From: Candidatus Woesearchaeota archaeon
GTDB taxonomy: Archaea > Nanobdellota > Nanobdellia > Pacearchaeales > GW2011-AR1
Length of the DNA stretch: 37,551 nucleotides
Direction: 5' to 3'
Assembly: GCA_964538405.1 (NCBI GenBank)
Contig: CAZIET010000002.1
Location: 1 to 37,551, forward strand
Shown here: positions 1-37,551 of the stretch, in pieces
How positions within the stretch are numbered: the first letter of the stretch is position 1
How the letters are laid out: the number at the start of each line of letters is the position of its first letter
Position numbers and translations under genes: made by a program
Notes under the pieces: generated by a model
The model's database searches: none
Seen by the model: the letters and a program-made list of their open reading frames with translations, nothing else
What the model was told of the DNA's origin: nothing

Positions 1-27
1 AATACCAATTCTTAGTAATAATGTAAA

Positions 28-315
28 ATGAAAAAGATATTTTATACACCTCATTTAAAATTAAGATTAAATGTTAGAAAATTTCCCGAAAATTATCCAA
101 GATTAGTCTATAAAAATCCCGAGATGAAATTTTTTGACAATCTGGAGAAAAATAAAATAGCTGTAAAAAGACTTAAATATGGCAATGGCATTAGAAATAT
201 TATGATAGCTTATGAAGAAAATAAGGACAAAATCAGCATAATAACGATTCATCCGATTTCGGACGAAAAAATAATAAACAGAACCCTGAGTGGGAGATGG
301 ACAGAAGATGAATAA
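28..315 (+). CDS. DUF4258-like small toxin candidate
   Basis: 95 aa. Size and the C-terminal ...ISIITIHPISD strand pattern resemble DUF4258. It overlaps the downstream DUF2283-like gene by 8 nt, a typical TA pair layout. Confidence 0.5.
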   Translation: MKKIFYTPHLKLRLNVRKFPENYPRLVYKNPEMKFFDNLEKNKIAVKRLKYGNGIRNIMIAYEENKDKISIITIHPISDEKIINRTLSGRWTEDE

Positions 316-505
316 AAAATATAACTATGATGCAGAATCAGATTCCCTTTTTATTAACCTTAAGGAAGGAGAAGAGGAGAGCTTTGAAGAAGTTGCTCCC
401 GGAATAAACATGGAGCTTGATAAAGATGGAGGGATTATAGGGATAGAAATTCTTAAGGCATCCCGTTTTATTAAGGATTTAAGGAAAGAGAATTTACCTG
501 TTTAA
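308..505 (+). CDS. DUF2283-like antitoxin candidate
   Basis: YNYDAESDSLFINL ... GGIIGIEILKAS matches the YD-x-E-x-D-x-L-x-I ... GIEIL hallmark of DUF2283. The ATG at 308 (overlapping the upstream stop) is preferred to the track start at 290. Confidence 0.65.
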   Translation: MNKKYNYDAESDSLFINLKEGEEESFEEVAPGINMELDKDGGIIGIEILKASRFIKDLRKENLPV

Positions 506-614
506 AAGGCAGAAATTCATTGAAAATTTAACAATTGAAAACCAAAATCTAAAAAATGAATTGGCAACATTGAAAAAATCCCTGTACAATCTTGGAGCAA
601 CTGAGTGGTGTTAG
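504..614 (+). repeat. Cassette-boundary element copy 1 (5'-truncated, most divergent)
   Basis: It starts at the stop codon of the preceding gene. The in-frame reading is KRQKFIENLTIENQNLKNELATLKKSLYNLGATEWC-stop (tag 612-614), with no start codon. The 3' flank aaatcaaatta is identical to that of copy 6. Confidence 0.85.
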
Positions 615-675
615 AAATCAAATTAATCTAGCATAAATTCCACAATAAATTTATATAATTCTACTCTTAACTTAA

Positions 676-1278
676 ATGATGGAGAGTGGAAAAGGATATA
701 TTCTTGAAGGGGATACAATAGTGATAAATAGGGATTTGACGGGTCTTGATATGTTCCTGAAAAGTTTTCTTAACATCCTGAAAAAGCATTCTGATTATCT
801 TGTTGTAAGTGGGTATGTAAGCATCTCAACAGGAAGGACAAGAGGAACAGAGGATATTGATGTCCTTGTGCCGGCCATAGAAAAAGGGAAATTCTCTAAT
901 TTGTTCCATGATCTGCAAAAGAACGGCTTCTGGTGCTATCAAGGAGACGCAATAGGAGAAGTTTATCCATACATCAAAAATATGGACAGCATCAGATTTG
1001 CCAAAACCAATGAGATGTTTCCAAACATAGAATTCATCCCAATCAATAAATTAAGGAAGGCAAAATATTTTGAGTTTACACATCCCCAGAATGCAAAAGT
1101 AAAGGATTTTGAATTCAAAATTCCACCAATTGAATTTGAGATACTATACAAAGAAATAATCTTGAAAGGAAAGAAAGACATTGAAGATGCCCAACATCTA
1201 AGGACATTTTTTTCAGATATGTTAAAAAAAGAAAGATTTAAAGAATATGAAAAAATAATAAGGGAAGAGTTAAAATGA
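676..1278 (+). CDS. Nucleotidyltransferase-fold protein (MNT/AbiEii-like TA component candidate)
   Basis: VVSGYVSISTGRTRGTEDIDVLV has the G[SG]...DxD signature of minimal NTases. An AT-rich TATA-like aaatttatataatt lies about 25 nt upstream of the ATG, suggesting a leaderless transcript. Confidence 0.55.
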   Translation: MMESGKGYILEGDTIVINRDLTGLDMFLKSFLNILKKHSDYLVVSGYVSISTGRTRGTEDIDVLVPAIEKGKFSNLFHDLQKNGFWCYQGDAIGEVYPYIKNMDSIRFAKTNEMFPNIEFIPINKLRKAKYFEFTHPQNAKVKDFEFKIPPIEFEILYKEIILKGKKDIEDAQHLRTFFSDMLKKERFKEYEKIIREELK

Positions 1279-1484
1279 AACCTATGAATAATTTGGATTA
1301 TGTTAAGGTGTATTCCAAGAAAATGAGACTTGATAAGAGTTTGTTTGATCAGCAAAAAAGGCTTATTGAAGATCAATTAAAATCCAGTTCATCTTTGTTT
1401 AGAGAAATGTTTAAAAATAAGGATTTTAAACTGAACGCGAGAAAATATCTGAAAAGTGTTGGGTTAATAAAAACCAAGATCTAA
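1275..1484 (+). CDS. Small helical protein, partner of the NTase-fold gene
   Basis: 69 aa with an ATGA stop/start overlap with the upstream gene. No family recognised. Confidence 0.4.
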   Translation: MKPMNNLDYVKVYSKKMRLDKSLFDQQKRLIEDQLKSSSSLFREMFKNKDFKLNARKYLKSVGLIKTKI

Positions 1485-1546
1485 AAAACGACAATTTTGC
1501 AATGAAACAATCCCTGTGCAATCTTGGAGCAACTGAGTGGTGCTGA
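1466..1546 (+). repeat. Cassette-boundary element copy 2 (A-type, 5'-truncated)
   Basis: In-frame reading NKNQDLKNDNFAMKQSLCNLGATEWC-stop (tga 1544-1546). The last 48 nt are identical to copy 4. It overlaps the final 19 nt of ORF 1275..1484 in another frame. Confidence 0.85.
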
Positions 1547-1562
1547 ATTGAGTTTAAAGGAA

Positions 1563-1922
1563 TTACTCTTTAATGCGAAATCCAAAAGAGGAAACAATGA
1601 AAAGTTTACCTTTAAACTCTGCTGGTTTAACTTTATCAAACAATTTTAAAAGAGATAAAAAGAGCACATCAATTTTTGGAGGATGTATGTCCATGAAAAT
1701 TATACCTGGGTGTTCTTTTGGAGGAAATAACCTCCTGTTAATGAAATGTTTGTCAAAAGTCAGCATTATCCTTGATTTTTCTTTTGCTATTTTTGAGATT
1801 TGTCTGTCTGTTGAACCTAAAGGGACAATATTAACATTAAATCCTTTCTGCCTTAACAATTCAGTTAGCTTGGCCGGGACGTTTTCATCAGAAAGAAGGT
1901 TTGGCTTATCGGAATAAAACAT
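1563..1922 (-). CDS. DUF5615-like PIN-fold toxin candidate
   Basis: LLSDENVP ... IMLTFDKHF ... GIIFMDIHP parallels the paralog at 2603..2959 (FLDANIP ... ILVTKDLDF ... GVIILRL). It overlaps the DUF433 gene by 17 nt. Confidence 0.6.
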   Translation of the reverse strand: MFYSDKPNLLSDENVPAKLTELLRQKGFNVNIVPLGSTDRQISKIAKEKSRIMLTFDKHFINRRLFPPKEHPGIIFMDIHPPKIDVLFLSLLKLFDKVKPAEFKGKLFIVSSFGFRIKE

Positions 1923-2142
1923 ATTTTTCGTCCTCTACAAGTTTGGAGGCATGGCTCAAAACAGATAAAACAGCTTTCCTACTAATCTGTGGAAAATAAT
2001 CTTTTATAATCTCATCAACAGTTACCCCACCTGCAAGCAACTCCAATACTTGCCAAATCATAATCCTTGTTCCCTTAAATACGGGTTTTCCCTCACAGAC
2101 TTCACTATCTGCAACAATATATTCATTTATTTCTACTCTCAT
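1906..2142 (-). CDS. DUF433 antitoxin-like protein
   Basis: CEGKPVFKGTRIMIWQVLELLAGGVTVDEIIKDY matches the G-K-P-x-I-x-G-T-R-I ... G-x-S-x-E-E-I signature of DUF433. Confidence 0.75.
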   Translation of the reverse strand: MRVEINEYIVADSEVCEGKPVFKGTRIMIWQVLELLAGGVTVDEIIKDYFPQISRKAVLSVLSHASKLVEDEKYVLFR

Positions 2143-2179
2143 AAAATAATAATATTGCGGAACTATTTAAATTTTTGTA

Positions 2180-2336
2180 ATGTCTTTTCTACAAAATCCT
2201 CCAAGAACAGCAAAAATTCATTAAAAATCTTACAATAAAAAACAAAGATTTGAAATTAAACATCACAATTTTAATGAAAGACAATGCTGCAATGAAACAA
2301 TCTTTATGTAATCTTGGAGCGAGTGAGTGGTGCTAG
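2180..2336 (+). repeat. Cassette-boundary element copy 3 (B-type, with a 21-nt in-frame insertion)
   Basis: In-frame part 2202-2336: QEQQKFIKNLTIKNKDLK[LNITILM]KDNAAMKQSLCNLGASEWC-stop (tag). The conserved ATG at 2180 is one nucleotide out of frame with it. Confidence 0.85.
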
Positions 2337-2349
2337 AAAAGCTTAAATA
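2337..2349 (+). promoter_or_regulatory. BRE/TATA-like box carried by the 3' flank of B-type repeat copies
   Basis: aaaagcttaaata directly follows the repeat stop codon. The same 13-mer follows copy 5. It lies about 25 nt upstream of the ATG at 2371, spacing that fits a leaderless archaeal transcript. Confidence 0.45.
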
Positions 2350-2364
2350 TTCTAAGAGCGTTTA

Positions 2365-2601
2365 GTGAATATGGGAAATATTATTGTGAATGAAAAAATA
2401 AGGCACGGAAAACCGGTAATAAAAGGAACAAGGGTAACTGTGGATGAAATATTAGGGGCATTAATAGGTGGAATGTCTTATGAAGAGATAGAGCGAGAAT
2501 ATGGGGTAATAAAAGAGGACATAATTGCAACAATAGAATACGCAGCTTCTTTAATTAAGGGTGAAGAAGTGCACAAGTTCAAGGATAAATTACCTGTCTA
2601 A
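2365..2601 (+). CDS. DUF433 antitoxin-like protein
   Basis: RHGKPVIKGTRVTVDEILGALIGGMSYEEIEREY is the DUF433 signature. The likely true start is the ATG at 2371 (the track start is GTG). Confidence 0.75.
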   Translation: MNMGNIIVNEKIRHGKPVIKGTRVTVDEILGALIGGMSYEEIEREYGVIKEDIIATIEYAASLIKGEEVHKFKDKLPV

Positions 2602-2602
2602 A

Positions 2603-2959
2603 ATGAAGTTTTTCCTTGATGCAAATATACCTAACTCTTCAACTGGTATTTTCAAAGAACTTAATTATGACGTCCAACATGCAAGAGATATTGGCATGGC
2701 TAATTCTTTAGATAGTGAAATAATTAATTATTCTACAAAAAACAAGCGAATTTTGGTTACTAAGGATTTAGATTTTGGCAACATACTAAATTACCCAGTA
2801 AAATCGCATGTAGGAGTTATAATTTTAAGACTTCCTTTTTATTACAATGCAAAACAAATCAATAGGGTTTTACTAAATTTCCTCATGATAGTTAAAGAAA
2901 AAGAAATTAAAAATTCTGTTACTATTTTAGAAATTGGGAGATATAGGACACGAAAATGA
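2603..2959 (+). CDS. DUF5615-like PIN-fold toxin candidate
   Basis: MKFFLDANIPNSS ... ILVTKDLDFGN ... GVIILRL. An ATG at 2603 just after the DUF433 stop is preferred to the track start at 2561. Confidence 0.6.
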   Translation: MKFFLDANIPNSSTGIFKELNYDVQHARDIGMANSLDSEIINYSTKNKRILVTKDLDFGNILNYPVKSHVGVIILRLPFYYNAKQINRVLLNFLMIVKEKEIKNSVTILEIGRYRTRK

Positions 2960-3094
2960 ATGCGTCCGTTTCGACAAATTCAAGAACAGCAAAAATTCAT
3001 TGAAAATCTTACAATAGAAAACCAGAATTTGAAAAAAGACAATGCTGCAATGAAACAATCCCTGTGCAATCTTGGAGCAACTGAGTGGTGCTGA
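2960..3094 (+). CDS. Intact 44-aa coiled-coil peptide ORF, which is cassette-boundary element copy 4 (A-type)
   Basis: The ATG at 2960 abuts the TGA of the upstream gene (tgaatg). Product: MRPFRQIQEQQKFIENLTIENQNLKKDNAAMKQSLCNLGATEWC-stop. It is below the ORF-track size cutoff. Synonymous-biased divergence among copies supports it as coding. Confidence 0.6.
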   Translation: MRPFRQIQEQQKFIENLTIENQNLKKDNAAMKQSLCNLGATEWC

Positions 3095-3098
3095 GAAA

Positions 3099-3515
3099 TT
3101 ATAAACTTTCAAAAGTATCTAATAGCTCCCTTGGAGAAATTATCCTGACCCTATTCTGCTTTTTGAGGCCCTTATCCCCTGAGAATATTGGGCACTTTAA
3201 CTTTAACGCAAGCGCCAGATAAGGTGCATCCTTAAAATTTAGTTTAAATGCCTCTTGCAATTTATCGGCAAACTCTGAAGAATGGACTACTACAATTTGC
3301 TCTTTTATGAAAGATAGTATCTCCAAAACATCTCTTTTTGGCAATTTTGTTTCATTTAGAATTCTTGTCATTTTGGAATCAAGTTCGGAAAACATAAATT
3401 CGGGAGATACAAATTCAAATTTTCTGAACAATTTATTTTTCTCAAATATCTCGAAACTATTGCCCCTATTTACAAGGGCTGAAAAGATCACATTCACATC
3501 AACTACGATCAGCAT
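3099..3515 (-). CDS. PIN-domain protein (VapC-like toxin candidate)
   Basis: MLIVVDVNVIFSAL ... DAPYLALALKLKCPIFSGDKGL shows the acidic residues in the positions expected of PIN. It is a paralog of 4216..4611. Confidence 0.7.
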   Translation of the reverse strand: MLIVVDVNVIFSALVNRGNSFEIFEKNKLFRKFEFVSPEFMFSELDSKMTRILNETKLPKRDVLEILSFIKEQIVVVHSSEFADKLQEAFKLNFKDAPYLALALKLKCPIFSGDKGLKKQNRVRIISPRELLDTFESL

Positions 3516-3527
3516 TTATACCCATCC

Positions 3528-3758
3528 TTATGACTTTGATAATCGCTCGTATCTTCTTGCAAGGGAAAGATTTATTTCATCAGACAATTCATCAGCTTTT
3601 TCTTCTGTTAATTTTGACTTGGAAACATTCTGCTTTGCTCGTGCTATTCTCTCTAATTCTTCGTTTATTTTCCTTGCTATAACTAACTGCCAGTTTATTT
3701 TTTTAGACATGGCAAGTTCTTTCAGTTCATCAGGTATCTTTACTCTTATCTCTACCAT
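3528..3758 (-). CDS. Small antitoxin candidate upstream of PIN gene
   Basis: 76 aa. An N-terminal VKIPDELKE strand followed by helices is RHH/CopG-like. It ends 12 nt before the PIN gene start. Confidence 0.45.
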   Translation of the reverse strand: MVEIRVKIPDELKELAMSKKINWQLVIARKINEELERIARAKQNVSKSKLTEEKADELSDEINLSLARRYERLSKS

Positions 3759-3796
3759 GTGGAGTTCAAGCCTAAAAACTATATAAATCTTTTCTT

Positions 3797-3950
3797 AATG
3801 CTACGACAGGTTTGCTCCTGTTTTGACGGAAGCTATACAGGAACAGCAGCAATTCATTGAAAATTTAACAATTGAAAATCAAGATTTGAAAAATGATAAT
3901 GCTGCAATGAAACAATCTTTATGTAATCTTGGAGCGAGTGAGTGGTGCTA
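3797..3950 (+). repeat. Cassette-boundary element copy 5 (B-type, longest 5' extension)
   Basis: In-frame 3798-3950: CYDRFAPVLTEAIQEQQQFIENLTIENQDLKNDNAAMKQSLCNLGASEWC-stop (tag). The ATG at 3797 is one nt out of frame. About 66 nt are identical to copy 3, including the flank aaaagcttaaata. Confidence 0.85.
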
Positions 3951-3963
3951 GAAAAGCTTAAAT
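3951..3963 (+). promoter_or_regulatory. BRE/TATA-like box carried by the 3' flank of B-type repeat copies
   Basis: aaaagcttaaata lies about 25 nt upstream of the ATG at 3986. It is identical to 2337-2349. Confidence 0.45.
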
Positions 3964-3985
3964 AAAAGCAGACTTATGATTAATC

Positions 3986-4219
3986 ATGGAAACAATTATT
4001 AAGATTCCGAAAGAACTAGAAACTGACTTAAGGAGGTTTGTTCATGAGCTTGGGTTTAGTGGAGACTCTGAGTTTGTTGAGGAAGCTGTAAAGGATAAAG
4101 TTCTGGAGTTAAAAAGGAAGGAATTTTTTAAAGTCAGCGACAAAATTGCACAGGCACTTAACGGAAAAGGAATTAATCACAGAGAAATGCTGGAAGATTT
4201 TGAAAAATCTAGAGAATGA
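3986..4219 (+). CDS. Small antitoxin candidate (RHH/CopG-like)
   Basis: 77 aa with an N-terminal IIKIPKELETDL strand followed by helices. ATGA overlap with the downstream PIN gene. Confidence 0.5.
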   Translation: METIIKIPKELETDLRRFVHELGFSGDSEFVEEAVKDKVLELKRKEFFKVSDKIAQALNGKGINHREMLEDFEKSRE

Positions 4220-4611
4220 AAATCAAGATTGCAGTGGATGCGACACCAATTGTTTCTGCGTTAATAGGTGGTGTGAGTAGAAGTGTTTTATTTAACCGCA
4301 GATTTGAATTTATCTCAACAGAATATACTTTTGAAGAAGTAAAAAAATATACTGGAATAATATCCAAAAAATCAGGGGTTAGTGCAGATGAAGTTAGAAA
4401 GGCATTAAACTTTCTTCCAATCAGGGTATATCCAAAAAAGCACTATAAAAAAGATATTCAAAAAGCCAATAAAATTATCGGTAAAATAGACAAAAAAGAT
4501 GCTGATATCTTAGCTTTAGGCCTTAAAGAAAAATGCCATATTTGGAGTGAAGATAAAGATTTCAGGAACAATAAAGAAATAATGTTAATAAGAACTAAAG
4601 ATTTAATCTGA
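4216..4611 (+). CDS. PIN-domain protein (VapC-like toxin candidate)
   Basis: KIAVDATPIVSAL ... DADILALGLKEKCHIWSEDKDF. It has the same family pattern as 3099..3515. Confidence 0.7.
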   Translation: MKIKIAVDATPIVSALIGGVSRSVLFNRRFEFISTEYTFEEVKKYTGIISKKSGVSADEVRKALNFLPIRVYPKKHYKKDIQKANKIIGKIDKKDADILALGLKEKCHIWSEDKDFRNNKEIMLIRTKDLI

Positions 4612-4674
4612 ATATTAAAAATAATCTGGGATAAGGATGGAAAAGAATAAAGAAATAACATAAATAACTTTGCG

Positions 4675-4734
4675 AACGACAATCCTGCAATGAAACAATC
4701 TTTATGCCAATTGGGAGCAGCTGAATGGTGCTAG
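4675..4734 (+). repeat. Cassette-boundary element copy 6 (shortest; defines the common core)
   Basis: In-frame NDNPAMKQSLCQLGAAEWC-stop (tag 4732-4734), followed by aaatcaaatta as in copy 1. It is the last copy before core-type genes. Confidence 0.8.
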
Positions 4735-4803
4735 AAATCAAATTAGTTTGGATTGATTATTATAATAGAAAACCTTTTTATTCTTCCTTTATTTAATTAT
4801 TGA

Positions 4804-5880
4804 ATGAAAAGGGCGTGTATAATTTTGTTTTTGATTTTTCTTCCATTAGTGGATGCAGATGTTGTTTCTGTAAATTCAGGGGGAAGTTCTGGGGTCGTTG
4901 TAAGCTCTAATTCAATTATAGAAGGGTTTTTTACCAACTTATCTTTATGCGGAAATTCTTACACTGAAATAGGAGAGCAATGCGATGACGGAAACACAAA
5001 TAACGGAGACGGATGTTCAAGTTCTTGTTTGACCGAAGCAACTACCACTACTACAACAGGTGCTGATGCTGGGGGCGGGGGAGGTGGAAGTGGCGGAAGT
5101 GGTTCATCTTCACCATTAATTACTGCAAAAGACCTATTTGTTGATCCTCCAGAGTTGAGCATAATTGTGGTAAAAGGGGTGGAAGAACACACAGAAATAA
5201 TTTTTATTAACAAAGGTGATCTTCCCCTGCAAATTGCAATGGAAATTAGCGGTGATGACATAAAAAGTGTGTTGACAAGTGAAGAAAACCTGTTCTCACT
5301 TAATCCTGGGCAGCAAAAAGTTCTGATTTTAAAAGTCAATGTGCAGTCTGAGGAACTTCTTACTGGGAAAATAATAGTAAAGTATTCCGGATTTACGAAA
5401 GAAATTCCTGTTGTAATAGCGCCCCAATCGGAAAATTTTCTTTTTGATATATCTGTTTTTTTGGGAAGCGCGTTTAAGAAAATAATTGCCGGAAACAAGC
5501 TTGATGCCCAATTTAATTTATTGGAAGTTAATGTAAAAGAAAAAGTAGATGTTACTGCTACATATGTCATAAAAGATTTTGACGGGAACAAGCATTACGA
5601 GTCAAGTGAAACTTTCTTTGTGCTGGGAGAAAAGACTTATTATAAGGAGTTTCCTACTGAAACGCTGCCTGCCGGAAGGTATGTTCTGGGATTTGAAATT
5701 GTTTATCCCCAGGCCTTTGCAGTTTCATCGGCTACTTTCGAGGTTGTTGATCCATTGAAATTTAATTACAAGTTTTTGATTATAGGGATAACAATTCTTG
5801 GGACAGTGGTTGTTTTATGGTTGGCAAAAAGAATTTTTTTCAGGAATGCTGATGAAAAACAGCAAGGTTTAAATGGTTAA
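4804..5880 (+). CDS. Surface protein: signal peptide, Cys-rich repeat, T/G/S linker, two beta-rich domains, C-terminal TM anchor
   Basis: The N-terminal hydrophobic segment is MKRACIILFLIFLPLV. CGNSYTEIGEQCDDGNTNNGDGCSSSC matches the Cys-rich repeat pattern C-x-x-G-E-x-C-D-D-G-N-x-x-x-G-D-G-C. The linker is TTTTTGADAGGGGGGSGGSGSS. The C-terminal helix is FLIIGITILGTVVVLWL followed by basic residues. Confidence 0.7.
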   Translation: MKRACIILFLIFLPLVDADVVSVNSGGSSGVVVSSNSIIEGFFTNLSLCGNSYTEIGEQCDDGNTNNGDGCSSSCLTEATTTTTTGADAGGGGGGSGGSGSSSPLITAKDLFVDPPELSIIVVKGVEEHTEIIFINKGDLPLQIAMEISGDDIKSVLTSEENLFSLNPGQQKVLILKVNVQSEELLTGKIIVKYSGFTKEIPVVIAPQSENFLFDISVFLGSAFKKIIAGNKLDAQFNLLEVNVKEKVDVTATYVIKDFDGNKHYESSETFFVLGEKTYYKEFPTETLPAGRYVLGFEIVYPQAFAVSSATFEVVDPLKFNYKFLIIGITILGTVVVLWLAKRIFFRNADEKQQGLNG

Positions 5881-5925
5881 ACAATTCTGTTGTGTAGCAA
5901 CATTTATATAGCATTATACATTTAA

Positions 5926-6462
5926 ATGTATCACATGATACAAAAATGTAGCCTAATTGCTGTTCTTGAAGTGTTTTTTAAAGAGCCTACTTCTATACAT
6001 TTTGTAAGAGAGATAGGAAGAAAAATCAGCTTAGCGCAGACATCTGTTAGAAACCATATAAAAGAACTTGAAAAAAACGGCCTTGTTGTGAGGCAGGAAT
6101 CAAAACCTTTCGATGGGTTGGTTGCAAATAGGGAAAATGAAAAATTTATTTTTTATAAACGGGTCTACAATATGCACTCTCTTTGTGATCTAAAAGATTC
6201 AATTGTTCAATTAATGCATCCAAGAGCGATAATCGTTTTTGGTTCTTATCAGAGAGGAGAGGATATGGAGAAGAGCGACATAGACATTCTTGTCTTGTCA
6301 AGGGTCAAGAAAGAAATAAATCTCAAAAAATTCGAGAAATTGTTGAATAGAAAAATAAATATCAATTTTGTGAATAATTTAAAGAATTTAGATCTTCCTT
6401 TAAGGATTAATATTTTGAGCGGACTGACATTATATGGGGGGATAAATGAGGGAGATATTTAA
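5926..6462 (+). CDS. wHTH + minimal nucleotidyltransferase (MNT) protein
   Basis: An N-terminal winged-helix-like segment is followed by GSYQRGEDMEKSDIDILV (GS-x10-DxD). Confidence 0.7.
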   Translation: MYHMIQKCSLIAVLEVFFKEPTSIHFVREIGRKISLAQTSVRNHIKELEKNGLVVRQESKPFDGLVANRENEKFIFYKRVYNMHSLCDLKDSIVQLMHPRAIIVFGSYQRGEDMEKSDIDILVLSRVKKEINLKKFEKLLNRKININFVNNLKNLDLPLRINILSGLTLYGGINEGDI

Positions 6463-6847
6463 AATAAGCAAGGACCTCATTAGGGCAAAGGACTTATACA
6501 AAACTGCCAAGGATAGATTATATGAAATAATTCCCCTCTTCCCAAAAGATAAGTCTTATAAAATTATTGAAGAGTATTATGAGATTATGGTTCAGCTAAT
6601 AACATCAATTATGTATTCAGATGGTTACAAAACCTTAAGCCATACGGGATTAATCCAATATTTAGCTACAAATTATACTGAATTTAGCAGGAATGAATTA
6701 AACACGATTGACATTTTGAGAAAATTGAGGCATGGAATAGTTTATTATGGGAAACAAGCGGAGAAAGAATTTCTTCTTAACCACGAGGATTCAGTAAAAG
6801 AACTCATAGACAAATTAATTAAAATTATAGAATTTAAGATAAAATAA
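6446..6847 (+). CDS. HEPN-like helical partner of the MNT gene (putative)
   Basis: The 133-aa sequence looks all-helical. RKLRHGIVYYG resembles the R-x(n)-H HEPN motif, though the spacing is short. It overlaps the MNT gene by 17 nt. Confidence 0.45.
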   Translation: MREIFKISKDLIRAKDLYKTAKDRLYEIIPLFPKDKSYKIIEEYYEIMVQLITSIMYSDGYKTLSHTGLIQYLATNYTEFSRNELNTIDILRKLRHGIVYYGKQAEKEFLLNHEDSVKELIDKLIKIIEFKIK

Positions 6848-6896
6848 CAACATTTAAATGTTTAAAAATGGCTTTTATAATAAAGAGGGACTTTGG

Positions 6897-8066
6897 ATGA
6901 TAAACAAAAAAGGGATAGCAGTAATTCTTTTAATATTTCTTGCCTGCTTTCTGATTCAAGCACAGGCCATAGAGGTAAAGAGTGTTTTGCTCAAGTTTTC
7001 CCTGCATAAAGGAGAGTCAATAACGAAGAATTTTAGCATATCCAGTATTGATGGGGGAGAAATAAAGCTGCAGCTTAAAGGAACCACTGAAGGGGTAAGA
7101 TTGATGGATAATGAAGTTGTGCTTGATAGCGGGGAGGAAAAAAATGTGGAGATATCATTTGATGCAGAAACAATCAAAGAGGGAGTCTATGTTGGACACA
7201 TAGAGCTTACTAAAGGAAAAGAACTACAGATTATTCCCGTAATATTTGAAGTTGAGTCAAAGGATGTTTTCTTTGATGCAAATCTTGAAATTCCCGTGAA
7301 ATATTCAGAAATAATGCCTGGTGAAAAAATACTTGTGCAGCTGAATGTTTTTGATCTTAATGCGGGAACAAAACGGGGTTTAAACTCCTCTTCCCTTGAT
7401 GTTGAGTACACTGTTCATGATTTGAACGGAAATAACATCATCTCGGAGCATGAGAATTTTGTTGTTGACGGCCAGGTTACTGTTTCTAAGACCATGAATT
7501 TTCCGAAAGACATCAAAGAAGGACAATATGTTTTTAGTGCAGTCATAAAGTACAGGTCTTCTGTTGGAATTGCAAGCGAGTTGTTTACAATTTCAAAAAC
7601 TTCATCTGTAAATTTTAACGGATTGAATTTTCCAGATACCGGATTGATCCTTATTTTTATATCATTCATCTTTCTTACGTTGATACTTTTCTTTGTCTAC
7701 ATAATAAGAGACAGGGACAAGATGTTTCTTGAGCTAAGGCAATACAACAATGATGAGCTTGCTAGGCAAAAGGAATTGCTGAATGAGCAGGCAAAGATAG
7801 TAGGCTTGAAGAGTGGAGTAAGCAAAGAAAAAGTAAAAAAAGAGATAAAAGAAAAAATTGAAAAAATAAAGAAAAAACAAAGACAAAGGGTTGATGAATA
7901 CAGGAAACTAAAGAAAGATCTGACGCCTGCGCAAATGAAGGCGAAGCTTGAGGAATGGAAGAGGAAAGGGTACAATACAACACTCATGGAATTAAAGCTC
8001 AGAAACCTAAGCACGAATGAAATGAAAAGCATAATGCAAAAGTGGAAGGAAAAATACAAATCCTAG
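6897..8066 (+). CDS. Membrane protein: signal peptide, two beta-rich ectodomains, TM helix, K/E-rich cytoplasmic coiled-coil tail; paralog of 4804..5880
   Basis: MINKKGIAVILLIFLACFLIQAQA is the signal peptide (ATG at 6897 preferred to 6858). The ectodomain aligns by eye with 4804..5880 (FDANLEIP.../FDISVFLG..., ...EGQYVFSAVIKY/...AGRYVLGFEIVY). The TM helix is LILIFISFIFLTLILFFVYII. The tail is KEKVKKEIKEKIEKIKKKQRQR. Confidence 0.65.
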   Translation: MINKKGIAVILLIFLACFLIQAQAIEVKSVLLKFSLHKGESITKNFSISSIDGGEIKLQLKGTTEGVRLMDNEVVLDSGEEKNVEISFDAETIKEGVYVGHIELTKGKELQIIPVIFEVESKDVFFDANLEIPVKYSEIMPGEKILVQLNVFDLNAGTKRGLNSSSLDVEYTVHDLNGNNIISEHENFVVDGQVTVSKTMNFPKDIKEGQYVFSAVIKYRSSVGIASELFTISKTSSVNFNGLNFPDTGLILIFISFIFLTLILFFVYIIRDRDKMFLELRQYNNDELARQKELLNEQAKIVGLKSGVSKEKVKKEIKEKIEKIKKKQRQRVDEYRKLKKDLTPAQMKAKLEEWKRKGYNTTLMELKLRNLSTNEMKSIMQKWKEKYKS

Positions 8067-8112
8067 CCCCCGAAGAATATAAAAATTAAATCAATTTTAA
8101 TATCAAAAAGAC

Positions 8113-9402
8113 ATGGCGAACAACAAAGAAAGCATAAAAAAAGATTTTGCAGATTTCGCGGACAAAATCGCAAGACTTGAATCCCTGAAGCATGAATTGG
8201 CTTCATTGGACACGAAAGGATTTGAAAGTGAAGCTAATGTCATAAAGGCAAAGCTGAACAATGTGGATTCTATCTCAACTGCTGAGAAAGAAATAATGGA
8301 TTTGGAAGAAAAAATCAAGAACAAAAATCCTATTCCTGAAAAAACAAAAGCAAAGCCGGATATTAATATTCTTGTTGAATCAAAATACAATGATTTTGTC
8401 ACGGGATTGAAGGAGGAACTGGACAATCGGCTGAAAGAAAAGGAAGAAGTGGTTAGCACATTAAAGACAGACCTTAAAAAGCAGAAGCAGGAATTCTCCA
8501 GAAAATATGTTGAAATGAATGAGGAATTCCATAGCGAGTACAGCAAAAAAGTCAAACAGGAGCTTGAAAGAACCGTAAGAGAAAAATTTGATCAAATGCT
8601 AGAGCAAAGACTGAGCGATGAGAAGAAAAAAATCATCAATGCATTGGTTCAGGAATATGCAACAAGAATTCATGATGAAAAAAAGAAAACCATTGAAAAG
8701 CTAAACTCAGATTATATGAAGAAACAGGAAGCCCTTGAATCGAATTATTCAAAAAAAATGAGGGAATTGGAGGAAAATCTGGGAAAAAGAAAAAACATTT
8801 TGGAATCGGATTATTCCCAGAAAAAGGGAGAATCAGAAAAAAAATCAGCCGAGAAAACAAATGTCCTAATTTCCCAGCTTAGAAAGCTTGAGGATGAGAA
8901 AAAGAAACTTGTTTCACAGGCTATAGAGTTGCAAAACAGGAGGCAGAACATTGACAAAGAGGTGATTAGCAAAGTGAATATTGAAAGGGAAAAGATTGAG
9001 AAAAAATATTCAAAAAAGAAAAAAGAATCTGAAAGGCAGCTCGCCCAAGGAACAGACTTGGTGATAACAAAACTGAGAAACTTGGAGCAGGAAAGAAAAA
9101 GATTGAAGGAGGAGGAAGAGGAATTCAGAAGGAGGAAGCAAAATCTTGATGTTGAAGTTGCAAGCAAGGTGGATCAAACCAAGAGAAAGATGTATGGTAT
9201 TCTGGCCTCAAAGTTCAAAGAGATAAAAAACAAGAGTAATGAAGTCCTGAGCCAGAAGGAAAGAAGCCTGCGTCCAAAGCTTGAAAGGGAATACAGAGGG
9301 AAGTTGAAAAAAGAAATGCAAGCAAAAGAAAACCAGCTGGAAAAGAAGAAAAAACAGCTTGAAAAGCACATACAGCAGCAGGCTAAACAACTTTTTGGAT
9401 GA
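8113..9402 (+). CDS. 429-aa K/E-rich coiled-coil protein with an internal tandem repeat
   Basis: Charged heptad-like sequence continues throughout. Two consecutive units of about 65 aa are YSQKKGESEKK...LISQLRKLEDEKKKL...NRRQNIDKEVISKV and YSKKKKESERQ...VITKLRNLEQERKRL...RRKQNLDVEVASKV. Confidence 0.6.
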   Translation: MANNKESIKKDFADFADKIARLESLKHELASLDTKGFESEANVIKAKLNNVDSISTAEKEIMDLEEKIKNKNPIPEKTKAKPDINILVESKYNDFVTGLKEELDNRLKEKEEVVSTLKTDLKKQKQEFSRKYVEMNEEFHSEYSKKVKQELERTVREKFDQMLEQRLSDEKKKIINALVQEYATRIHDEKKKTIEKLNSDYMKKQEALESNYSKKMRELEENLGKRKNILESDYSQKKGESEKKSAEKTNVLISQLRKLEDEKKKLVSQAIELQNRRQNIDKEVISKVNIEREKIEKKYSKKKKESERQLAQGTDLVITKLRNLEQERKRLKEEEEEFRRRKQNLDVEVASKVDQTKRKMYGILASKFKEIKNKSNEVLSQKERSLRPKLEREYRGKLKKEMQAKENQLEKKKKQLEKHIQQQAKQLFG

Positions 9403-9440
9403 TTCACAAGATTTAATAATAAGTTTTTTTGTTTTTAATT

Positions 9441-9716
9441 ATGGAAAAAGCCAAGATAATCCTTTTTTTATCTTTAATGTTACTTTTGATTGGATTTGGT
9501 TTGTTGTTTGGCTACAAGGGAATTACTGGAAATGTTGCGGCTGAAAATTACACTTATACCAAAGCCGTATGCAACGAATCAAAGTATTGTGAGGATTATG
9601 AAGTAACATGCAATGGAAGCAGAACTATATTCATGAAACCAACGGGAAATGCAATTCAATTCTCTGAAGACTGGAACGATCCAAGAAATAAAGATCAGAT
9701 AGAAAAGACGTGCTAA
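9441..9716 (+). CDS. Small N-terminally anchored Cys-rich extracytoplasmic protein
   Basis: MEKAKIILFLSLMLLLIGFGLLF is the TM segment, followed by four Cys (CNESKYCEDYEVTC ... C-terminal C). The ATG at 9441 is preferred to the TTG at 9429. Confidence 0.45.
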   Translation: MEKAKIILFLSLMLLLIGFGLLFGYKGITGNVAAENYTYTKAVCNESKYCEDYEVTCNGSRTIFMKPTGNAIQFSEDWNDPRNKDQIEKTC

Positions 9717-9775
9717 ACTTTAAAACGCTTATTTTTCTAAGTTTATCATGGTAAACAATTTCATGGAGGTGAACG

Positions 9776-10967
9776 ATGCTTATCGGCTTAGTTCGGAAAA
9801 CCTAGTGTAGGCAAATCAACTTTCTTCAAGGCAGCAACTTTGGCGGAAGTAGCAATAGCACCACATCCTTTTACCACAATAAAGCCAAATCATGGAATTG
9901 GATATGTTGAAGTTGAATGCATTGAAAAGGAATTTAACACAAAGTGCAACCCGGCTCATGGCTTCTGTATTAATGGGAAGAGATTTGTTCCTGTTGAATT
10001 AATGGATGTGGCTGGACTTGTGCCTGGAGCAAGCGAAGGAAAGGGTTTGGGAAACAAATTTCTTGATGATTTAAGGCAGGCAGATGCTTTCATACAGATA
10101 ATAGACATAGCCGGAATGACTGATGCAGAAGGAAGAACTGTCGCAGAAGGAAGCTATGATCCTGCAAACGATATAAAATTTCTTGAAGATGAACTTAACA
10201 AGTGGTATTATGGGATTTTGATAAAGGCATGGAAGAGTTTTGCAAAGAAATCAGAGATAGAAGACACCAATTTTGCCGAGGCTGTTGCAAAACAGTTTTC
10301 AGGATTGAAAATAGATGACGATCAAGTAAAAGAAGTATTAAGAAAATTGAATTTCAGGGAAAGACCAAGTATGTGGAGTGAAGATCAGCTGATGAAATTC
10401 TCCGCTGAATTAAGAAGAGAAAGCAAGCCAATGATAATTGCCGCAAACAAGATTGACGCAAAGAATGGAAAATCAAACTATGAAAGAATTGTAAAACAGT
10501 TTCCTGAATTGAAAATAATTGCCTGCTCTGCAGATTCAGAATTGGCTTTAAGAGAGGCGGCAAAAAGAGGTCTGATTAACTACATTCCTGGAGAAAACAA
10601 ATTTGAAATTACTGGAGAGTTGAGCGAAGGACAAAAAGCAGCCCTTGAAAATATAAAGGAAAATATTTTAGAGGCATATGGTAGCACTGGAGTGCAGCAA
10701 ATACTGAATGGAGCTGTTTTTGATTTATTGAATTACATTGCTGTTTTCCCTGCAAGTGCAAACAAAATGAAGGACAGCAAGGGAAGAACATTACCTGACT
10801 GCTTCTTGATTCCTGGAGGTTCCACTGCGTTGGATTTTGCTTTTTTTCTGCATACTGATTTTGGAAAGAATTTCATAAGGGCAATAGACGCAAGGACAAA
10901 GAAAGCATTGGGAAAAGATTACTTGTTGAAGAATAGGGATGCATTGGAAATAGTGACTTCCAGATAA
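9776..10967 (+). CDS. Obg-like GTPase of the YchF/Ygr210 type with a C-terminal TGS-like domain; reading frame interrupted by a 1-nt frameshift near 9794
   Basis: ggaggtga-N5-ATG at 9776 gives MLIGLV, then a stop. Frame +1 from 9795 gives [32 protein letters not shown]... (Walker A plus G2 region), continuous with the track ORF 9840..10967. NKID is the G4 motif. The C-terminal [10 protein letters not shown] is TGS-like. Confidence 0.8.
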
Positions 10968-11001
10968 TAATATTTAAGAAACTACTTCTCGTGTTTCAGA
11001 T

Positions 11002-11925
11002 ATGAGACATGTGCTGGAATCACAACAGTTCACAAGAGAGGATCTTCACGCTTTGTTCAAAAAAGCTGATGAACTAAGGAACAAATCAGAAGATTTGCTT
11101 AATGGAAAAATACTTGCAACTTTATTCTATGAGCCTAGCACAAGAACAAGATTGAGCTTTGAAGCGGCAATGTTAAGATTGGGAGGAAAGATACTTACAA
11201 CTGAAAATGCCAAGGAGTTCTCTTCTGCAATAAAGGGAGAATCCATCAAGGACACAGTAAAAGTAATTTCGTCTTATGCGGATTGCATTGTCATAAGGCA
11301 TTATGAGGAAGGAGCAGCGAAGGAAGCAGCCGAATCGAGTCTTGTTCCCATAATAAATGGGGGAGATGGAAAGGGACAGCATCCAACACAGGCCTTATTG
11401 GACATTTACACAATTTACAGGGAGTTTGGAAGAGTTGATAATCTTAAAATTGCAATGGTTGGAGATTTGGCAAATGGAAGAACAGTCAGGTCCTTGTCGT
11501 ATTTGCTTGGAAAGTTTGATGGAATTGAAATAACCTTTGTTTCCCCAGATAATTTGAAAATGGGTGATGACATAAAAGAGTATCTGGAAAGACATAATGT
11601 TATGTTCCATGAAGAAGATGATTTGAACAAGGTTATCTCTGAAGTTGATGTCATTTACGTGACAAGAATACAAAAAGAAAGAATGTCTAGGGAGGAGTAT
11701 GACAAGGCAAATGGGAAGTATGTGATTAACCAAAGTAATTTTCATTTGATAAAGCCAAATGCAAGGCTAATGCATCCGTTACCACATGTCGAAGAAATTT
11801 CTCTTTCACATGAAATTGAAGAATCTGACAAAAGGGTTGCTTATTTCAGGCAATCTGAAAACGGGTTGTATATAAGGATGGCGCTGCTTAATCTTTTGAT
11901 GAATGGAAAAGATCATACTGACTGA
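11002..11925 (+). CDS. pyrB: Aspartate carbamoyltransferase catalytic subunit
   Basis: The STRTR, HPTQ and HPLP motifs are in the canonical order and spacing. 307 aa. Confidence 0.9.
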   Translation: MRHVLESQQFTREDLHALFKKADELRNKSEDLLNGKILATLFYEPSTRTRLSFEAAMLRLGGKILTTENAKEFSSAIKGESIKDTVKVISSYADCIVIRHYEEGAAKEAAESSLVPIINGGDGKGQHPTQALLDIYTIYREFGRVDNLKIAMVGDLANGRTVRSLSYLLGKFDGIEITFVSPDNLKMGDDIKEYLERHNVMFHEEDDLNKVISEVDVIYVTRIQKERMSREEYDKANGKYVINQSNFHLIKPNARLMHPLPHVEEISLSHEIEESDKRVAYFRQSENGLYIRMALLNLLMNGKDHTD

Positions 11926-12647
11926 GAAATCTTCCAGAGCATATTGAAATACTCTTTATATGTTGCAGCAAACTTTTCGTCAATTACCTGTATAACAAAC
12001 GGTTCTCCATGAATAAATATCTGGCAAACTATTTTTTCTCCAAATATTATCGTCTCGACAGGAAGCGAATGATTTTTTGGTAAAACTCTAATATGATGAT
12101 TAGGTTTTTTTGAAACGGCTTTAGCCCTGTCCAAAGATTCGTAGTTAAAAATGTCCCATGTGGAAATTTGCTTCTTTGCTCTTTCATCATGGTTGTGCTC
12201 TATGAAATCCCCTAAAACTTGAGTCATGTCATAACATCCCATAGCCCTGTATTTGTCACCTTTATTCATCATATTAGTTGATTCGGTAAAACAGGCCTTT
12301 ATTCCCTTGACTCCTTTGTAAACCTTCACTGAGTTCTTCATAGGGCTGTTCTCGAAAGCAGATTTCAGACCTGGCAAAATTGATTGAATATTTTTTTCAT
12401 TTTCCCTGGCTATATTCAGCAGATGGGTTGGGTTAACCGCACTGAAAGTTAGCTTGTTATTGACAGAAGTCTGGCTCACGATTCCCTTATCTACTAATCT
12501 GTTTAAGGCATCGTAGACATTTCTTCTGTGAATTCCTGTTTTCTTTGTAATATCGCTAGCCGATAACTCGTGTTCCGCATTCAAACATAGATAAATTTTT
12601 GATTCGTTGTAGGTCAAGCCAAGGCTTATCAAGGTGTCATTTATCAT
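11913..12647 (-). CDS. TrmB-family transcriptional regulator
   Basis: The N-terminal wHTH LGLTYNESKIYLCL...SASDITKKTGIHRRNVYDALNRLVDKGIV is typical of TrmB. Its 3' end converges on and overlaps pyrB by 13 nt. Confidence 0.7.
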   Translation of the reverse strand: MINDTLISLGLTYNESKIYLCLNAEHELSASDITKKTGIHRRNVYDALNRLVDKGIVSQTSVNNKLTFSAVNPTHLLNIARENEKNIQSILPGLKSAFENSPMKNSVKVYKGVKGIKACFTESTNMMNKGDKYRAMGCYDMTQVLGDFIEHNHDERAKKQISTWDIFNYESLDRAKAVSKKPNHHIRVLPKNHSLPVETIIFGEKIVCQIFIHGEPFVIQVIDEKFAATYKEYFNMLWKISQSV

Positions 12648-12734
12648 TAAAAACTCACAAATTTTGGGTTTATATCTTTTATGGTAACAAATGTAGCCAC
12701 ATTTCTTTTTATAGAAAACTGACCAGAATTTTAA

Positions 12735-13067
12735 ATGAAAACTGAAGTGCCTTATGTAAATTATAGCGAAGTAAAAATCGGAGATATAATCACTGATGGA
12801 AATGATATTTTTGCAATAGTAAGAGCTTCGGATGTAATGTATCCTGATGAATATGTCATAGACTGCTTAGTCATATACAAATTAACTTCTTGGGAAACTC
12901 TAGAAGAAATAAAAAAAAGAAATTATTCATTTCACGCGGAAGATAGGTCTCTTATAGTAATAAACCATTTTGGACACTCTTTTGGAAGATTGACTGAAGA
13001 ACAAGCAAAGGACTTTTTCAAAGGTAAACTTAGAATAGAAAGATCAATTAGACTTATTGCTAAGTAG
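12735..13067 (+). CDS. Hypothetical protein
   Basis: 110-aa ORF with coding-like composition in a gap not explained by other genes. Confidence 0.4.
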   Translation: MKTEVPYVNYSEVKIGDIITDGNDIFAIVRASDVMYPDEYVIDCLVIYKLTSWETLEEIKKRNYSFHAEDRSLIVINHFGHSFGRLTEEQAKDFFKGKLRIERSIRLIAK

Positions 13068-13101
13068 AAAGTATTAAATAAATTAATTCTTTTTTATATT
13101 A

Positions 13102-13605
13102 ATGAAAAGGGTTGTTGTAAAAAAAGGAAAAAAGGTCATAACGAGAGAAGGAAGTTTTGTAATAAGATTGTCTAACAGACTGATAAAAGAATTGAAACCT
13201 TATTCCAAAAAAATCCAGGTTGTTGGAAGCATAAGAAGAAAAGAGAAAAATCCGGTGGATATTGACATTGTTTTAATTCCAAAAGATAAACAAAGACTTG
13301 AAAACTTCATGAAAATGAAAGGAAAATTCTTACAAGGAGGAGAACATGAATCTTCATGGAAAATAGAAGGGGTAAAAGTTGAATTATATTACACTACTGA
13401 AAATGAATTGGGTGCAGCATTGCTTGCTTACTCTAGTAGATTTGGGGCGGGAATTGGATTAAGAGTTGTTGCATTAAGAAAAGGATTCAAGTTGAATTCT
13501 CACGGATTATTCGACAGAAGGACTGGGAAGAGAATTGCGGGAAAAACAGAAACAGAAATCTATCATGCTTTGGGGAGAGAATACAAGGAGCCTTGGGAAA
13601 GATGA
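13102..13605 (+). CDS. Minimal family X DNA polymerase (palm + thumb only)
   Basis: VVGSIRRKEKNPVDIDIVL is the GS-x-RR...DxD motif. ALLAYSSRFGAGIGLRVVALRKGFKLNSHGLF and TETEIYHALGREYKEPWER align with the pol beta thumb and C-terminus. At 167 aa it is about the size of ASFV Pol X. Confidence 0.75.
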   Translation: MKRVVVKKGKKVITREGSFVIRLSNRLIKELKPYSKKIQVVGSIRRKEKNPVDIDIVLIPKDKQRLENFMKMKGKFLQGGEHESSWKIEGVKVELYYTTENELGAALLAYSSRFGAGIGLRVVALRKGFKLNSHGLFDRRTGKRIAGKTETEIYHALGREYKEPWER

Positions 13606-13814
13606 AAATAAAAGTAAATGTCCATACCAACTCTTCCCAAGAGAAGATAAACAAAATTGACGACCACAACGTTGAAGTTTGGCTTAAAGAAAAAGCAATT
13701 GATAATAAGGCAAATATTAAATTACAAAAGATTCTTAAAAAATATCTGAATGCCGAAACCGTAAAAATAATCTCGGGCTTTACTTCAAAAATTAAACTTG
13801 TGGAGTGCATATGA
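13602..13814 (+). CDS. DUF167 (YggU-like) protein
   Basis: KVNVHTNSSQEKI...VEVWLKEKAIDNKANIKLQKILKKYL...VKIISGFTSKIKLVE fits the DUF167 pattern (..GKAN..L...L.....v.i.sG.tsr.K). ATGA overlap with the Pol X gene. Confidence 0.65.
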   Translation: MKIKVNVHTNSSQEKINKIDDHNVEVWLKEKAIDNKANIKLQKILKKYLNAETVKIISGFTSKIKLVECI

Positions 13815-14182
13815 AAGCGCTTTCTTTAAAGCAGCCTTATGCCGAATTGATTGTTTCCGGAAAGAAAAGCATTGAGTTAAGAAAATGGAAGACAAATTTC
13901 AGAGGTAAATTCTTGGTTCATGCTTCAAAAATACCTGATTACGAAGCCATGGAAAAATGGGGTTTTAAGTCTCTTCCGACTGGTTTTATAGTGGGAAAGG
14001 CAGTTTTGGCAGATGTAAAAGAGTATAAAAACAAAGAAGACTTTGAGAAGGATATGGGCAAGCACGTCGCTGATTCGTCATTTGGGAGTTTCGGCTTTAT
14101 TTTAAAAAATGCCGAAAGGATAAGTCCGTTGATTCCAGCAAAGGGAAATTTAAATTTTTGGGAACACAAAGATGAAATATGA
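13811..14182 (+). CDS. ASCH-domain protein
   Basis: MKALSLKQPYAELIVSGKKSIELRKW is the typical ASCH N-terminus. ATGA overlap with the upstream gene. Confidence 0.7.
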   Translation: MKALSLKQPYAELIVSGKKSIELRKWKTNFRGKFLVHASKIPDYEAMEKWGFKSLPTGFIVGKAVLADVKEYKNKEDFEKDMGKHVADSSFGSFGFILKNAERISPLIPAKGNLNFWEHKDEI

Positions 14183-14561
14183 GGCTGCGCCAGATTTACA
14201 AATGAAAGTAGATGAAATAGCAAGAATTCTATTTCCTCACGTGGTGATGGAAAGGGTAAAAGTTTTCAGGAGCTATGGAAGCGTTTCTAGGAACACAATC
14301 GCAAGATGTCATGCTCTTGGGAAGTTAATGCAAAATGCTCTTGGAGTTAAGGCACATTATGCAATTGAATTCTTGACAGAAAATTTTGATAGATTAAGCG
14401 AAAAGGAAAGGACTAAGGTTATGGTTCATGAATTAATGCATATTCCAAAAAGTTTTGGCGGGGGATTCAAGCATCATGATTTTGTTTGCGATAAAAATGT
14501 GAATTTCTTTACAAGGCAATTTGAAGAATATAAAAAGAGAAAAAATGGATATATACTTTAA
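14172..14561 (+). CDS. Putative zinc metallopeptidase (HExxH; SprT/Wss1-like, uncertain)
   Basis: VMVHELMHIPKSFGGGFKHH provides HExxH plus downstream His residues. 11-nt overlap with the ASCH gene. Confidence 0.55.
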   Translation: MKYEAAPDLQMKVDEIARILFPHVVMERVKVFRSYGSVSRNTIARCHALGKLMQNALGVKAHYAIEFLTENFDRLSEKERTKVMVHELMHIPKSFGGGFKHHDFVCDKNVNFFTRQFEEYKKRKNGYIL

Positions 14562-14874
14562 AAAGAAAAAAATCAAAATCCCTGTAAAAGAAGTTCCTCT
14601 TTACAGCACTGGTTTGATGTTTAGGACGAAAAATACAAGCAATCTTTATTTCAATCTTCGAGGGAAAAATATTTCTTTGACTTCCTGGTTTGTTTTCTTT
14701 CCATTTCTGGTTTTATGGGTTGACGAAAGAAGAAAGGTTGTAGATTTCAAAGTAGTAAGACCATTCACAATGGTAATTAATTCACAAAAAAAATTTCATT
14801 CCATAGTAGAAGTTCCGTTGAATATTAAAAACGTTAGGATTTTTGGATTCTTCGTCGGAAAAAGAAAGATTTAA
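14545..14874 (+). CDS. DUF192-like protein
   Basis: GLMFR ... LVLWVDERRKVVDF ... HSIVEVPLN resembles the DUF192 pattern (GLM.r ... D..f.d..g.iv ... vlE). The ATG at 14545 is preferred to the TTG at 14521. Confidence 0.5.
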   Translation: MDIYFKKKKIKIPVKEVPLYSTGLMFRTKNTSNLYFNLRGKNISLTSWFVFFPFLVLWVDERRKVVDFKVVRPFTMVINSQKKFHSIVEVPLNIKNVRIFGFFVGKRKI

Positions 14875-14924
14875 ATATGTCTTATGTATAGATATTGTAT
14901 AATCATTAAAAAGGAGGTATCAAA

Positions 14925-15050
14925 ATGGGAAAAGTAATTCTAAAAAACGCGATAAAAAGGCGACCTGGACATCTTTACTACATCGACGGCAAAGGAAATG
15001 TCTGCGAGGCAGTTATGGCTAGAGGCGGAAAGAAGAAAAAGAAGAGATAA
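14925..15050 (+). CDS. 41-aa basic small protein (not in the ORF track)
   Basis: aaggaggt is followed 6 nt later by the ATG. Product: MGKVILKNAIKRRPGHLYYIDGKGNVCEAVMARGGKKKKKR-stop. A T-rich tract follows. Confidence 0.4.
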   Translation: MGKVILKNAIKRRPGHLYYIDGKGNVCEAVMARGGKKKKKR

Positions 15051-15085
15051 TTCCTCTAATTTGTTTTTTATTTTTTAATAAATTT
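15051..15085. terminator. T-rich bidirectional terminator region between convergent genes
   Basis: ttcctctaatttgttttttattttttaataaatttttatttttta contains oligo-T runs, which serve as termination signals in archaea. Confidence 0.35.
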
Positions 15086-15904
15086 TTATTTTTTACTTAA
15101 AATCATCCTGACTGTGAGTTCGTCGTCAGGGTTTGTTATTTCCGGAGACTTGTAATCGCTTATGTACACTTTCATTGTCATTTTTCCTTCTTTGGTTAGT
15201 TGGCTTAAATTATCCGGCAGCATAGATTCAATATCCCTGTTACCTTGATGTTCTTCCTTGAATTTGATTACTTTTTTGTTTAATTCTTCCAAAATATTTT
15301 TGTTCAAGTAGAGCAAATTCATATTACATAAGCTTTCCTCATTCAATCCATGTGAAGCTAAAGTTTCCTTACTTATTCCCTTGAACTCCTTCATTTCAAT
15401 AACATTTTTATTTTTGTCAACTATGATTATTCCCCTATTAACAGTTCCTGTTTCTGGAAGGCTGTTTTTCAAGATATATCCGACAATTGCAGGATTTTTA
15501 CTTATTTTAGAATGATTGACTAATGTTTGAAAAGCTTCCTCCCCATATATTTCATCTCCATTTGCAGCCACAAATTCATCATCAATTAAATCAATTGCAG
15601 AACAAAGTGCATCCTGTGTTCCCCATGGCCTGTTTCTTTTTTCAGGATCAAATTTTTGCAGAGCATATTCTACTGGAATTCCTTTGTATTCATTTCCAAA
15701 TTTAACCTTGAAAGGTTTCTCAGTTTTATTTCCGACAACAAAGATAATTTTGTCAAATGAGTTGGTTTTAAGTGCCTGGTCTAAAGAGTATTCAATTAAG
15801 GTCTCTCCATTTGGGCCAACTTGAGCGAATTGTTTTATTTTTCCTCCGAAACGGCTGGACATTCCCGCAACCATATAAAGAAGTGCCAGTGGCATATTGA
15901 GCAT
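15086..15904 (-). CDS. Sugar-phosphate nucleotidyltransferase family protein
   Basis: The N-terminal VAGMSSRFGG (G-x-G-x-R type pyrophosphorylase loop), PWGTQDAL and NGDEIY motifs are present. 272 aa. Confidence 0.7.
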   Translation of the reverse strand: MLNMPLALLYMVAGMSSRFGGKIKQFAQVGPNGETLIEYSLDQALKTNSFDKIIFVVGNKTEKPFKVKFGNEYKGIPVEYALQKFDPEKRNRPWGTQDALCSAIDLIDDEFVAANGDEIYGEEAFQTLVNHSKISKNPAIVGYILKNSLPETGTVNRGIIIVDKNKNVIEMKEFKGISKETLASHGLNEESLCNMNLLYLNKNILEELNKKVIKFKEEHQGNRDIESMLPDNLSQLTKEGKMTMKVYISDYKSPEITNPDDELTVRMILSKK

Positions 15905-15945
15905 AATTTAAAATGTTTTATAAAGATTTGTTGTATTTTTTGTTT

Positions 15946-16935
15946 ATGGCAACTGGACTTGGCTTAGAGTGCACTTCGCATACATTGGGGGTAGGTATTA
16001 TTAGAAATGGAAAAATATTGGCTAATGAAAAGGATTCTTACACTACTGAGCATGGGGGAATTATCCCTATGGAGGCCGCAAAACATCACGAAAGAGTTTT
16101 TAATGAAGTGTTGAATAAAGCTTTAGAGAAATCAAAAATAAAATTAGAACAATTAGATTTTATCAGTATATCAAATGCTCCGGGGCTTGCACCGTGTCTT
16201 GTTGTTGGCATGAAAAAAGCAAAAGAACTTTCCAGAAAATTGAACAAGCCGTTAGTCCCTGTAAATCATTGTATTAGTCATTTGGAAATAGGAAGAATAA
16301 CTGGGGCAAAAGATCCGGTGATGTTGTATGCTTCAGGGGCAAATACCCAAATAATAGCCTATGCCGGAGGCAAATACAGAATTTTTGGAGAAACTCTTGA
16401 TATTGGCATTGGAAACTTTCTTGACAATTTTGCAAGATATTTGGGAATTGGTTTTCCTGGAGGACCAAAGGTGGAGAAATTAGCCTTGAAAAGCAAGAAT
16501 TATATTGAATTGCCTTACAAAGTAAAAGGAATGGACATTGCACTTTCTGGAATATTAACTAACTTAAAACAGAAAGTTGAAAGCAAGAATTTTAAGAAAG
16601 AGGATTTGGCTTACTCTACACAGGAAACTGTTTTCGCTATGCTTGTTGAAGTTTCCGAAAGGGCCATGGCACACATTGGGAAAAAGGAATTATTACTTGG
16701 AGGAGGTGTGGGATGCAACAAAAGATTGCAGGAAATGTGCAGAATAATGTGCAAGGAAAGAAATGCCAAATTTTTTGTGCCTGAAAATTCATTGCTCGTT
16801 GATAACGGGGGAATGATAGCTTTCACAGGAGAACTAATGTTTAAAGCTGGCGTTAAATATTTACCAAGAGATTTGAGCAAAGTGGATATAAAACCAAGAC
16901 AAAGAACTGATGAAGTGGAAGTTACATGGCGCTAA
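15946..16935 (+). CDS. kae1: tRNA N6-adenosine threonylcarbamoyltransferase Kae1
   Basis: GLECTSHTLGVGI..., VNHCISHLE (the metal-binding HxxxH) and GGVGCNKRL are present. ASKHA fold length. The ATG at 15946 is preferred to 15913. Confidence 0.9.
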   Translation: MATGLGLECTSHTLGVGIIRNGKILANEKDSYTTEHGGIIPMEAAKHHERVFNEVLNKALEKSKIKLEQLDFISISNAPGLAPCLVVGMKKAKELSRKLNKPLVPVNHCISHLEIGRITGAKDPVMLYASGANTQIIAYAGGKYRIFGETLDIGIGNFLDNFARYLGIGFPGGPKVEKLALKSKNYIELPYKVKGMDIALSGILTNLKQKVESKNFKKEDLAYSTQETVFAMLVEVSERAMAHIGKKELLLGGGVGCNKRLQEMCRIMCKERNAKFFVPENSLLVDNGGMIAFTGELMFKAGVKYLPRDLSKVDIKPRQRTDEVEVTWR

Positions 16936-17470
16936 GAGAAAATGGCTTAGATATTTCATATTTGGCCGAAGAATCTTCTTTTTTTAATCCTAGTTGATTC
17001 ATCACTTTTTCCGTATCCCTTAAAACAACCCTTTCGATGGTAGATTCAGCGTCTTTTTCAGTGGCAAGAGAGTAAGTCATATTATTAAGGTCTACTTCTC
17101 CAATCCCCCTCCATTTATAACTAACATCTTTTTCTTTTGCAGCTTGGGATGGAGAAAATCTAATTTCATATCTTTGAGATTCCCTGACCAAATCTATATT
17201 TCCTATTCTTGGTATTTTTTTGCCATAATTATGATTACCTTCCTGTAGAGAGACAAATAGTTCTTGTAGTGTCTCGTTTAATCCCCTTTCTGCCAGGTAA
17301 AGGTCTACACTTTCTTTTATTCTTTCCACATTTTCCGGAGATTTTGCACGCCTTATGTCTAATCCAATGGAATTACCCATGGTCGGAATAGTTTCCTCAC
17401 AAATTTCTAATTTTTCTTCAAATGTTATTCCTTCTTCAAAAGCCCTTTCAATCAGCGTCTTTTTTCCCAT
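16922..17470 (-). CDS. Hypothetical protein
   Basis: 182-aa ORF with balanced composition. It overlaps the kae1 3' end convergently by 14 nt. Confidence 0.4.
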   Translation of the reverse strand: MGKKTLIERAFEEGITFEEKLEICEETIPTMGNSIGLDIRRAKSPENVERIKESVDLYLAERGLNETLQELFVSLQEGNHNYGKKIPRIGNIDLVRESQRYEIRFSPSQAAKEKDVSYKWRGIGEVDLNNMTYSLATEKDAESTIERVVLRDTEKVMNQLGLKKEDSSAKYEISKPFSLSAM

Positions 17471-17745
17471 GCTTCCGCTTATTTTCTTTACTTTAAAAGA
17501 ATTTGTGTGATTGTACTAAAATGTACTCTATTTCTATTTATAGTTTTTAAATCTACTTTTATCTGTCACACTCAGCCATGCTCGTAACTTTCCCTGCCCC
17601 CTTTGTTACTAATAACATGACTGATGTGGCAATTATATTCCAAAAATCTCAGGAAATCTTAATTTTATCTAGCTATTTTTGCAAGATTTAGCTTAGTTGG
17701 TTTTCCTCTTAATTCTGTATATTTTTCTTCGTAAGCTGCTTGGTA

Positions 17746-17762
17746 GCAAAACTTTTATAAAT
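17746..17762 (+). promoter_or_regulatory. BRE/TATA-like promoter of the L7Ae operon
   Basis: gcaaaacttttataaat lies about 75 nt upstream of the L7Ae ATG, implying a leader of about 50 nt. Confidence 0.4.
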
Positions 17763-17834
17763 GGACTTTTGTGTTAATATTCATCCGATGAACGAATTAT
17801 CGCGAGGAGATAAACTCGTTCTTCACAAACTACA

Positions 17835-18137
17835 ATGGATGTCTATAACTTAGTAGAAAGGGCAAAGAAATCTGGAAAGATAGAGAAAGGTACAAACGAA
17901 GTTACCAAGGCTATCGAGAGAGGAACTGCTAAATTCGTTGCTTATGCTTCTGACGTAGAACCAAAAGAAATTATTCAACATATTCCTATCTTATGCAAAG
18001 AAAAGAAAATTCCATGTCAAGCTGTAGATAGCAAACAAAAACTTGGAATAGCAGTTGGATTGCCAGTTTCAACTTCTTCTATAGCAATAATTGAAGCAGG
18101 CGATACAGATTCAGAAATTAAATCAATGAAGGCCTAA
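17835..18137 (+). CDS. rpl7ae: Ribosomal protein L7Ae
   Basis: KGTNEVTKAIERGTAKFVAYASDVEPKEIIQHIPILCKEKKIPC is the canonical L7Ae core. Confidence 0.9.
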   Translation: MDVYNLVERAKKSGKIEKGTNEVTKAIERGTAKFVAYASDVEPKEIIQHIPILCKEKKIPCQAVDSKQKLGIAVGLPVSTSSIAIIEAGDTDSEIKSMKA

Positions 18138-18138
18138 G

Positions 18139-18342
18139 ATGTCAACACGCCAATCAAGATCTTCTAATATAGAACGTCAGGCAATTACTGAGCAAGTTAA
18201 TCTATATGATTTGGATGTGCTTCAAAGAGAGTTAGATGAATTAAATTATACAATGGCACTTGATGGAGATGATACTTCTCCGATGTCTCTTAAAGCATAC
18301 GAATCTCTTTCTCAACCAAGGGGAGGTTATAGAATAAATTAA
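18139..18342 (+). CDS. Unknown 67-aa acidic protein inserted between L7Ae and S28e genes
   Basis: Its ATG lies 1 nt after the L7Ae stop, and its stop lies 1 nt before the S28e ATG. Confidence 0.45.
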   Translation: MSTRQSRSSNIERQAITEQVNLYDLDVLQRELDELNYTMALDGDDTSPMSLKAYESLSQPRGGYRIN

Positions 18343-18343
18343 A

Positions 18344-18640
18344 ATGGCAAAGACACAACAAAAGAAAGAAGGATCTCAACAACAATCTCAAAAAGGAAGC
18401 GATAGAATCACAACTGGAGAGGCAGTTCCTGCAATTGTCGAAGAACTTCTTGGAAGAACAGGATTCAGAGGAGAAATTACTCAAGTCAAATGTTTAGTTC
18501 AAACAGGGAAAGATGAAGGAAGATCAATGAGAAGAAATGTTCGTGGTCCTGTAAAGGTTGGTGATTTATTAATGCTCAGGGAAACAGAAATTGAAGCAAG
18601 AAGAATAAAATCAAAAGTAACAAAGGGAGCGTACACATAG
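18344..18640 (+). CDS. rps28e: Ribosomal protein S28e with a K/Q-rich N-terminal extension
   Basis: GRTGFRGEITQVKCLV...GRSMRRNVRGPVKVGDLLMLRETEIEARRI is the S28e core. About 25 extra N-terminal residues are present. Confidence 0.85.
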   Translation: MAKTQQKKEGSQQQSQKGSDRITTGEAVPAIVEELLGRTGFRGEITQVKCLVQTGKDEGRSMRRNVRGPVKVGDLLMLRETEIEARRIKSKVTKGAYT

Positions 18641-18835
18641 ATGAGAAGCATTGATTATTCAGTCCGAGAAGAAAGAAAACCTTCTATTGAAGAGAAGAGG
18701 ATTACTGAAAGTATAATGCCTTATGTAGACAGTCATGGCGGAGCAGGAGCATATGTTAGAGTCAATGGATCTAGAGCAACTATTCATGTTTTACCTTACG
18801 GTCAATTAGCTGAAGGAGAAACCTACGATGCCTAA
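18641..18835 (+). CDS. Unknown 64-aa protein inserted between S28e and L24e genes
   Basis: Its ATG directly abuts the S28e stop (tagatg). Its 3' end overlaps the L24e start by 8 nt. Confidence 0.45.
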   Translation: MRSIDYSVREERKPSIEEKRITESIMPYVDSHGGAGAYVRVNGSRATIHVLPYGQLAEGETYDA

Positions 18836-19079
18836 ATGTGTTTATTGTGATAAAGAATATGATATTCACAGGGGAGTAACTATAGTTACAAACAAAGGAA
18901 ATATCAATTATTTGTGTTCCTCAAAATGCAGAAAGAACATGGCAATGAAAAGAAGAAAGGTCAGATGGGTTGACAAGGCAATAATGAGCAAAGAGGAACA
19001 AGTTGAAGCAATGAAAAAAGCTGAGGAAGAAAAGGAAGACAAGGCAGTTGTTATTGCAGAAGCAAACGGAAAGAAATAA
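18828..19079 (+). CDS. rpl24e: Ribosomal protein L24e
   Basis: MPKCVYCDKEYDIHRGVTIV...NYLCSSKCRKN is the L24e zinc-ribbon pattern. Confidence 0.85.
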   Translation: MPKCVYCDKEYDIHRGVTIVTNKGNINYLCSSKCRKNMAMKRRKVRWVDKAIMSKEEQVEAMKKAEEEKEDKAVVIAEANGKK

Positions 19080-19082
19080 TTC

Positions 19083-19424
19083 TTAATTATTAAAATACTC
19101 TGGTTCAAGCCGTACTTTTCGTTCTGAAAATAAATAATCAGATACCTCTTTTGCTATGGATTCTGCTCTTTTTACCGAATTCCATTCTTTAGGATCACCG
19201 GCTTTTAATGTGAAAGCATCTAAAGGTCCAGGAGTTCCTAAAGCCAATATATCTGGCTCTTCATTACCTACTTGATATACAATACCAGCTCCAACCTTTG
19301 CAGGATTATCCTTTCCAAAAGGACAATTTGGTAATATTCCATAAACTATATGCATAATTTTTACGTTTTGAGGAACATTATCCACTAATTTTCGTGCTAA
19401 ATCCTTGGGCTCATTTTCAGACAT
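19083..19424 (-). CDS. Hypothetical protein
   Basis: 113-aa ORF with balanced composition. It converges on the L24e gene. Confidence 0.4.
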   Translation of the reverse strand: MSENEPKDLARKLVDNVPQNVKIMHIVYGILPNCPFGKDNPAKVGAGIVYQVGNEEPDILALGTPGPLDAFTLKAGDPKEWNSVKRAESIAKEVSDYLFSERKVRLEPEYFNN

Positions 19425-19539
19425 AATTTTAATTCTATCTATTTGTTTTTAAATGTTATGAAACTAGAATCCTATATGAATTCTACCCTTTCCCGTCGAG
19501 AAACACCCAATTTTTGGTAGCAAGCTTTTTAAAGAATAG

Positions 19540-21779
<2,240 letters not shown>

Positions 21780-21782
21780 AAA

Positions 21783-22085
21783 ATGGCAAAAAAAGCAAAA
21801 TTAAAAACACCAGATTGGATTTTGGAAGGGTATGATTCAGAAGATGAATACAACAAGAAAAAGGGAGTAAAAAAGCAGAAGTCCGGAAAGACATTCAAAT
21901 TGAGAGAATGCCCTAAATGCAAGAGTGATGATGTTCGAGTAGTTCTTGGTGGTGACGAAGGAAGGGGGAGGCATGGATGGGAGTGCAGGAAATGCCAGTG
22001 GAGTGGAGAGAATGTTGTTGAAAGGGAATTAACAGAAGACCAATTCATGGAATATTTGGACAAGAAAGGAGAGCCCGTAGCATGA
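21783..22085 (+). CDS. Zinc-ribbon protein between gyrB and gyrA
   Basis: CPKC-x19-CRKC has four Cys in a ribbon arrangement. ATGA overlap with the gyrA start. Confidence 0.55.
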
Positions 22086-24526
22086 CGAACGAAGAACAAA
22101 AGAAACTGGAAGAAGAGAAAGGAGTTATTGTAACTGAAGTCTCTGAAGAAATGAAAAAGGCATATCTTGACTATGCCATGAGTGTTATAGTTTCAAGAGC
22201 AATCCCTGCAGTTGAAGACGGAATGAAGCCAGTTCACAGAAGAATACTTTATGCAATGGACTTATTGGGATTGCAAAGCAACAAACAGACAAGAAAGTGT
22301 GCAAGAGTTGTCGGAGATGTTCTTGGTAAATTCCATCCACATGGGGATGTTGCAGTTTATGATTCATTAGTTAGAATGGCTCAGGATTTCTCTTTAAGAT
22401 ATCCTTTAATATTTGGGCAAGGAAATTTTGGATCAATTGATAATGATCCTCCGGCTGCTATGAGATATACAGAGGCAAAACTTAATCAAATAGCTGAAGA
22501 GTTGCTTGAAGATATAGACAAGGAAACGGTTGAATTCATTCCAAATTTTGATAATTCCACAAAAGAGCCTACATTATTACCTGGAAAATTACCAAACTTG
22601 TTATTGAATGGGGCAGCAGGAATTGCAGTTGGAATGGCTACAAATATTCCCCCCCATAATCTGACTGAAGTTGCAGATGCAATAAATGCTTACATAAAAA
22701 ACCCAGACATCACAATAGAAGAGTTGTGCAAAATAGTTCTTGGTCCTGATTTCCCAACTGGGGGAGCTGTAAATGGAGACATGGTTGAGATGTACAAGAC
22801 AGGAAAAGGAAGATTGATCATGAGGGGAAAGGTAACAACAGAATCAGACAAAGGGAGAGATTCCATCATTATAACTGAAATTCCATATATGCTTAATAAA
22901 ACAACTCTTGTTGAACAAATTGCGGCATTGATTCAGAATAAAAAAATAATTGATGTATCTGACTTGAGAGATGAATCTGCAAAAGGAAAGATAAGAATTG
23001 TTTTGGAGTTAAAGAAAAATGCAAATCCTAAATTCATAACAAATGCCTTGTACAAATATACCAGACTTCAGGATTCTTTCAATGCTAATTTTTTGGCATT
23101 AGTTGAAGGGCAACCAAGAGTATTGAACTTGAAACAGATTCTTGAAGAATATGTCAAATACAGGGAGAAGATTGTAACAAAAAGAACAAAGTTTGATTTG
23201 AAAAAATCCAAGGAAAGACAGGAAATTGTTGAGGGATTGCTTATTGCATTGAAGAATATTGATGAAGTAATAGCTTTAATCAAGAAATCCAAAGGGACAA
23301 CTGAAGCATCCGATGCATTAACTTCTAAATTCAAACTTACCAAAAATCAGGCCAAGGCAGTTTTGGAAACAAGATTGCAGCAATTAACCTCTTTGGAAAC
23401 CACAAAACTAAAAGAAGAGGCTGAAGAATTAAAGATTAAAATTGCAGAATATGAGAATATCCTTGGAGATGTAAAAGAAGTATTGAAAATAATTACAAGA
23501 GAGGTTTCTGAATTGAAGAGAAAATATGGTGATGGAAGAAGAACTTCAATTGCACACAGAATAACTGAATTATCTGAGAAAGAGTTGGTTCAGAAGAAAG
23601 AAATTGTAGTAACGATAACCGATAAGGGATATACTAAAAGAATGGATGTGAAGAGCTACAAGGAGCAGAAAAGAGGAGGAAAGGGAGTAATTGGAAGCGG
23701 ATTAACGACCGGAGACTTTGTAAAACAGATTATTACTTGTTCAACCCATGATTATTTGCTGTTTTTTACTTCCAGAGGAAGATTGTTGTGGTTAAAGGCG
23801 CATGAGATTCCTGAAACTGAAAGGTACGGAAAAGGAAAAGCTTTGGTTAATCTTTTGAGCCTGAAAGAAGAGACAATAACAAATGTAATTTCCGTGAAGA
23901 ACTTTGAAGGATTCTTGTTCATGGCCACAAAAAAAGGAGTCGTGAAAAAGATTTCACTGGAAAATTTCTCAAATCCAAGGGCTGGGGGAATTCGTGCCAT
24001 TAATCTGCCGGAAGACAATTCTGATGCTCTTATTGGAGTTGATTTGGTAAAAGAAGGACAGGAAGTTCTACTTGCTTCGAAGAAAGGACAGGCTGTGAGG
24101 TTCAATAGCTCTGACGTAAGAGATATGGGAAGGGCAAGCTATGGAGTTACAGGAATCAATTTGGATAAAGTGGATGAAGTTGTAAGCCTTGAGATTATTG
24201 ATACAAAGGAAGTATTAACAATTTCCAAACTAGGATATGGAAAAAGAACAGAAGTGGAAAATTACAGGAAGACTGCTCGTGGTGGAAAGGGAGTGATCAA
24301 TTTGAAGATTACCGATAAAACAGGAGATGTCGTGAAAACAATCTCTGCAAATGAGAATGATGGAATAATAATTACGACTGCAAAAGGAATTGTGATAAGG
24401 ACAAACCTATCCAACATCAGAGTAATGGGAAGAGCTGCGCAAGGTGTAAGAATTGTTAAATTGCAGTCTGGAGATCATGTTACTGACTTGATAAGGGTTG
24501 TAGATATTATTGAGAATGAAGAGTAG
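22082..24526 (+). CDS. gyrA: DNA gyrase subunit A
   Basis: [19 protein letters not shown] and AAMRYTE (the catalytic Tyr region) are present, with C-terminal beta-pinwheel repeats. 814 aa. Confidence 0.95.
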
Positions 24527-24544
24527 TGTCACTAAATGGTGACA
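24527..24544 (+). terminator. Short hairpin immediately after the gyrA stop
   Basis: tgtcac-taaatg-gtgaca forms a 6-bp stem and is followed by AT-rich sequence. Function unproven. Confidence 0.25.
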
Positions 24545-24586
24545 ACTAATAGAAAGATTTATAAATAATATTTTTTACAGATTATA

Positions 24587-25066
24587 ATGAAAAATTTACT
24601 TAGAAGGATTGGATTGGTTGGTGCTCTAGCTGGAAGCCTTGGAATTAGTACTCAAGCAGCAAATGCTCAGACGTGCTTAATTCCACATGATACTGTCTTG
24701 GATTTAGTTTTAACTATGATTGATTCTGTAGATAGAAGGAAAATGATTACTGATGCAGATGGAAAAGTTTACATTAAAGTTGAAGATGATTTAGATACTA
24801 TTAACGAACTTATTAGGAATACCGATAAATACATGGTAACACCAGGTCAAAATAATACTGATAAGAATTTTGTTTATGAAACATTAGAAAGAGCTTTAGG
24901 GACATTAGAACCGCACGATAATTATGTTATAGAACTCAATCTTAAAGGAGATAAGGTATTAAGACCGGGAGAGGTATCAAATATTTATAATAGAGATGGG
25001 CGACAATTAAGAGCGTCTGTGATGTACCCTAATTGTCAAAATTCATTTTTGAAGTTTGAGGAATAA
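24587..25066 (+). CDS. Secreted protein, unknown function
   Basis: The signal peptide is MKNLLRRIGLVGALAGSLGISTQAANAQ. Two Cys. It lies 3 nt upstream of the next secreted-protein gene. Confidence 0.5.
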   Translation: MKNLLRRIGLVGALAGSLGISTQAANAQTCLIPHDTVLDLVLTMIDSVDRRKMITDADGKVYIKVEDDLDTINELIRNTDKYMVTPGQNNTDKNFVYETLERALGTLEPHDNYVIELNLKGDKVLRPGEVSNIYNRDGRQLRASVMYPNCQNSFLKFEE

Positions 25067-25069
25067 TAA

Positions 25070-25534
25070 ATGAAGAACTTAAAACAAAAGGTAGCAAGTG
25101 CTTTAGCAGGATTAGGGATGAGTTTAGTAAGTGCTTTAAATTTTTCTCAGGCTACTGAAGCAAGATTTCCTTTTAATGATGTAACTAAATGCTACCCCTT
25201 GGAAGTATATGCTGGTTTCCAAAGAGGTATAGTAGAAGGTACTGCTAGAACCCCAAGATATGATATTGAAGGTCTTGCGATTATTAGGGATCTTGACGGA
25301 GATAAGGAGATTGACGAAGTAGTATTTCCATATTTAGATACGCCAAATGGTCCATTAAAAATTATTAAAAGGGCGCCCGGTAGAAAAAGTCCTTCATATA
25401 AACCTATGAATCTTCCCCCACATTATGGATTTGATTTAGATATGTATGGTCTTGATAACTTGGGAAAAGTTGTAATAATGAATATCTTTCAGGATGAGTT
25501 TGATCATACTGGGATGAAAGGATGTATTAATTAA
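25070..25534 (+). CDS. Secreted protein with CYP...DxDGD Ca-loop-like motif; paralog of 28984..29283
   Basis: A signal peptide is followed by KCYPLEV, IIRDLDGDKEIDEVVFP, PLKIIKR and a terminal GCIN. These align with SCYPSVV, VIDADGDNIVDQAFFP, KLIKISK and the terminal FCD of 28984..29283. Confidence 0.55.
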   Translation: MKNLKQKVASALAGLGMSLVSALNFSQATEARFPFNDVTKCYPLEVYAGFQRGIVEGTARTPRYDIEGLAIIRDLDGDKEIDEVVFPYLDTPNGPLKIIKRAPGRKSPSYKPMNLPPHYGFDLDMYGLDNLGKVVIMNIFQDEFDHTGMKGCIN

Positions 25535-26352
25535 CTCTTTTCTTTCAATTCATAATATTCATCAAGAGTCAACTGCTTTGAAGGAGCTTTGTTTCCCCAT
25601 GCAGGACAAATTGGTTTGAATTCACACCAATGGCATAACAAAGATTTTGTTGGAGCAAATTCCTTTGTCGATTCAATTTCCTTTATCAGATTTATAGTAT
25701 CTTCTTTCAGATTCTTCAGCTGCTCATCTGTTCTTTTTGAGTGGATTCTTTTATTGAATGAGAGGTAATGCCAAATTAGAATCACTTTTTTGTCTTCACC
25801 ATACATTTCCTTTATTGCAATTGAATACAATGCCAATTGCCTGTCATTCTCAATGGCTTCATCAGTTGGAAGAGTATTTGATGTTTTGTAATCATGAACT
25901 TCATATTCTTCTGTTTTTGTGTTGTAGCAAAGCCTGTCAATAAACCCCCTAATCTTGTATCTACCCTCTTTGTCTAAATTAATTGTAATTTCTTTTTCAA
26001 CTTCAATTGTGTCCTCATCAAAAGGCTTGTTCTTTAGATAATAGTTAATCAAGAATTGGATCCCTTTGTTGAAATAATCATCCTTGGTCATGTTCTTCTT
26101 CACTATTGGGATCTCTTCTTCAAAATCCTCTTTCCAGTTCTGAGCATAGTTCACTATCACTTCATCGATTTCCGGGATTCTCTTGTTCTTTACCTGTATG
26201 TAGAGCCATTCCAAAGTCCTGTGCACTGAGCTTCCCAAATGGGATTCAATTGTTTTTTCTATATCAGGAATTATTTTGTCTATATACCTAAACTTGAACT
26301 TCAGCTTGCATTGTTCAAACGTGCTCAATCTTGAATGAGAAAATACCTCCAT
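25531..26352 (-). CDS. PD-(D/E)XK nuclease of the Cas4/RecB/AddB type with a four-Cys cluster
   Basis: The N-terminus is SHSRLSTFEQCKLKFKFRYI, GFIDRLC...YEVHDYKTS supplies the D...D/E-x-K motif, QLALY follows, and the C-terminus is CHWCEFKPIC. One N-terminal Cys plus CxxCx5C is the Fe-S arrangement seen in Cas4. Confidence 0.75.
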   Translation of the reverse strand: MEVFSHSRLSTFEQCKLKFKFRYIDKIIPDIEKTIESHLGSSVHRTLEWLYIQVKNKRIPEIDEVIVNYAQNWKEDFEEEIPIVKKNMTKDDYFNKGIQFLINYYLKNKPFDEDTIEVEKEITINLDKEGRYKIRGFIDRLCYNTKTEEYEVHDYKTSNTLPTDEAIENDRQLALYSIAIKEMYGEDKKVILIWHYLSFNKRIHSKRTDEQLKNLKEDTINLIKEIESTKEFAPTKSLLCHWCEFKPICPAWGNKAPSKQLTLDEYYELKEKS

Positions 26353-26392
26353 TTTTGTTCAAAACTTAGAAAAAATAGATTGTTATAAACTT

Positions 26393-27265
26393 TTAGGCAG
26401 AAGTATTAGTGGTTGTGTTGGATTCTGCGGAAGTATTTGTTGTATTTTCTGCAGTTGTTTCAACTTCCGACTCTACTTCAACTTCTTCTGTTTCTGGAAG
26501 GTCTCTAGCCATGAATCCCCACCAGGGTTTCTTTATTACTATAATGGTTCCCGTTTCTGCATCAACATCTGCTTCAAGGTTCTCGTCCACTGGAATTATA
26601 AAGAACAATCTTGCCTTTTTCTTTACTTTGACTTCATATTCTCCCTCTTCATTCAGATCCATTGATTCATTTTCAAGTTTAGCCTTTATTCTTTCCCTTA
26701 TTTTCATCTTTACTTCATCCGGAAGGACTTTTATTGGACGAGTTTCGTTTCCAAACCTTCCATACAATGTTCCATTTTCCTTGTATAACTCAACGGTTGT
26801 GGAAGCATTCACCCTTTTTGTCTGTATTATCACATTTCCGGAATTTCCTGCGTGAATTGTCATTTCTCTTGTTCCGTTAACCATGCATTTCATTGTAGAA
26901 CCGGAGCAGCTGCAGTTTACAGGACATTCCGTGGCGTTTTTTATCCTTAACCTGTTTTTCTCCTGCAGAATCATTCTTTTTTGATCATCGCTTAGTCTTG
27001 CTCTGAACTCATTCTTTTCCCTAATCTCTCCATCTTTAGCCTTTATTCTTCTTTCTTCTTTTATCCTTATTTCACCATTCTTTTCTTCTGTTTTGGTTTT
27101 AACTTCTACTTCAGTTTCAGTGTTTGAAGATTCCGAGTTTGAAGATTCCGTTGATGAATCTGAACTGCTTCCAGAACTATTTGAACCTTCTTCAGCAATT
27201 ACAAAAGAATTAACCATTACCAAAAATGTAAATACAAAAAACAAACCAATAACCAACTTCTTCAT
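26393..27265 (-). CDS. Secreted S/T/E-rich protein
   Basis: A signal peptide is followed by a low-complexity SSGSSSDSSTESSNSESSNTE segment, a Cys cluster (CPVNCSCSGSTMKC) and a T/N-rich C-terminus. Confidence 0.5.
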   Translation of the reverse strand: MKKLVIGLFFVFTFLVMVNSFVIAEEGSNSSGSSSDSSTESSNSESSNTETEVEVKTKTEEKNGEIRIKEERRIKAKDGEIREKNEFRARLSDDQKRMILQEKNRLRIKNATECPVNCSCSGSTMKCMVNGTREMTIHAGNSGNVIIQTKRVNASTTVELYKENGTLYGRFGNETRPIKVLPDEVKMKIRERIKAKLENESMDLNEEGEYEVKVKKKARLFFIIPVDENLEADVDAETGTIIVIKKPWWGFMARDLPETEEVEVESEVETTAENTTNTSAESNTTTNTSA

Positions 27266-27296
27266 GAGTTGTTAACAGAAAAATTGTTTATAAATA

Positions 27297-28493
27297 TTAC
27301 TTTACCAAAATTCCCCAACCAATAAGTCTCCAGTGTCCTTGAATATTTCTTGCGATTCCAACATTATCCCCTTCCAAAGGAACTATTGGAATGTTCAGTG
27401 ACAACTCAATATCATTTGTTTTTTTATCTATTTTTTCGACAATTCCAACAGTTATAGTGGTATTTGCACTTAACATCAACATTTCCTTGTGCTTTATTTC
27501 CTCAATCTTTTGCTCATCATTAATTCCAGAAATATTCTTGAATAATTCCGGCTTCATTTTTATCTTGTAAGTTATTTCAGGCAAGCCACCCTTTACTGAA
27601 ACCAAGCATCCAGTCAGTGAATCTGTTTTCGTCAAGAAAGGATCAAGAGCAGTTTCAATTGAAATGCTCACTCCCGGGGTCGCTTCCTTTACTGGTTGAC
27701 TTCCCTTGTACAAAGAAAGAACTTTTGTAGTAAGAGTTTCATAGATTTGCTGATTTGCTTTTTTAGTGCTTAATCCGGGCTTGATTTCTATTTCGTCTCC
27801 AATCTTTAATTTTCCAGATTTTAGAATTCCTCCTAAAACCCCTCCCTTTAGATCGCTAATTTTAGTTCCTGGCCTGTTAACATCAAAGCTTCTTGCAATC
27901 AGGAACAACGGTTTTGCATTTAGGTCTCTTTTTGGAATTTCCATTTTAGCCAACTGTTCAATTACTCTGTCCAAATTGATTTCTTGCAAAGTTGAAACCG
28001 GAATTATTGGCGCATTTTCTGCAAATGTTCCATTTACAAAATTCTTTATTTCATTGTAACTCTTCATTGCCTGCTCTTTTGTGACAAGATCGATTTTGTT
28101 TTGAACTATAATTATATTCTTGATTTTCTTTGCCTGCAGTGCCATGAAGTGCTCTTTTGTCTGCGGCTTTATCCCTTCGTTTGCGGCTATAAGTAAAATT
28201 GCGGCGTCAATAATTGCGGCTCCTGAAAGCATGGTTGCCATAAGCATTTCGTGTCCTGGAGCATCTATGAAGCTGACGTATCTGTATGGAGTAGAATTTT
28301 TTTCATTCTTGTTTGTGAACCCTTCTTTGGTTTTGTAAATTGTCATTTCCGCATAGCCTAATTTTATTGTAATTCCTCTTTTAAGCCCCTCTGAATGTGT
28401 ATCTGTGAACTTTCCAGTAAGCTTGCTCAAGAAAGTGGTTTTTCCATGGTCTATATGCCCCACAATTCCGACGTTTATCTCTGGTATGTCCAT
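27297..28493 (-). CDS. eif2g: Translation initiation factor aIF2 gamma subunit
   Basis: NVGIVGHIDHGKTTFLSKLTG, ELKRGITIKLGYA, FIDAPGHE and QNKIDL are present, and the C-terminus is RLIGWGILV. Confidence 0.9.
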   Translation of the reverse strand: MDIPEINVGIVGHIDHGKTTFLSKLTGKFTDTHSEGLKRGITIKLGYAEMTIYKTKEGFTNKNEKNSTPYRYVSFIDAPGHEMLMATMLSGAAIIDAAILLIAANEGIKPQTKEHFMALQAKKIKNIIIVQNKIDLVTKEQAMKSYNEIKNFVNGTFAENAPIIPVSTLQEINLDRVIEQLAKMEIPKRDLNAKPLFLIARSFDVNRPGTKISDLKGGVLGGILKSGKLKIGDEIEIKPGLSTKKANQQIYETLTTKVLSLYKGSQPVKEATPGVSISIETALDPFLTKTDSLTGCLVSVKGGLPEITYKIKMKPELFKNISGINDEQKIEEIKHKEMLMLSANTTITVGIVEKIDKKTNDIELSLNIPIVPLEGDNVGIARNIQGHWRLIGWGILVK

Positions 28494-28543
28494 GGCTTTA
28501 TAGGCAAGAAATAGTTTTTAAGGTTTGGTGTTTCTTTGATTTT

Positions 28544-28987
28544 ATGACAAGGGTAAGTGCGGGATTATTGATGTTTCGAATTAAAGACAAGTTGGAAGTT
28601 TTTCTTGCGCATCACGGAGGTCCATTTTGGAAAGATAAGGATATTGGATCATGGACAATTCCAAAGGGAGAGGTTGAGAAAGGAGAGGAATTATTAGAAA
28701 CTGCGAAAAGAGAATTTGAAGAAGAAACAGGAATTGTTCCAGAAGGGGAATTTATCTTTCTTGGAGATGTAAAACAAAAATCAGGAAAGATTGTCCATGC
28801 ATGGGCTTTCAAAAAAGACTGGAGCGGACTTTTGAGACTGAATTATATTACTGTTGAAATAAGTGGAAATAAAATGAAGATCCCTGAGATTGACAAGGCA
28901 CAATATTTTACAATTGAAAAGGCAAAGGAAAAAATAAATCCTGCGCAAAAAGAATTCTTGGAAAGATTGGAGAAATTAATTTTCTAA
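28544..28987 (+). CDS. NUDIX hydrolase
   Basis: The Nudix box is GEVEKGEELLETAKREFEEETG. Confidence 0.85.
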   Translation: MTRVSAGLLMFRIKDKLEVFLAHHGGPFWKDKDIGSWTIPKGEVEKGEELLETAKREFEEETGIVPEGEFIFLGDVKQKSGKIVHAWAFKKDWSGLLRLNYITVEISGNKMKIPEIDKAQYFTIEKAKEKINPAQKEFLERLEKLIF

Positions 28988-29283
28988 TCGCAGAATTTTA
29001 TTCCATTATCGTAAAATTCTTGATATATTTGATGGTCAGGATCATTTTTTGAAATTTTGATTAATTTTTTATTAAGAATGGGGTCATTCGGAAAAAAGGC
29101 TTGATCAACTATATTGTCTCCATCTGCGTCTATAACAAAAAAATTGTGGGGGCTATCTTTTTGATCCACGTATCTGACTACTGATGGATAACAAGATGCC
29201 TTTAATATAAATTCCCTTTTTGCTTCTGAAGTTTGAGAAAGTAGGGTACCAAACAAAGCGAGTATTGACAAGGTTTTTTTCAT
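28984..29283 (-). CDS. Secreted protein with CYP...DxDGD motif; paralog of 25070..25534
   Basis: See 25070..25534. The signal peptide is MKKTLSILALFGTLLSQTSEA. Confidence 0.55.
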   Translation of the reverse strand: MKKTLSILALFGTLLSQTSEAKREFILKASCYPSVVRYVDQKDSPHNFFVIDADGDNIVDQAFFPNDPILNKKLIKISKNDPDHQIYQEFYDNGIKFCD

Positions 29284-29286
29284 CTT

Positions 29287-29607
29287 TTAATCCTCACATC
29301 TTTCCCAATAACATGGTGGGAAATATTCTTGAGTAATTGGTTGTTCTTCTGTAACTTCTATCGGATGGAAGTCAACGTAATCTATATCACCGAAACATTC
29401 TCCTACATCTGCCTTTGTAAGCTGTGGTTTGAATTGTTCGTCTTTTTTGTCAAGTCGGCAGTCATATCCCTCTTCTGGCATGCTAAATTGCCTTGAGAAT
29501 GTAGAATTTAAAAGACTATTTCTGCCTTGTGCTAGACCAAGTCCGTAAGCTCCCGCCATAATTGATGCAGCGCTTAGCCCCATAATTAATTTTTTTGAAG
29601 TTTTCAT
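29287..29607 (-). CDS. Secreted Cys-containing protein, unknown function
   Basis: Signal-like MKTSKKLIMGLSAASIMAGAYGLGLAQG. Four Cys. ATGA overlap with the upstream small TM gene. Confidence 0.5.
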   Translation of the reverse strand: MKTSKKLIMGLSAASIMAGAYGLGLAQGRNSLLNSTFSRQFSMPEEGYDCRLDKKDEQFKPQLTKADVGECFGDIDYVDFHPIEVTEEQPITQEYFPPCYWERCED

Positions 29608-29813
29608 CTTTGTATTTTTGAGATTTGAGAATCTGGGTGAAGTTCTGCCTGTACCATTTCCCCGTATTTTAAATCATAATTTGCATTCATCCTTTCAGGC
29701 AAAGTGCCAAATGAATATACTATAAATAATCCTAGTGCTATAATAGATCCCATATCCAAACCAAATTTTGTTCCATATCCTGAACTTAGATTTCTTTCAA
29801 TAGTTTTTGTCAT
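29604..29813 (-). CDS. Small membrane protein
   Basis: 69 aa with one hydrophobic helix (GSIIALGLFIVYSFG). It is the first gene of a three-gene minus-strand unit. Confidence 0.4.
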   Translation of the reverse strand: MTKTIERNLSSGYGTKFGLDMGSIIALGLFIVYSFGTLPERMNANYDLKYGEMVQAELHPDSQISKIQR

Positions 29814-29893
29814 TTTGTTGAACTCTTTGTAAAAATAATACTAAAAGTGGATTTATAAATTTTCCTATTTTGTTACCACTAATTAATAACATA

Positions 29894-30340
29894 TCAAGCA
29901 GCAGGTTTTGCTTCTTCCTTTGGCTTGTTTTGGTCTGGAAATATTTCGGCGAGTTTCTTTGAACCTTCCTTCAATACTTTCAAATTAATCTGGACAATGT
30001 CTGGAGAAATCACCTTTCCCCTCACCGTTTTCCTTAATCTGAGTCCATTAGGCTTCATAGTGCTTCTTTTCTTTTTTCCTTCTCTTCTGGAACGCTTTTT
30101 CATTCCTGTTCCGTAGCCAAGCAAGACTCTTTTCAACGCAATGCCATCAACTTCCTTCAAGGAAGGGAACCCTGCCTTGTCGCTTGCTCCGACAATTTCA
30201 AACTGATAACCGCTTAAATCTCCAGAAATTTCCTTTCCGTCTACTTTATCATGCAATGATTTTCCAATTATTTCCTCGCTTTCCAAGTCCAGATGGAATG
30301 TCTTTCCCGTCTTTTCAGCAATGTTTATCTTGAATGGCAT
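29894..30340 (-). CDS. rps6e: Ribosomal protein S6e
   Basis: MPFKINIAEKTGKTFHLDL...GYQFEIVGASDKAGFP...RVLL...LRLRKTVRG is the S6e pattern. The ATG at 30340 is preferred to 30352. Confidence 0.85.
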   Translation of the reverse strand: MPFKINIAEKTGKTFHLDLESEEIIGKSLHDKVDGKEISGDLSGYQFEIVGASDKAGFPSLKEVDGIALKRVLLGYGTGMKKRSRREGKKKRSTMKPNGLRLRKTVRGKVISPDIVQINLKVLKEGSKKLAEIFPDQNKPKEEAKPAA

Positions 30341-30374
30341 GTTAGTTATCAATAAAGTCTGTTTTTAAACATTT

Positions 30375-30716
30375 TCAATATGGAGTTATAAGTTTTTCTC
30401 CATATAAGTCATATCTTCCCGGACCCACCCACCTTTTTTCTATTCTGTCATAACCAGCTCGCCTAAACTCTTCCATTCTTTCTGGCACCTCACTTTCTAG
30501 AATTTTTTCAGCAAGAACATCTTTTTTCCCTAAAGAAACAACATTGTTTACCTGTGAAGGTTTTCTGAAATTAAAATTATCAGAATCATCAGGCGATGTG
30601 GAATTTGAAGATGTAGGATCTTTTCTAGAAAAGCTTGGTCTTAAAACATCAGTGCGACTAACTGGTGCTTTTTGCTTTACCCTTACTAATTTGCTTAAAT
30701 CAACTAAATCTGCCAT
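30375..30716 (-). CDS. Hypothetical protein upstream of rps6e
   Basis: 113-aa ORF on the same strand, ending 22-34 nt before the rps6e start (30352 or 30340). Confidence 0.4.
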   Translation of the reverse strand: MADLVDLSKLVRVKQKAPVSRTDVLRPSFSRKDPTSSNSTSPDDSDNFNFRKPSQVNNVVSLGKKDVLAEKILESEVPERMEEFRRAGYDRIEKRWVGPGRYDLYGEKLITPY

Positions 30717-30791
30717 ATTAGTTATTCAGAAAAATGGTATTTAAAGTTTTTCGATTCACAAGTCTTAAAAACAAAGAGACTAAATTTTTAT

Positions 30792-31292
30792 ATGAATCTA
30801 CGTGATGTTGTTGTGGATGGGAATAAATTTGAACTTATAAATGGAGGTGGGTTTGGAAAAATTTATAGAGTCAATCCAGAATTAGTTGTAAAAATTGTCA
30901 GGACACCTTCAACCATTGAGCGACAAAGAACTATACTTGAGGGTGAATATACCATTCAAAGGGCCTTATTTGAAAAAAGCATTTCTGTACCTGTTCCTAT
31001 TGGGGTTTTGGACTTACAAGTAGACAGATGGAGTGTTGTTCCTGGTTTTTTTATGCAGTACATTAAGGGTGTAAATTTGAGTGAGCTTTCAAAAGATGAA
31101 TATAAGGAGATCAACGAGATGGTGAAAAGAGAGATAGAAAAAGCCAAAGATTTAGGTTTTGTTATTGGCTTTGATGCACATTCTAAAAGAAATTCTATAT
31201 ATGGGGTAAATGGAAGAATTTATCTCATTGATTTTATGCACTGGGAGATGCCTGATGTTACATTCCCCACTCAGACTTCTTTTTCCTTTTGA
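30792..31292 (+). CDS. Minimal protein-kinase-like protein (Bud32/RIO-like, putative)
   Basis: Gly-rich loop GGGFGKIY, then VVKIV (the VxK lysine), a catalytic-loop-like FDAHSKRN and an IYLIDF (DFG-like) segment. Only 166 aa. Confidence 0.5.
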   Translation: MNLRDVVVDGNKFELINGGGFGKIYRVNPELVVKIVRTPSTIERQRTILEGEYTIQRALFEKSISVPVPIGVLDLQVDRWSVVPGFFMQYIKGVNLSELSKDEYKEINEMVKREIEKAKDLGFVIGFDAHSKRNSIYGVNGRIYLIDFMHWEMPDVTFPTQTSFSF

Positions 31293-33012
31293 TTTCGGCG
31301 ATTTCCTGAAGTAATCTTATTTCATTCTGCGCAAGAACATCCTTGTTTTTCTTTAGATTTTTAAACTGAGATTCCGACATATCAGAATAAAGGAAATTTG
31401 AGTTTTTCATTTGTCTTTCAAAATTTAACCCCGGAACTGAAATTGCCAATTCCATCCCGGTAGTTGCTTCCGAAACAGACTTCTTTTCCAACTGCATATT
31501 CTTTATCCTCCCAATTTTTTCATCATTTTGATCAATCATGTTTATTCCTGTAATAGCCTTTCCAACCTCTACCCTCACTCCGAATATTGATGGGTTTTGA
31601 TTTCTGAAAACAAACTGCGGCAAGACTGTTAATTTAAACAGAGAACTTAATCCGAGAAGTTTTTTCTTTTCTATTTCAATTGCCTTTTCCTCACGGAATT
31701 TTTTTATATTATCTATTAATTTGTAAATAACATCCTCAGTAATAATCTTGATTTCCTTCCCTTGCATTTCTTTATCTTCTTCATCAACGGAAACATTGAA
31801 TCCGGCAATCAATGCGTCCACTTCATTTATTTTTATGTTGGCTTTTGCAGAAATCAAATCAGTTTTATTTATGTTTCCAATTCCAGCCTTTACAACTGAA
31901 ATATTATTTTCCTTTAACAAACTCAGTAATGCTTCCAGACTTCCAAGAGAATCTGCTTTTGCAATGATTCCCTGCTTTTCCGTTTTTATGTTTTCAAGGA
32001 TTTCTTTTTTGAAGATTTCCTTTATTTCATTCAGATTATTCTTGAATTTCATGAATGGCATTCCGGGAAGTATTTCAAACTTTTCCGTAAATTGAAGCTT
32101 TAATCCGGTTGCAGCATGAACTTCATCCTTTGGCTGGAATTTATTACTAAGGGGGACTATTTCCTCCAAAATTCTTATTCTTGTTGTTTTTGCATTACCT
32201 TCAATATCTGCAACTGCGATTTCATCATCCTTTGAAAGTTTTCCGCTGTAAAGTATTGATTCTGCATAGTTCATTGCCTTCTCCTTTTTTACTTCTAAGA
32301 TTATTCCCCTTGCATCTTCCTTTTGTGATAATTTCTCCCCGAGATACTTCTGGCTTAATCCACACAACACCATAATGAGTTCGGGAATTCCCTCTTTTGT
32401 TCTTGCGCTGCATGGAACCAATGCAAGATTTTTTGTGAAATCAGAAATATTGTAGAATAGTTCTGCATCATACCCAAACGAATTAAGCGATCCTACAATG
32501 GTCATATATCTTTCATCAAAGATCTGCTTTACATTGATTGGCTGGGTTTCAATATTTTTTCTTAGGTCAATATCTGGATTTTTGTTTGTTCTCCATCCAG
32601 AAATATTATCGATTTTATTCAGTGCTATAATAAAAGGAGTTTTATTTTTTTTCAGAATCTGTATAACTTCCTGAGTCTGTGGCTTTATTCCTTCATTGAT
32701 GTCTATTACAAGGATTGCAATATCTGCTAAGCTTCCTCCTCTCTTTCTCAGATTTGTAAATGATGCATGTCCCGGAGTATCTATGAATAAAAATCCGGGG
32801 ATGTCTATTTTCATTTTAGACTTAGTTATAAGGGGAAATGATTTTTTCAGTTGTTCAATGGGGTATAATGTAAAAGAGATTTTTTGGGTGATTCCGCCAG
32901 CTTCTTTTTCTTGAACCGAGCTCTCTCTAATTGAATCTAAAATGCTCGTTTTACCGTGGTCGACGTGACCTGCAACCGTGATGATCGGCTGTCGTATTAT
33001 CGTGTTTTCCAT
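31258..33012 (-). CDS. infB: Translation initiation factor aIF5B (IF-2 family GTPase)
   Basis: PIITVAGHVDHGKTSILD, FIDTPGH and LNKID are present. Its 584 aa fit the four-domain length. Confidence 0.9.
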   Translation of the reverse strand: MENTIIRQPIITVAGHVDHGKTSILDSIRESSVQEKEAGGITQKISFTLYPIEQLKKSFPLITKSKMKIDIPGFLFIDTPGHASFTNLRKRGGSLADIAILVIDINEGIKPQTQEVIQILKKNKTPFIIALNKIDNISGWRTNKNPDIDLRKNIETQPINVKQIFDERYMTIVGSLNSFGYDAELFYNISDFTKNLALVPCSARTKEGIPELIMVLCGLSQKYLGEKLSQKEDARGIILEVKKEKAMNYAESILYSGKLSKDDEIAVADIEGNAKTTRIRILEEIVPLSNKFQPKDEVHAATGLKLQFTEKFEILPGMPFMKFKNNLNEIKEIFKKEILENIKTEKQGIIAKADSLGSLEALLSLLKENNISVVKAGIGNINKTDLISAKANIKINEVDALIAGFNVSVDEEDKEMQGKEIKIITEDVIYKLIDNIKKFREEKAIEIEKKKLLGLSSLFKLTVLPQFVFRNQNPSIFGVRVEVGKAITGINMIDQNDEKIGRIKNMQLEKKSVSEATTGMELAISVPGLNFERQMKNSNFLYSDMSESQFKNLKKNKDVLAQNEIRLLQEIAEIKRKKKSEWGM

Positions 33013-33085
33013 TCTTTTTTGAGTAATTTTTCCCTTTTAGAGCTTTCTAAATTAAATTTAAATAATACAAAACACTGAATATTTC

Positions 33086-33247
33086 ATGGGAATGTGGTAT
33101 GGGCTTTTTTTTGCAGCCTTAACGGCTTTTCTAGCTTTTGAAACATACAAGTATTATTCGTATCTCGGCATGTGGGATGCCCGTATATTTATAGGATTGA
33201 TAATTGTCTGCGCAATTTTAACAGTAATTGATTTTATGGAAGAATAA
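33086..33247 (+). CDS. 53-aa two-helix membrane peptide (not in the ORF track)
   Basis: MGMWYGLFFAALTAFLAFETYKYYSYLGMWDARIFIGLIIVCAILTVIDFMEE-stop. It fills the gap upstream of the bPH-domain gene. No strong SD. Confidence 0.3.
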   Translation: MGMWYGLFFAALTAFLAFETYKYYSYLGMWDARIFIGLIIVCAILTVIDFMEE

Positions 33248-33288
33248 AACAACATAATCTTTATAATCCTCCATACATTATTAAAATC

Positions 33289-33759
33289 ATGAAAGAGAAA
33301 GGGGGCGATGTTCTTCACGTCCGGAGTTCCAGAAAAATTTATTTTCCCATATATTTGATGATATTTATCCTTGTTTTGACTCTTGGAATTGCTAAGATTA
33401 CAGGAAAAGAAGTAAGCAATCTTACATTGAAACTTGCAATCGGATTCATAGTCGCATGTTTTGTAATTACTGAAGTTCACAGATTGGGAAGCTGGTATGA
33501 GGTCAATCCAAATGCATTAGTGGTTTCAAAAGGCCTTTTATCAAGGACAACAAGAAGGGTAGATTTGGTTTCAGTCAGCGATGCAGATACAAGACAGCAT
33601 GTTTGGCAGAGATTTCTTAATTATGGGGATGTAAGGGCCAGATTATTTTCAAAGGAAAGCACTGTTTTGATAAAAAATGTGAACAAGCCTGAGGAGTTCA
33701 TTGACTTTTTGGAAAAAAACATGAACAAGAAAAAAGCAGGAGAGGGGTCGCCAATATGA
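33289..33759 (+). CDS. Membrane protein with bacterial PH (bPH_2/YdbT-like) domain
   Basis: Two TM helices are followed by SWYEVNPNALVVSKGLLSRTTRRVDLVSVSD...YGDV, typical of bPH_2. Confidence 0.55.
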   Translation: MKEKGGDVLHVRSSRKIYFPIYLMIFILVLTLGIAKITGKEVSNLTLKLAIGFIVACFVITEVHRLGSWYEVNPNALVVSKGLLSRTTRRVDLVSVSDADTRQHVWQRFLNYGDVRARLFSKESTVLIKNVNKPEEFIDFLEKNMNKKKAGEGSPI

Positions 33760-33784
33760 AAACAAAAATCAGGAGAATTTCATA

Positions 33785-34510
33785 ATGAGTGAGATAGAAT
33801 TCATAAAGAAAGACAGTAAAAAACACAAATCAAAAAAATACTACTTTAAGTGGGCATTATTTTTGATGTTTTTGGGAATTTTTGCGCTAATTATTTACAC
33901 TTCTTTCTTTGGGGGATTTGACTTTACAGGAAGTGTTATTAGTGGTGGTGGAGATATTATTAGCGGAACTACATCCGGAAAATCAATTGACTTTAGTTCT
34001 TCAACCACCGTGCCAGAATTGACATTAACCGGGAGCTTTGAAAAAGTGGAAGTCAGAGGGGGAGCTGAGTCATATCTTCAGGTAGGAGATCAGAAATTCT
34101 TTTTGGGAGATTCAAAGAACAATTACATTGTGTTTAGAAACTATGAAGGAGAAATAATTTTTGATTCAGGAAAGATTTCAAAATTAAATGGAAAGGCTGT
34201 TGAAACAACAATTAACGGAATTCTTGTAACTCCACAAACAAAAGAAACATCAAAAATAAATTTACAGACTCCAATCAATTATAATATGCTTATTTTGATA
34301 AATGAAGTACAGATAAAGAGAGCAACCTATGTGACTTCCGGAACAATAAATGTTGGGAATGGAAAAAATGCAATCAACATACAGGAAGAGCAGGTTACAA
34401 TTACTGGATTCAAGGGAAATCTTGAAGCAATAAACGGAAAGTTAAATCTTGCGGGAAAAATTCAGGGATTTGATGTTGCTGGGGAAACAAATATTCATAT
34501 TGGAAGTTAA
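33785..34510 (+). CDS. N-terminally anchored beta-rich protein, unknown function
   Basis: The TM segment is WALFLMFLGIFALIIYTSFF. A G/S/T/N-rich, beta-like sequence follows. Confidence 0.45.
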   Translation: MSEIEFIKKDSKKHKSKKYYFKWALFLMFLGIFALIIYTSFFGGFDFTGSVISGGGDIISGTTSGKSIDFSSSTTVPELTLTGSFEKVEVRGGAESYLQVGDQKFFLGDSKNNYIVFRNYEGEIIFDSGKISKLNGKAVETTINGILVTPQTKETSKINLQTPINYNMLILINEVQIKRATYVTSGTINVGNGKNAINIQEEQVTITGFKGNLEAINGKLNLAGKIQGFDVAGETNIHIGS

Positions 34511-34513
34511 ATA

Positions 34514-35128
34514 TTATAACTGTCTTGTTCTCATCAAACAGAAATAAGGTTTGGGCTTTTCTTTATGTTGTTCAAGGGTTATGAGCCTGATTTCTAGTAT
34601 TTCAAATTCATTTCTAAAGAGTTGTTCAATATCTTCTTTAGAAAAGTGATATGGACCTTTAACATCTCCTTGGTCACTAGATGCAATTAAGACAAAATAA
34701 CCTCCTTTTTTCAAGAGCCTTTTAATGTTTGTAAGATATCCTGCCCTTTTTTCTTTAGGAATAAAATGAAAGCAAGCTCTGTCGTAGATAAATTGGAATG
34801 TTTCTTTTAGGGAATTAAGTTGAGATGCATCTTCGACTAAAAATTTTATTTTGACACCGTTCTTCTCTGCCCTTTTTTTAGCTTCTCCTATAGCATTGTT
34901 TGAAATATCGATAGCGGTAACTTCAAAACCATTTTTTGCCAAGAAAATAGAGTCGTTACCATGACCACAACCTAGTTCTAAAACTTTACATGGTTTAACA
35001 ATTTTACCTTTAACAAGCCTAACAAGTTCATCTTCGGATTGATTTACATCCCAGGGTGTAGATTTATTTGAATATACCTTTTCCCAATCTCTATACACAT
35101 CAGGAACTTCTAGTTCTTTATTAATCAT
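34514..35128 (-). CDS. Class I SAM-dependent methyltransferase
   Basis: Motif I is VLELGCGHGNDSIFLAKNG, followed by the acidic AIDIS. The N-terminal Trp-containing segment is TPMT/TehB-like. Confidence 0.8.
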   Translation of the reverse strand: MINKELEVPDVYRDWEKVYSNKSTPWDVNQSEDELVRLVKGKIVKPCKVLELGCGHGNDSIFLAKNGFEVTAIDISNNAIGEAKKRAEKNGVKIKFLVEDASQLNSLKETFQFIYDRACFHFIPKEKRAGYLTNIKRLLKKGGYFVLIASSDQGDVKGPYHFSKEDIEQLFRNEFEILEIRLITLEQHKEKPKPYFCLMRTRQL

Positions 35129-35174
35129 AATTAGTAGTAATAGAATGGGGTTAAAAGTTTTGCGAATTCATAAC

Positions 35175-35468
35175 TTAAATGCCAAATTTCTTCAAATCAA
35201 TTTTTCCGTTTTCTATTATGATTCCTTCCTTTTTTAACATTTCAATTTTCTTTTTTGTACCATGAGCAAATCCACCTACTTTTCCGTTTGATTTTATTAC
35301 ACGATGACACGCGATTTTTGGAGCATAGGGATTATTGTTCAGTGCATTTCCCACTGCGCGATAAGATTTTTTTCCTAATTTCTTTGAGATATTTTTGTAG
35401 GTTGTAACTTTTCCTTTGGGAATCTTTTTCAGAATTTCATAAACTCTTTTTTCAAAATCAGTTGGCAT
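35175..35468 (-). CDS. ogt: Methylated-DNA-protein-cysteine methyltransferase, catalytic/DNA-binding domain only
   Basis: IPKGKVTTYKNISKKLG..SYRAVGNALNNNPYAPKIACHRVI. The active-site motif is ACHRV in place of PCHRV. 97 aa. Confidence 0.8.
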   Translation of the reverse strand: MPTDFEKRVYEILKKIPKGKVTTYKNISKKLGKKSYRAVGNALNNNPYAPKIACHRVIKSNGKVGGFAHGTKKKIEMLKKEGIIIENGKIDLKKFGI

Positions 35469-35976
35469 TTTTTATATAATCTAATATTTTCTTAACATTT
35501 TTGTTTATATTTTCAGTTCCCATAATGTGCAGGTCTGCATGTTTTTTTGTGGGTTCCCCATATTTTTTATAAGATTTGACGACAATATTTTTGCTGTACC
35601 ATTCTTGGTTATCTTCATGACCAAATCTATCCAATCTTCTTTTTACTATAAGACTTTTAGGAATATCTGCATATATCTTCAAATCAAGAATATCTCTTAT
35701 CTTTTTGTTATATAACATATGAAAACCCTTAACAATTATAATTTTGTTCTTTAGTTTGACAATATCCCTCTCCAATCTCTTAAAATCTATACTTGATGGA
35801 TGTTCCCACTTTTTCCATTCTTTTCTAGAAGGAATTTTTCTACCATGATATTTCCAATAATCATCTGAATGCATTAATCCTGCCTTAAGCCTTTTTGTCA
35901 GGATTTCACTTATTGTTGTTTTGCCAGAACCGCTGGGACCAGTAATTCCAATAACAAATCTCTTTTTCGATTTCAT
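35458..35976 (-). CDS. P-loop nucleoside kinase (uridine-kinase-like)
   Basis: Walker A is IGITGPSGSGKTT. Size and layout are uridine/cytidine-kinase-like. It overlaps ogt by 11 nt. Confidence 0.6.
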   Translation of the reverse strand: MKSKKRFVIGITGPSGSGKTTISEILTKRLKAGLMHSDDYWKYHGRKIPSRKEWKKWEHPSSIDFKRLERDIVKLKNKIIIVKGFHMLYNKKIRDILDLKIYADIPKSLIVKRRLDRFGHEDNQEWYSKNIVVKSYKKYGEPTKKHADLHIMGTENINKNVKKILDYIKNAN

Positions 35977-36010
35977 TTTATAATAAAGAAATAAATATTA
36001 AAAAAGGTTC

Positions 36011-36274
36011 TTAGTAATCTGGTAATTCTTCATTCTGAGAAGAGGAACTTTGCGCTTCTTCTTTCAGATCCTCTTTAGTTACTAAATCTACCATTTCCTT
36101 GAATTTTGGAAAGTCTGAGGCAAGAATTCTAACCCCCTGTTTTGTGAATCCTGTATACCTGTCGCTAGTTACAAATTCTCTAATTGTTAATCCTTTTCTT
36201 CCACCAAAATCATCTAGTCTTACAACTATCTCTGTTGTGTCATTTTTCCTTATTTTTCCTAAATCTTTTTCCAT
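36011..36274 (-). CDS. PC4/YdbC-like ssDNA-binding protein (putative)
   Basis: IVVRLDDFGGRKGLTIREFV...FTKQGVRILASDFPKFKEMV parallels the PC4 core (v.v.dFkGk..idIREy...KGisl....w..l). Confidence 0.55.
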   Translation of the reverse strand: MEKDLGKIRKNDTTEIVVRLDDFGGRKGLTIREFVTSDRYTGFTKQGVRILASDFPKFKEMVDLVTKEDLKEEAQSSSSQNEELPDY

Positions 36275-36393
36275 ATCATTTCAAACTTTCTTAATTTTAT
36301 AAAGATTTAGCTTTCAGAACTGTCACTATTACGAAGCTGTACCTTAACTATTTAAACAAAAATCTCATTGTTTATCGACGTAAAAAATGTAAA

Positions 36394-37122
36394 ATGCCTT
36401 CTAAAAATTGGATAATAAATAACCCTGAAAAAGCTTTAATTTGGAGAGAAAAGATGAGTAAAAGAATGAAGAAATATGTTAAGAATAACCCTCATTTTCA
36501 AGATGGAATTAAAAATCCAATGTATGGTAAAAAGCCTTGGAATTATGGATTAACTAAAGAAACTGATAATAAGGTTAAGAAATTAGCTGAAATAAAAACT
36601 GAAAAATTTAGGAGTGGTGAAATTGTAAAAGTCTGGTTAGGCAAAAAGCATTCTTCAGAGCACAGAAGAAAAAACTCTCTTGCTAAAAGAGGAGATTTAA
36701 ACCCTATGAAAAGAGAAGATGTTAAGAAAAAGATGGCAAAGACGTTAAAAGATAGATGGTTGAATGATGAAGAATTTGTGAAAAACATGTTGAAGTCCTT
36801 TAAAAATTTGAAAGAAAATAAATTTGAAAAAGATTTCGAAAAAATCTGTAAAGAGAGCCAATTACCATTTGTATATACCGGTAACGGATCTTTTTGGATT
36901 GGTCCTTGCATTTCAGGTAAAAGAAGGAACCCTGATTTTAAACATGTTTCAGATAAAAAAGTAATACTTCTTAATGGAGATCATTGGCATACAAATGAAG
37001 ATATTAATGAACAAGTGAAGGATTATGAAAACAAAGGTTACAAAGTTCTTCCAATTTGGCAAAGCAACTGGCAAAAGTTCAAAGAAGATGTGATTAAATC
37101 AGTTAAAGAATTTTCTAATTAA
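36394..37122 (+). CDS. Free-standing homing-endonuclease-like protein: NUMOD3-type repeats plus a C-terminal Vsr/PD-(D/E)XK-like nuclease domain (putative)
   Basis: Repeated motifs are NPMYGKKPWNYGLTKETDNKVKK and GKKHSSEHRRKNSLAKRGDLNPMK. The C-terminus is NPDFKHVSDKKVILLNGDHWH...GYKVLPIW. Confidence 0.5.
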   Translation: MPSKNWIINNPEKALIWREKMSKRMKKYVKNNPHFQDGIKNPMYGKKPWNYGLTKETDNKVKKLAEIKTEKFRSGEIVKVWLGKKHSSEHRRKNSLAKRGDLNPMKREDVKKKMAKTLKDRWLNDEEFVKNMLKSFKNLKENKFEKDFEKICKESQLPFVYTGNGSFWIGPCISGKRRNPDFKHVSDKKVILLNGDHWHTNEDINEQVKDYENKGYKVLPIWQSNWQKFKEDVIKSVKEFSN

Positions 37123-37498
37123 GTAAACTACAACCAGTTAGTCTACTTAACTCCTCAAAAGTCTGAGTCCCTTGGATTTGAGTACCATTTCCTAATTCCC
37201 ATGTTGGATAACCTGTAATTCCTGCCTTGTTGCAAACATCATTCTGTCCTGCTGCATTTGGAAGAGAACATTCAGTATCATTAAGATATTTTATTGAAGT
37301 CCCAAACATTTCTTTTTGTTCTTTGCAATGAGGGCACCAGTAGGCTGTGTATATTTTCACTCCTTTCTCTGTCAAACATTTTGCAAAATCATCATACATT
37401 CCCGGGGTTGAATTGGGATTATAATAAAGAAAATACATTGCTAGAATAAAAGCTGCGAATATAGATCCGAAAATCAACCATTTTTTCTTTTTATTCAT
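37115..37498 (-). CDS. Membrane-anchored thioredoxin-fold oxidoreductase (CPHC)
   Basis: The N-terminal TM segment is WLIFGSIFAAFILAMYFLY. YTAYWCPHCKEQKEMFG and GITGYPTW (cis-Pro loop) follow. It overlaps the 3' end of 36394..37122 convergently by 8 nt. Confidence 0.65.
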   Translation of the reverse strand: MNKKKKWLIFGSIFAAFILAMYFLYYNPNSTPGMYDDFAKCLTEKGVKIYTAYWCPHCKEQKEMFGTSIKYLNDTECSLPNAAGQNDVCNKAGITGYPTWELGNGTQIQGTQTFEELSRLTGCSLLN

Positions 37499-37551
37499 TA
37501 CAATAATTCAGAAATATTATATTTAAACCTATTTACGCAGCTAGATCTTTT

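Follow-up and report, generated by a model that had tools for sequence, protein, structure and literature searches.

Toxin-antitoxin operons between truncated copies of a putative fibre-gene 3' end in a Pacearchaeota-like archaeon

Introduction

What is the short sequence that returns again and again between the small operons of an archaeal genome segment, and how did these operons come to lie between its copies? The window (the whole 37,551-nt stretch of DNA analysed in this study) belongs to a tiny DPANN (Pacearchaeota-like) archaeon with a streamlined genome, and the assembly examined is 584 kb in size and 80% complete. The array in the window contains six direct copies of the repeat, all in one orientation, with a stop-to-stop spacing of 758-932 nt. 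Aligned at their stop codons, the copies end at positions 614, 1546, 2336, 3094, 3951, and 4734, and the exact repeats of 49-67 nt found between copies are far above the chance expectation. A seventh copy, which was missed by the sequence-only reading of this locus, is located at the end of contig C33, after a fibre gene; a search of the whole genome yielded no copies beyond these seven.

Origin of the repeat

In relatives, the same motif terminates open reading frames (ORFs) of 317-5214 amino acids, and in four of these relatives the Peptidase_S74 domain (PF13884) lies immediately upstream of it (E = 6e-10 to 2e-12). The motif is a terminal coiled coil with the C-terminus SLCNLGAxEWC, followed by the stop codon. 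From its sequence, the repeat is identified as the last 19-51 codons and the stop of a predicted surface-fibre gene of the Peptidase_S74-tailed type; it had been treated as an element in its own right, whereas it is the scar of a large gene's 3' end. No copy contains the PF13884 core, nor does any other part of the assembly, so the copies are tail fragments rather than domains.

The 1189-amino-acid ORF on C33 is 47% identical to the 864-amino-acid S74-tailed protein of a relative (G403) over the N-terminal 130 residues, lacks an S74 domain, and is followed after its TAA by an in-frame scar of 19 codons. We assign this ORF as the fibre body, and the fibre gene on C33 now has a different, Cys-rich C-terminus. 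In a genome of the same genus (G129), rpS7 and rpS12 are followed by a 372-amino-acid orthologue of a DUF4215 surface protein, with neither a fibre gene nor an array between rpS12 and this orthologue, and synteny with this genome places C33 directly before the window. The protein in the window (4804-5880, plus strand; Pfam DUF4215), an exported surface protein of 358 residues, is a conserved neighbour on the far side of the insertion hotspot.

All six copies in the window are on the plus strand. Copy 1 (498-625; stop TAG at 612-614 plus the flank AAATCAAATTA) is the most divergent tail, with only 37-47 of 60 positions identical to the other tails. Copy 2 (1463-1546; profile match, E = 4.8e-13) and copy 4 (2960-3094; 44 codons) are of the A type, which ends in TGA. 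Copy 3 (2181-2349; stop TAG at 2334-2336, BRE/TATA flank at 2337-2349), which carries a five-codon insertion, and copy 5 (3799-3964; BRE/TATA flank at 3952-3964, profile E = 4e-28), which is the longest with 50 codons, are of the B type. Copy 6 (4651-4745; 27 open codons, stop TAG at 4732-4734, flank AAATCAAATTA) marks the end of the array.

The differences among the seven copies comprise 12 synonymous versus 13 non-synonymous events, for an expected synonymous share of 19%, and this enrichment indicates that most of the divergence took place while the copies belonged to a coding gene. Together with a frame that is open to the stop in all seven copies and an ATG in copy 4 that abuts the preceding stop, the enrichment could also be read as the mark of a micro-gene, i.e., of a coiled-coil peptide of ~44 residues under purifying selection, such as a cassette-linked regulator. 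We regard this as very improbable: giant proteins of relatives end in the same sequence, the truncation points differ (19-51 codons), most copies have neither a start codon nor a promoter, and scars of relatives contain frameshifts or premature stops (copy 1 of G259, and a scar of G087 ending in LCDMGVL and a stop).

The 5' ends of the copies vary, with 19 to 51 codons kept. Across ~20 orphan copies in six genomes, coverage is limited to the last 51 profile positions at most, and all copies reach the stop. This confinement is unlike the random deletion end-points expected in genes of 300-5000 codons, and it tells against the idea that the copies are debris, in which tandem full-length fibre paralogues were eroded by ordinary deletions, the tail was not targeted, and the toxin-antitoxin operons merely lay between the paralogues by chance. 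Relatives do hold several S74-tailed genes, sometimes in tandem and with intermediates, as in the serial frames of 586, 156, and 77 residues on one contig (C32 of G186) and the at least three tailed ORFs of G102. However, the cassettes adjoin the scars within 0-60 nt and have been exchanged among genera, and we consider erosion of this kind improbable.

Operons and promoters of the array

Cassette 1 (28-505, plus strand) encodes a putative toxin of 95 residues (28-315) and a DUF2283 protein (308-505; Pfam E = 1.3e-16), and is 81% identical over 444 nt, and 73-80% in amino acids, to a G087 cassette with a tail scar on either side. Cassette 2 (679-1484, plus strand) consists of a 200-residue protein and a 69-residue ORF, the final codons of which overlap copy 2 in a different frame; neither protein had a match in Pfam or NCBIfam, and the pair is unclassified as a toxin-antitoxin system. 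Cassette 3 (1563-2171) is inverted (minus strand) and contains DUF5615 (1563-1922) and DUF433 (1906-2142) genes, assigned by Pfam, the latter of which is 53% identical to a forward DUF433 gene behind the intact fibre gene of G403. Cassette 4 (2371-2959, plus strand) has the forward order DUF433 (2371-2601) and DUF5615 (2603-2959) (Pfam E = 5e-17 and 1e-22, respectively). In cassette 5 (3099-3787, minus strand), a PIN_2 toxin (3099-3515; Pfam E = 4e-19) and a VapB-like antitoxin of 76 residues (3528-3758; a weak NCBIfam match to VapB) are inverted, and in cassette 6 (3986-4611, plus strand) a 77-residue antitoxin (3986-4219) precedes a PIN_2 toxin (4216-4611; Pfam E = 3.6e-23), with 65-75% amino acid identity to cassettes of G347 and G259. 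The two DUF433/DUF5615 pairs, the two PIN_2 genes with their small upstream genes, and the DUF2283 gene with its 95-residue partner all have the two-small-gene layout of type II toxin-antitoxin operons, and we predict them to be such operons from their domains and gene layout.

Upstream of 455 long ORFs, the distance from a TATA 8-mer to the ATG shows a sharp mode at 29 nt (14 octamers), with no more than four octamers at any other distance genome-wide. Five operons of the array have a TATA box at exactly 29 nt. Those of cassettes 3 and 5 are TTTAAATA (2164-2171) and TTTATATA (3780-3787), respectively, and cassette 2 has its own box 29 nt before the ATG at 679. In both forward cassettes behind a B-type flank, CTTAAATA starts exactly 29 nt upstream of the ATG (at 2342-2349 for the ATG of cassette 4 at 2371). 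The B flank and the other cassette promoters thus have the archaeal BRE/TATA spacing of a leaderless operon. Behind the full-length gene of two intact relatives (G403 and G193), the native layout is a stop, ~6 nt, a TATA box, 21 nt, and an ATG. The match of the B flank to this post-stop promoter bears out the proposal that a BRE/TATA-like box is placed there for the forward cassette, and it supports the flank, by sequence position only, as a candidate promoter donor.

Copy subtypes and cassette orientation

The identities between copies reported in the sequence-only reading are borne out and can be stated more exactly. The match between copies 2 and 4 is exact for 49 nt, the last of which are the TGA, and is lost at the very next base. 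For copies 3 and 5, the exact match spans 67 nt and takes in aaaagcttaaata; it consists of 54 nt and the 13-nt post-stop flank AAAAGCTTAAATA. The third flank, common to copies 1 and 6, is the 11-nt AAATCAAATTA, and the bodies of these two copies agree at only 39 of 60 positions. Behind the A-type copies lie minus-strand operons, DUF5615/DUF433 (1563-2142) after copy 2 and PIN_2/antitoxin (3099-3758) after copy 4, and behind the B-type copies lie plus-strand operons, DUF433/DUF5615 (2371-2959) after copy 3 and antitoxin/PIN_2 (3986-4611) after copy 5. The paired cassettes are old paralogs, as had been proposed, and not recent duplicates, with identities of 28.6% for DUF433, 25.0% for DUF5615, and 30.6% for PIN; no significant BLAST match was obtained between the two antitoxins of the PIN pairs.

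The further claim, that two super-units share one grammar, does not hold as a rule: it has only two instances (n = 2), and arrays elsewhere disobey it. The copy on C33 ends in TGA and is A-like, yet a TATA box comes after it and then, by synteny, the forward DUF2283 cassette; three TGA-type tails in G403 all stand ahead of forward cassettes. The subfamily of the inverted DUF433 gene in the window is likewise forward in G403. No A/B alternation was found in the arrays of G087, G347, G259, and G352.

A two-level grammar would be real if the mobile or selected unit were a composite super-cassette bounded by A copies, in which a B copy and its divergent promoters stand between an inverted toxin-antitoxin operon and a forward one of the same family. 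That the two instances follow directly on each other, with no difference in their A ends or in their B ends, is in keeping with this, as are the pairing as neighbours of the only two DUF433 genes (cassettes 3 and 4) and the only two PIN_2 genes (cassettes 5 and 6) of the assembly, and the low probability of obtaining both inverted-then-forward same-family pairs in a random order of six cassettes (p = 24/720 = 0.03, post hoc enumeration). In G259, too, a scar separates inverted PIN operons from a forward PIN operon, behind which comes another scar, and in G087 MNT/HEPN pairs flank a scar. Nevertheless, the partners in the window are only 25-31% identical, the inverted PINs of G259 are not orthologous to the inverted PIN of the window (33%), the pair in G087 is convergent rather than divergent, a search of 400 genomes of the family yielded no second divergent DUF433 pair, and no inverted tail relic was seen beside the inverted cassettes. 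With only two instances, and with TGA-type tails ahead of forward cassettes in G403 and probably also on C33, we think such a composite unit rather improbable. The most plausible source of the identity of copies 2 and 4, and of that of copies 3 and 5, is recent gene conversion or duplication, in one or two events, rather than a grammar.

Arrays in other genera

Comparable scar arrays are present in at least five other genera (G403, G087, G347, G259, and G352), where the cassettes include HicA, HicB, RelE, PIN, NYN, ParE, MNT, HepT, HEPN, MazF, and DUF2283 genes. A metagenome scan returned two contigs only, both with intact genes. Across genera, cassettes are 65-80% identical in amino acids and 81% in nucleotides, where a universal GTPase reaches 64-69% and PyrB 41-42%; by this measure, some cassettes are more conserved than core genes. 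The tails cluster by genome, i.e., they are lineage-specific around common cassettes. Since the same layout occurs in several related genera, the end of the fibre gene looks like a place at which selfish cassettes dock repeatedly.

Proposed mechanism

On balance, we favour the reading that the locus is a recombination-scar array, in which the 3' end of the fibre gene serves as the junction for insertion and exchange of toxin-antitoxin operons. Small, self-promoted operons would have been repeatedly inserted or swapped at this conserved end (the terminal coiled coil and the stop, to which the native layout adds the BRE/TATA box of the gene behind it), and every event would leave one more 5'-truncated tail copy. 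Homologous recombination seems a more likely chemistry than a dedicated integrase. Cassette circles that had looped out could have been integrated by Campbell-type insertion, alleles could have undergone unequal crossing-over, and copies could have been altered by gene conversion with one another. Toxin-antitoxin operons would remain between the direct repeats because they are addictive, whereas other DNA would be looped out and lost. A B-type copy would be the native tail, stop, and promoter reused for a leaderless forward operon, and inverted cassettes would supply their own TATA box.

Tails of different genera have only short identical stretches, so homologous recombination alone does not easily explain the sharing of cassettes among genera; a process in which the recipient has its own target duplicated would also account for lineage-specific tails around common cassettes. 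In addition, ~60 well-preserved nt are kept in all seven scars despite the streamlined genome, which hints at a constraint beyond a pure scar model.

A site-specific platform like an integron, in which a recombinase of an unrecognised type uses the fibre-gene tail as the attachment site and the post-stop TATA box takes the part of the integron cassette promoter, is a tentative and rather doubtful alternative. As in an integron array, short tandem cassettes lie between repeats of a single orientation (six copies and the one on C33), the cassettes are uniformly small (0.75-0.93 kb spacing), and the left junctions are sharp, with identity running exactly as far as the stop codon (A type) or the last base of the TATA box (B type). 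The same cassettes occur between lineage-specific repeats of different genera, which recalls the genome-specific attC sets of chromosomal integrons (PMC9668308), and arrays are found in at least six genera. On the other hand, the 5' extent of the copies is inconstant (19-51 codons), and one cassette subfamily is forward in G403 and inverted here. Neither a tyrosine nor a serine recombinase was found in the assembly: PF00589 had no match at E <= 1 in the 584 kb (80% complete), with matches in 14 of 14 control genomes, and PF00239 had no match. No ORF for a recombinase of either family was seen in the arrays of the relatives. The repeat has no hairpin potential on either strand (four copies, z = -0.90 to +1.90 against 200 shuffles, no conserved attC-like stem) and no match in Rfam. 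A diversity-generating retroelement was rejected, since PF00078 is absent from the assembly and the differences between copies (C/T, G/A, C/G, and A/G, at all codon positions) are not confined to adenine. As no integrase, resolvase, reverse transcriptase, hairpin, or Rfam match was found, the array is not an integron. At 80% completeness, the assembly could nonetheless have failed to capture a recombinase gene, or the enzyme could come from a virus or plasmid.

There is a small chance that Pacearchaeota and related DPANN archaea own a cassette-capture platform that is analogous to integrons and built differently, with an unrecognised recombinase or the RadA machinery as its agent. If so, the last ~60-150 nt of a fibre gene and the TATA box would be a reusable attachment and expression site, at which toxin-antitoxin and occasionally other cassettes are inserted, swapped between genera, and expressed.

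Comparison with known systems

The intramolecular chaperone of endosialidases and phage tail fibres (Peptidase_S74, PF13884) is directly followed by the repeat in relatives, whose PF13884 proteins are fibre-like and rich in VGIGTTTP repeats; here, no core is left in the genome and the copies are presumably non-functional ends. Sedentary chromosomal integrons, including archaeal ones (Ghaly et al. 2022, PMC9668308), resemble the array in their tandem short cassettes, direct repeats of ~60-130 nt, prominent toxin-antitoxin cassettes, some of them inverted with their own promoters, and a promoter at the array junction. Unlike attC, the repeat here is a coding 3' end that varies in length through 5' truncation and is neither an imperfect palindrome nor a single-strand fold, and neither IntI nor any tyrosine recombinase was found.

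Integrative elements that insert at the 3' ends of tRNA or protein genes leave direct repeats (attL/attR), and serial insertions give rise to arrays of partial 3' ends. The units here differ from such elements in their size of 0.7-0.9 kb, in carrying no integrase or replication genes, and in repeat boundaries that are not fixed. At rhs and cdiA loci, a large surface or secreted gene is followed by serial 5'-truncated 3' fragments with small genes after each, and these orphan toxin/immunity modules are usually put down to recombination within the gene's conserved region, by which older modules are displaced. An array of this type was considered and rejected for the present locus: whereas the orphan modules have a variable toxin domain, each fragment here is a conserved, invariant terminal helix ending in a stop, and the variable genes are separate, independent type II toxin-antitoxin operons with their own promoters in either orientation.

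Identity of the repeat

The repeat that separates the cassettes at 498-4745 of the window is the final 19 to 51 codons and the stop codon of a surface-fibre gene. Its 44-residue translation matches the C-terminus of ORFs of 317 to 5214 amino acids in at least nine genera of the same family, and the Pfam domain Peptidase_S74 (PF13884), an intramolecular chaperone of endosialidases and tail fibres, lies directly upstream of this tail in those proteins (E = 6e-10 to 2e-12). The tailed proteins finish with ...AIQEQQ-(coiled coil)-SLCxLGxxEWC*, and the closest named relatives are MAGs of Candidatus Pacearchaeota and Nanoarchaeota. The window opens contig C2 of the G000 assembly (584 kb in 45 contigs, 80% complete), which has no match to PF13884 anywhere. 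Besides the six copies in the window, a seventh lies on contig C33, 26 nt short of the contig end, and no further copy was found in the assembly; weak tail hits on its contigs C13 and C43 proved to be ordinary coiled-coil or ribosomal-protein coding sequence.

Over the 19 codons shared by the seven copies, a minimum of 12 synonymous and 13 non-synonymous changes is required, while only 19% of the possible single changes there are synonymous. This synonymous enrichment indicates that most of the divergence took place when the copies still belonged to a translated gene. The alternative that the copies are functional micro-ORFs is contradicted by the existence of full-length relatives, the variable points of truncation and decayed copies in two related genomes (G259 and G087), and that of eroded tandem paralogues by the narrow range of scar lengths. 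Short "conserved micro-ORFs" between cassettes can therefore be the scars of gene ends.

For comparison, the copies were aligned on their stop codons, which end at 614, 1546, 2336, 3094, 3951 and 4734. Copies 2 and 4 (A-type) are identical over 49 nt through the TGA and unrelated from the first base beyond it, copies 3 and 5 (B-type) are identical over 54 nt and over 13 nt past the TAG (AAAAGCTTAAATA), and copies 1 and 6, whose bodies agree at 39 of 60 positions, share only the 11 nt that follow the stop codon (AAATCAAATTA). Sharing among the copies is mosaic, involving 5' parts, 3' parts and flanks. No trend from older to younger scars was seen along the array, since similarity to the C33 copy does not change monotonically. 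Pfam places DUF5615/DUF433 on the minus strand at 1563-2142 and DUF433/DUF5615 on the plus strand at 2371-2959, followed by two PIN_2 genes, each with a small gene upstream, at 3099-3758 (minus strand) and 3986-4611 (plus strand). The small PIN-linked genes show weak matches to VapB-type antitoxins and no significant likeness to each other, and the other mirrored partners are old and divergent (28.6%, 25.0% and 30.6% identity). These copy identities and cassette assignments show that the sequence-only reading had described the region accurately.

The fibre gene and the reconstructed array

Contig C33 also carries an exported ORF of 1189 amino acids (2850-6497; locus L010/L024), which is 47% identical to an 864-residue S74-tailed protein of the related genome G403 over the first 130 residues, with additional repeat matches. 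We conclude that this ORF is the body of the fibre whose tail became the repeat. Its Peptidase_S74 domain is lost and it ends in a unique, unrelated Cys-rich C-terminus; after its TAA, in frame, lies a 19-codon tail scar that ends in EWC*. The right-hand junction of this C-terminal replacement falls inside the tail, as do the cassette junctions.

The gene order on C33 is rpS7, rpS12 (minus strand), the fibre gene (plus strand), the scar and the contig end. In G129, a genome of the same genus, the next gene after rpS7 and rpS12 is the orthologue of the 358-residue surface protein of the window (4804-5880), with orthologues of the 402-residue and 429-residue genes behind it. This synteny places the end of C33 directly before window position 1 and reveals an "empty" arrangement in a sister species. 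No tail scar was detected in G129 (87% complete), in which the fibre gene is located downstream of a coiled-coil gene instead (its contig C13; L160/L156). The ends of C33 and C2 overlap by 5 nt, and the join would put a ATTAAATA box 31 nt before the ATG at 28; extra cassettes could be concealed in this gap.

The reconstructed array reads: fibre gene, scar; DUF2283 pair, scar 1; 200-residue/69-residue pair, scar 2 (A); inverted DUF5615/DUF433, scar 3 (B); DUF433/DUF5615, scar 4 (A); inverted PIN/antitoxin, scar 5 (B); antitoxin/PIN, scar 6; 358-residue surface protein. The 69-residue ORF (1275-1484) has its final approximately 10 codons within scar copy 2 in another frame, so that the scar supplies its C-terminus and stop codon. 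Two paralogous surface proteins enclose a pair at 5926-6847 that consists of a nucleotidyltransferase of the MNT type, with a wHTH at its N-terminus, and a 133-residue partner; no tail scar adjoins this pair, and its TATA sequence, at 23 or 32 nt from its possible start codons, does not follow the 29-nt mode described below. In G360, of the same genus, the fibre-gene orthologue is 77% identical to that of C33, and an antitoxin/RelE-like pair similar to one between scars in G403 lies immediately upstream of it (contig C2, L155, reverse strand 369-817), which indicates that TA operons accumulate upstream of the fibre gene as well.

Arrays in other genera

Family genomes, all of those compared being incomplete MAGs, were searched with a tail profile and then examined by local re-scanning, ORF maps and Pfam. 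Clustered short orphan tail copies were found in other family genomes as well. G403 has three scars on contigs C59 and C6, joined across a split DUF5615 gene, and its order is intact fibre gene, DUF433/DUF5615, scar, HicA, scar, antitoxin/RelE-like pair with NYN, scar, AbrB/PIN, antitoxin/ParE and a conserved lipoprotein. The other arrays comprise four scars in G087 (MNT/HepT, inverted HEPN/MNT, a DUF2283 pair and MNT/HEPN), three in G347 (HicB and RHH/MazF), two in G259 (PIN operons) and three in G352 (an ATPase and a nucleotidyltransferase-like pair). All of the approximately 20 orphan copies start within the last 51 positions of the profile and extend toward the stop codon.

The G259 array is decaying. 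On its contig C3 (L067, reverse strand 1941-2322), the orthologue of the window PIN gene at 4216-4611 is apparently broken, leaving an ORF of 78 amino acids; nucleotide similarity persists to just before the next scar, and the upstream scar is frameshifted. Several arrays are at contig ends, that of G403 being split across the start of C59 and the end of C6; in several genomes examined, tail repeats break MAG assemblies right at these hotspots.

Promoters of the cassettes

TATA-like octamers were counted upstream of 455 long ORFs of G000. Their first base peaks sharply 29 nt before the A of the ATG, with 14 octamers there vs at most 4 at any other distance, a peak that fits predominantly leaderless transcripts. 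The 29-nt rule is useful for start-codon choice in this lineage, e.g., ATG 679 over 676 for the 200-residue gene, whose octamer is likewise 29 nt away when counted from ATG 679. The octamers of the inverted and forward DUF433 genes and of the inverted and forward antitoxin genes all lie at exactly this distance, and that of both forward cassettes is CTTAAATA within the shared B flank. In G403, the end of the intact fibre gene and the bases after it read ...EWC TGA GAAAAG TTTAAATA, and 21 nt later is the ATG of the DUF433 gene; in another related genome, G193, the intact gene ends in TAA, and 6 nt further on comes TTTAAATA, separated by 21 nt from a lipoprotein gene's ATG. Because the geometry is equal behind these full-length genes, the B unit is the native layout of tail, stop codon and promoter of the next gene. 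The spacing and the native layout support, as far as sequence goes, the earlier proposal that the B flank donates the promoter of the forward cassettes.

Cassette orientation and repeat subtype

The alternation of A-copy, inverted TA, B-copy and forward TA had been read as a two-level grammar. The observation is confirmed and its interpretation is partly supported: two instances with mirrored same-family pairs exist, but other arrays disagree with a general rule. The only two DUF433 genes and the only two PIN_2 genes of the assembly are exactly the mirrored neighbours, both inverted-then-forward pairs would arise with a probability of 0.03 in a random order of six cassettes (post hoc enumeration), and same-family operons occur on both sides of a scar in G259 and G087. 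However, the pattern was observed just twice, G259 has inverted PINs that are not orthologues of the inverted PIN of the window, and in G087 the pair is arranged convergently. A search of 400 family genomes revealed no other divergent pair of DUF433 genes, the subfamily to which the inverted DUF433 belongs is forward in G403, and tails with a TGA stop stand before forward cassettes in G403 and, by synteny, at C33. Part of the association between subtype and orientation is, moreover, trivial, because leaderless forward operons depend on the TATA flank, whereas inverted ones carry their own.

Against the grammar, the two members of each pair resemble each other no more than ordinary family members do. 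Local inverted duplication was rejected as the origin of the mirrored pairs because, at 25-31% identity, the partners are no closer than unrelated family members. Cassette inversion by recombination between inverted tails was likewise rejected, as no significant inverted relic lies beside either inverted cassette; one hit with p = 0.013 was a 14-nt A/T-rich match.

Cassette exchange between lineages

G000 and G087 share a DUF2283 cassette with 81% nucleotide identity over 444 nt (73-80% at the amino acid level), and the forward PIN of the window is 65-75% identical to PINs of G347 and G259. As a core-gene yardstick, a universal GTPase is 64-69% and PyrB 41-42% identical, so the cross-genus identity of some cassettes is above that of core genes. 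The flanking tails are lineage-specific: copies 2-6 and the C33 copy match at 47-58 of 60 positions among themselves vs 35-48 of 60 against the tails of other genomes. Shared cassettes between lineage-specific tails indicate that cassettes move or are exchanged between lineages and land between local tails.

Within the otherwise highly variable fibre genes, conservation is greatest in the tail, which stands directly against a promoter and may act as portable homology. A cassette between two tails could loop out and re-enter at any tail, and arrays could grow by unequal exchange between alleles with different cassettes. Gene conversion between copies would produce the 2=4 and 3=5 identities around unrelated cassettes and the mosaic sharing. 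DNA between direct repeats would be prone to deletion, and addictive TA operons would be the expected survivors, which would explain why TA cassettes are found almost exclusively. A serious alternative is that a dedicated, as yet unrecognised recombinase acts at the tails; it would better account for the sharp left junctions and the cross-genus cassette sharing. No integrase, resolvase or reverse transcriptase was found in the G000 assembly. A pattern scan of metagenomes returned two contigs, both with intact tailed genes and no arrays, and one of genome contigs returned nothing.

The main interest lies in the nature and recurrence of an array of TA cassettes between fibre-gene-tail scars in DPANN archaea; full-text literature searches found no account of archaeal TA cassettes set apart by pieces of a fibre-gene tail. 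The genomes of DPANN archaea are tiny and streamlined, and we know of no general route by which these archaea acquire accessory genes. A recurrent docking site at the end of a surface-fibre gene, which accumulates TA cassettes more conserved across genera than core genes, would be a concrete and testable mechanism of gene flow in these archaea.

Comparison with known systems

Variable and template repeats of a DGR were rejected, as no reverse transcriptase was found in the assembly and the copies differ in ways that are not specific to adenines, and no known RNA family (Rfam) was found at E ≤ 1 in window 1-6000. The layout of the array resembles that of an integron, but, of the defining features of integrons (PMC9668308), neither a recombinase (tyrosine or serine type, searched for in the assembly) nor a hairpin was found. 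An attC-like hairpin was rejected because the repeat folds no better than shuffled sequences on either strand. We class the array as akin to known cassette-array and orphan-module architectures. To our knowledge, the origin of the cassette-bounding repeats is unsettled for chromosomal integrons; here, the cassette-bounding repeat has a visible origin, namely, a gene's own 3' end together with the promoter of the next gene.

Follow-up and report, generated by a model that had tools for sequence, protein, structure and literature searches.

In staphylococci, SCC elements sit at the 3' end of rlmH (orfX), where they form composite tandem arrays and are served by Ccr serine recombinases with a fixed core of about 15-18 bp. 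At rhs and cdiA loci, displaced orphan 3' pieces carry variable toxin tips together with immunity genes, and the tandem elements found at archaeal tRNA genes bring integrases and target these tRNA genes. The locus analysed here shares traits with each of them. As in SCC, tandem cassettes lie between direct repeats of the terminal codons of a host gene, with the host gene intact; here, however, there is no fixed core, the fragment length is variable, no dedicated recombinase was found, and the cassettes are single toxin-antitoxin (TA) operons of about 0.8 kb. As at rhs and cdiA loci, an intact gene would be followed by 5'-truncated 3' fragments that come from recombination in a conserved stretch, each with its own partner genes, but in our case the displaced piece is the conserved tail and the variable cargo consists of unrelated TA operons. 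With the elements at tRNA genes, the locus has in common that partial copies of the target 3' end mark successive insertion borders, whereas the target is here protein coding and no integrase remnants were seen.

Integrons also come close. Archaeal and TA-rich chromosomal integrons (PMC9668308) likewise hold small cassettes between repeats of the same orientation; the present locus differs in that neither an attC hairpin nor IntI was found, the repeats derive from coding sequence and have variable limits, and some junctions are free of repeats. In the literature that we searched, no description was found of TA cassettes lying between the ends of a fibre gene. We propose, with a probability of roughly 75%, that the repeats of this locus are displaced, 5'-truncated 3' ends of a large gene for a tail-fibre-like surface protein, left behind by serial recombination of TA cassettes.

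Results

Six direct repeats alternate with toxin-antitoxin operons at the start of the contig

The window, that is, the whole stretch of DNA that was analysed, is an entire contig of 37,551 nt with 34% G+C, taken from the MAG of a Candidatus Pacearchaeota archaeon. Its positions 1-4750 contain six direct copies of a repeat, all on the + strand (Table 1). A 24-nt core pattern matched five of them, against 0.00 matches expected from shuffled sequences, and the sixth, more diverged copy was detected by a separate repeat search. The description given in the earlier note held up at this level: each of the six copies stays open in a single frame until its stop, the ATG of the 44-aa ORF of copy 4 abuts the upstream TGA, and the insertion in copy 3 is of 21 nt. 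The C-terminal end shared by all copies reads ...SL[C/Y][N/Q]LGA[T/S/A]EWC*, and the TGA ahead of copy 4 is that of the DUF5615 ORF. The internal ATG that would give a 14-mer in five copies was also recovered, namely in copies 2-6, copy 1 having TTG at this place.

The borders of the copies are uneven. The 5' limit of homology varies copy by copy, and the 3' limit is the stop codon plus about 0-16 nt; copies 1 and 6 have 11 nt past the stop in common. A start codon that covers the full unit is found in copy 4 alone. Copies 2 and 6 are decayed in their 5' parts; that of copy 2 is overlapped by the 69-aa ORF of a cassette, and copy 6 contains an in-frame TAA 27 codons ahead of its stop. Neighbouring copies are 758-932 nt apart, and each interval holds a single operon, which may face either way.

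Table 1. Repeat copies and neighbouring genes in positions 1-5880 of the window
Feature	Position	Strand	Remarks
95-aa ORF and DUF2283 protein	28..505	+	contig start 27 nt upstream
Copy 1	506..625	+	stop 612-614; homology begins ..QKFIENL; first Cys replaced by Tyr
Overlapping 200-aa and 69-aa ORFs	676..1484	+	no family match
Copy 2	1438..1557	+	stop 1544-1546; clear homology from ~1466 (NQDLKNDN..)
DUF5615 (PIN-like) and DUF433	1563..2142	-	opposite to the repeats
Copy 3	2190..2349	+	stop 2334-2336; 7-codon insertion 2256-2276
DUF433 and DUF5615	2365..2959	+	cassette
Copy 4	2960..3101	+	44-aa ATG ORF 2960-3094, stop 3092-3094, and few shared post-stop bases
PIN_2 (VapC-like) and 76-aa VapB/RHH-like antitoxin	3099..3758	-	cassette
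Copy 5	3799..3964	+	longest, ~50 codons (..APVLTEAIQEQQQFIENL..); stop 3949-3951; followed by BRE/TATA-like 13 nt
77-aa RHH-like protein and PIN_2	3986..4611	+	cassette
Copy 6	4642..4748	+	last and most diverged; stop 4732-4734; clear homology limited to final 19 codons (4675-4734)
358-aa secreted protein	4804..5880	+	conserved downstream neighbour; Cys-rich repeat

Apart from the pair of 200-aa and 69-aa ORFs, the gene content of the intervals is that of type II TA systems, with DUF433 plus DUF5615 found twice, PIN_2 plus an RHH/VapB-like partner found twice, and DUF2283. The two cassettes of DUF433 and DUF5615 stand head to head around copy 3; as their DUF433 proteins differ markedly, they do not represent a recent inverted duplication. 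The remaining contig is an ordinary archaeal chromosome, with genes for aIF2-gamma, aIF5B, Kae1, gyrase, aspartate carbamoyltransferase and a YchF-like GTPase.

We also looked at the sequence that follows the stop codons. The motif AAAAGCTTAAATA, which resembles BRE/TATA, lies directly 3' of the stop of copy 3 and is also present at copy 5. In its general form, AAAAG(C/T)TTAAATA, it directly follows the stop of copy 3 (2337-2349), of copy 5 (3952-3964) and of the intact genes of two related loci (L001 and L002; related contigs are numbered with the letter L), about 25 nt ahead of the next start codon, and it resembles an archaeal BRE/TATA promoter. This predicted promoter would drive the next cassette.

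The 44-aa peptide corresponds to the end of Peptidase_S74 fibre proteins

The earlier note had not recognised the peptide as a known family, and a word-indexed search of 5.8 billion proteins with the 44-mer indeed gave no match beyond itself; an exact look-up of contigs containing the 44-mer was likewise empty. It took a DNA pattern obtained by back-translation, as well as an exhaustive HMM search, to bring up relatives. The DNA pattern, SL[CY]xLGAxEWC followed by a stop, was found at five loci in genomes of Woesearchaeota and Pacearchaeota. At four of the five it ends ORFs (864, >317, >1252 and 156 aa), and the last 140-155 residues of these ORFs match Peptidase_S74 (PF13884, "chaperone of endosialidase") above the Pfam cutoff. 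An HMM built from the six window copies alone gave 23 significant matches among 1.84 billion representative proteins, nearly all at the extreme C-terminus and in proteins of up to 5130 aa; in proteins of 271-5130 aa, the profile aligns to the final 30-43 residues. PF13884 was present in 6 of the 10 larger HMM matches scanned, about 100 residues upstream of the tail. Fibre proteins carrying the tail range from 130 to >5000 aa, and in the full-length relatives PF13884 scores 22.3-47.9 bits (cutoff 22) at about 60-100 residues ahead of the tail.

On sequence grounds, the peptide is the C-terminal coiled-coil helix plus the SLCxLGAxEWC tail of Peptidase_S74 fibre proteins of Pacearchaeota and Woesearchaeota. 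The family can now be named, as the tail follows the intramolecular-chaperone core of Peptidase_S74 in large DPANN fibre proteins. Of the three origins that the earlier note had listed, the homologues, which are ends of very long proteins, bear out the first, in which the repeat is the tail end of a larger upstream-encoded protein. The heptad pattern of a coiled coil was confirmed too, with a positions I7, I14, N21, N28 and L35 and d positions Q10, L17, L24, M31 and L38 of the 44-mer. Full-length genes naturally differ from one another by indels of seven residues; therefore, the heptad inserted in copy 3 would be tolerable in a working fibre gene.

The Peptidase_S74 domain is the one of phage endosialidase, of tail fibres and of MYRF. 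The terminal helix is alike and the full-length relatives carry PF13884, but the window copies are without the catalytic Ser/Lys part and without everything upstream of it. In particular, the Ser...Lys auto-cleavage motif, invariant (S2, K7) in nine aligned full-length relatives, is missing from all six copies. Moreover, the 44-mer and a 50-mer from the window gave no match to PF13884, a model that spans the first 58 residues of the domain, which are absent from the fragments. This lack of a match, together with the homology to such genes, argues that the copies are derived fragments and not family members themselves. In a search against solved structures, a single sequence was too weak, and a profile of the archaeal domain plus tail succeeded: it matched a phage long tail fibre (6f45_A, 8.6e-7) and MYRF (7dc3_A, 5e-5), and both alignments extend into the terminal helix of these structures.

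The SLCxLGAxEWC end, with its two Cys seven residues apart, appears to be special to this DPANN subfamily; no description of this tail was found in the literature searched, and viral contigs gave no match. We also observed three small proteins of 70-92 aa (P0024, P0025, which is the ORF of L013 ending at 464, and P0027) that carry a tail of the form ..MK(K/Q)SLCKLGA.EWC on N-terminal parts unlike S74, one of them with a signal peptide. Either they are fusions of fragments, or they indicate that the tail forms a module of its own.

The position of the array is that of a fibre-gene end

We compared the surroundings of the array with those of intact fibre genes. In L009, an intact fibre gene is followed, after a spacer of 63 nt, by a homologue of the 358-aa secreted protein and by a GTPase 70% identical to that of the window. 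The neighbourhood is similar in L002, L003 and L004, with extra genes interposed, and in all four loci the homologue of the 358-aa protein follows either an intact fibre gene or an array. In the window, the end of copy 6 lies 70 nt upstream of the 358-aa gene. This spacing and the order of neighbours in the relatives place the array at the end of the fibre gene, with copy 6 in the ancestral position.

A tblastn search with the S74 domain found no full-length S74 gene in the window. The intact parent gene is expected immediately past the left edge of the contig; the layout of an intact gene plus fragments is known from relatives only (L010, and L001 with L004). A second assembly, 99.987% identical (L015), starts at position 800 of the window, and a Logan contig (L016) starts at 4567, so that both break inside the array. 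The repeats systematically break short-read assemblies at this locus, as seen in two independent assemblies of the same population. An identical contig is also present in SRR12113430.

Similar fragments lie between TA and defence cassettes in related genomes

Similar arrays of fragments, placed between TA or defence cassettes, were found in at least 5 other contigs (L004, L010, L014, L007 and L019). In L004, which belongs to the same MAG as the intact gene of L001, three fragments are distributed among HicAB, RelE-like, NYN and AbrB-PIN cassettes. L010 holds on one contig an intact gene end and then four fragments among HicAB, AbrB-PIN and DUF4143-ATPase cassettes, with an AbiE pair in the first interval. 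L014 shows three fragments among RelE- and MazF-type pairs, and the fragments of L019 lie among PIN_2/RHH and HicAB pairs. The shortest fragment has 8 nt and the longest about 320 nt (about 106 codons); every one of them extends to the stop-codon region.

A direct comparison of junctions was possible between close relatives. In L007, a gene end 100% identical to that of L001 is joined directly, at GTGCTGAGA, to a cassette that is preceded by others in L004, and L004 keeps at this place only an 8-nt remnant, TGCTGAGA. This shows that cassette content differs between close relatives. Some cassette junctions of the related loci are without a fragment, so fragments are not obligatory for the gain of a cassette.

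In L005, a 76-aa ORF downstream of the S74 gene (1152-1382, - strand) is a fragment of another tail variant (..VMKGQQQMIINQS..KDCITNSKDFKEMQKCVGK); displacement therefore also affects other tail types. In L017 (2-2593), a gap of 70 nt separates an 800-aa ORF, which ends at 2404, from a downstream 39-aa fragment ORF with the tail (P0007). This may be a fibre gene whose end was cut off by a frameshift or an insertion.

Copies differ as coding sequences do, and fragments are decayed

The earlier note had read the differences between the copies as purifying selection on the repeat. Its counts were reproduced: the 8 substitutions between the A and B types comprise 5 synonymous ones (in 4 codons), 1 Thr/Ser change and 2 in the stop codon, and copy 6 adds the synonymous changes ctt to ttg and gag to gaa. 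We extended the comparison to copies 4 and 5, which over 33 codons (99 nt) show 15 nucleotide differences, 10 of them at third positions, and 4 amino acid changes. Random substitution gave a mean of 10.9 amino acid changes, and 0 of 20,000 simulations were as low as the 4 observed. By the Nei-Gojobori method, the same pair has Sd 10 over S 17.5 and Nd 5 over N 81.5, hence a pN/pS of 0.11. Its synonymous divergence (pS 0.57) is high for copies within one genome, which implies that the donors must be old alleles, paralogues or other species.

The codon-respecting drift thus stands, and the part of the claim that placed the selection on the copies themselves does not. Copy 1 has lost a Cys that is invariant across all full-length genes. 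In related arrays, the fragments of L010 carry one 1-nt insertion, one 29-nt insertion and one deleted stop codon, the copy of L004 at 5859 has a nonsense change (TGC to TGA), and copies of L010 and L014 are changed at positions that are invariant in full-length genes. The array of L004 has no ATG for the 14-mer (IKKSLC...). The expectation that further copies would be free of frame-breaking indels in the 3' core, on which the coding interpretation had been made to depend, therefore failed, the insertions of L010 being such lesions. The synonymous bias among the copies is best explained by the divergence of each as the working end of a full-length gene; in this reading, the drift was acquired while the copies ended fibre genes in another lineage or in a paralogue, and not through selection on a 44-aa peptide. 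Across genomes, the synonymous sites of the final ten codons and the stop codon vary freely. To judge by these alignments, the conserved entity is the protein and not a DNA site, and the fragments appear not to be under selection in place.

We also noticed that the 29-nt insertion of L010 (12239-12267) contains a small palindrome (GCCAGCAA..TTGCTGG) and is flanked within the fragment by ..GCTAAGGAG and GAATGGTGCTGA; this insertion may represent a tiny mobile or hairpin element.

Discussion

Proposed serial recombination at a conserved gene end

Considering the homology with fibre genes, the position and the recurrence of the arrays, the recombination mosaic within the repeats and the decay of the fragments, we infer the following order of events. 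The conserved end of the fibre gene would serve as recombination anchor. Incoming DNA would bring a TA operon together with a gene end, its stop codon and a short promoter-like stretch, and a crossover with the resident gene inside the conserved coding tail would keep the fibre gene intact and push the remainder of the previous end downstream. Repetition of this step would produce an array, in which copy 6, next to the conserved downstream gene, would be the oldest and most decayed copy. Homologous recombination, either Campbell-type or one-sided, could carry out such events. The direct repeats are probably retained by the TA operons, as the looping out of a cassette would be punished by its toxin; this stabilising role is suggested by the TA cassettes of the Vibrio superintegron (references cited in PMC9668308).

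Exchange within the repeat has left a clear trace. When variants on the left (-84 to -76 before the stop) are combined with those on the right (-31 to -11), all four combinations occur, in copies 4, 3, 5 and 1, a mosaic that implies crossovers or gene conversion within the repeat. Homologous recombination is favoured over a site-specific process because the limits are variable, the breakpoints scattered and the DNA not conserved between genomes, and because no recombinase was found. The sharp 3' limit near the stop and the 8 nt left in L004 would also fit a short site-specific core, and the sharp L007/L004 junction near the stop keeps a dedicated system as an outside chance.

Other readings of the repeats

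The alternative that we consider most seriously, although unlikely, is a platform comparable to integrons or SCC, in which the gene end is a true attachment site, a dedicated recombinase is encoded elsewhere, and small TA cassettes are inserted and excised at a short core at the stop codon or just past it. The constant orientation of the repeats whatever that of the cassettes, the restriction of cassettes to single operons of about 0.75-0.93 kb, the L007/L004 junction falling exactly at GTGCTGAGA with just 8 nt retained in L004, and the preservation of the stop-codon region in every fragment all agree with such a platform, and TA-rich cassette arrays are known in archaeal integrons (PMC9668308). 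Against it, folding of single-stranded DNA of three copies, on both strands, gave z scores from -1.32 to +1.14, that is, no hairpin; between genomes, the last 10 codons are not conserved as DNA; both repeat limits vary, by 0-16 nt after the stop and by 8 to about 320 nt before it; breakpoints within the repeat are scattered, as the four-gamete mosaic reveals; and the fragment is absent from some cassette junctions. Scans of the window and of the flanking DNA of 14 related loci also gave no integrase (IntI included) or resolvase, among the 25 of 36 families listed in one of these scans and with the parent-gene side of the array off the contig. In its most developed form, the platform would make the end of the S74 gene the attachment site of an unrecognised DPANN system of cassette capture, which would use coding-sequence sites instead of attC, place in each copy a candidate promoter that serves the cassette after it, and rely on a recombinase or on the host recombination machinery; this is again improbable in our opinion. 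Should such a dedicated mechanism prove true, it would be a cassette platform without attC sites.

Displacement of gene ends by recombination also accounts better for the repeat than a product of its own would. The earlier note had suggested that the copies form a small peptide gene family (44-mer or 14-mer) or serve the TA cassettes as a third component, with purifying selection acting on them in place; this is very unlikely. The open frame of all six copies and their strong synonymous bias speak for it, one protein collection annotates the ATG ORF of copy 4 as a gene, and the same tail occurs on other N-terminal parts in P0024, P0025 and P0027. But the full unit has its own start in copy 4 alone and the 5' limits are unequal; copy 1 is without the invariant Cys and copy 6 has an upstream in-frame stop; related fragments show frameshifts, a nonsense codon and a lost stop, those of L004 being also without ATG; and the homologues are ends of very long proteins. 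All this speaks against such a view, and so do fragments that adjoin unrelated TA families as well as non-TA cassettes (a DUF4143 ATPase, an NYN protein). As for copy 4, a complete ATG ORF abutting the upstream stop, incidental translation may occur. Least credible of all, and in our judgement close to excluded, is a structured RNA or DNA element (a terminator, an sRNA or an attC-like hairpin) that mimics coding conservation. The element is intergenic, repeated and of constant orientation, as such a structure could be, but its folding energies equal those of shuffled sequences, no Rfam match was obtained at E<=1, and the substitutions track codon positions. The covarying base pairs that the earlier note had named as an alternative to coding are almost absent, the consensus fold of the six copies having -3.0 kcal/mol with a covariation term of -0.19.

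We also rejected a diversity-generating retroelement, whose template and variable repeats lie at the 3' end of a gene, as the differences are synonymous and not adenine-specific and Pfam scans revealed no reverse transcriptase. Silent cassettes for antigenic variation were discarded as well, as such cassettes would repeat the variable part of the gene, whereas here its conserved part is repeated.

Significance and other features of the locus

With the displacement of fibre-gene ends as the preferred reading, the 44-aa "peptide" is removed as a lead: it is a gene fragment whose apparent purifying selection was inherited from the parent gene, and the unit is probably a recombination scar and not a new peptide family. 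Archaea with tiny genomes and an episymbiotic life would stack TA and defence operons at the end of one gene for a cell-surface fibre. The displaced ends would constitute a fossil record of earlier alleles of the fibre gene, which could be used to trace the turnover of a likely host-attachment protein.

Further genes around the array are shared with related loci. A nucleotidyltransferase gene recurs in the variable region between the fibre gene and the YchF-like GTPase (window 5926-6847; L002 4047-4568; L003 1233-2206; L005 98-1023). A small partner, putatively HEPN-like by position only, lies next to this gene or overlaps it in the window, L003 and L005. The 358-aa secreted protein combines a Cys-rich acidic repeat (TIGR02232) with a poly-Thr/Gly linker. 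It matches the same region of L002 and L003 as a second secreted protein of the window (402 aa, 6858-8066), and on account of this common match the two look like paralogues.

Follow-up and report, generated by a model that had tools for sequence, protein, structure and literature searches.

DNA polymerase X of African swine fever virus (ASFV Pol X) is usually portrayed as a uniquely minimal, virus-specific polymerase. The Pol X of Thermus thermophilus (Tth PolX; 3AU2/3B0X) has the same palm and C-terminal subdomain within 575 aa that also comprise 8-kDa, helix-hairpin-helix and PHP 3'-5' exonuclease domains, and the eukaryotic members pol beta, lambda, mu and TdT share the catalytic fold and motifs, with an 8-kDa dRP-lyase domain or BRCT in addition. 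To our knowledge, biochemical studies have not yet covered any Pol X of archaeal origin. A broad survey of the family was built on RefSeq, with Euryarchaeota accounting for 288 of its 296 archaeal sequences, and a term search of that survey found no mention of a DPANN mini Pol X clade (PMC9226535). Literature searches for Pol X of DPANN, Pacearchaeota or Woesearchaeota returned nothing relevant.

The window analysed here, a 37,551 nt stretch of a Candidatus Woesearchaeota contig, contains at 13102-13605 on the forward strand an ORF of 167 aa, hereafter mini Pol X, with a palm and a C-terminal "thumb" subdomain. The palm and thumb signatures quoted in a preliminary description of the window, VGSIRRKEKNPVDIDIVL and ALLAYSSRFG...LRKGFKLNSHGLF...EIYHALGREYKEPWER, were both recovered from this ORF, together with the motif KVELYY. 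The thumb profile PF14791 (DNA_pol_B_thumb) matched with an E-value of 6.1e-15 (55.3 bits, Pfam cut-off 25), and the palm profile PF14792 scored 18.4 bits, under its curated Pfam cut-off of 25; the palm was recognised by structure, not at the sequence-profile threshold. In phmmer queries against PDB sequences the best match was Tth PolX (residues 163-309, E 1e-11), slightly above ASFV Pol X (E 2.6e-10), which gives no indication of an ASFV-specific kinship. The AF2 model (pLDDT 93.3, pTM 0.87) consists of two subdomains only, and its top 50 Foldseek matches in PDB were all Pol X enzymes, led by Thermus PolX (3au2/3b0y; E 5e-13, TMq 0.81, rmsd 2.1 Å, 29% identity) and followed by pol lambda, mu, beta and TdT. 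Viral Pol X enzymes were hit as well. Within the 167 residues the 8-kDa lyase, the helix-hairpin-helix DNA-binding subdomain and the PHP domain are all absent, as is BRCT.

By sequence and modelled fold, the product of 13102-13605 is a genuine minimal family-X DNA polymerase, its activity being predicted, and the ASFV-like layout of palm and C-terminal subdomains proposed for it was upheld by Pfam, phmmer, AF2 and Foldseek alike. Neither profile nor structure comparison placed it in a non-polymerase nucleotidyltransferase (NTase) family, the outcome that had been named beforehand as counting against the assignment. The MNT, DUF6932 and NTP_transf_2 NTases scored below their Pfam thresholds, and both the presence of a thumb domain and the outcome of the fold search rule them out.

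Homologues of mini Pol X form 768 protein clusters, nearly all of 154-182 aa, which establishes the gene as real. Identity was 64-89% among the best 120 of the 768 clusters and 53-73% across 60 GTDB species loci. The hosts are about 60 species-level genomes of Pacearchaeota, Woesearchaeota and Nanoarchaeota (DPANN), by and large at 60-75% identity, a large cellular clade, and the earlier remark that such an enzyme is unusual for a cellular genome was therefore overstated. Clade members bear the JGI automatic annotation "DNA polymerase (family X)", and the clade is a further member of an already known kind of Pol X. A viral or mobile origin of the present copy was considered and rejected: phage records reached at most 26% and viral contigs at most 41% identity, and the setting is a chromosomal backbone that includes gyrase, aIF2-gamma, aIF5B and ribosomal proteins.

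D53, D55 and E94 are the predicted catalytic residues of mini Pol X, with GS-RR at residues 42-46 as its triphosphate motif and R121 as the counterpart of pol beta R283. The palm motif reads G42-S43-I44-R45-R46 ... D53-I54-D55. In 27 aligned clade members, G42, S43, R45, R46, D53, D55, E94 and R121 were invariant. In an alignment of about 150 representatives, between 145 and 147 of the 147 rows without a gap kept the positions G42, S43, R45, R46, D53 and D55. E94, the Glu of KVELYY, is aligned with the third-carboxylate Asp of the Tth and ASFV enzymes, to which D256 is equivalent in pol beta; the preliminary description had drawn attention to this Glu, and it proved invariant across the clade. 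Among the approximately 150 representatives the third carboxylate was D in 98, E in 35, N in 11 and Q in 4, and the DDE triad is present in viral mini Pol X too. As judged from these alignments, DDE is a common natural variant of the putative active site among the relatives, and the canonical third position is given as "aspartate or rarely glutamate" by Prostova et al. 2022 (PMC9226535).

In pol beta the D256E substitution lowers activity about 1000-fold (PMC5499815), and the Glu of mini Pol X may therefore entail slow or different chemistry. The crippling effect of D256E could even be taken to mean that mini Pol X is catalytically weak or inactive, with a structural role in end binding, bridging or ligase recruitment, and resembles the noncanonical prokaryotic Pol X that lost polymerase activity; proteins of this type are described in the survey (PMC9226535), and Ku-ligase-linked relatives of mini Pol X carry DDN triads. 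We regard this as very improbable. The three acidic positions and the triphosphate Ser and Arg are invariant despite 53-73% identity across the 60 GTDB species loci, which argues for a working active site, and the DDE triad recurs in independent lineages, ligase fusions and phages included. Moreover, the Pol X proteins hitherto described as inactive retain the PHP nuclease as their activity, a domain that mini Pol X does not have.

In the same set of about 150 representatives, the DPANN clade stood out by replacing near-invariant residues: pol beta Y271-F272-T273-G274 corresponds to A-Y-S-S, and N279 to Gly, and the nascent base-pair pocket is therefore predicted to be atypical. In pol mu and TdT the Y271 position is Gly, and a small residue there accompanies ribonucleotide use and terminal-transferase activity. 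The clade-specific swaps in the pocket (TG to SS, N279 to G, and Y271 to A, the last recalling pol mu and TdT), Glu in place of a catalytic Asp, the presence of TdT and pol mu among the good fold matches, and the fixed position within a translation-related backbone would all suit a protein that has the Pol X fold but serves as a specialised nucleotidyltransferase, such as one that extends RNA or DNA 3' ends without a template or with ribonucleotides, its function tied to the nearby translation and tRNA genes (YchF, Kae1, ASCH). This is unlikely in our assessment, given that the putative template-contacting R121 and the GS-RR and DxD motifs are invariant, that a loop-1-like insertion is missing, and that the best superposition is with the gap-filling Tth PolX. 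Furthermore, relatives are fused to DNA ligases and not to RNA enzymes, UDG or ligase neighbours occur in five genomes, and the backbone genes are independent of Pol X, as set out below.

It is possible, if rather doubtful, that the DPANN mini Pol X clade constitutes a functionally distinct polymerase and not a shrunken pol beta. If so, the Glu third ligand, the Ala-Tyr-Ser-Ser stretch and the Gly-for-Asn replacement could relax sugar or base selectivity, and gap filling with ribonucleotides or with high error, or terminal transferase activity, might follow. Gap recognition might then differ from both that by the 8-kDa domain and that by the ASFV 5'-P pocket, and in these ultra-small archaea the enzyme might be the sole polymerase dedicated to repair.

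The range 13102-14874 holds five co-directional overlapping genes, Pol X, DUF167, ASCH, an HExxH zincin and a DUF192-like gene. The preliminary description had counted a six-gene operon here, a number that is reached only by including the co-directional ORF at 12735-13067 upstream or that at 14925-15050 beyond the range. The gene overlaps listed in it were correct, given ATG starts: ATGA at 13602-13605, ATGA at 13811-13814, 11 nt at 14172-14182, and 17 nt at 14545-14561. Of its domain labels, three were supported by scores above the Pfam gathering cut-offs, all on the forward strand: DUF167 (YggU/PF1765-like, 70 aa, 13602-13814; PF02594, E 6.6e-11; TIGR00251, E 1.9e-11), the ASCH-domain protein (123 aa, 13811-14182; PF04266, E 2.7e-9; phrog_3193, E 1e-33), and the HExxH peptidase (zincin, "PhageMetallopep", 129 aa, 14172-14561; PF18894, E 5.4e-20). 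The DUF192 label of the fourth (109 aa, 14545-14874, forward strand) stayed below the cut-off with PF02643 (E 0.017), next to an NCBIfam match to PRK03760 (E 1.3e-7); the assignment is nevertheless reasonable, because 22 of 25 members of the DUF192-like family match PF02643 (best E 8.8e-8). PHROG searches with the mini Pol X, DUF167, zincin and DUF192 proteins gave no match for any of them, and by sequence no protein of solved structure was a significant match to the zincin or to the DUF192-like protein.

The last co-directional gene of the string is a conserved basic ORF of 41 aa (MGKVILKNAIKRRPGHLYYIDGKGNVCEAVMARGGKKKKKR) at 14925-15050 on the forward strand, with AAAGGAGGT just upstream and T-runs after it at about 15055-15100. 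It had no Pfam family, and a DNA-level match to it recurred 3' of DUF192 in 87 locus hits, its counterparts being called as genes of 55 and 67 aa in L067 and L064, respectively. Directly upstream of Pol X, a lineage-specific forward-strand ORF of 110 aa (12735-13067) had no Pfam or PHROG family, and homologues were absent from all 60 Pol X loci. The idea that it is an 8-kDa or HhH domain that has split off was rejected for want of any family match and of homologues in the other loci. The string is flanked by two anchors, both on the forward strand: a YchF/YGR210-like GTPase upstream (9840-10967; Pfam YGR210-like_G4 and TGS) and Kae1/TsaD downstream (15913-16935; Pfam TsaD), the latter followed on its 3' side by L7Ae, S28e, L24e, GyrB and GyrA. 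The immediate gene context of Pol X consists of translation and tRNA genes, not of repair genes. The overlapping start and stop codons suggest that Pol X may be co-transcribed with the backbone from DUF167 to Kae1; remarks on promoters and terminators rest on reading AT-rich and T-run sequence of an archaeal organism. Searches of the window for RNA genes and structured RNAs found none.

The syntenic backbone of the region is YchF, DUF167, zincin, DUF192, small basic ORF and Kae1, and in DPANN of the Pacearchaeota/Woesearchaeota type Pol X takes a fixed slot in it, between YchF and the block of DUF167, zincin, DUF192, small basic protein and Kae1. Where the flank was long enough (42 loci), YchF preceded Pol X in 38, and Kae1 was downstream in 43 of 50. 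Seen from Pol X, in species-level loci, the zincin followed downstream in 45/50 and DUF167 in 35/50. Together with the co-direction and overlap of the genes, these figures could favour the proposal of the preliminary description that the whole string from Pol X through DUF167, ASCH and zincin to DUF192 is one DNA-repair module. In such a module a SprT/Wss1-like protease would, for instance, clear DNA-protein crosslinks before Pol X fills the gap. Seen from the zincin, however, only 8 of the 39 intervals that were complete from YchF to the zincin contained Pol X, whereas DUF167 was present in 29, of which 24 were without Pol X, and 50 of 61 loci had DUF192, the constant partner of the zincin, next to it on the 3' side. 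Conservation of the partners with one another thus does not hold in both directions. ASCH is a variable insert that lies just before the zincin and was present in only 4 of the 60 loci with Pol X, and marine relatives have the order YchF-zincin-DUF192-Kae1-L7Ae-S28e-L24e with neither Pol X nor DUF167. In one locus (L010), a gene of 689 aa separates Pol X from DUF167-zincin.

The zincin itself contains the motif H86-E87-L88-M89-H90 followed by H101/H102, all invariant in the alignment of homologues; the homology search found 2632 proteins. Its HExxH core is common to SprT/SPRTN/Wss1 proteases and to archaeal minigluzincins (selecase), with marginal similarity of fold: for the AF2 model (pLDDT 85), Foldseek returned selecase as the best match (E 0.026) and, scoring slightly lower, SPRTN 6mdx (E 0.078, probability 0.95, TMq 0.53), with none at or below 1e-3. 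A faint SprT-like Pfam signal appeared in 4 of 25 zincin relatives, below threshold and with a best E-value of 0.025, while on the zincin of the window PF10263 (SprT-like) and PF08325 (WLM) had no match and PF18894 was the only one. As distinct from SprT, SPRTN and Wss1, the zincin belongs to PF18894, carries no DNA-binding domain and is too short at 129 aa for those of SPRTN/Wss1, and does not depend on Pol X.

The one-sided co-occurrence largely refutes the reading of the string as a repair module, which we now consider improbable: DUF167, zincin and DUF192 persist without Pol X, and the backbone runs on into Kae1, L7Ae, S28e and L24e. Judged from gene order, the backbone predates Pol X, has a wider distribution and is independent of it, and the genes after Pol X are a putative housekeeping block that mostly exists without Pol X. 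Loci without Pol X are scattered over the YchF tree, where at least 12 state changes are needed; repeated loss of Pol X is probable, and would be in keeping with a dispensable repair enzyme. Gene overlap in DPANN genomes can accordingly mean frozen housekeeping synteny and not a functional module, which corrects an over-reading.

Links of mini Pol X to DNA repair were found outside the string. In L005, L006, L012 and L016 Pol X has a divergent UDG gene (PF03167, E 1.3e-32) at a distance of 35-70 nt, an adjacency that is confined to one clade and thus probably reflects a single event, and in L039 the divergent neighbour is a LigD-like ligase of 313 aa. The closest relatives outside the clade include fusions of ATP-dependent ligase and mini Pol X with DDD or DDE triads, and such fusions point to a logic of gap filling followed by sealing. 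More distant relatives form Ku-ligase-mini-Pol-X clusters in Nitrososphaerales, and these may not be polymerases, because their third position is Asn (DDN). Inside the window, a ligase or Ku was sought and not found.

Taken with the predicted fold and the analogy to characterised Pol X, mini Pol X is probably an active, template-directed and dispensable repair polymerase for short gaps, seated in a fixed syntenic slot, a reading that we hold with moderate confidence. Binding of the two metals would fall to D53 and D55 jointly with E94, binding of the triphosphate to S43 and R46, and contact with the template to R121. The enzyme would fill gaps of 1 nt, or short ones, with clean 3'-OH and 5'-P ends, as could arise from a glycosylase/AP-lyase and an AP endonuclease, and the nick would be passed to a separately encoded ATP-dependent ligase. 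ASFV Pol X follows the same route of gap filling and handing over in viral base excision repair. The clade offers for study a small polymerase, well folded by prediction and naturally "DDE", with which the minimum protein needed for gap filling, the role of Glu at the third metal site, and the way in which archaea of reduced genome complete base excision repair could be addressed.

Compared with ASFV Pol X (pO174L, 174 aa; PDB 1JAJ, 5HRB), mini Pol X has the same minimal architecture of two subdomains at nearly equal length, and the two are collinear over residues 6-172 and 8-166, respectively. Common to both are GS-RR, DxD, the template Arg (R127 in ASFV Pol X, R121 here) and a C-terminal Y-[KR]-x-P, and neither has the Asn by which the minor groove of the incoming nucleotide is checked, ASFV Pol X having Leu123. 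The one is viral and the other cellular and archaeal, and the third carboxylate is Asp100 in ASFV Pol X but Glu in mini Pol X. The 5'-phosphate pocket R125/T166/R168 of the ASFV enzyme (PMC5330486) is not conserved, its positions being, in ungapped alignment, G119/E160/K162 in mini Pol X, with G119 an invariant Gly. Of the ASFV His115-Arg127 platform and the hydrophobic Val120/Leu123, represented here by A109, R121, F114 and G117, the Arg alone is kept.

Mini modules related to this one are found in large phages, as fusions with ligases and within Ku-ligase clusters. In large phages and giant viruses they are 160-200 aa ORFs that have a DDD, DDE or DDN triad and 27-41% identity, and, like the ligase-Pol X fusions of metagenomes, they keep the usual x-x-T-G and Asn, which the DPANN clade does not. 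In contrast to these viral and metagenome modules, the DPANN clade is chromosomal, occupies a fixed syntenic slot and is much more tightly conserved. The ASFV-type architecture of 170 residues stands as a strongly conserved chromosomal gene across a DPANN radiation.

The window comes from the chromosome of a DPANN archaeon with a low GC content of about 34%, and the 167-aa product of 13102-13605 (+) is a family-X DNA polymerase (Pol X), identical to a protein in an NCBI Pacearchaeota-type MAG contig (GCA_016181865.1). All motifs quoted for it in the preliminary description were present. The Pfam "thumb" profile, i.e. the C-terminal subdomain called "finger" in the ASFV papers, scored 55 bits (cut-off 25), and the palm profile 18 bits, which is below threshold. 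The best PDB sequence match was the Thermus PolX core (residues 163-309, E 1e-11), and ASFV Pol X (E 2.6e-10) was collinear from residue 8 to 166. The AlphaFold2 model (27 homologues as input; pLDDT 93.3, pTM 0.87) had family-X polymerases as its best 50 PDB fold matches (50/50), led by Thermus PolX (TM 0.81, rmsd 2.1 Å) and followed by pol lambda, mu, TdT and beta, and giant-virus, entomopoxvirus and roughly 175-aa Pol X proteins were matched in the viral library. Sequence and fold both bear out the initial family-X assignment, and neither places the protein in a non-polymerase NTase family. Neither an 8-kDa domain nor a helix-hairpin-helix DNA-binding subdomain is present.

The Pol X gene is followed on the same strand by DUF167 (13602-13814, +; Pfam 6.6e-11) and ASCH (13811-14182, +; Pfam 2.7e-9), each joined to its predecessor by an ATGA overlap, a 129-aa HExxH peptidase (14172-14561, +; PF18894 "PhageMetallopep", 5.4e-20; 11-nt overlap with ASCH), hereafter the zincin, and a DUF192-like gene (14545-14874, +; 17-nt overlap). 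The DUF192-like protein itself was sub-threshold in Pfam (E 0.017), with PF02643 matched by 22 of 25 relatives. Co-transcription of the string is likely, as the genes overlap. What had been called a six-gene operon comprises five genes between 13102 and 14874; the next conserved co-directional gene, a basic 41-aa ORF (14925-15050, +; MGKVILKNAIKRRPGHLYYIDGKGNVCEAVMARGGKKKKKR), falls outside that range. It has a strong Shine-Dalgarno-like AAAGGAGGT on its 5′ side and T-runs on its 3′ side. In 87 hits to related loci a matching ORF stands after DUF192, in many cases with an extended Lys/Arg tail. No Pfam family was found for this ORF; its product may be a small protein, so far unannotated, that binds nucleic acids or associates with the ribosome. 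No homologue of the upstream 110-aa orphan ORF (12735-13067) was present in any related Pol X locus compared. The ASCH protein matched phrog_3193 (PHROG, unknown function) with an E-value of 1e-33, exceeding its Pfam ASCH score by far, and therefore has close relatives in viruses of prokaryotes.

Searching 5.8 billion proteins for Pol X homologues gave 768 clusters, the best 120 of which were almost all 154-182 aa long and 64-89% identical, their named members being Pacearchaeota, Nanoarchaeota or Woesearchaeota. Many clade members already carry the JGI label "DNA polymerase (family X/10)", and 60 GTDB species representatives have the gene. One contig labelled Candidatus Dojkabacteria bacterium (CPR; JAFCCB010000023.1) had the archaeal YchF - mini Pol X order at 64% identity, its label probably reflecting a MAG binning error. 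Six close relatives of the clade (P0136, P0139, P0140, P0145, P0146 and P0193; E about 1e-42) had N-terminal extensions of 150-280 aa, opening with the common motif G-W-x-G-E-S-Y-R-H-x-L-A-A-K-G-I followed by coiled-coil-like sequence, in which no Pfam domain was found.

Residues G42, S43, R45, R46, D53, D55, E94 and R121 were invariant in the clade alignment, as were the C-terminal R159, K162, P164 and R167, and this invariant active site makes a catalytically dead scaffold highly improbable. In Thermus and ASFV Pol X, the third catalytic Asp occupies the alignment column of E94. When 1.8 billion representatives were searched with a profile, 6857 relatives emerged; the best 150 of these (153 aligned rows) had Asp (98), Glu (35), Asn (11) or Gln (4) at the third carboxylate position, and the DDE triad is thus a recurrent natural variant and not peculiar to the window gene. 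Replacing D256 by Glu costs pol beta about 1000-fold in activity (PMC5499815), and Prostova et al. accept "Asp or rarely Glu" as canonical (PMC9226535). The pocket is altered as well: pol beta Y271-F272-T273-G274 corresponds to A-Y-S-S in the clade, and the N279 position is Gly. Outside the clade these positions hardly vary: in the 145 ungapped rows of the same best 150, T was found in 138 and G in 140, and N279 is matched by Asn in 123 rows.

In the gap-filling mechanism that we infer, D53, D55 and E94 would bind two metals, S43 and R46 would hold the triphosphate, R121 would contact the template, and a lysine-rich N-terminal hairpin (KKGK, nearly invariant) together with the basic C-terminus would make up for the absent DNA-binding domains. 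Since the protein has no dRP-lyase domain, it would depend on an AP lyase and an AP endonuclease to clean the gaps beforehand and on a separate ligase to seal the nick, as in ASFV base excision repair. We consider this mechanism, taken as a whole, somewhat probable.

Links to DNA repair were found in related genomes. Four loci carried a divergent family-4-type uracil-DNA glycosylase (PF03167, 1.3e-32; L005 7472-7963, L006 7425-7997, L012 5728-6246, L016 7426-7926, all -), and one a divergent 313-aa LigD-like ATP-dependent ligase with a KxDG motif (L039 7015-7953, -), in each case as an insertion between YchF and Pol X that lies 35-70 nt 5′ of the latter. The closest relatives outside the clade (E about 1e-41) included ATP-dependent DNA ligase - mini Pol X fusions with DDD or DDE triads; in metagenomic P0141, P0142, P0155, P0180 and P0195, ligase adenylation and OB domains share one polypeptide with a mini Pol X placed C-terminally or internally, and P0195 (1069 aa) also has a GIY-YIG nuclease domain. 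More distant relatives (30-35% identity) in Nitrososphaerales MAGs form clusters of Ku (PF02735), an ATP-dependent DNA ligase of ~285 aa and a 180-200-aa mini Pol X, in that order (L061 6086-8468, L062 6190-8504, L063 5497-8462). These clusters are NHEJ-like, with Pol X replacing the usual primase-polymerase; their Pol X has Asn at the third catalytic position (DDN) and, judged from that residue, may be non-catalytic. The altered pocket and a context of translation genes would also suit an atypical nucleotidyltransferase acting on RNA or single-stranded ends, but retention of the template Arg, together with the links to ligase and glycosylase, makes this unlikely.

Seen from Pol X, the order YchF - Pol X - DUF167 - zincin - DUF192 - Kae1 was very stable: YchF lay 5′ in 38 of 42 loci, and the zincin, DUF167 and Kae1 lay 3′ in 45, 35 and 43 of 50, respectively, with DUF167 directly adjoining in 23 of 50. 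The partners, however, persist without Pol X. In marine relatives the order is YchF - zincin - DUF192 - small ORF - (NTP-transferase) - Kae1 - L7Ae - S28e - L24e - GyrB, and both Pol X and DUF167 are lacking. In a zincin-seeded survey of 80 metagenome loci, the 39 complete YchF-to-zincin intervals contained Pol X in 8 and DUF167, sometimes duplicated, in 29, and DUF192 followed the zincin in 50 of 61 loci. ASCH occurred in just 4 of 60 Pol X loci, and in L010 a 689-aa gene parts Pol X from DUF167-zincin. Co-occurrence is accordingly one-sided, the order being stable as seen from Pol X, so that the five-gene repair module proposed at the outset is quite unlikely; DUF167, the zincin and DUF192 do not serve as accessories to Pol X. 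The window keeps the same backbone between YchF (9840-10967, +) and Kae1/TsaD (15913-16935, +), and compared with the minimal marine arrangement its YchF-to-zincin interval additionally holds ATCase, TrmB, the orphan ORF, Pol X and ASCH; DUF167 is a backbone gene elsewhere, though missing from that arrangement. Pol X-negative loci were interspersed with positive ones in a neighbour-joining tree of YchF (at least 12 state changes), which fits repeated loss of a dispensable Pol X from one ancestral slot.

In the zincin, HELMH, H101/H102, C46 and H47 were invariant and C31 and C106 nearly so. It had no significant relative among PDB sequences, and its structure model (pLDDT 85) gave no Foldseek match at or below 1e-3, the best being M. 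jannaschii selecase (0.026) and human SPRTN 6mdx (0.078, TM 0.53). Among 25 relatives, just 4 matched a SprT-like profile, none with an E-value better than 0.025. A role as DNA-protein-crosslink protease is conjectural, and one coupled to Pol X is disfavoured because the zincin is independent of it.

Elsewhere in the window, genes 5′ of the backbone are probable toxin-antitoxin pairs (3099-3515, -; about 3528-3758, -; 4216-4611, +; 5926-6462, +; 6446-6847, +), i.e. PIN with ribbon-helix-helix, a second PIN_2, and a minimal NTP_transf_2/Polbeta nucleotidyltransferase overlapping the gene of its 133-aa partner (MNT-HEPN-like). A Cas4-like PD-(D/E)XK nuclease (25531-26352, -; PF12705, 4e-33), around which no CRISPR context was seen, and a NUDIX hydrolase (28544-28987, +) adjoin aIF2-gamma, 3′ of gyrase A.

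Our literature searches for DPANN, Pacearchaeota or Woesearchaeota Pol X found nothing, and the broad prokaryotic survey of RefSeq genomes, 97% Euryarchaeota on its archaeal side, states that no archaeal Pol X is characterised (PMC9226535). R125, T166 and R168 of the ASFV-specific 5′-phosphate pocket, and His115 of the same enzyme, are described for ASFV Pol X (PMC5330486); in ungapped alignment these correspond to G119, E160, K162 and A109 of the window protein, respectively, so the ASFV way of gap recognition is not conserved, and the template Arg (ASFV R127, window R121) is the only compared ASFV residue retained. Large viral contigs commonly contained 160-200-aa mini Pol X ORFs, at 27-41% identity; the minimal architecture is therefore not unique to ASFV, nor is the window's clade a recent viral import. 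The DPANN clade, uncharacterised yet already auto-annotated, belongs to the known minimal Pol X, of which its unusual active-site signature could make it a true variant.
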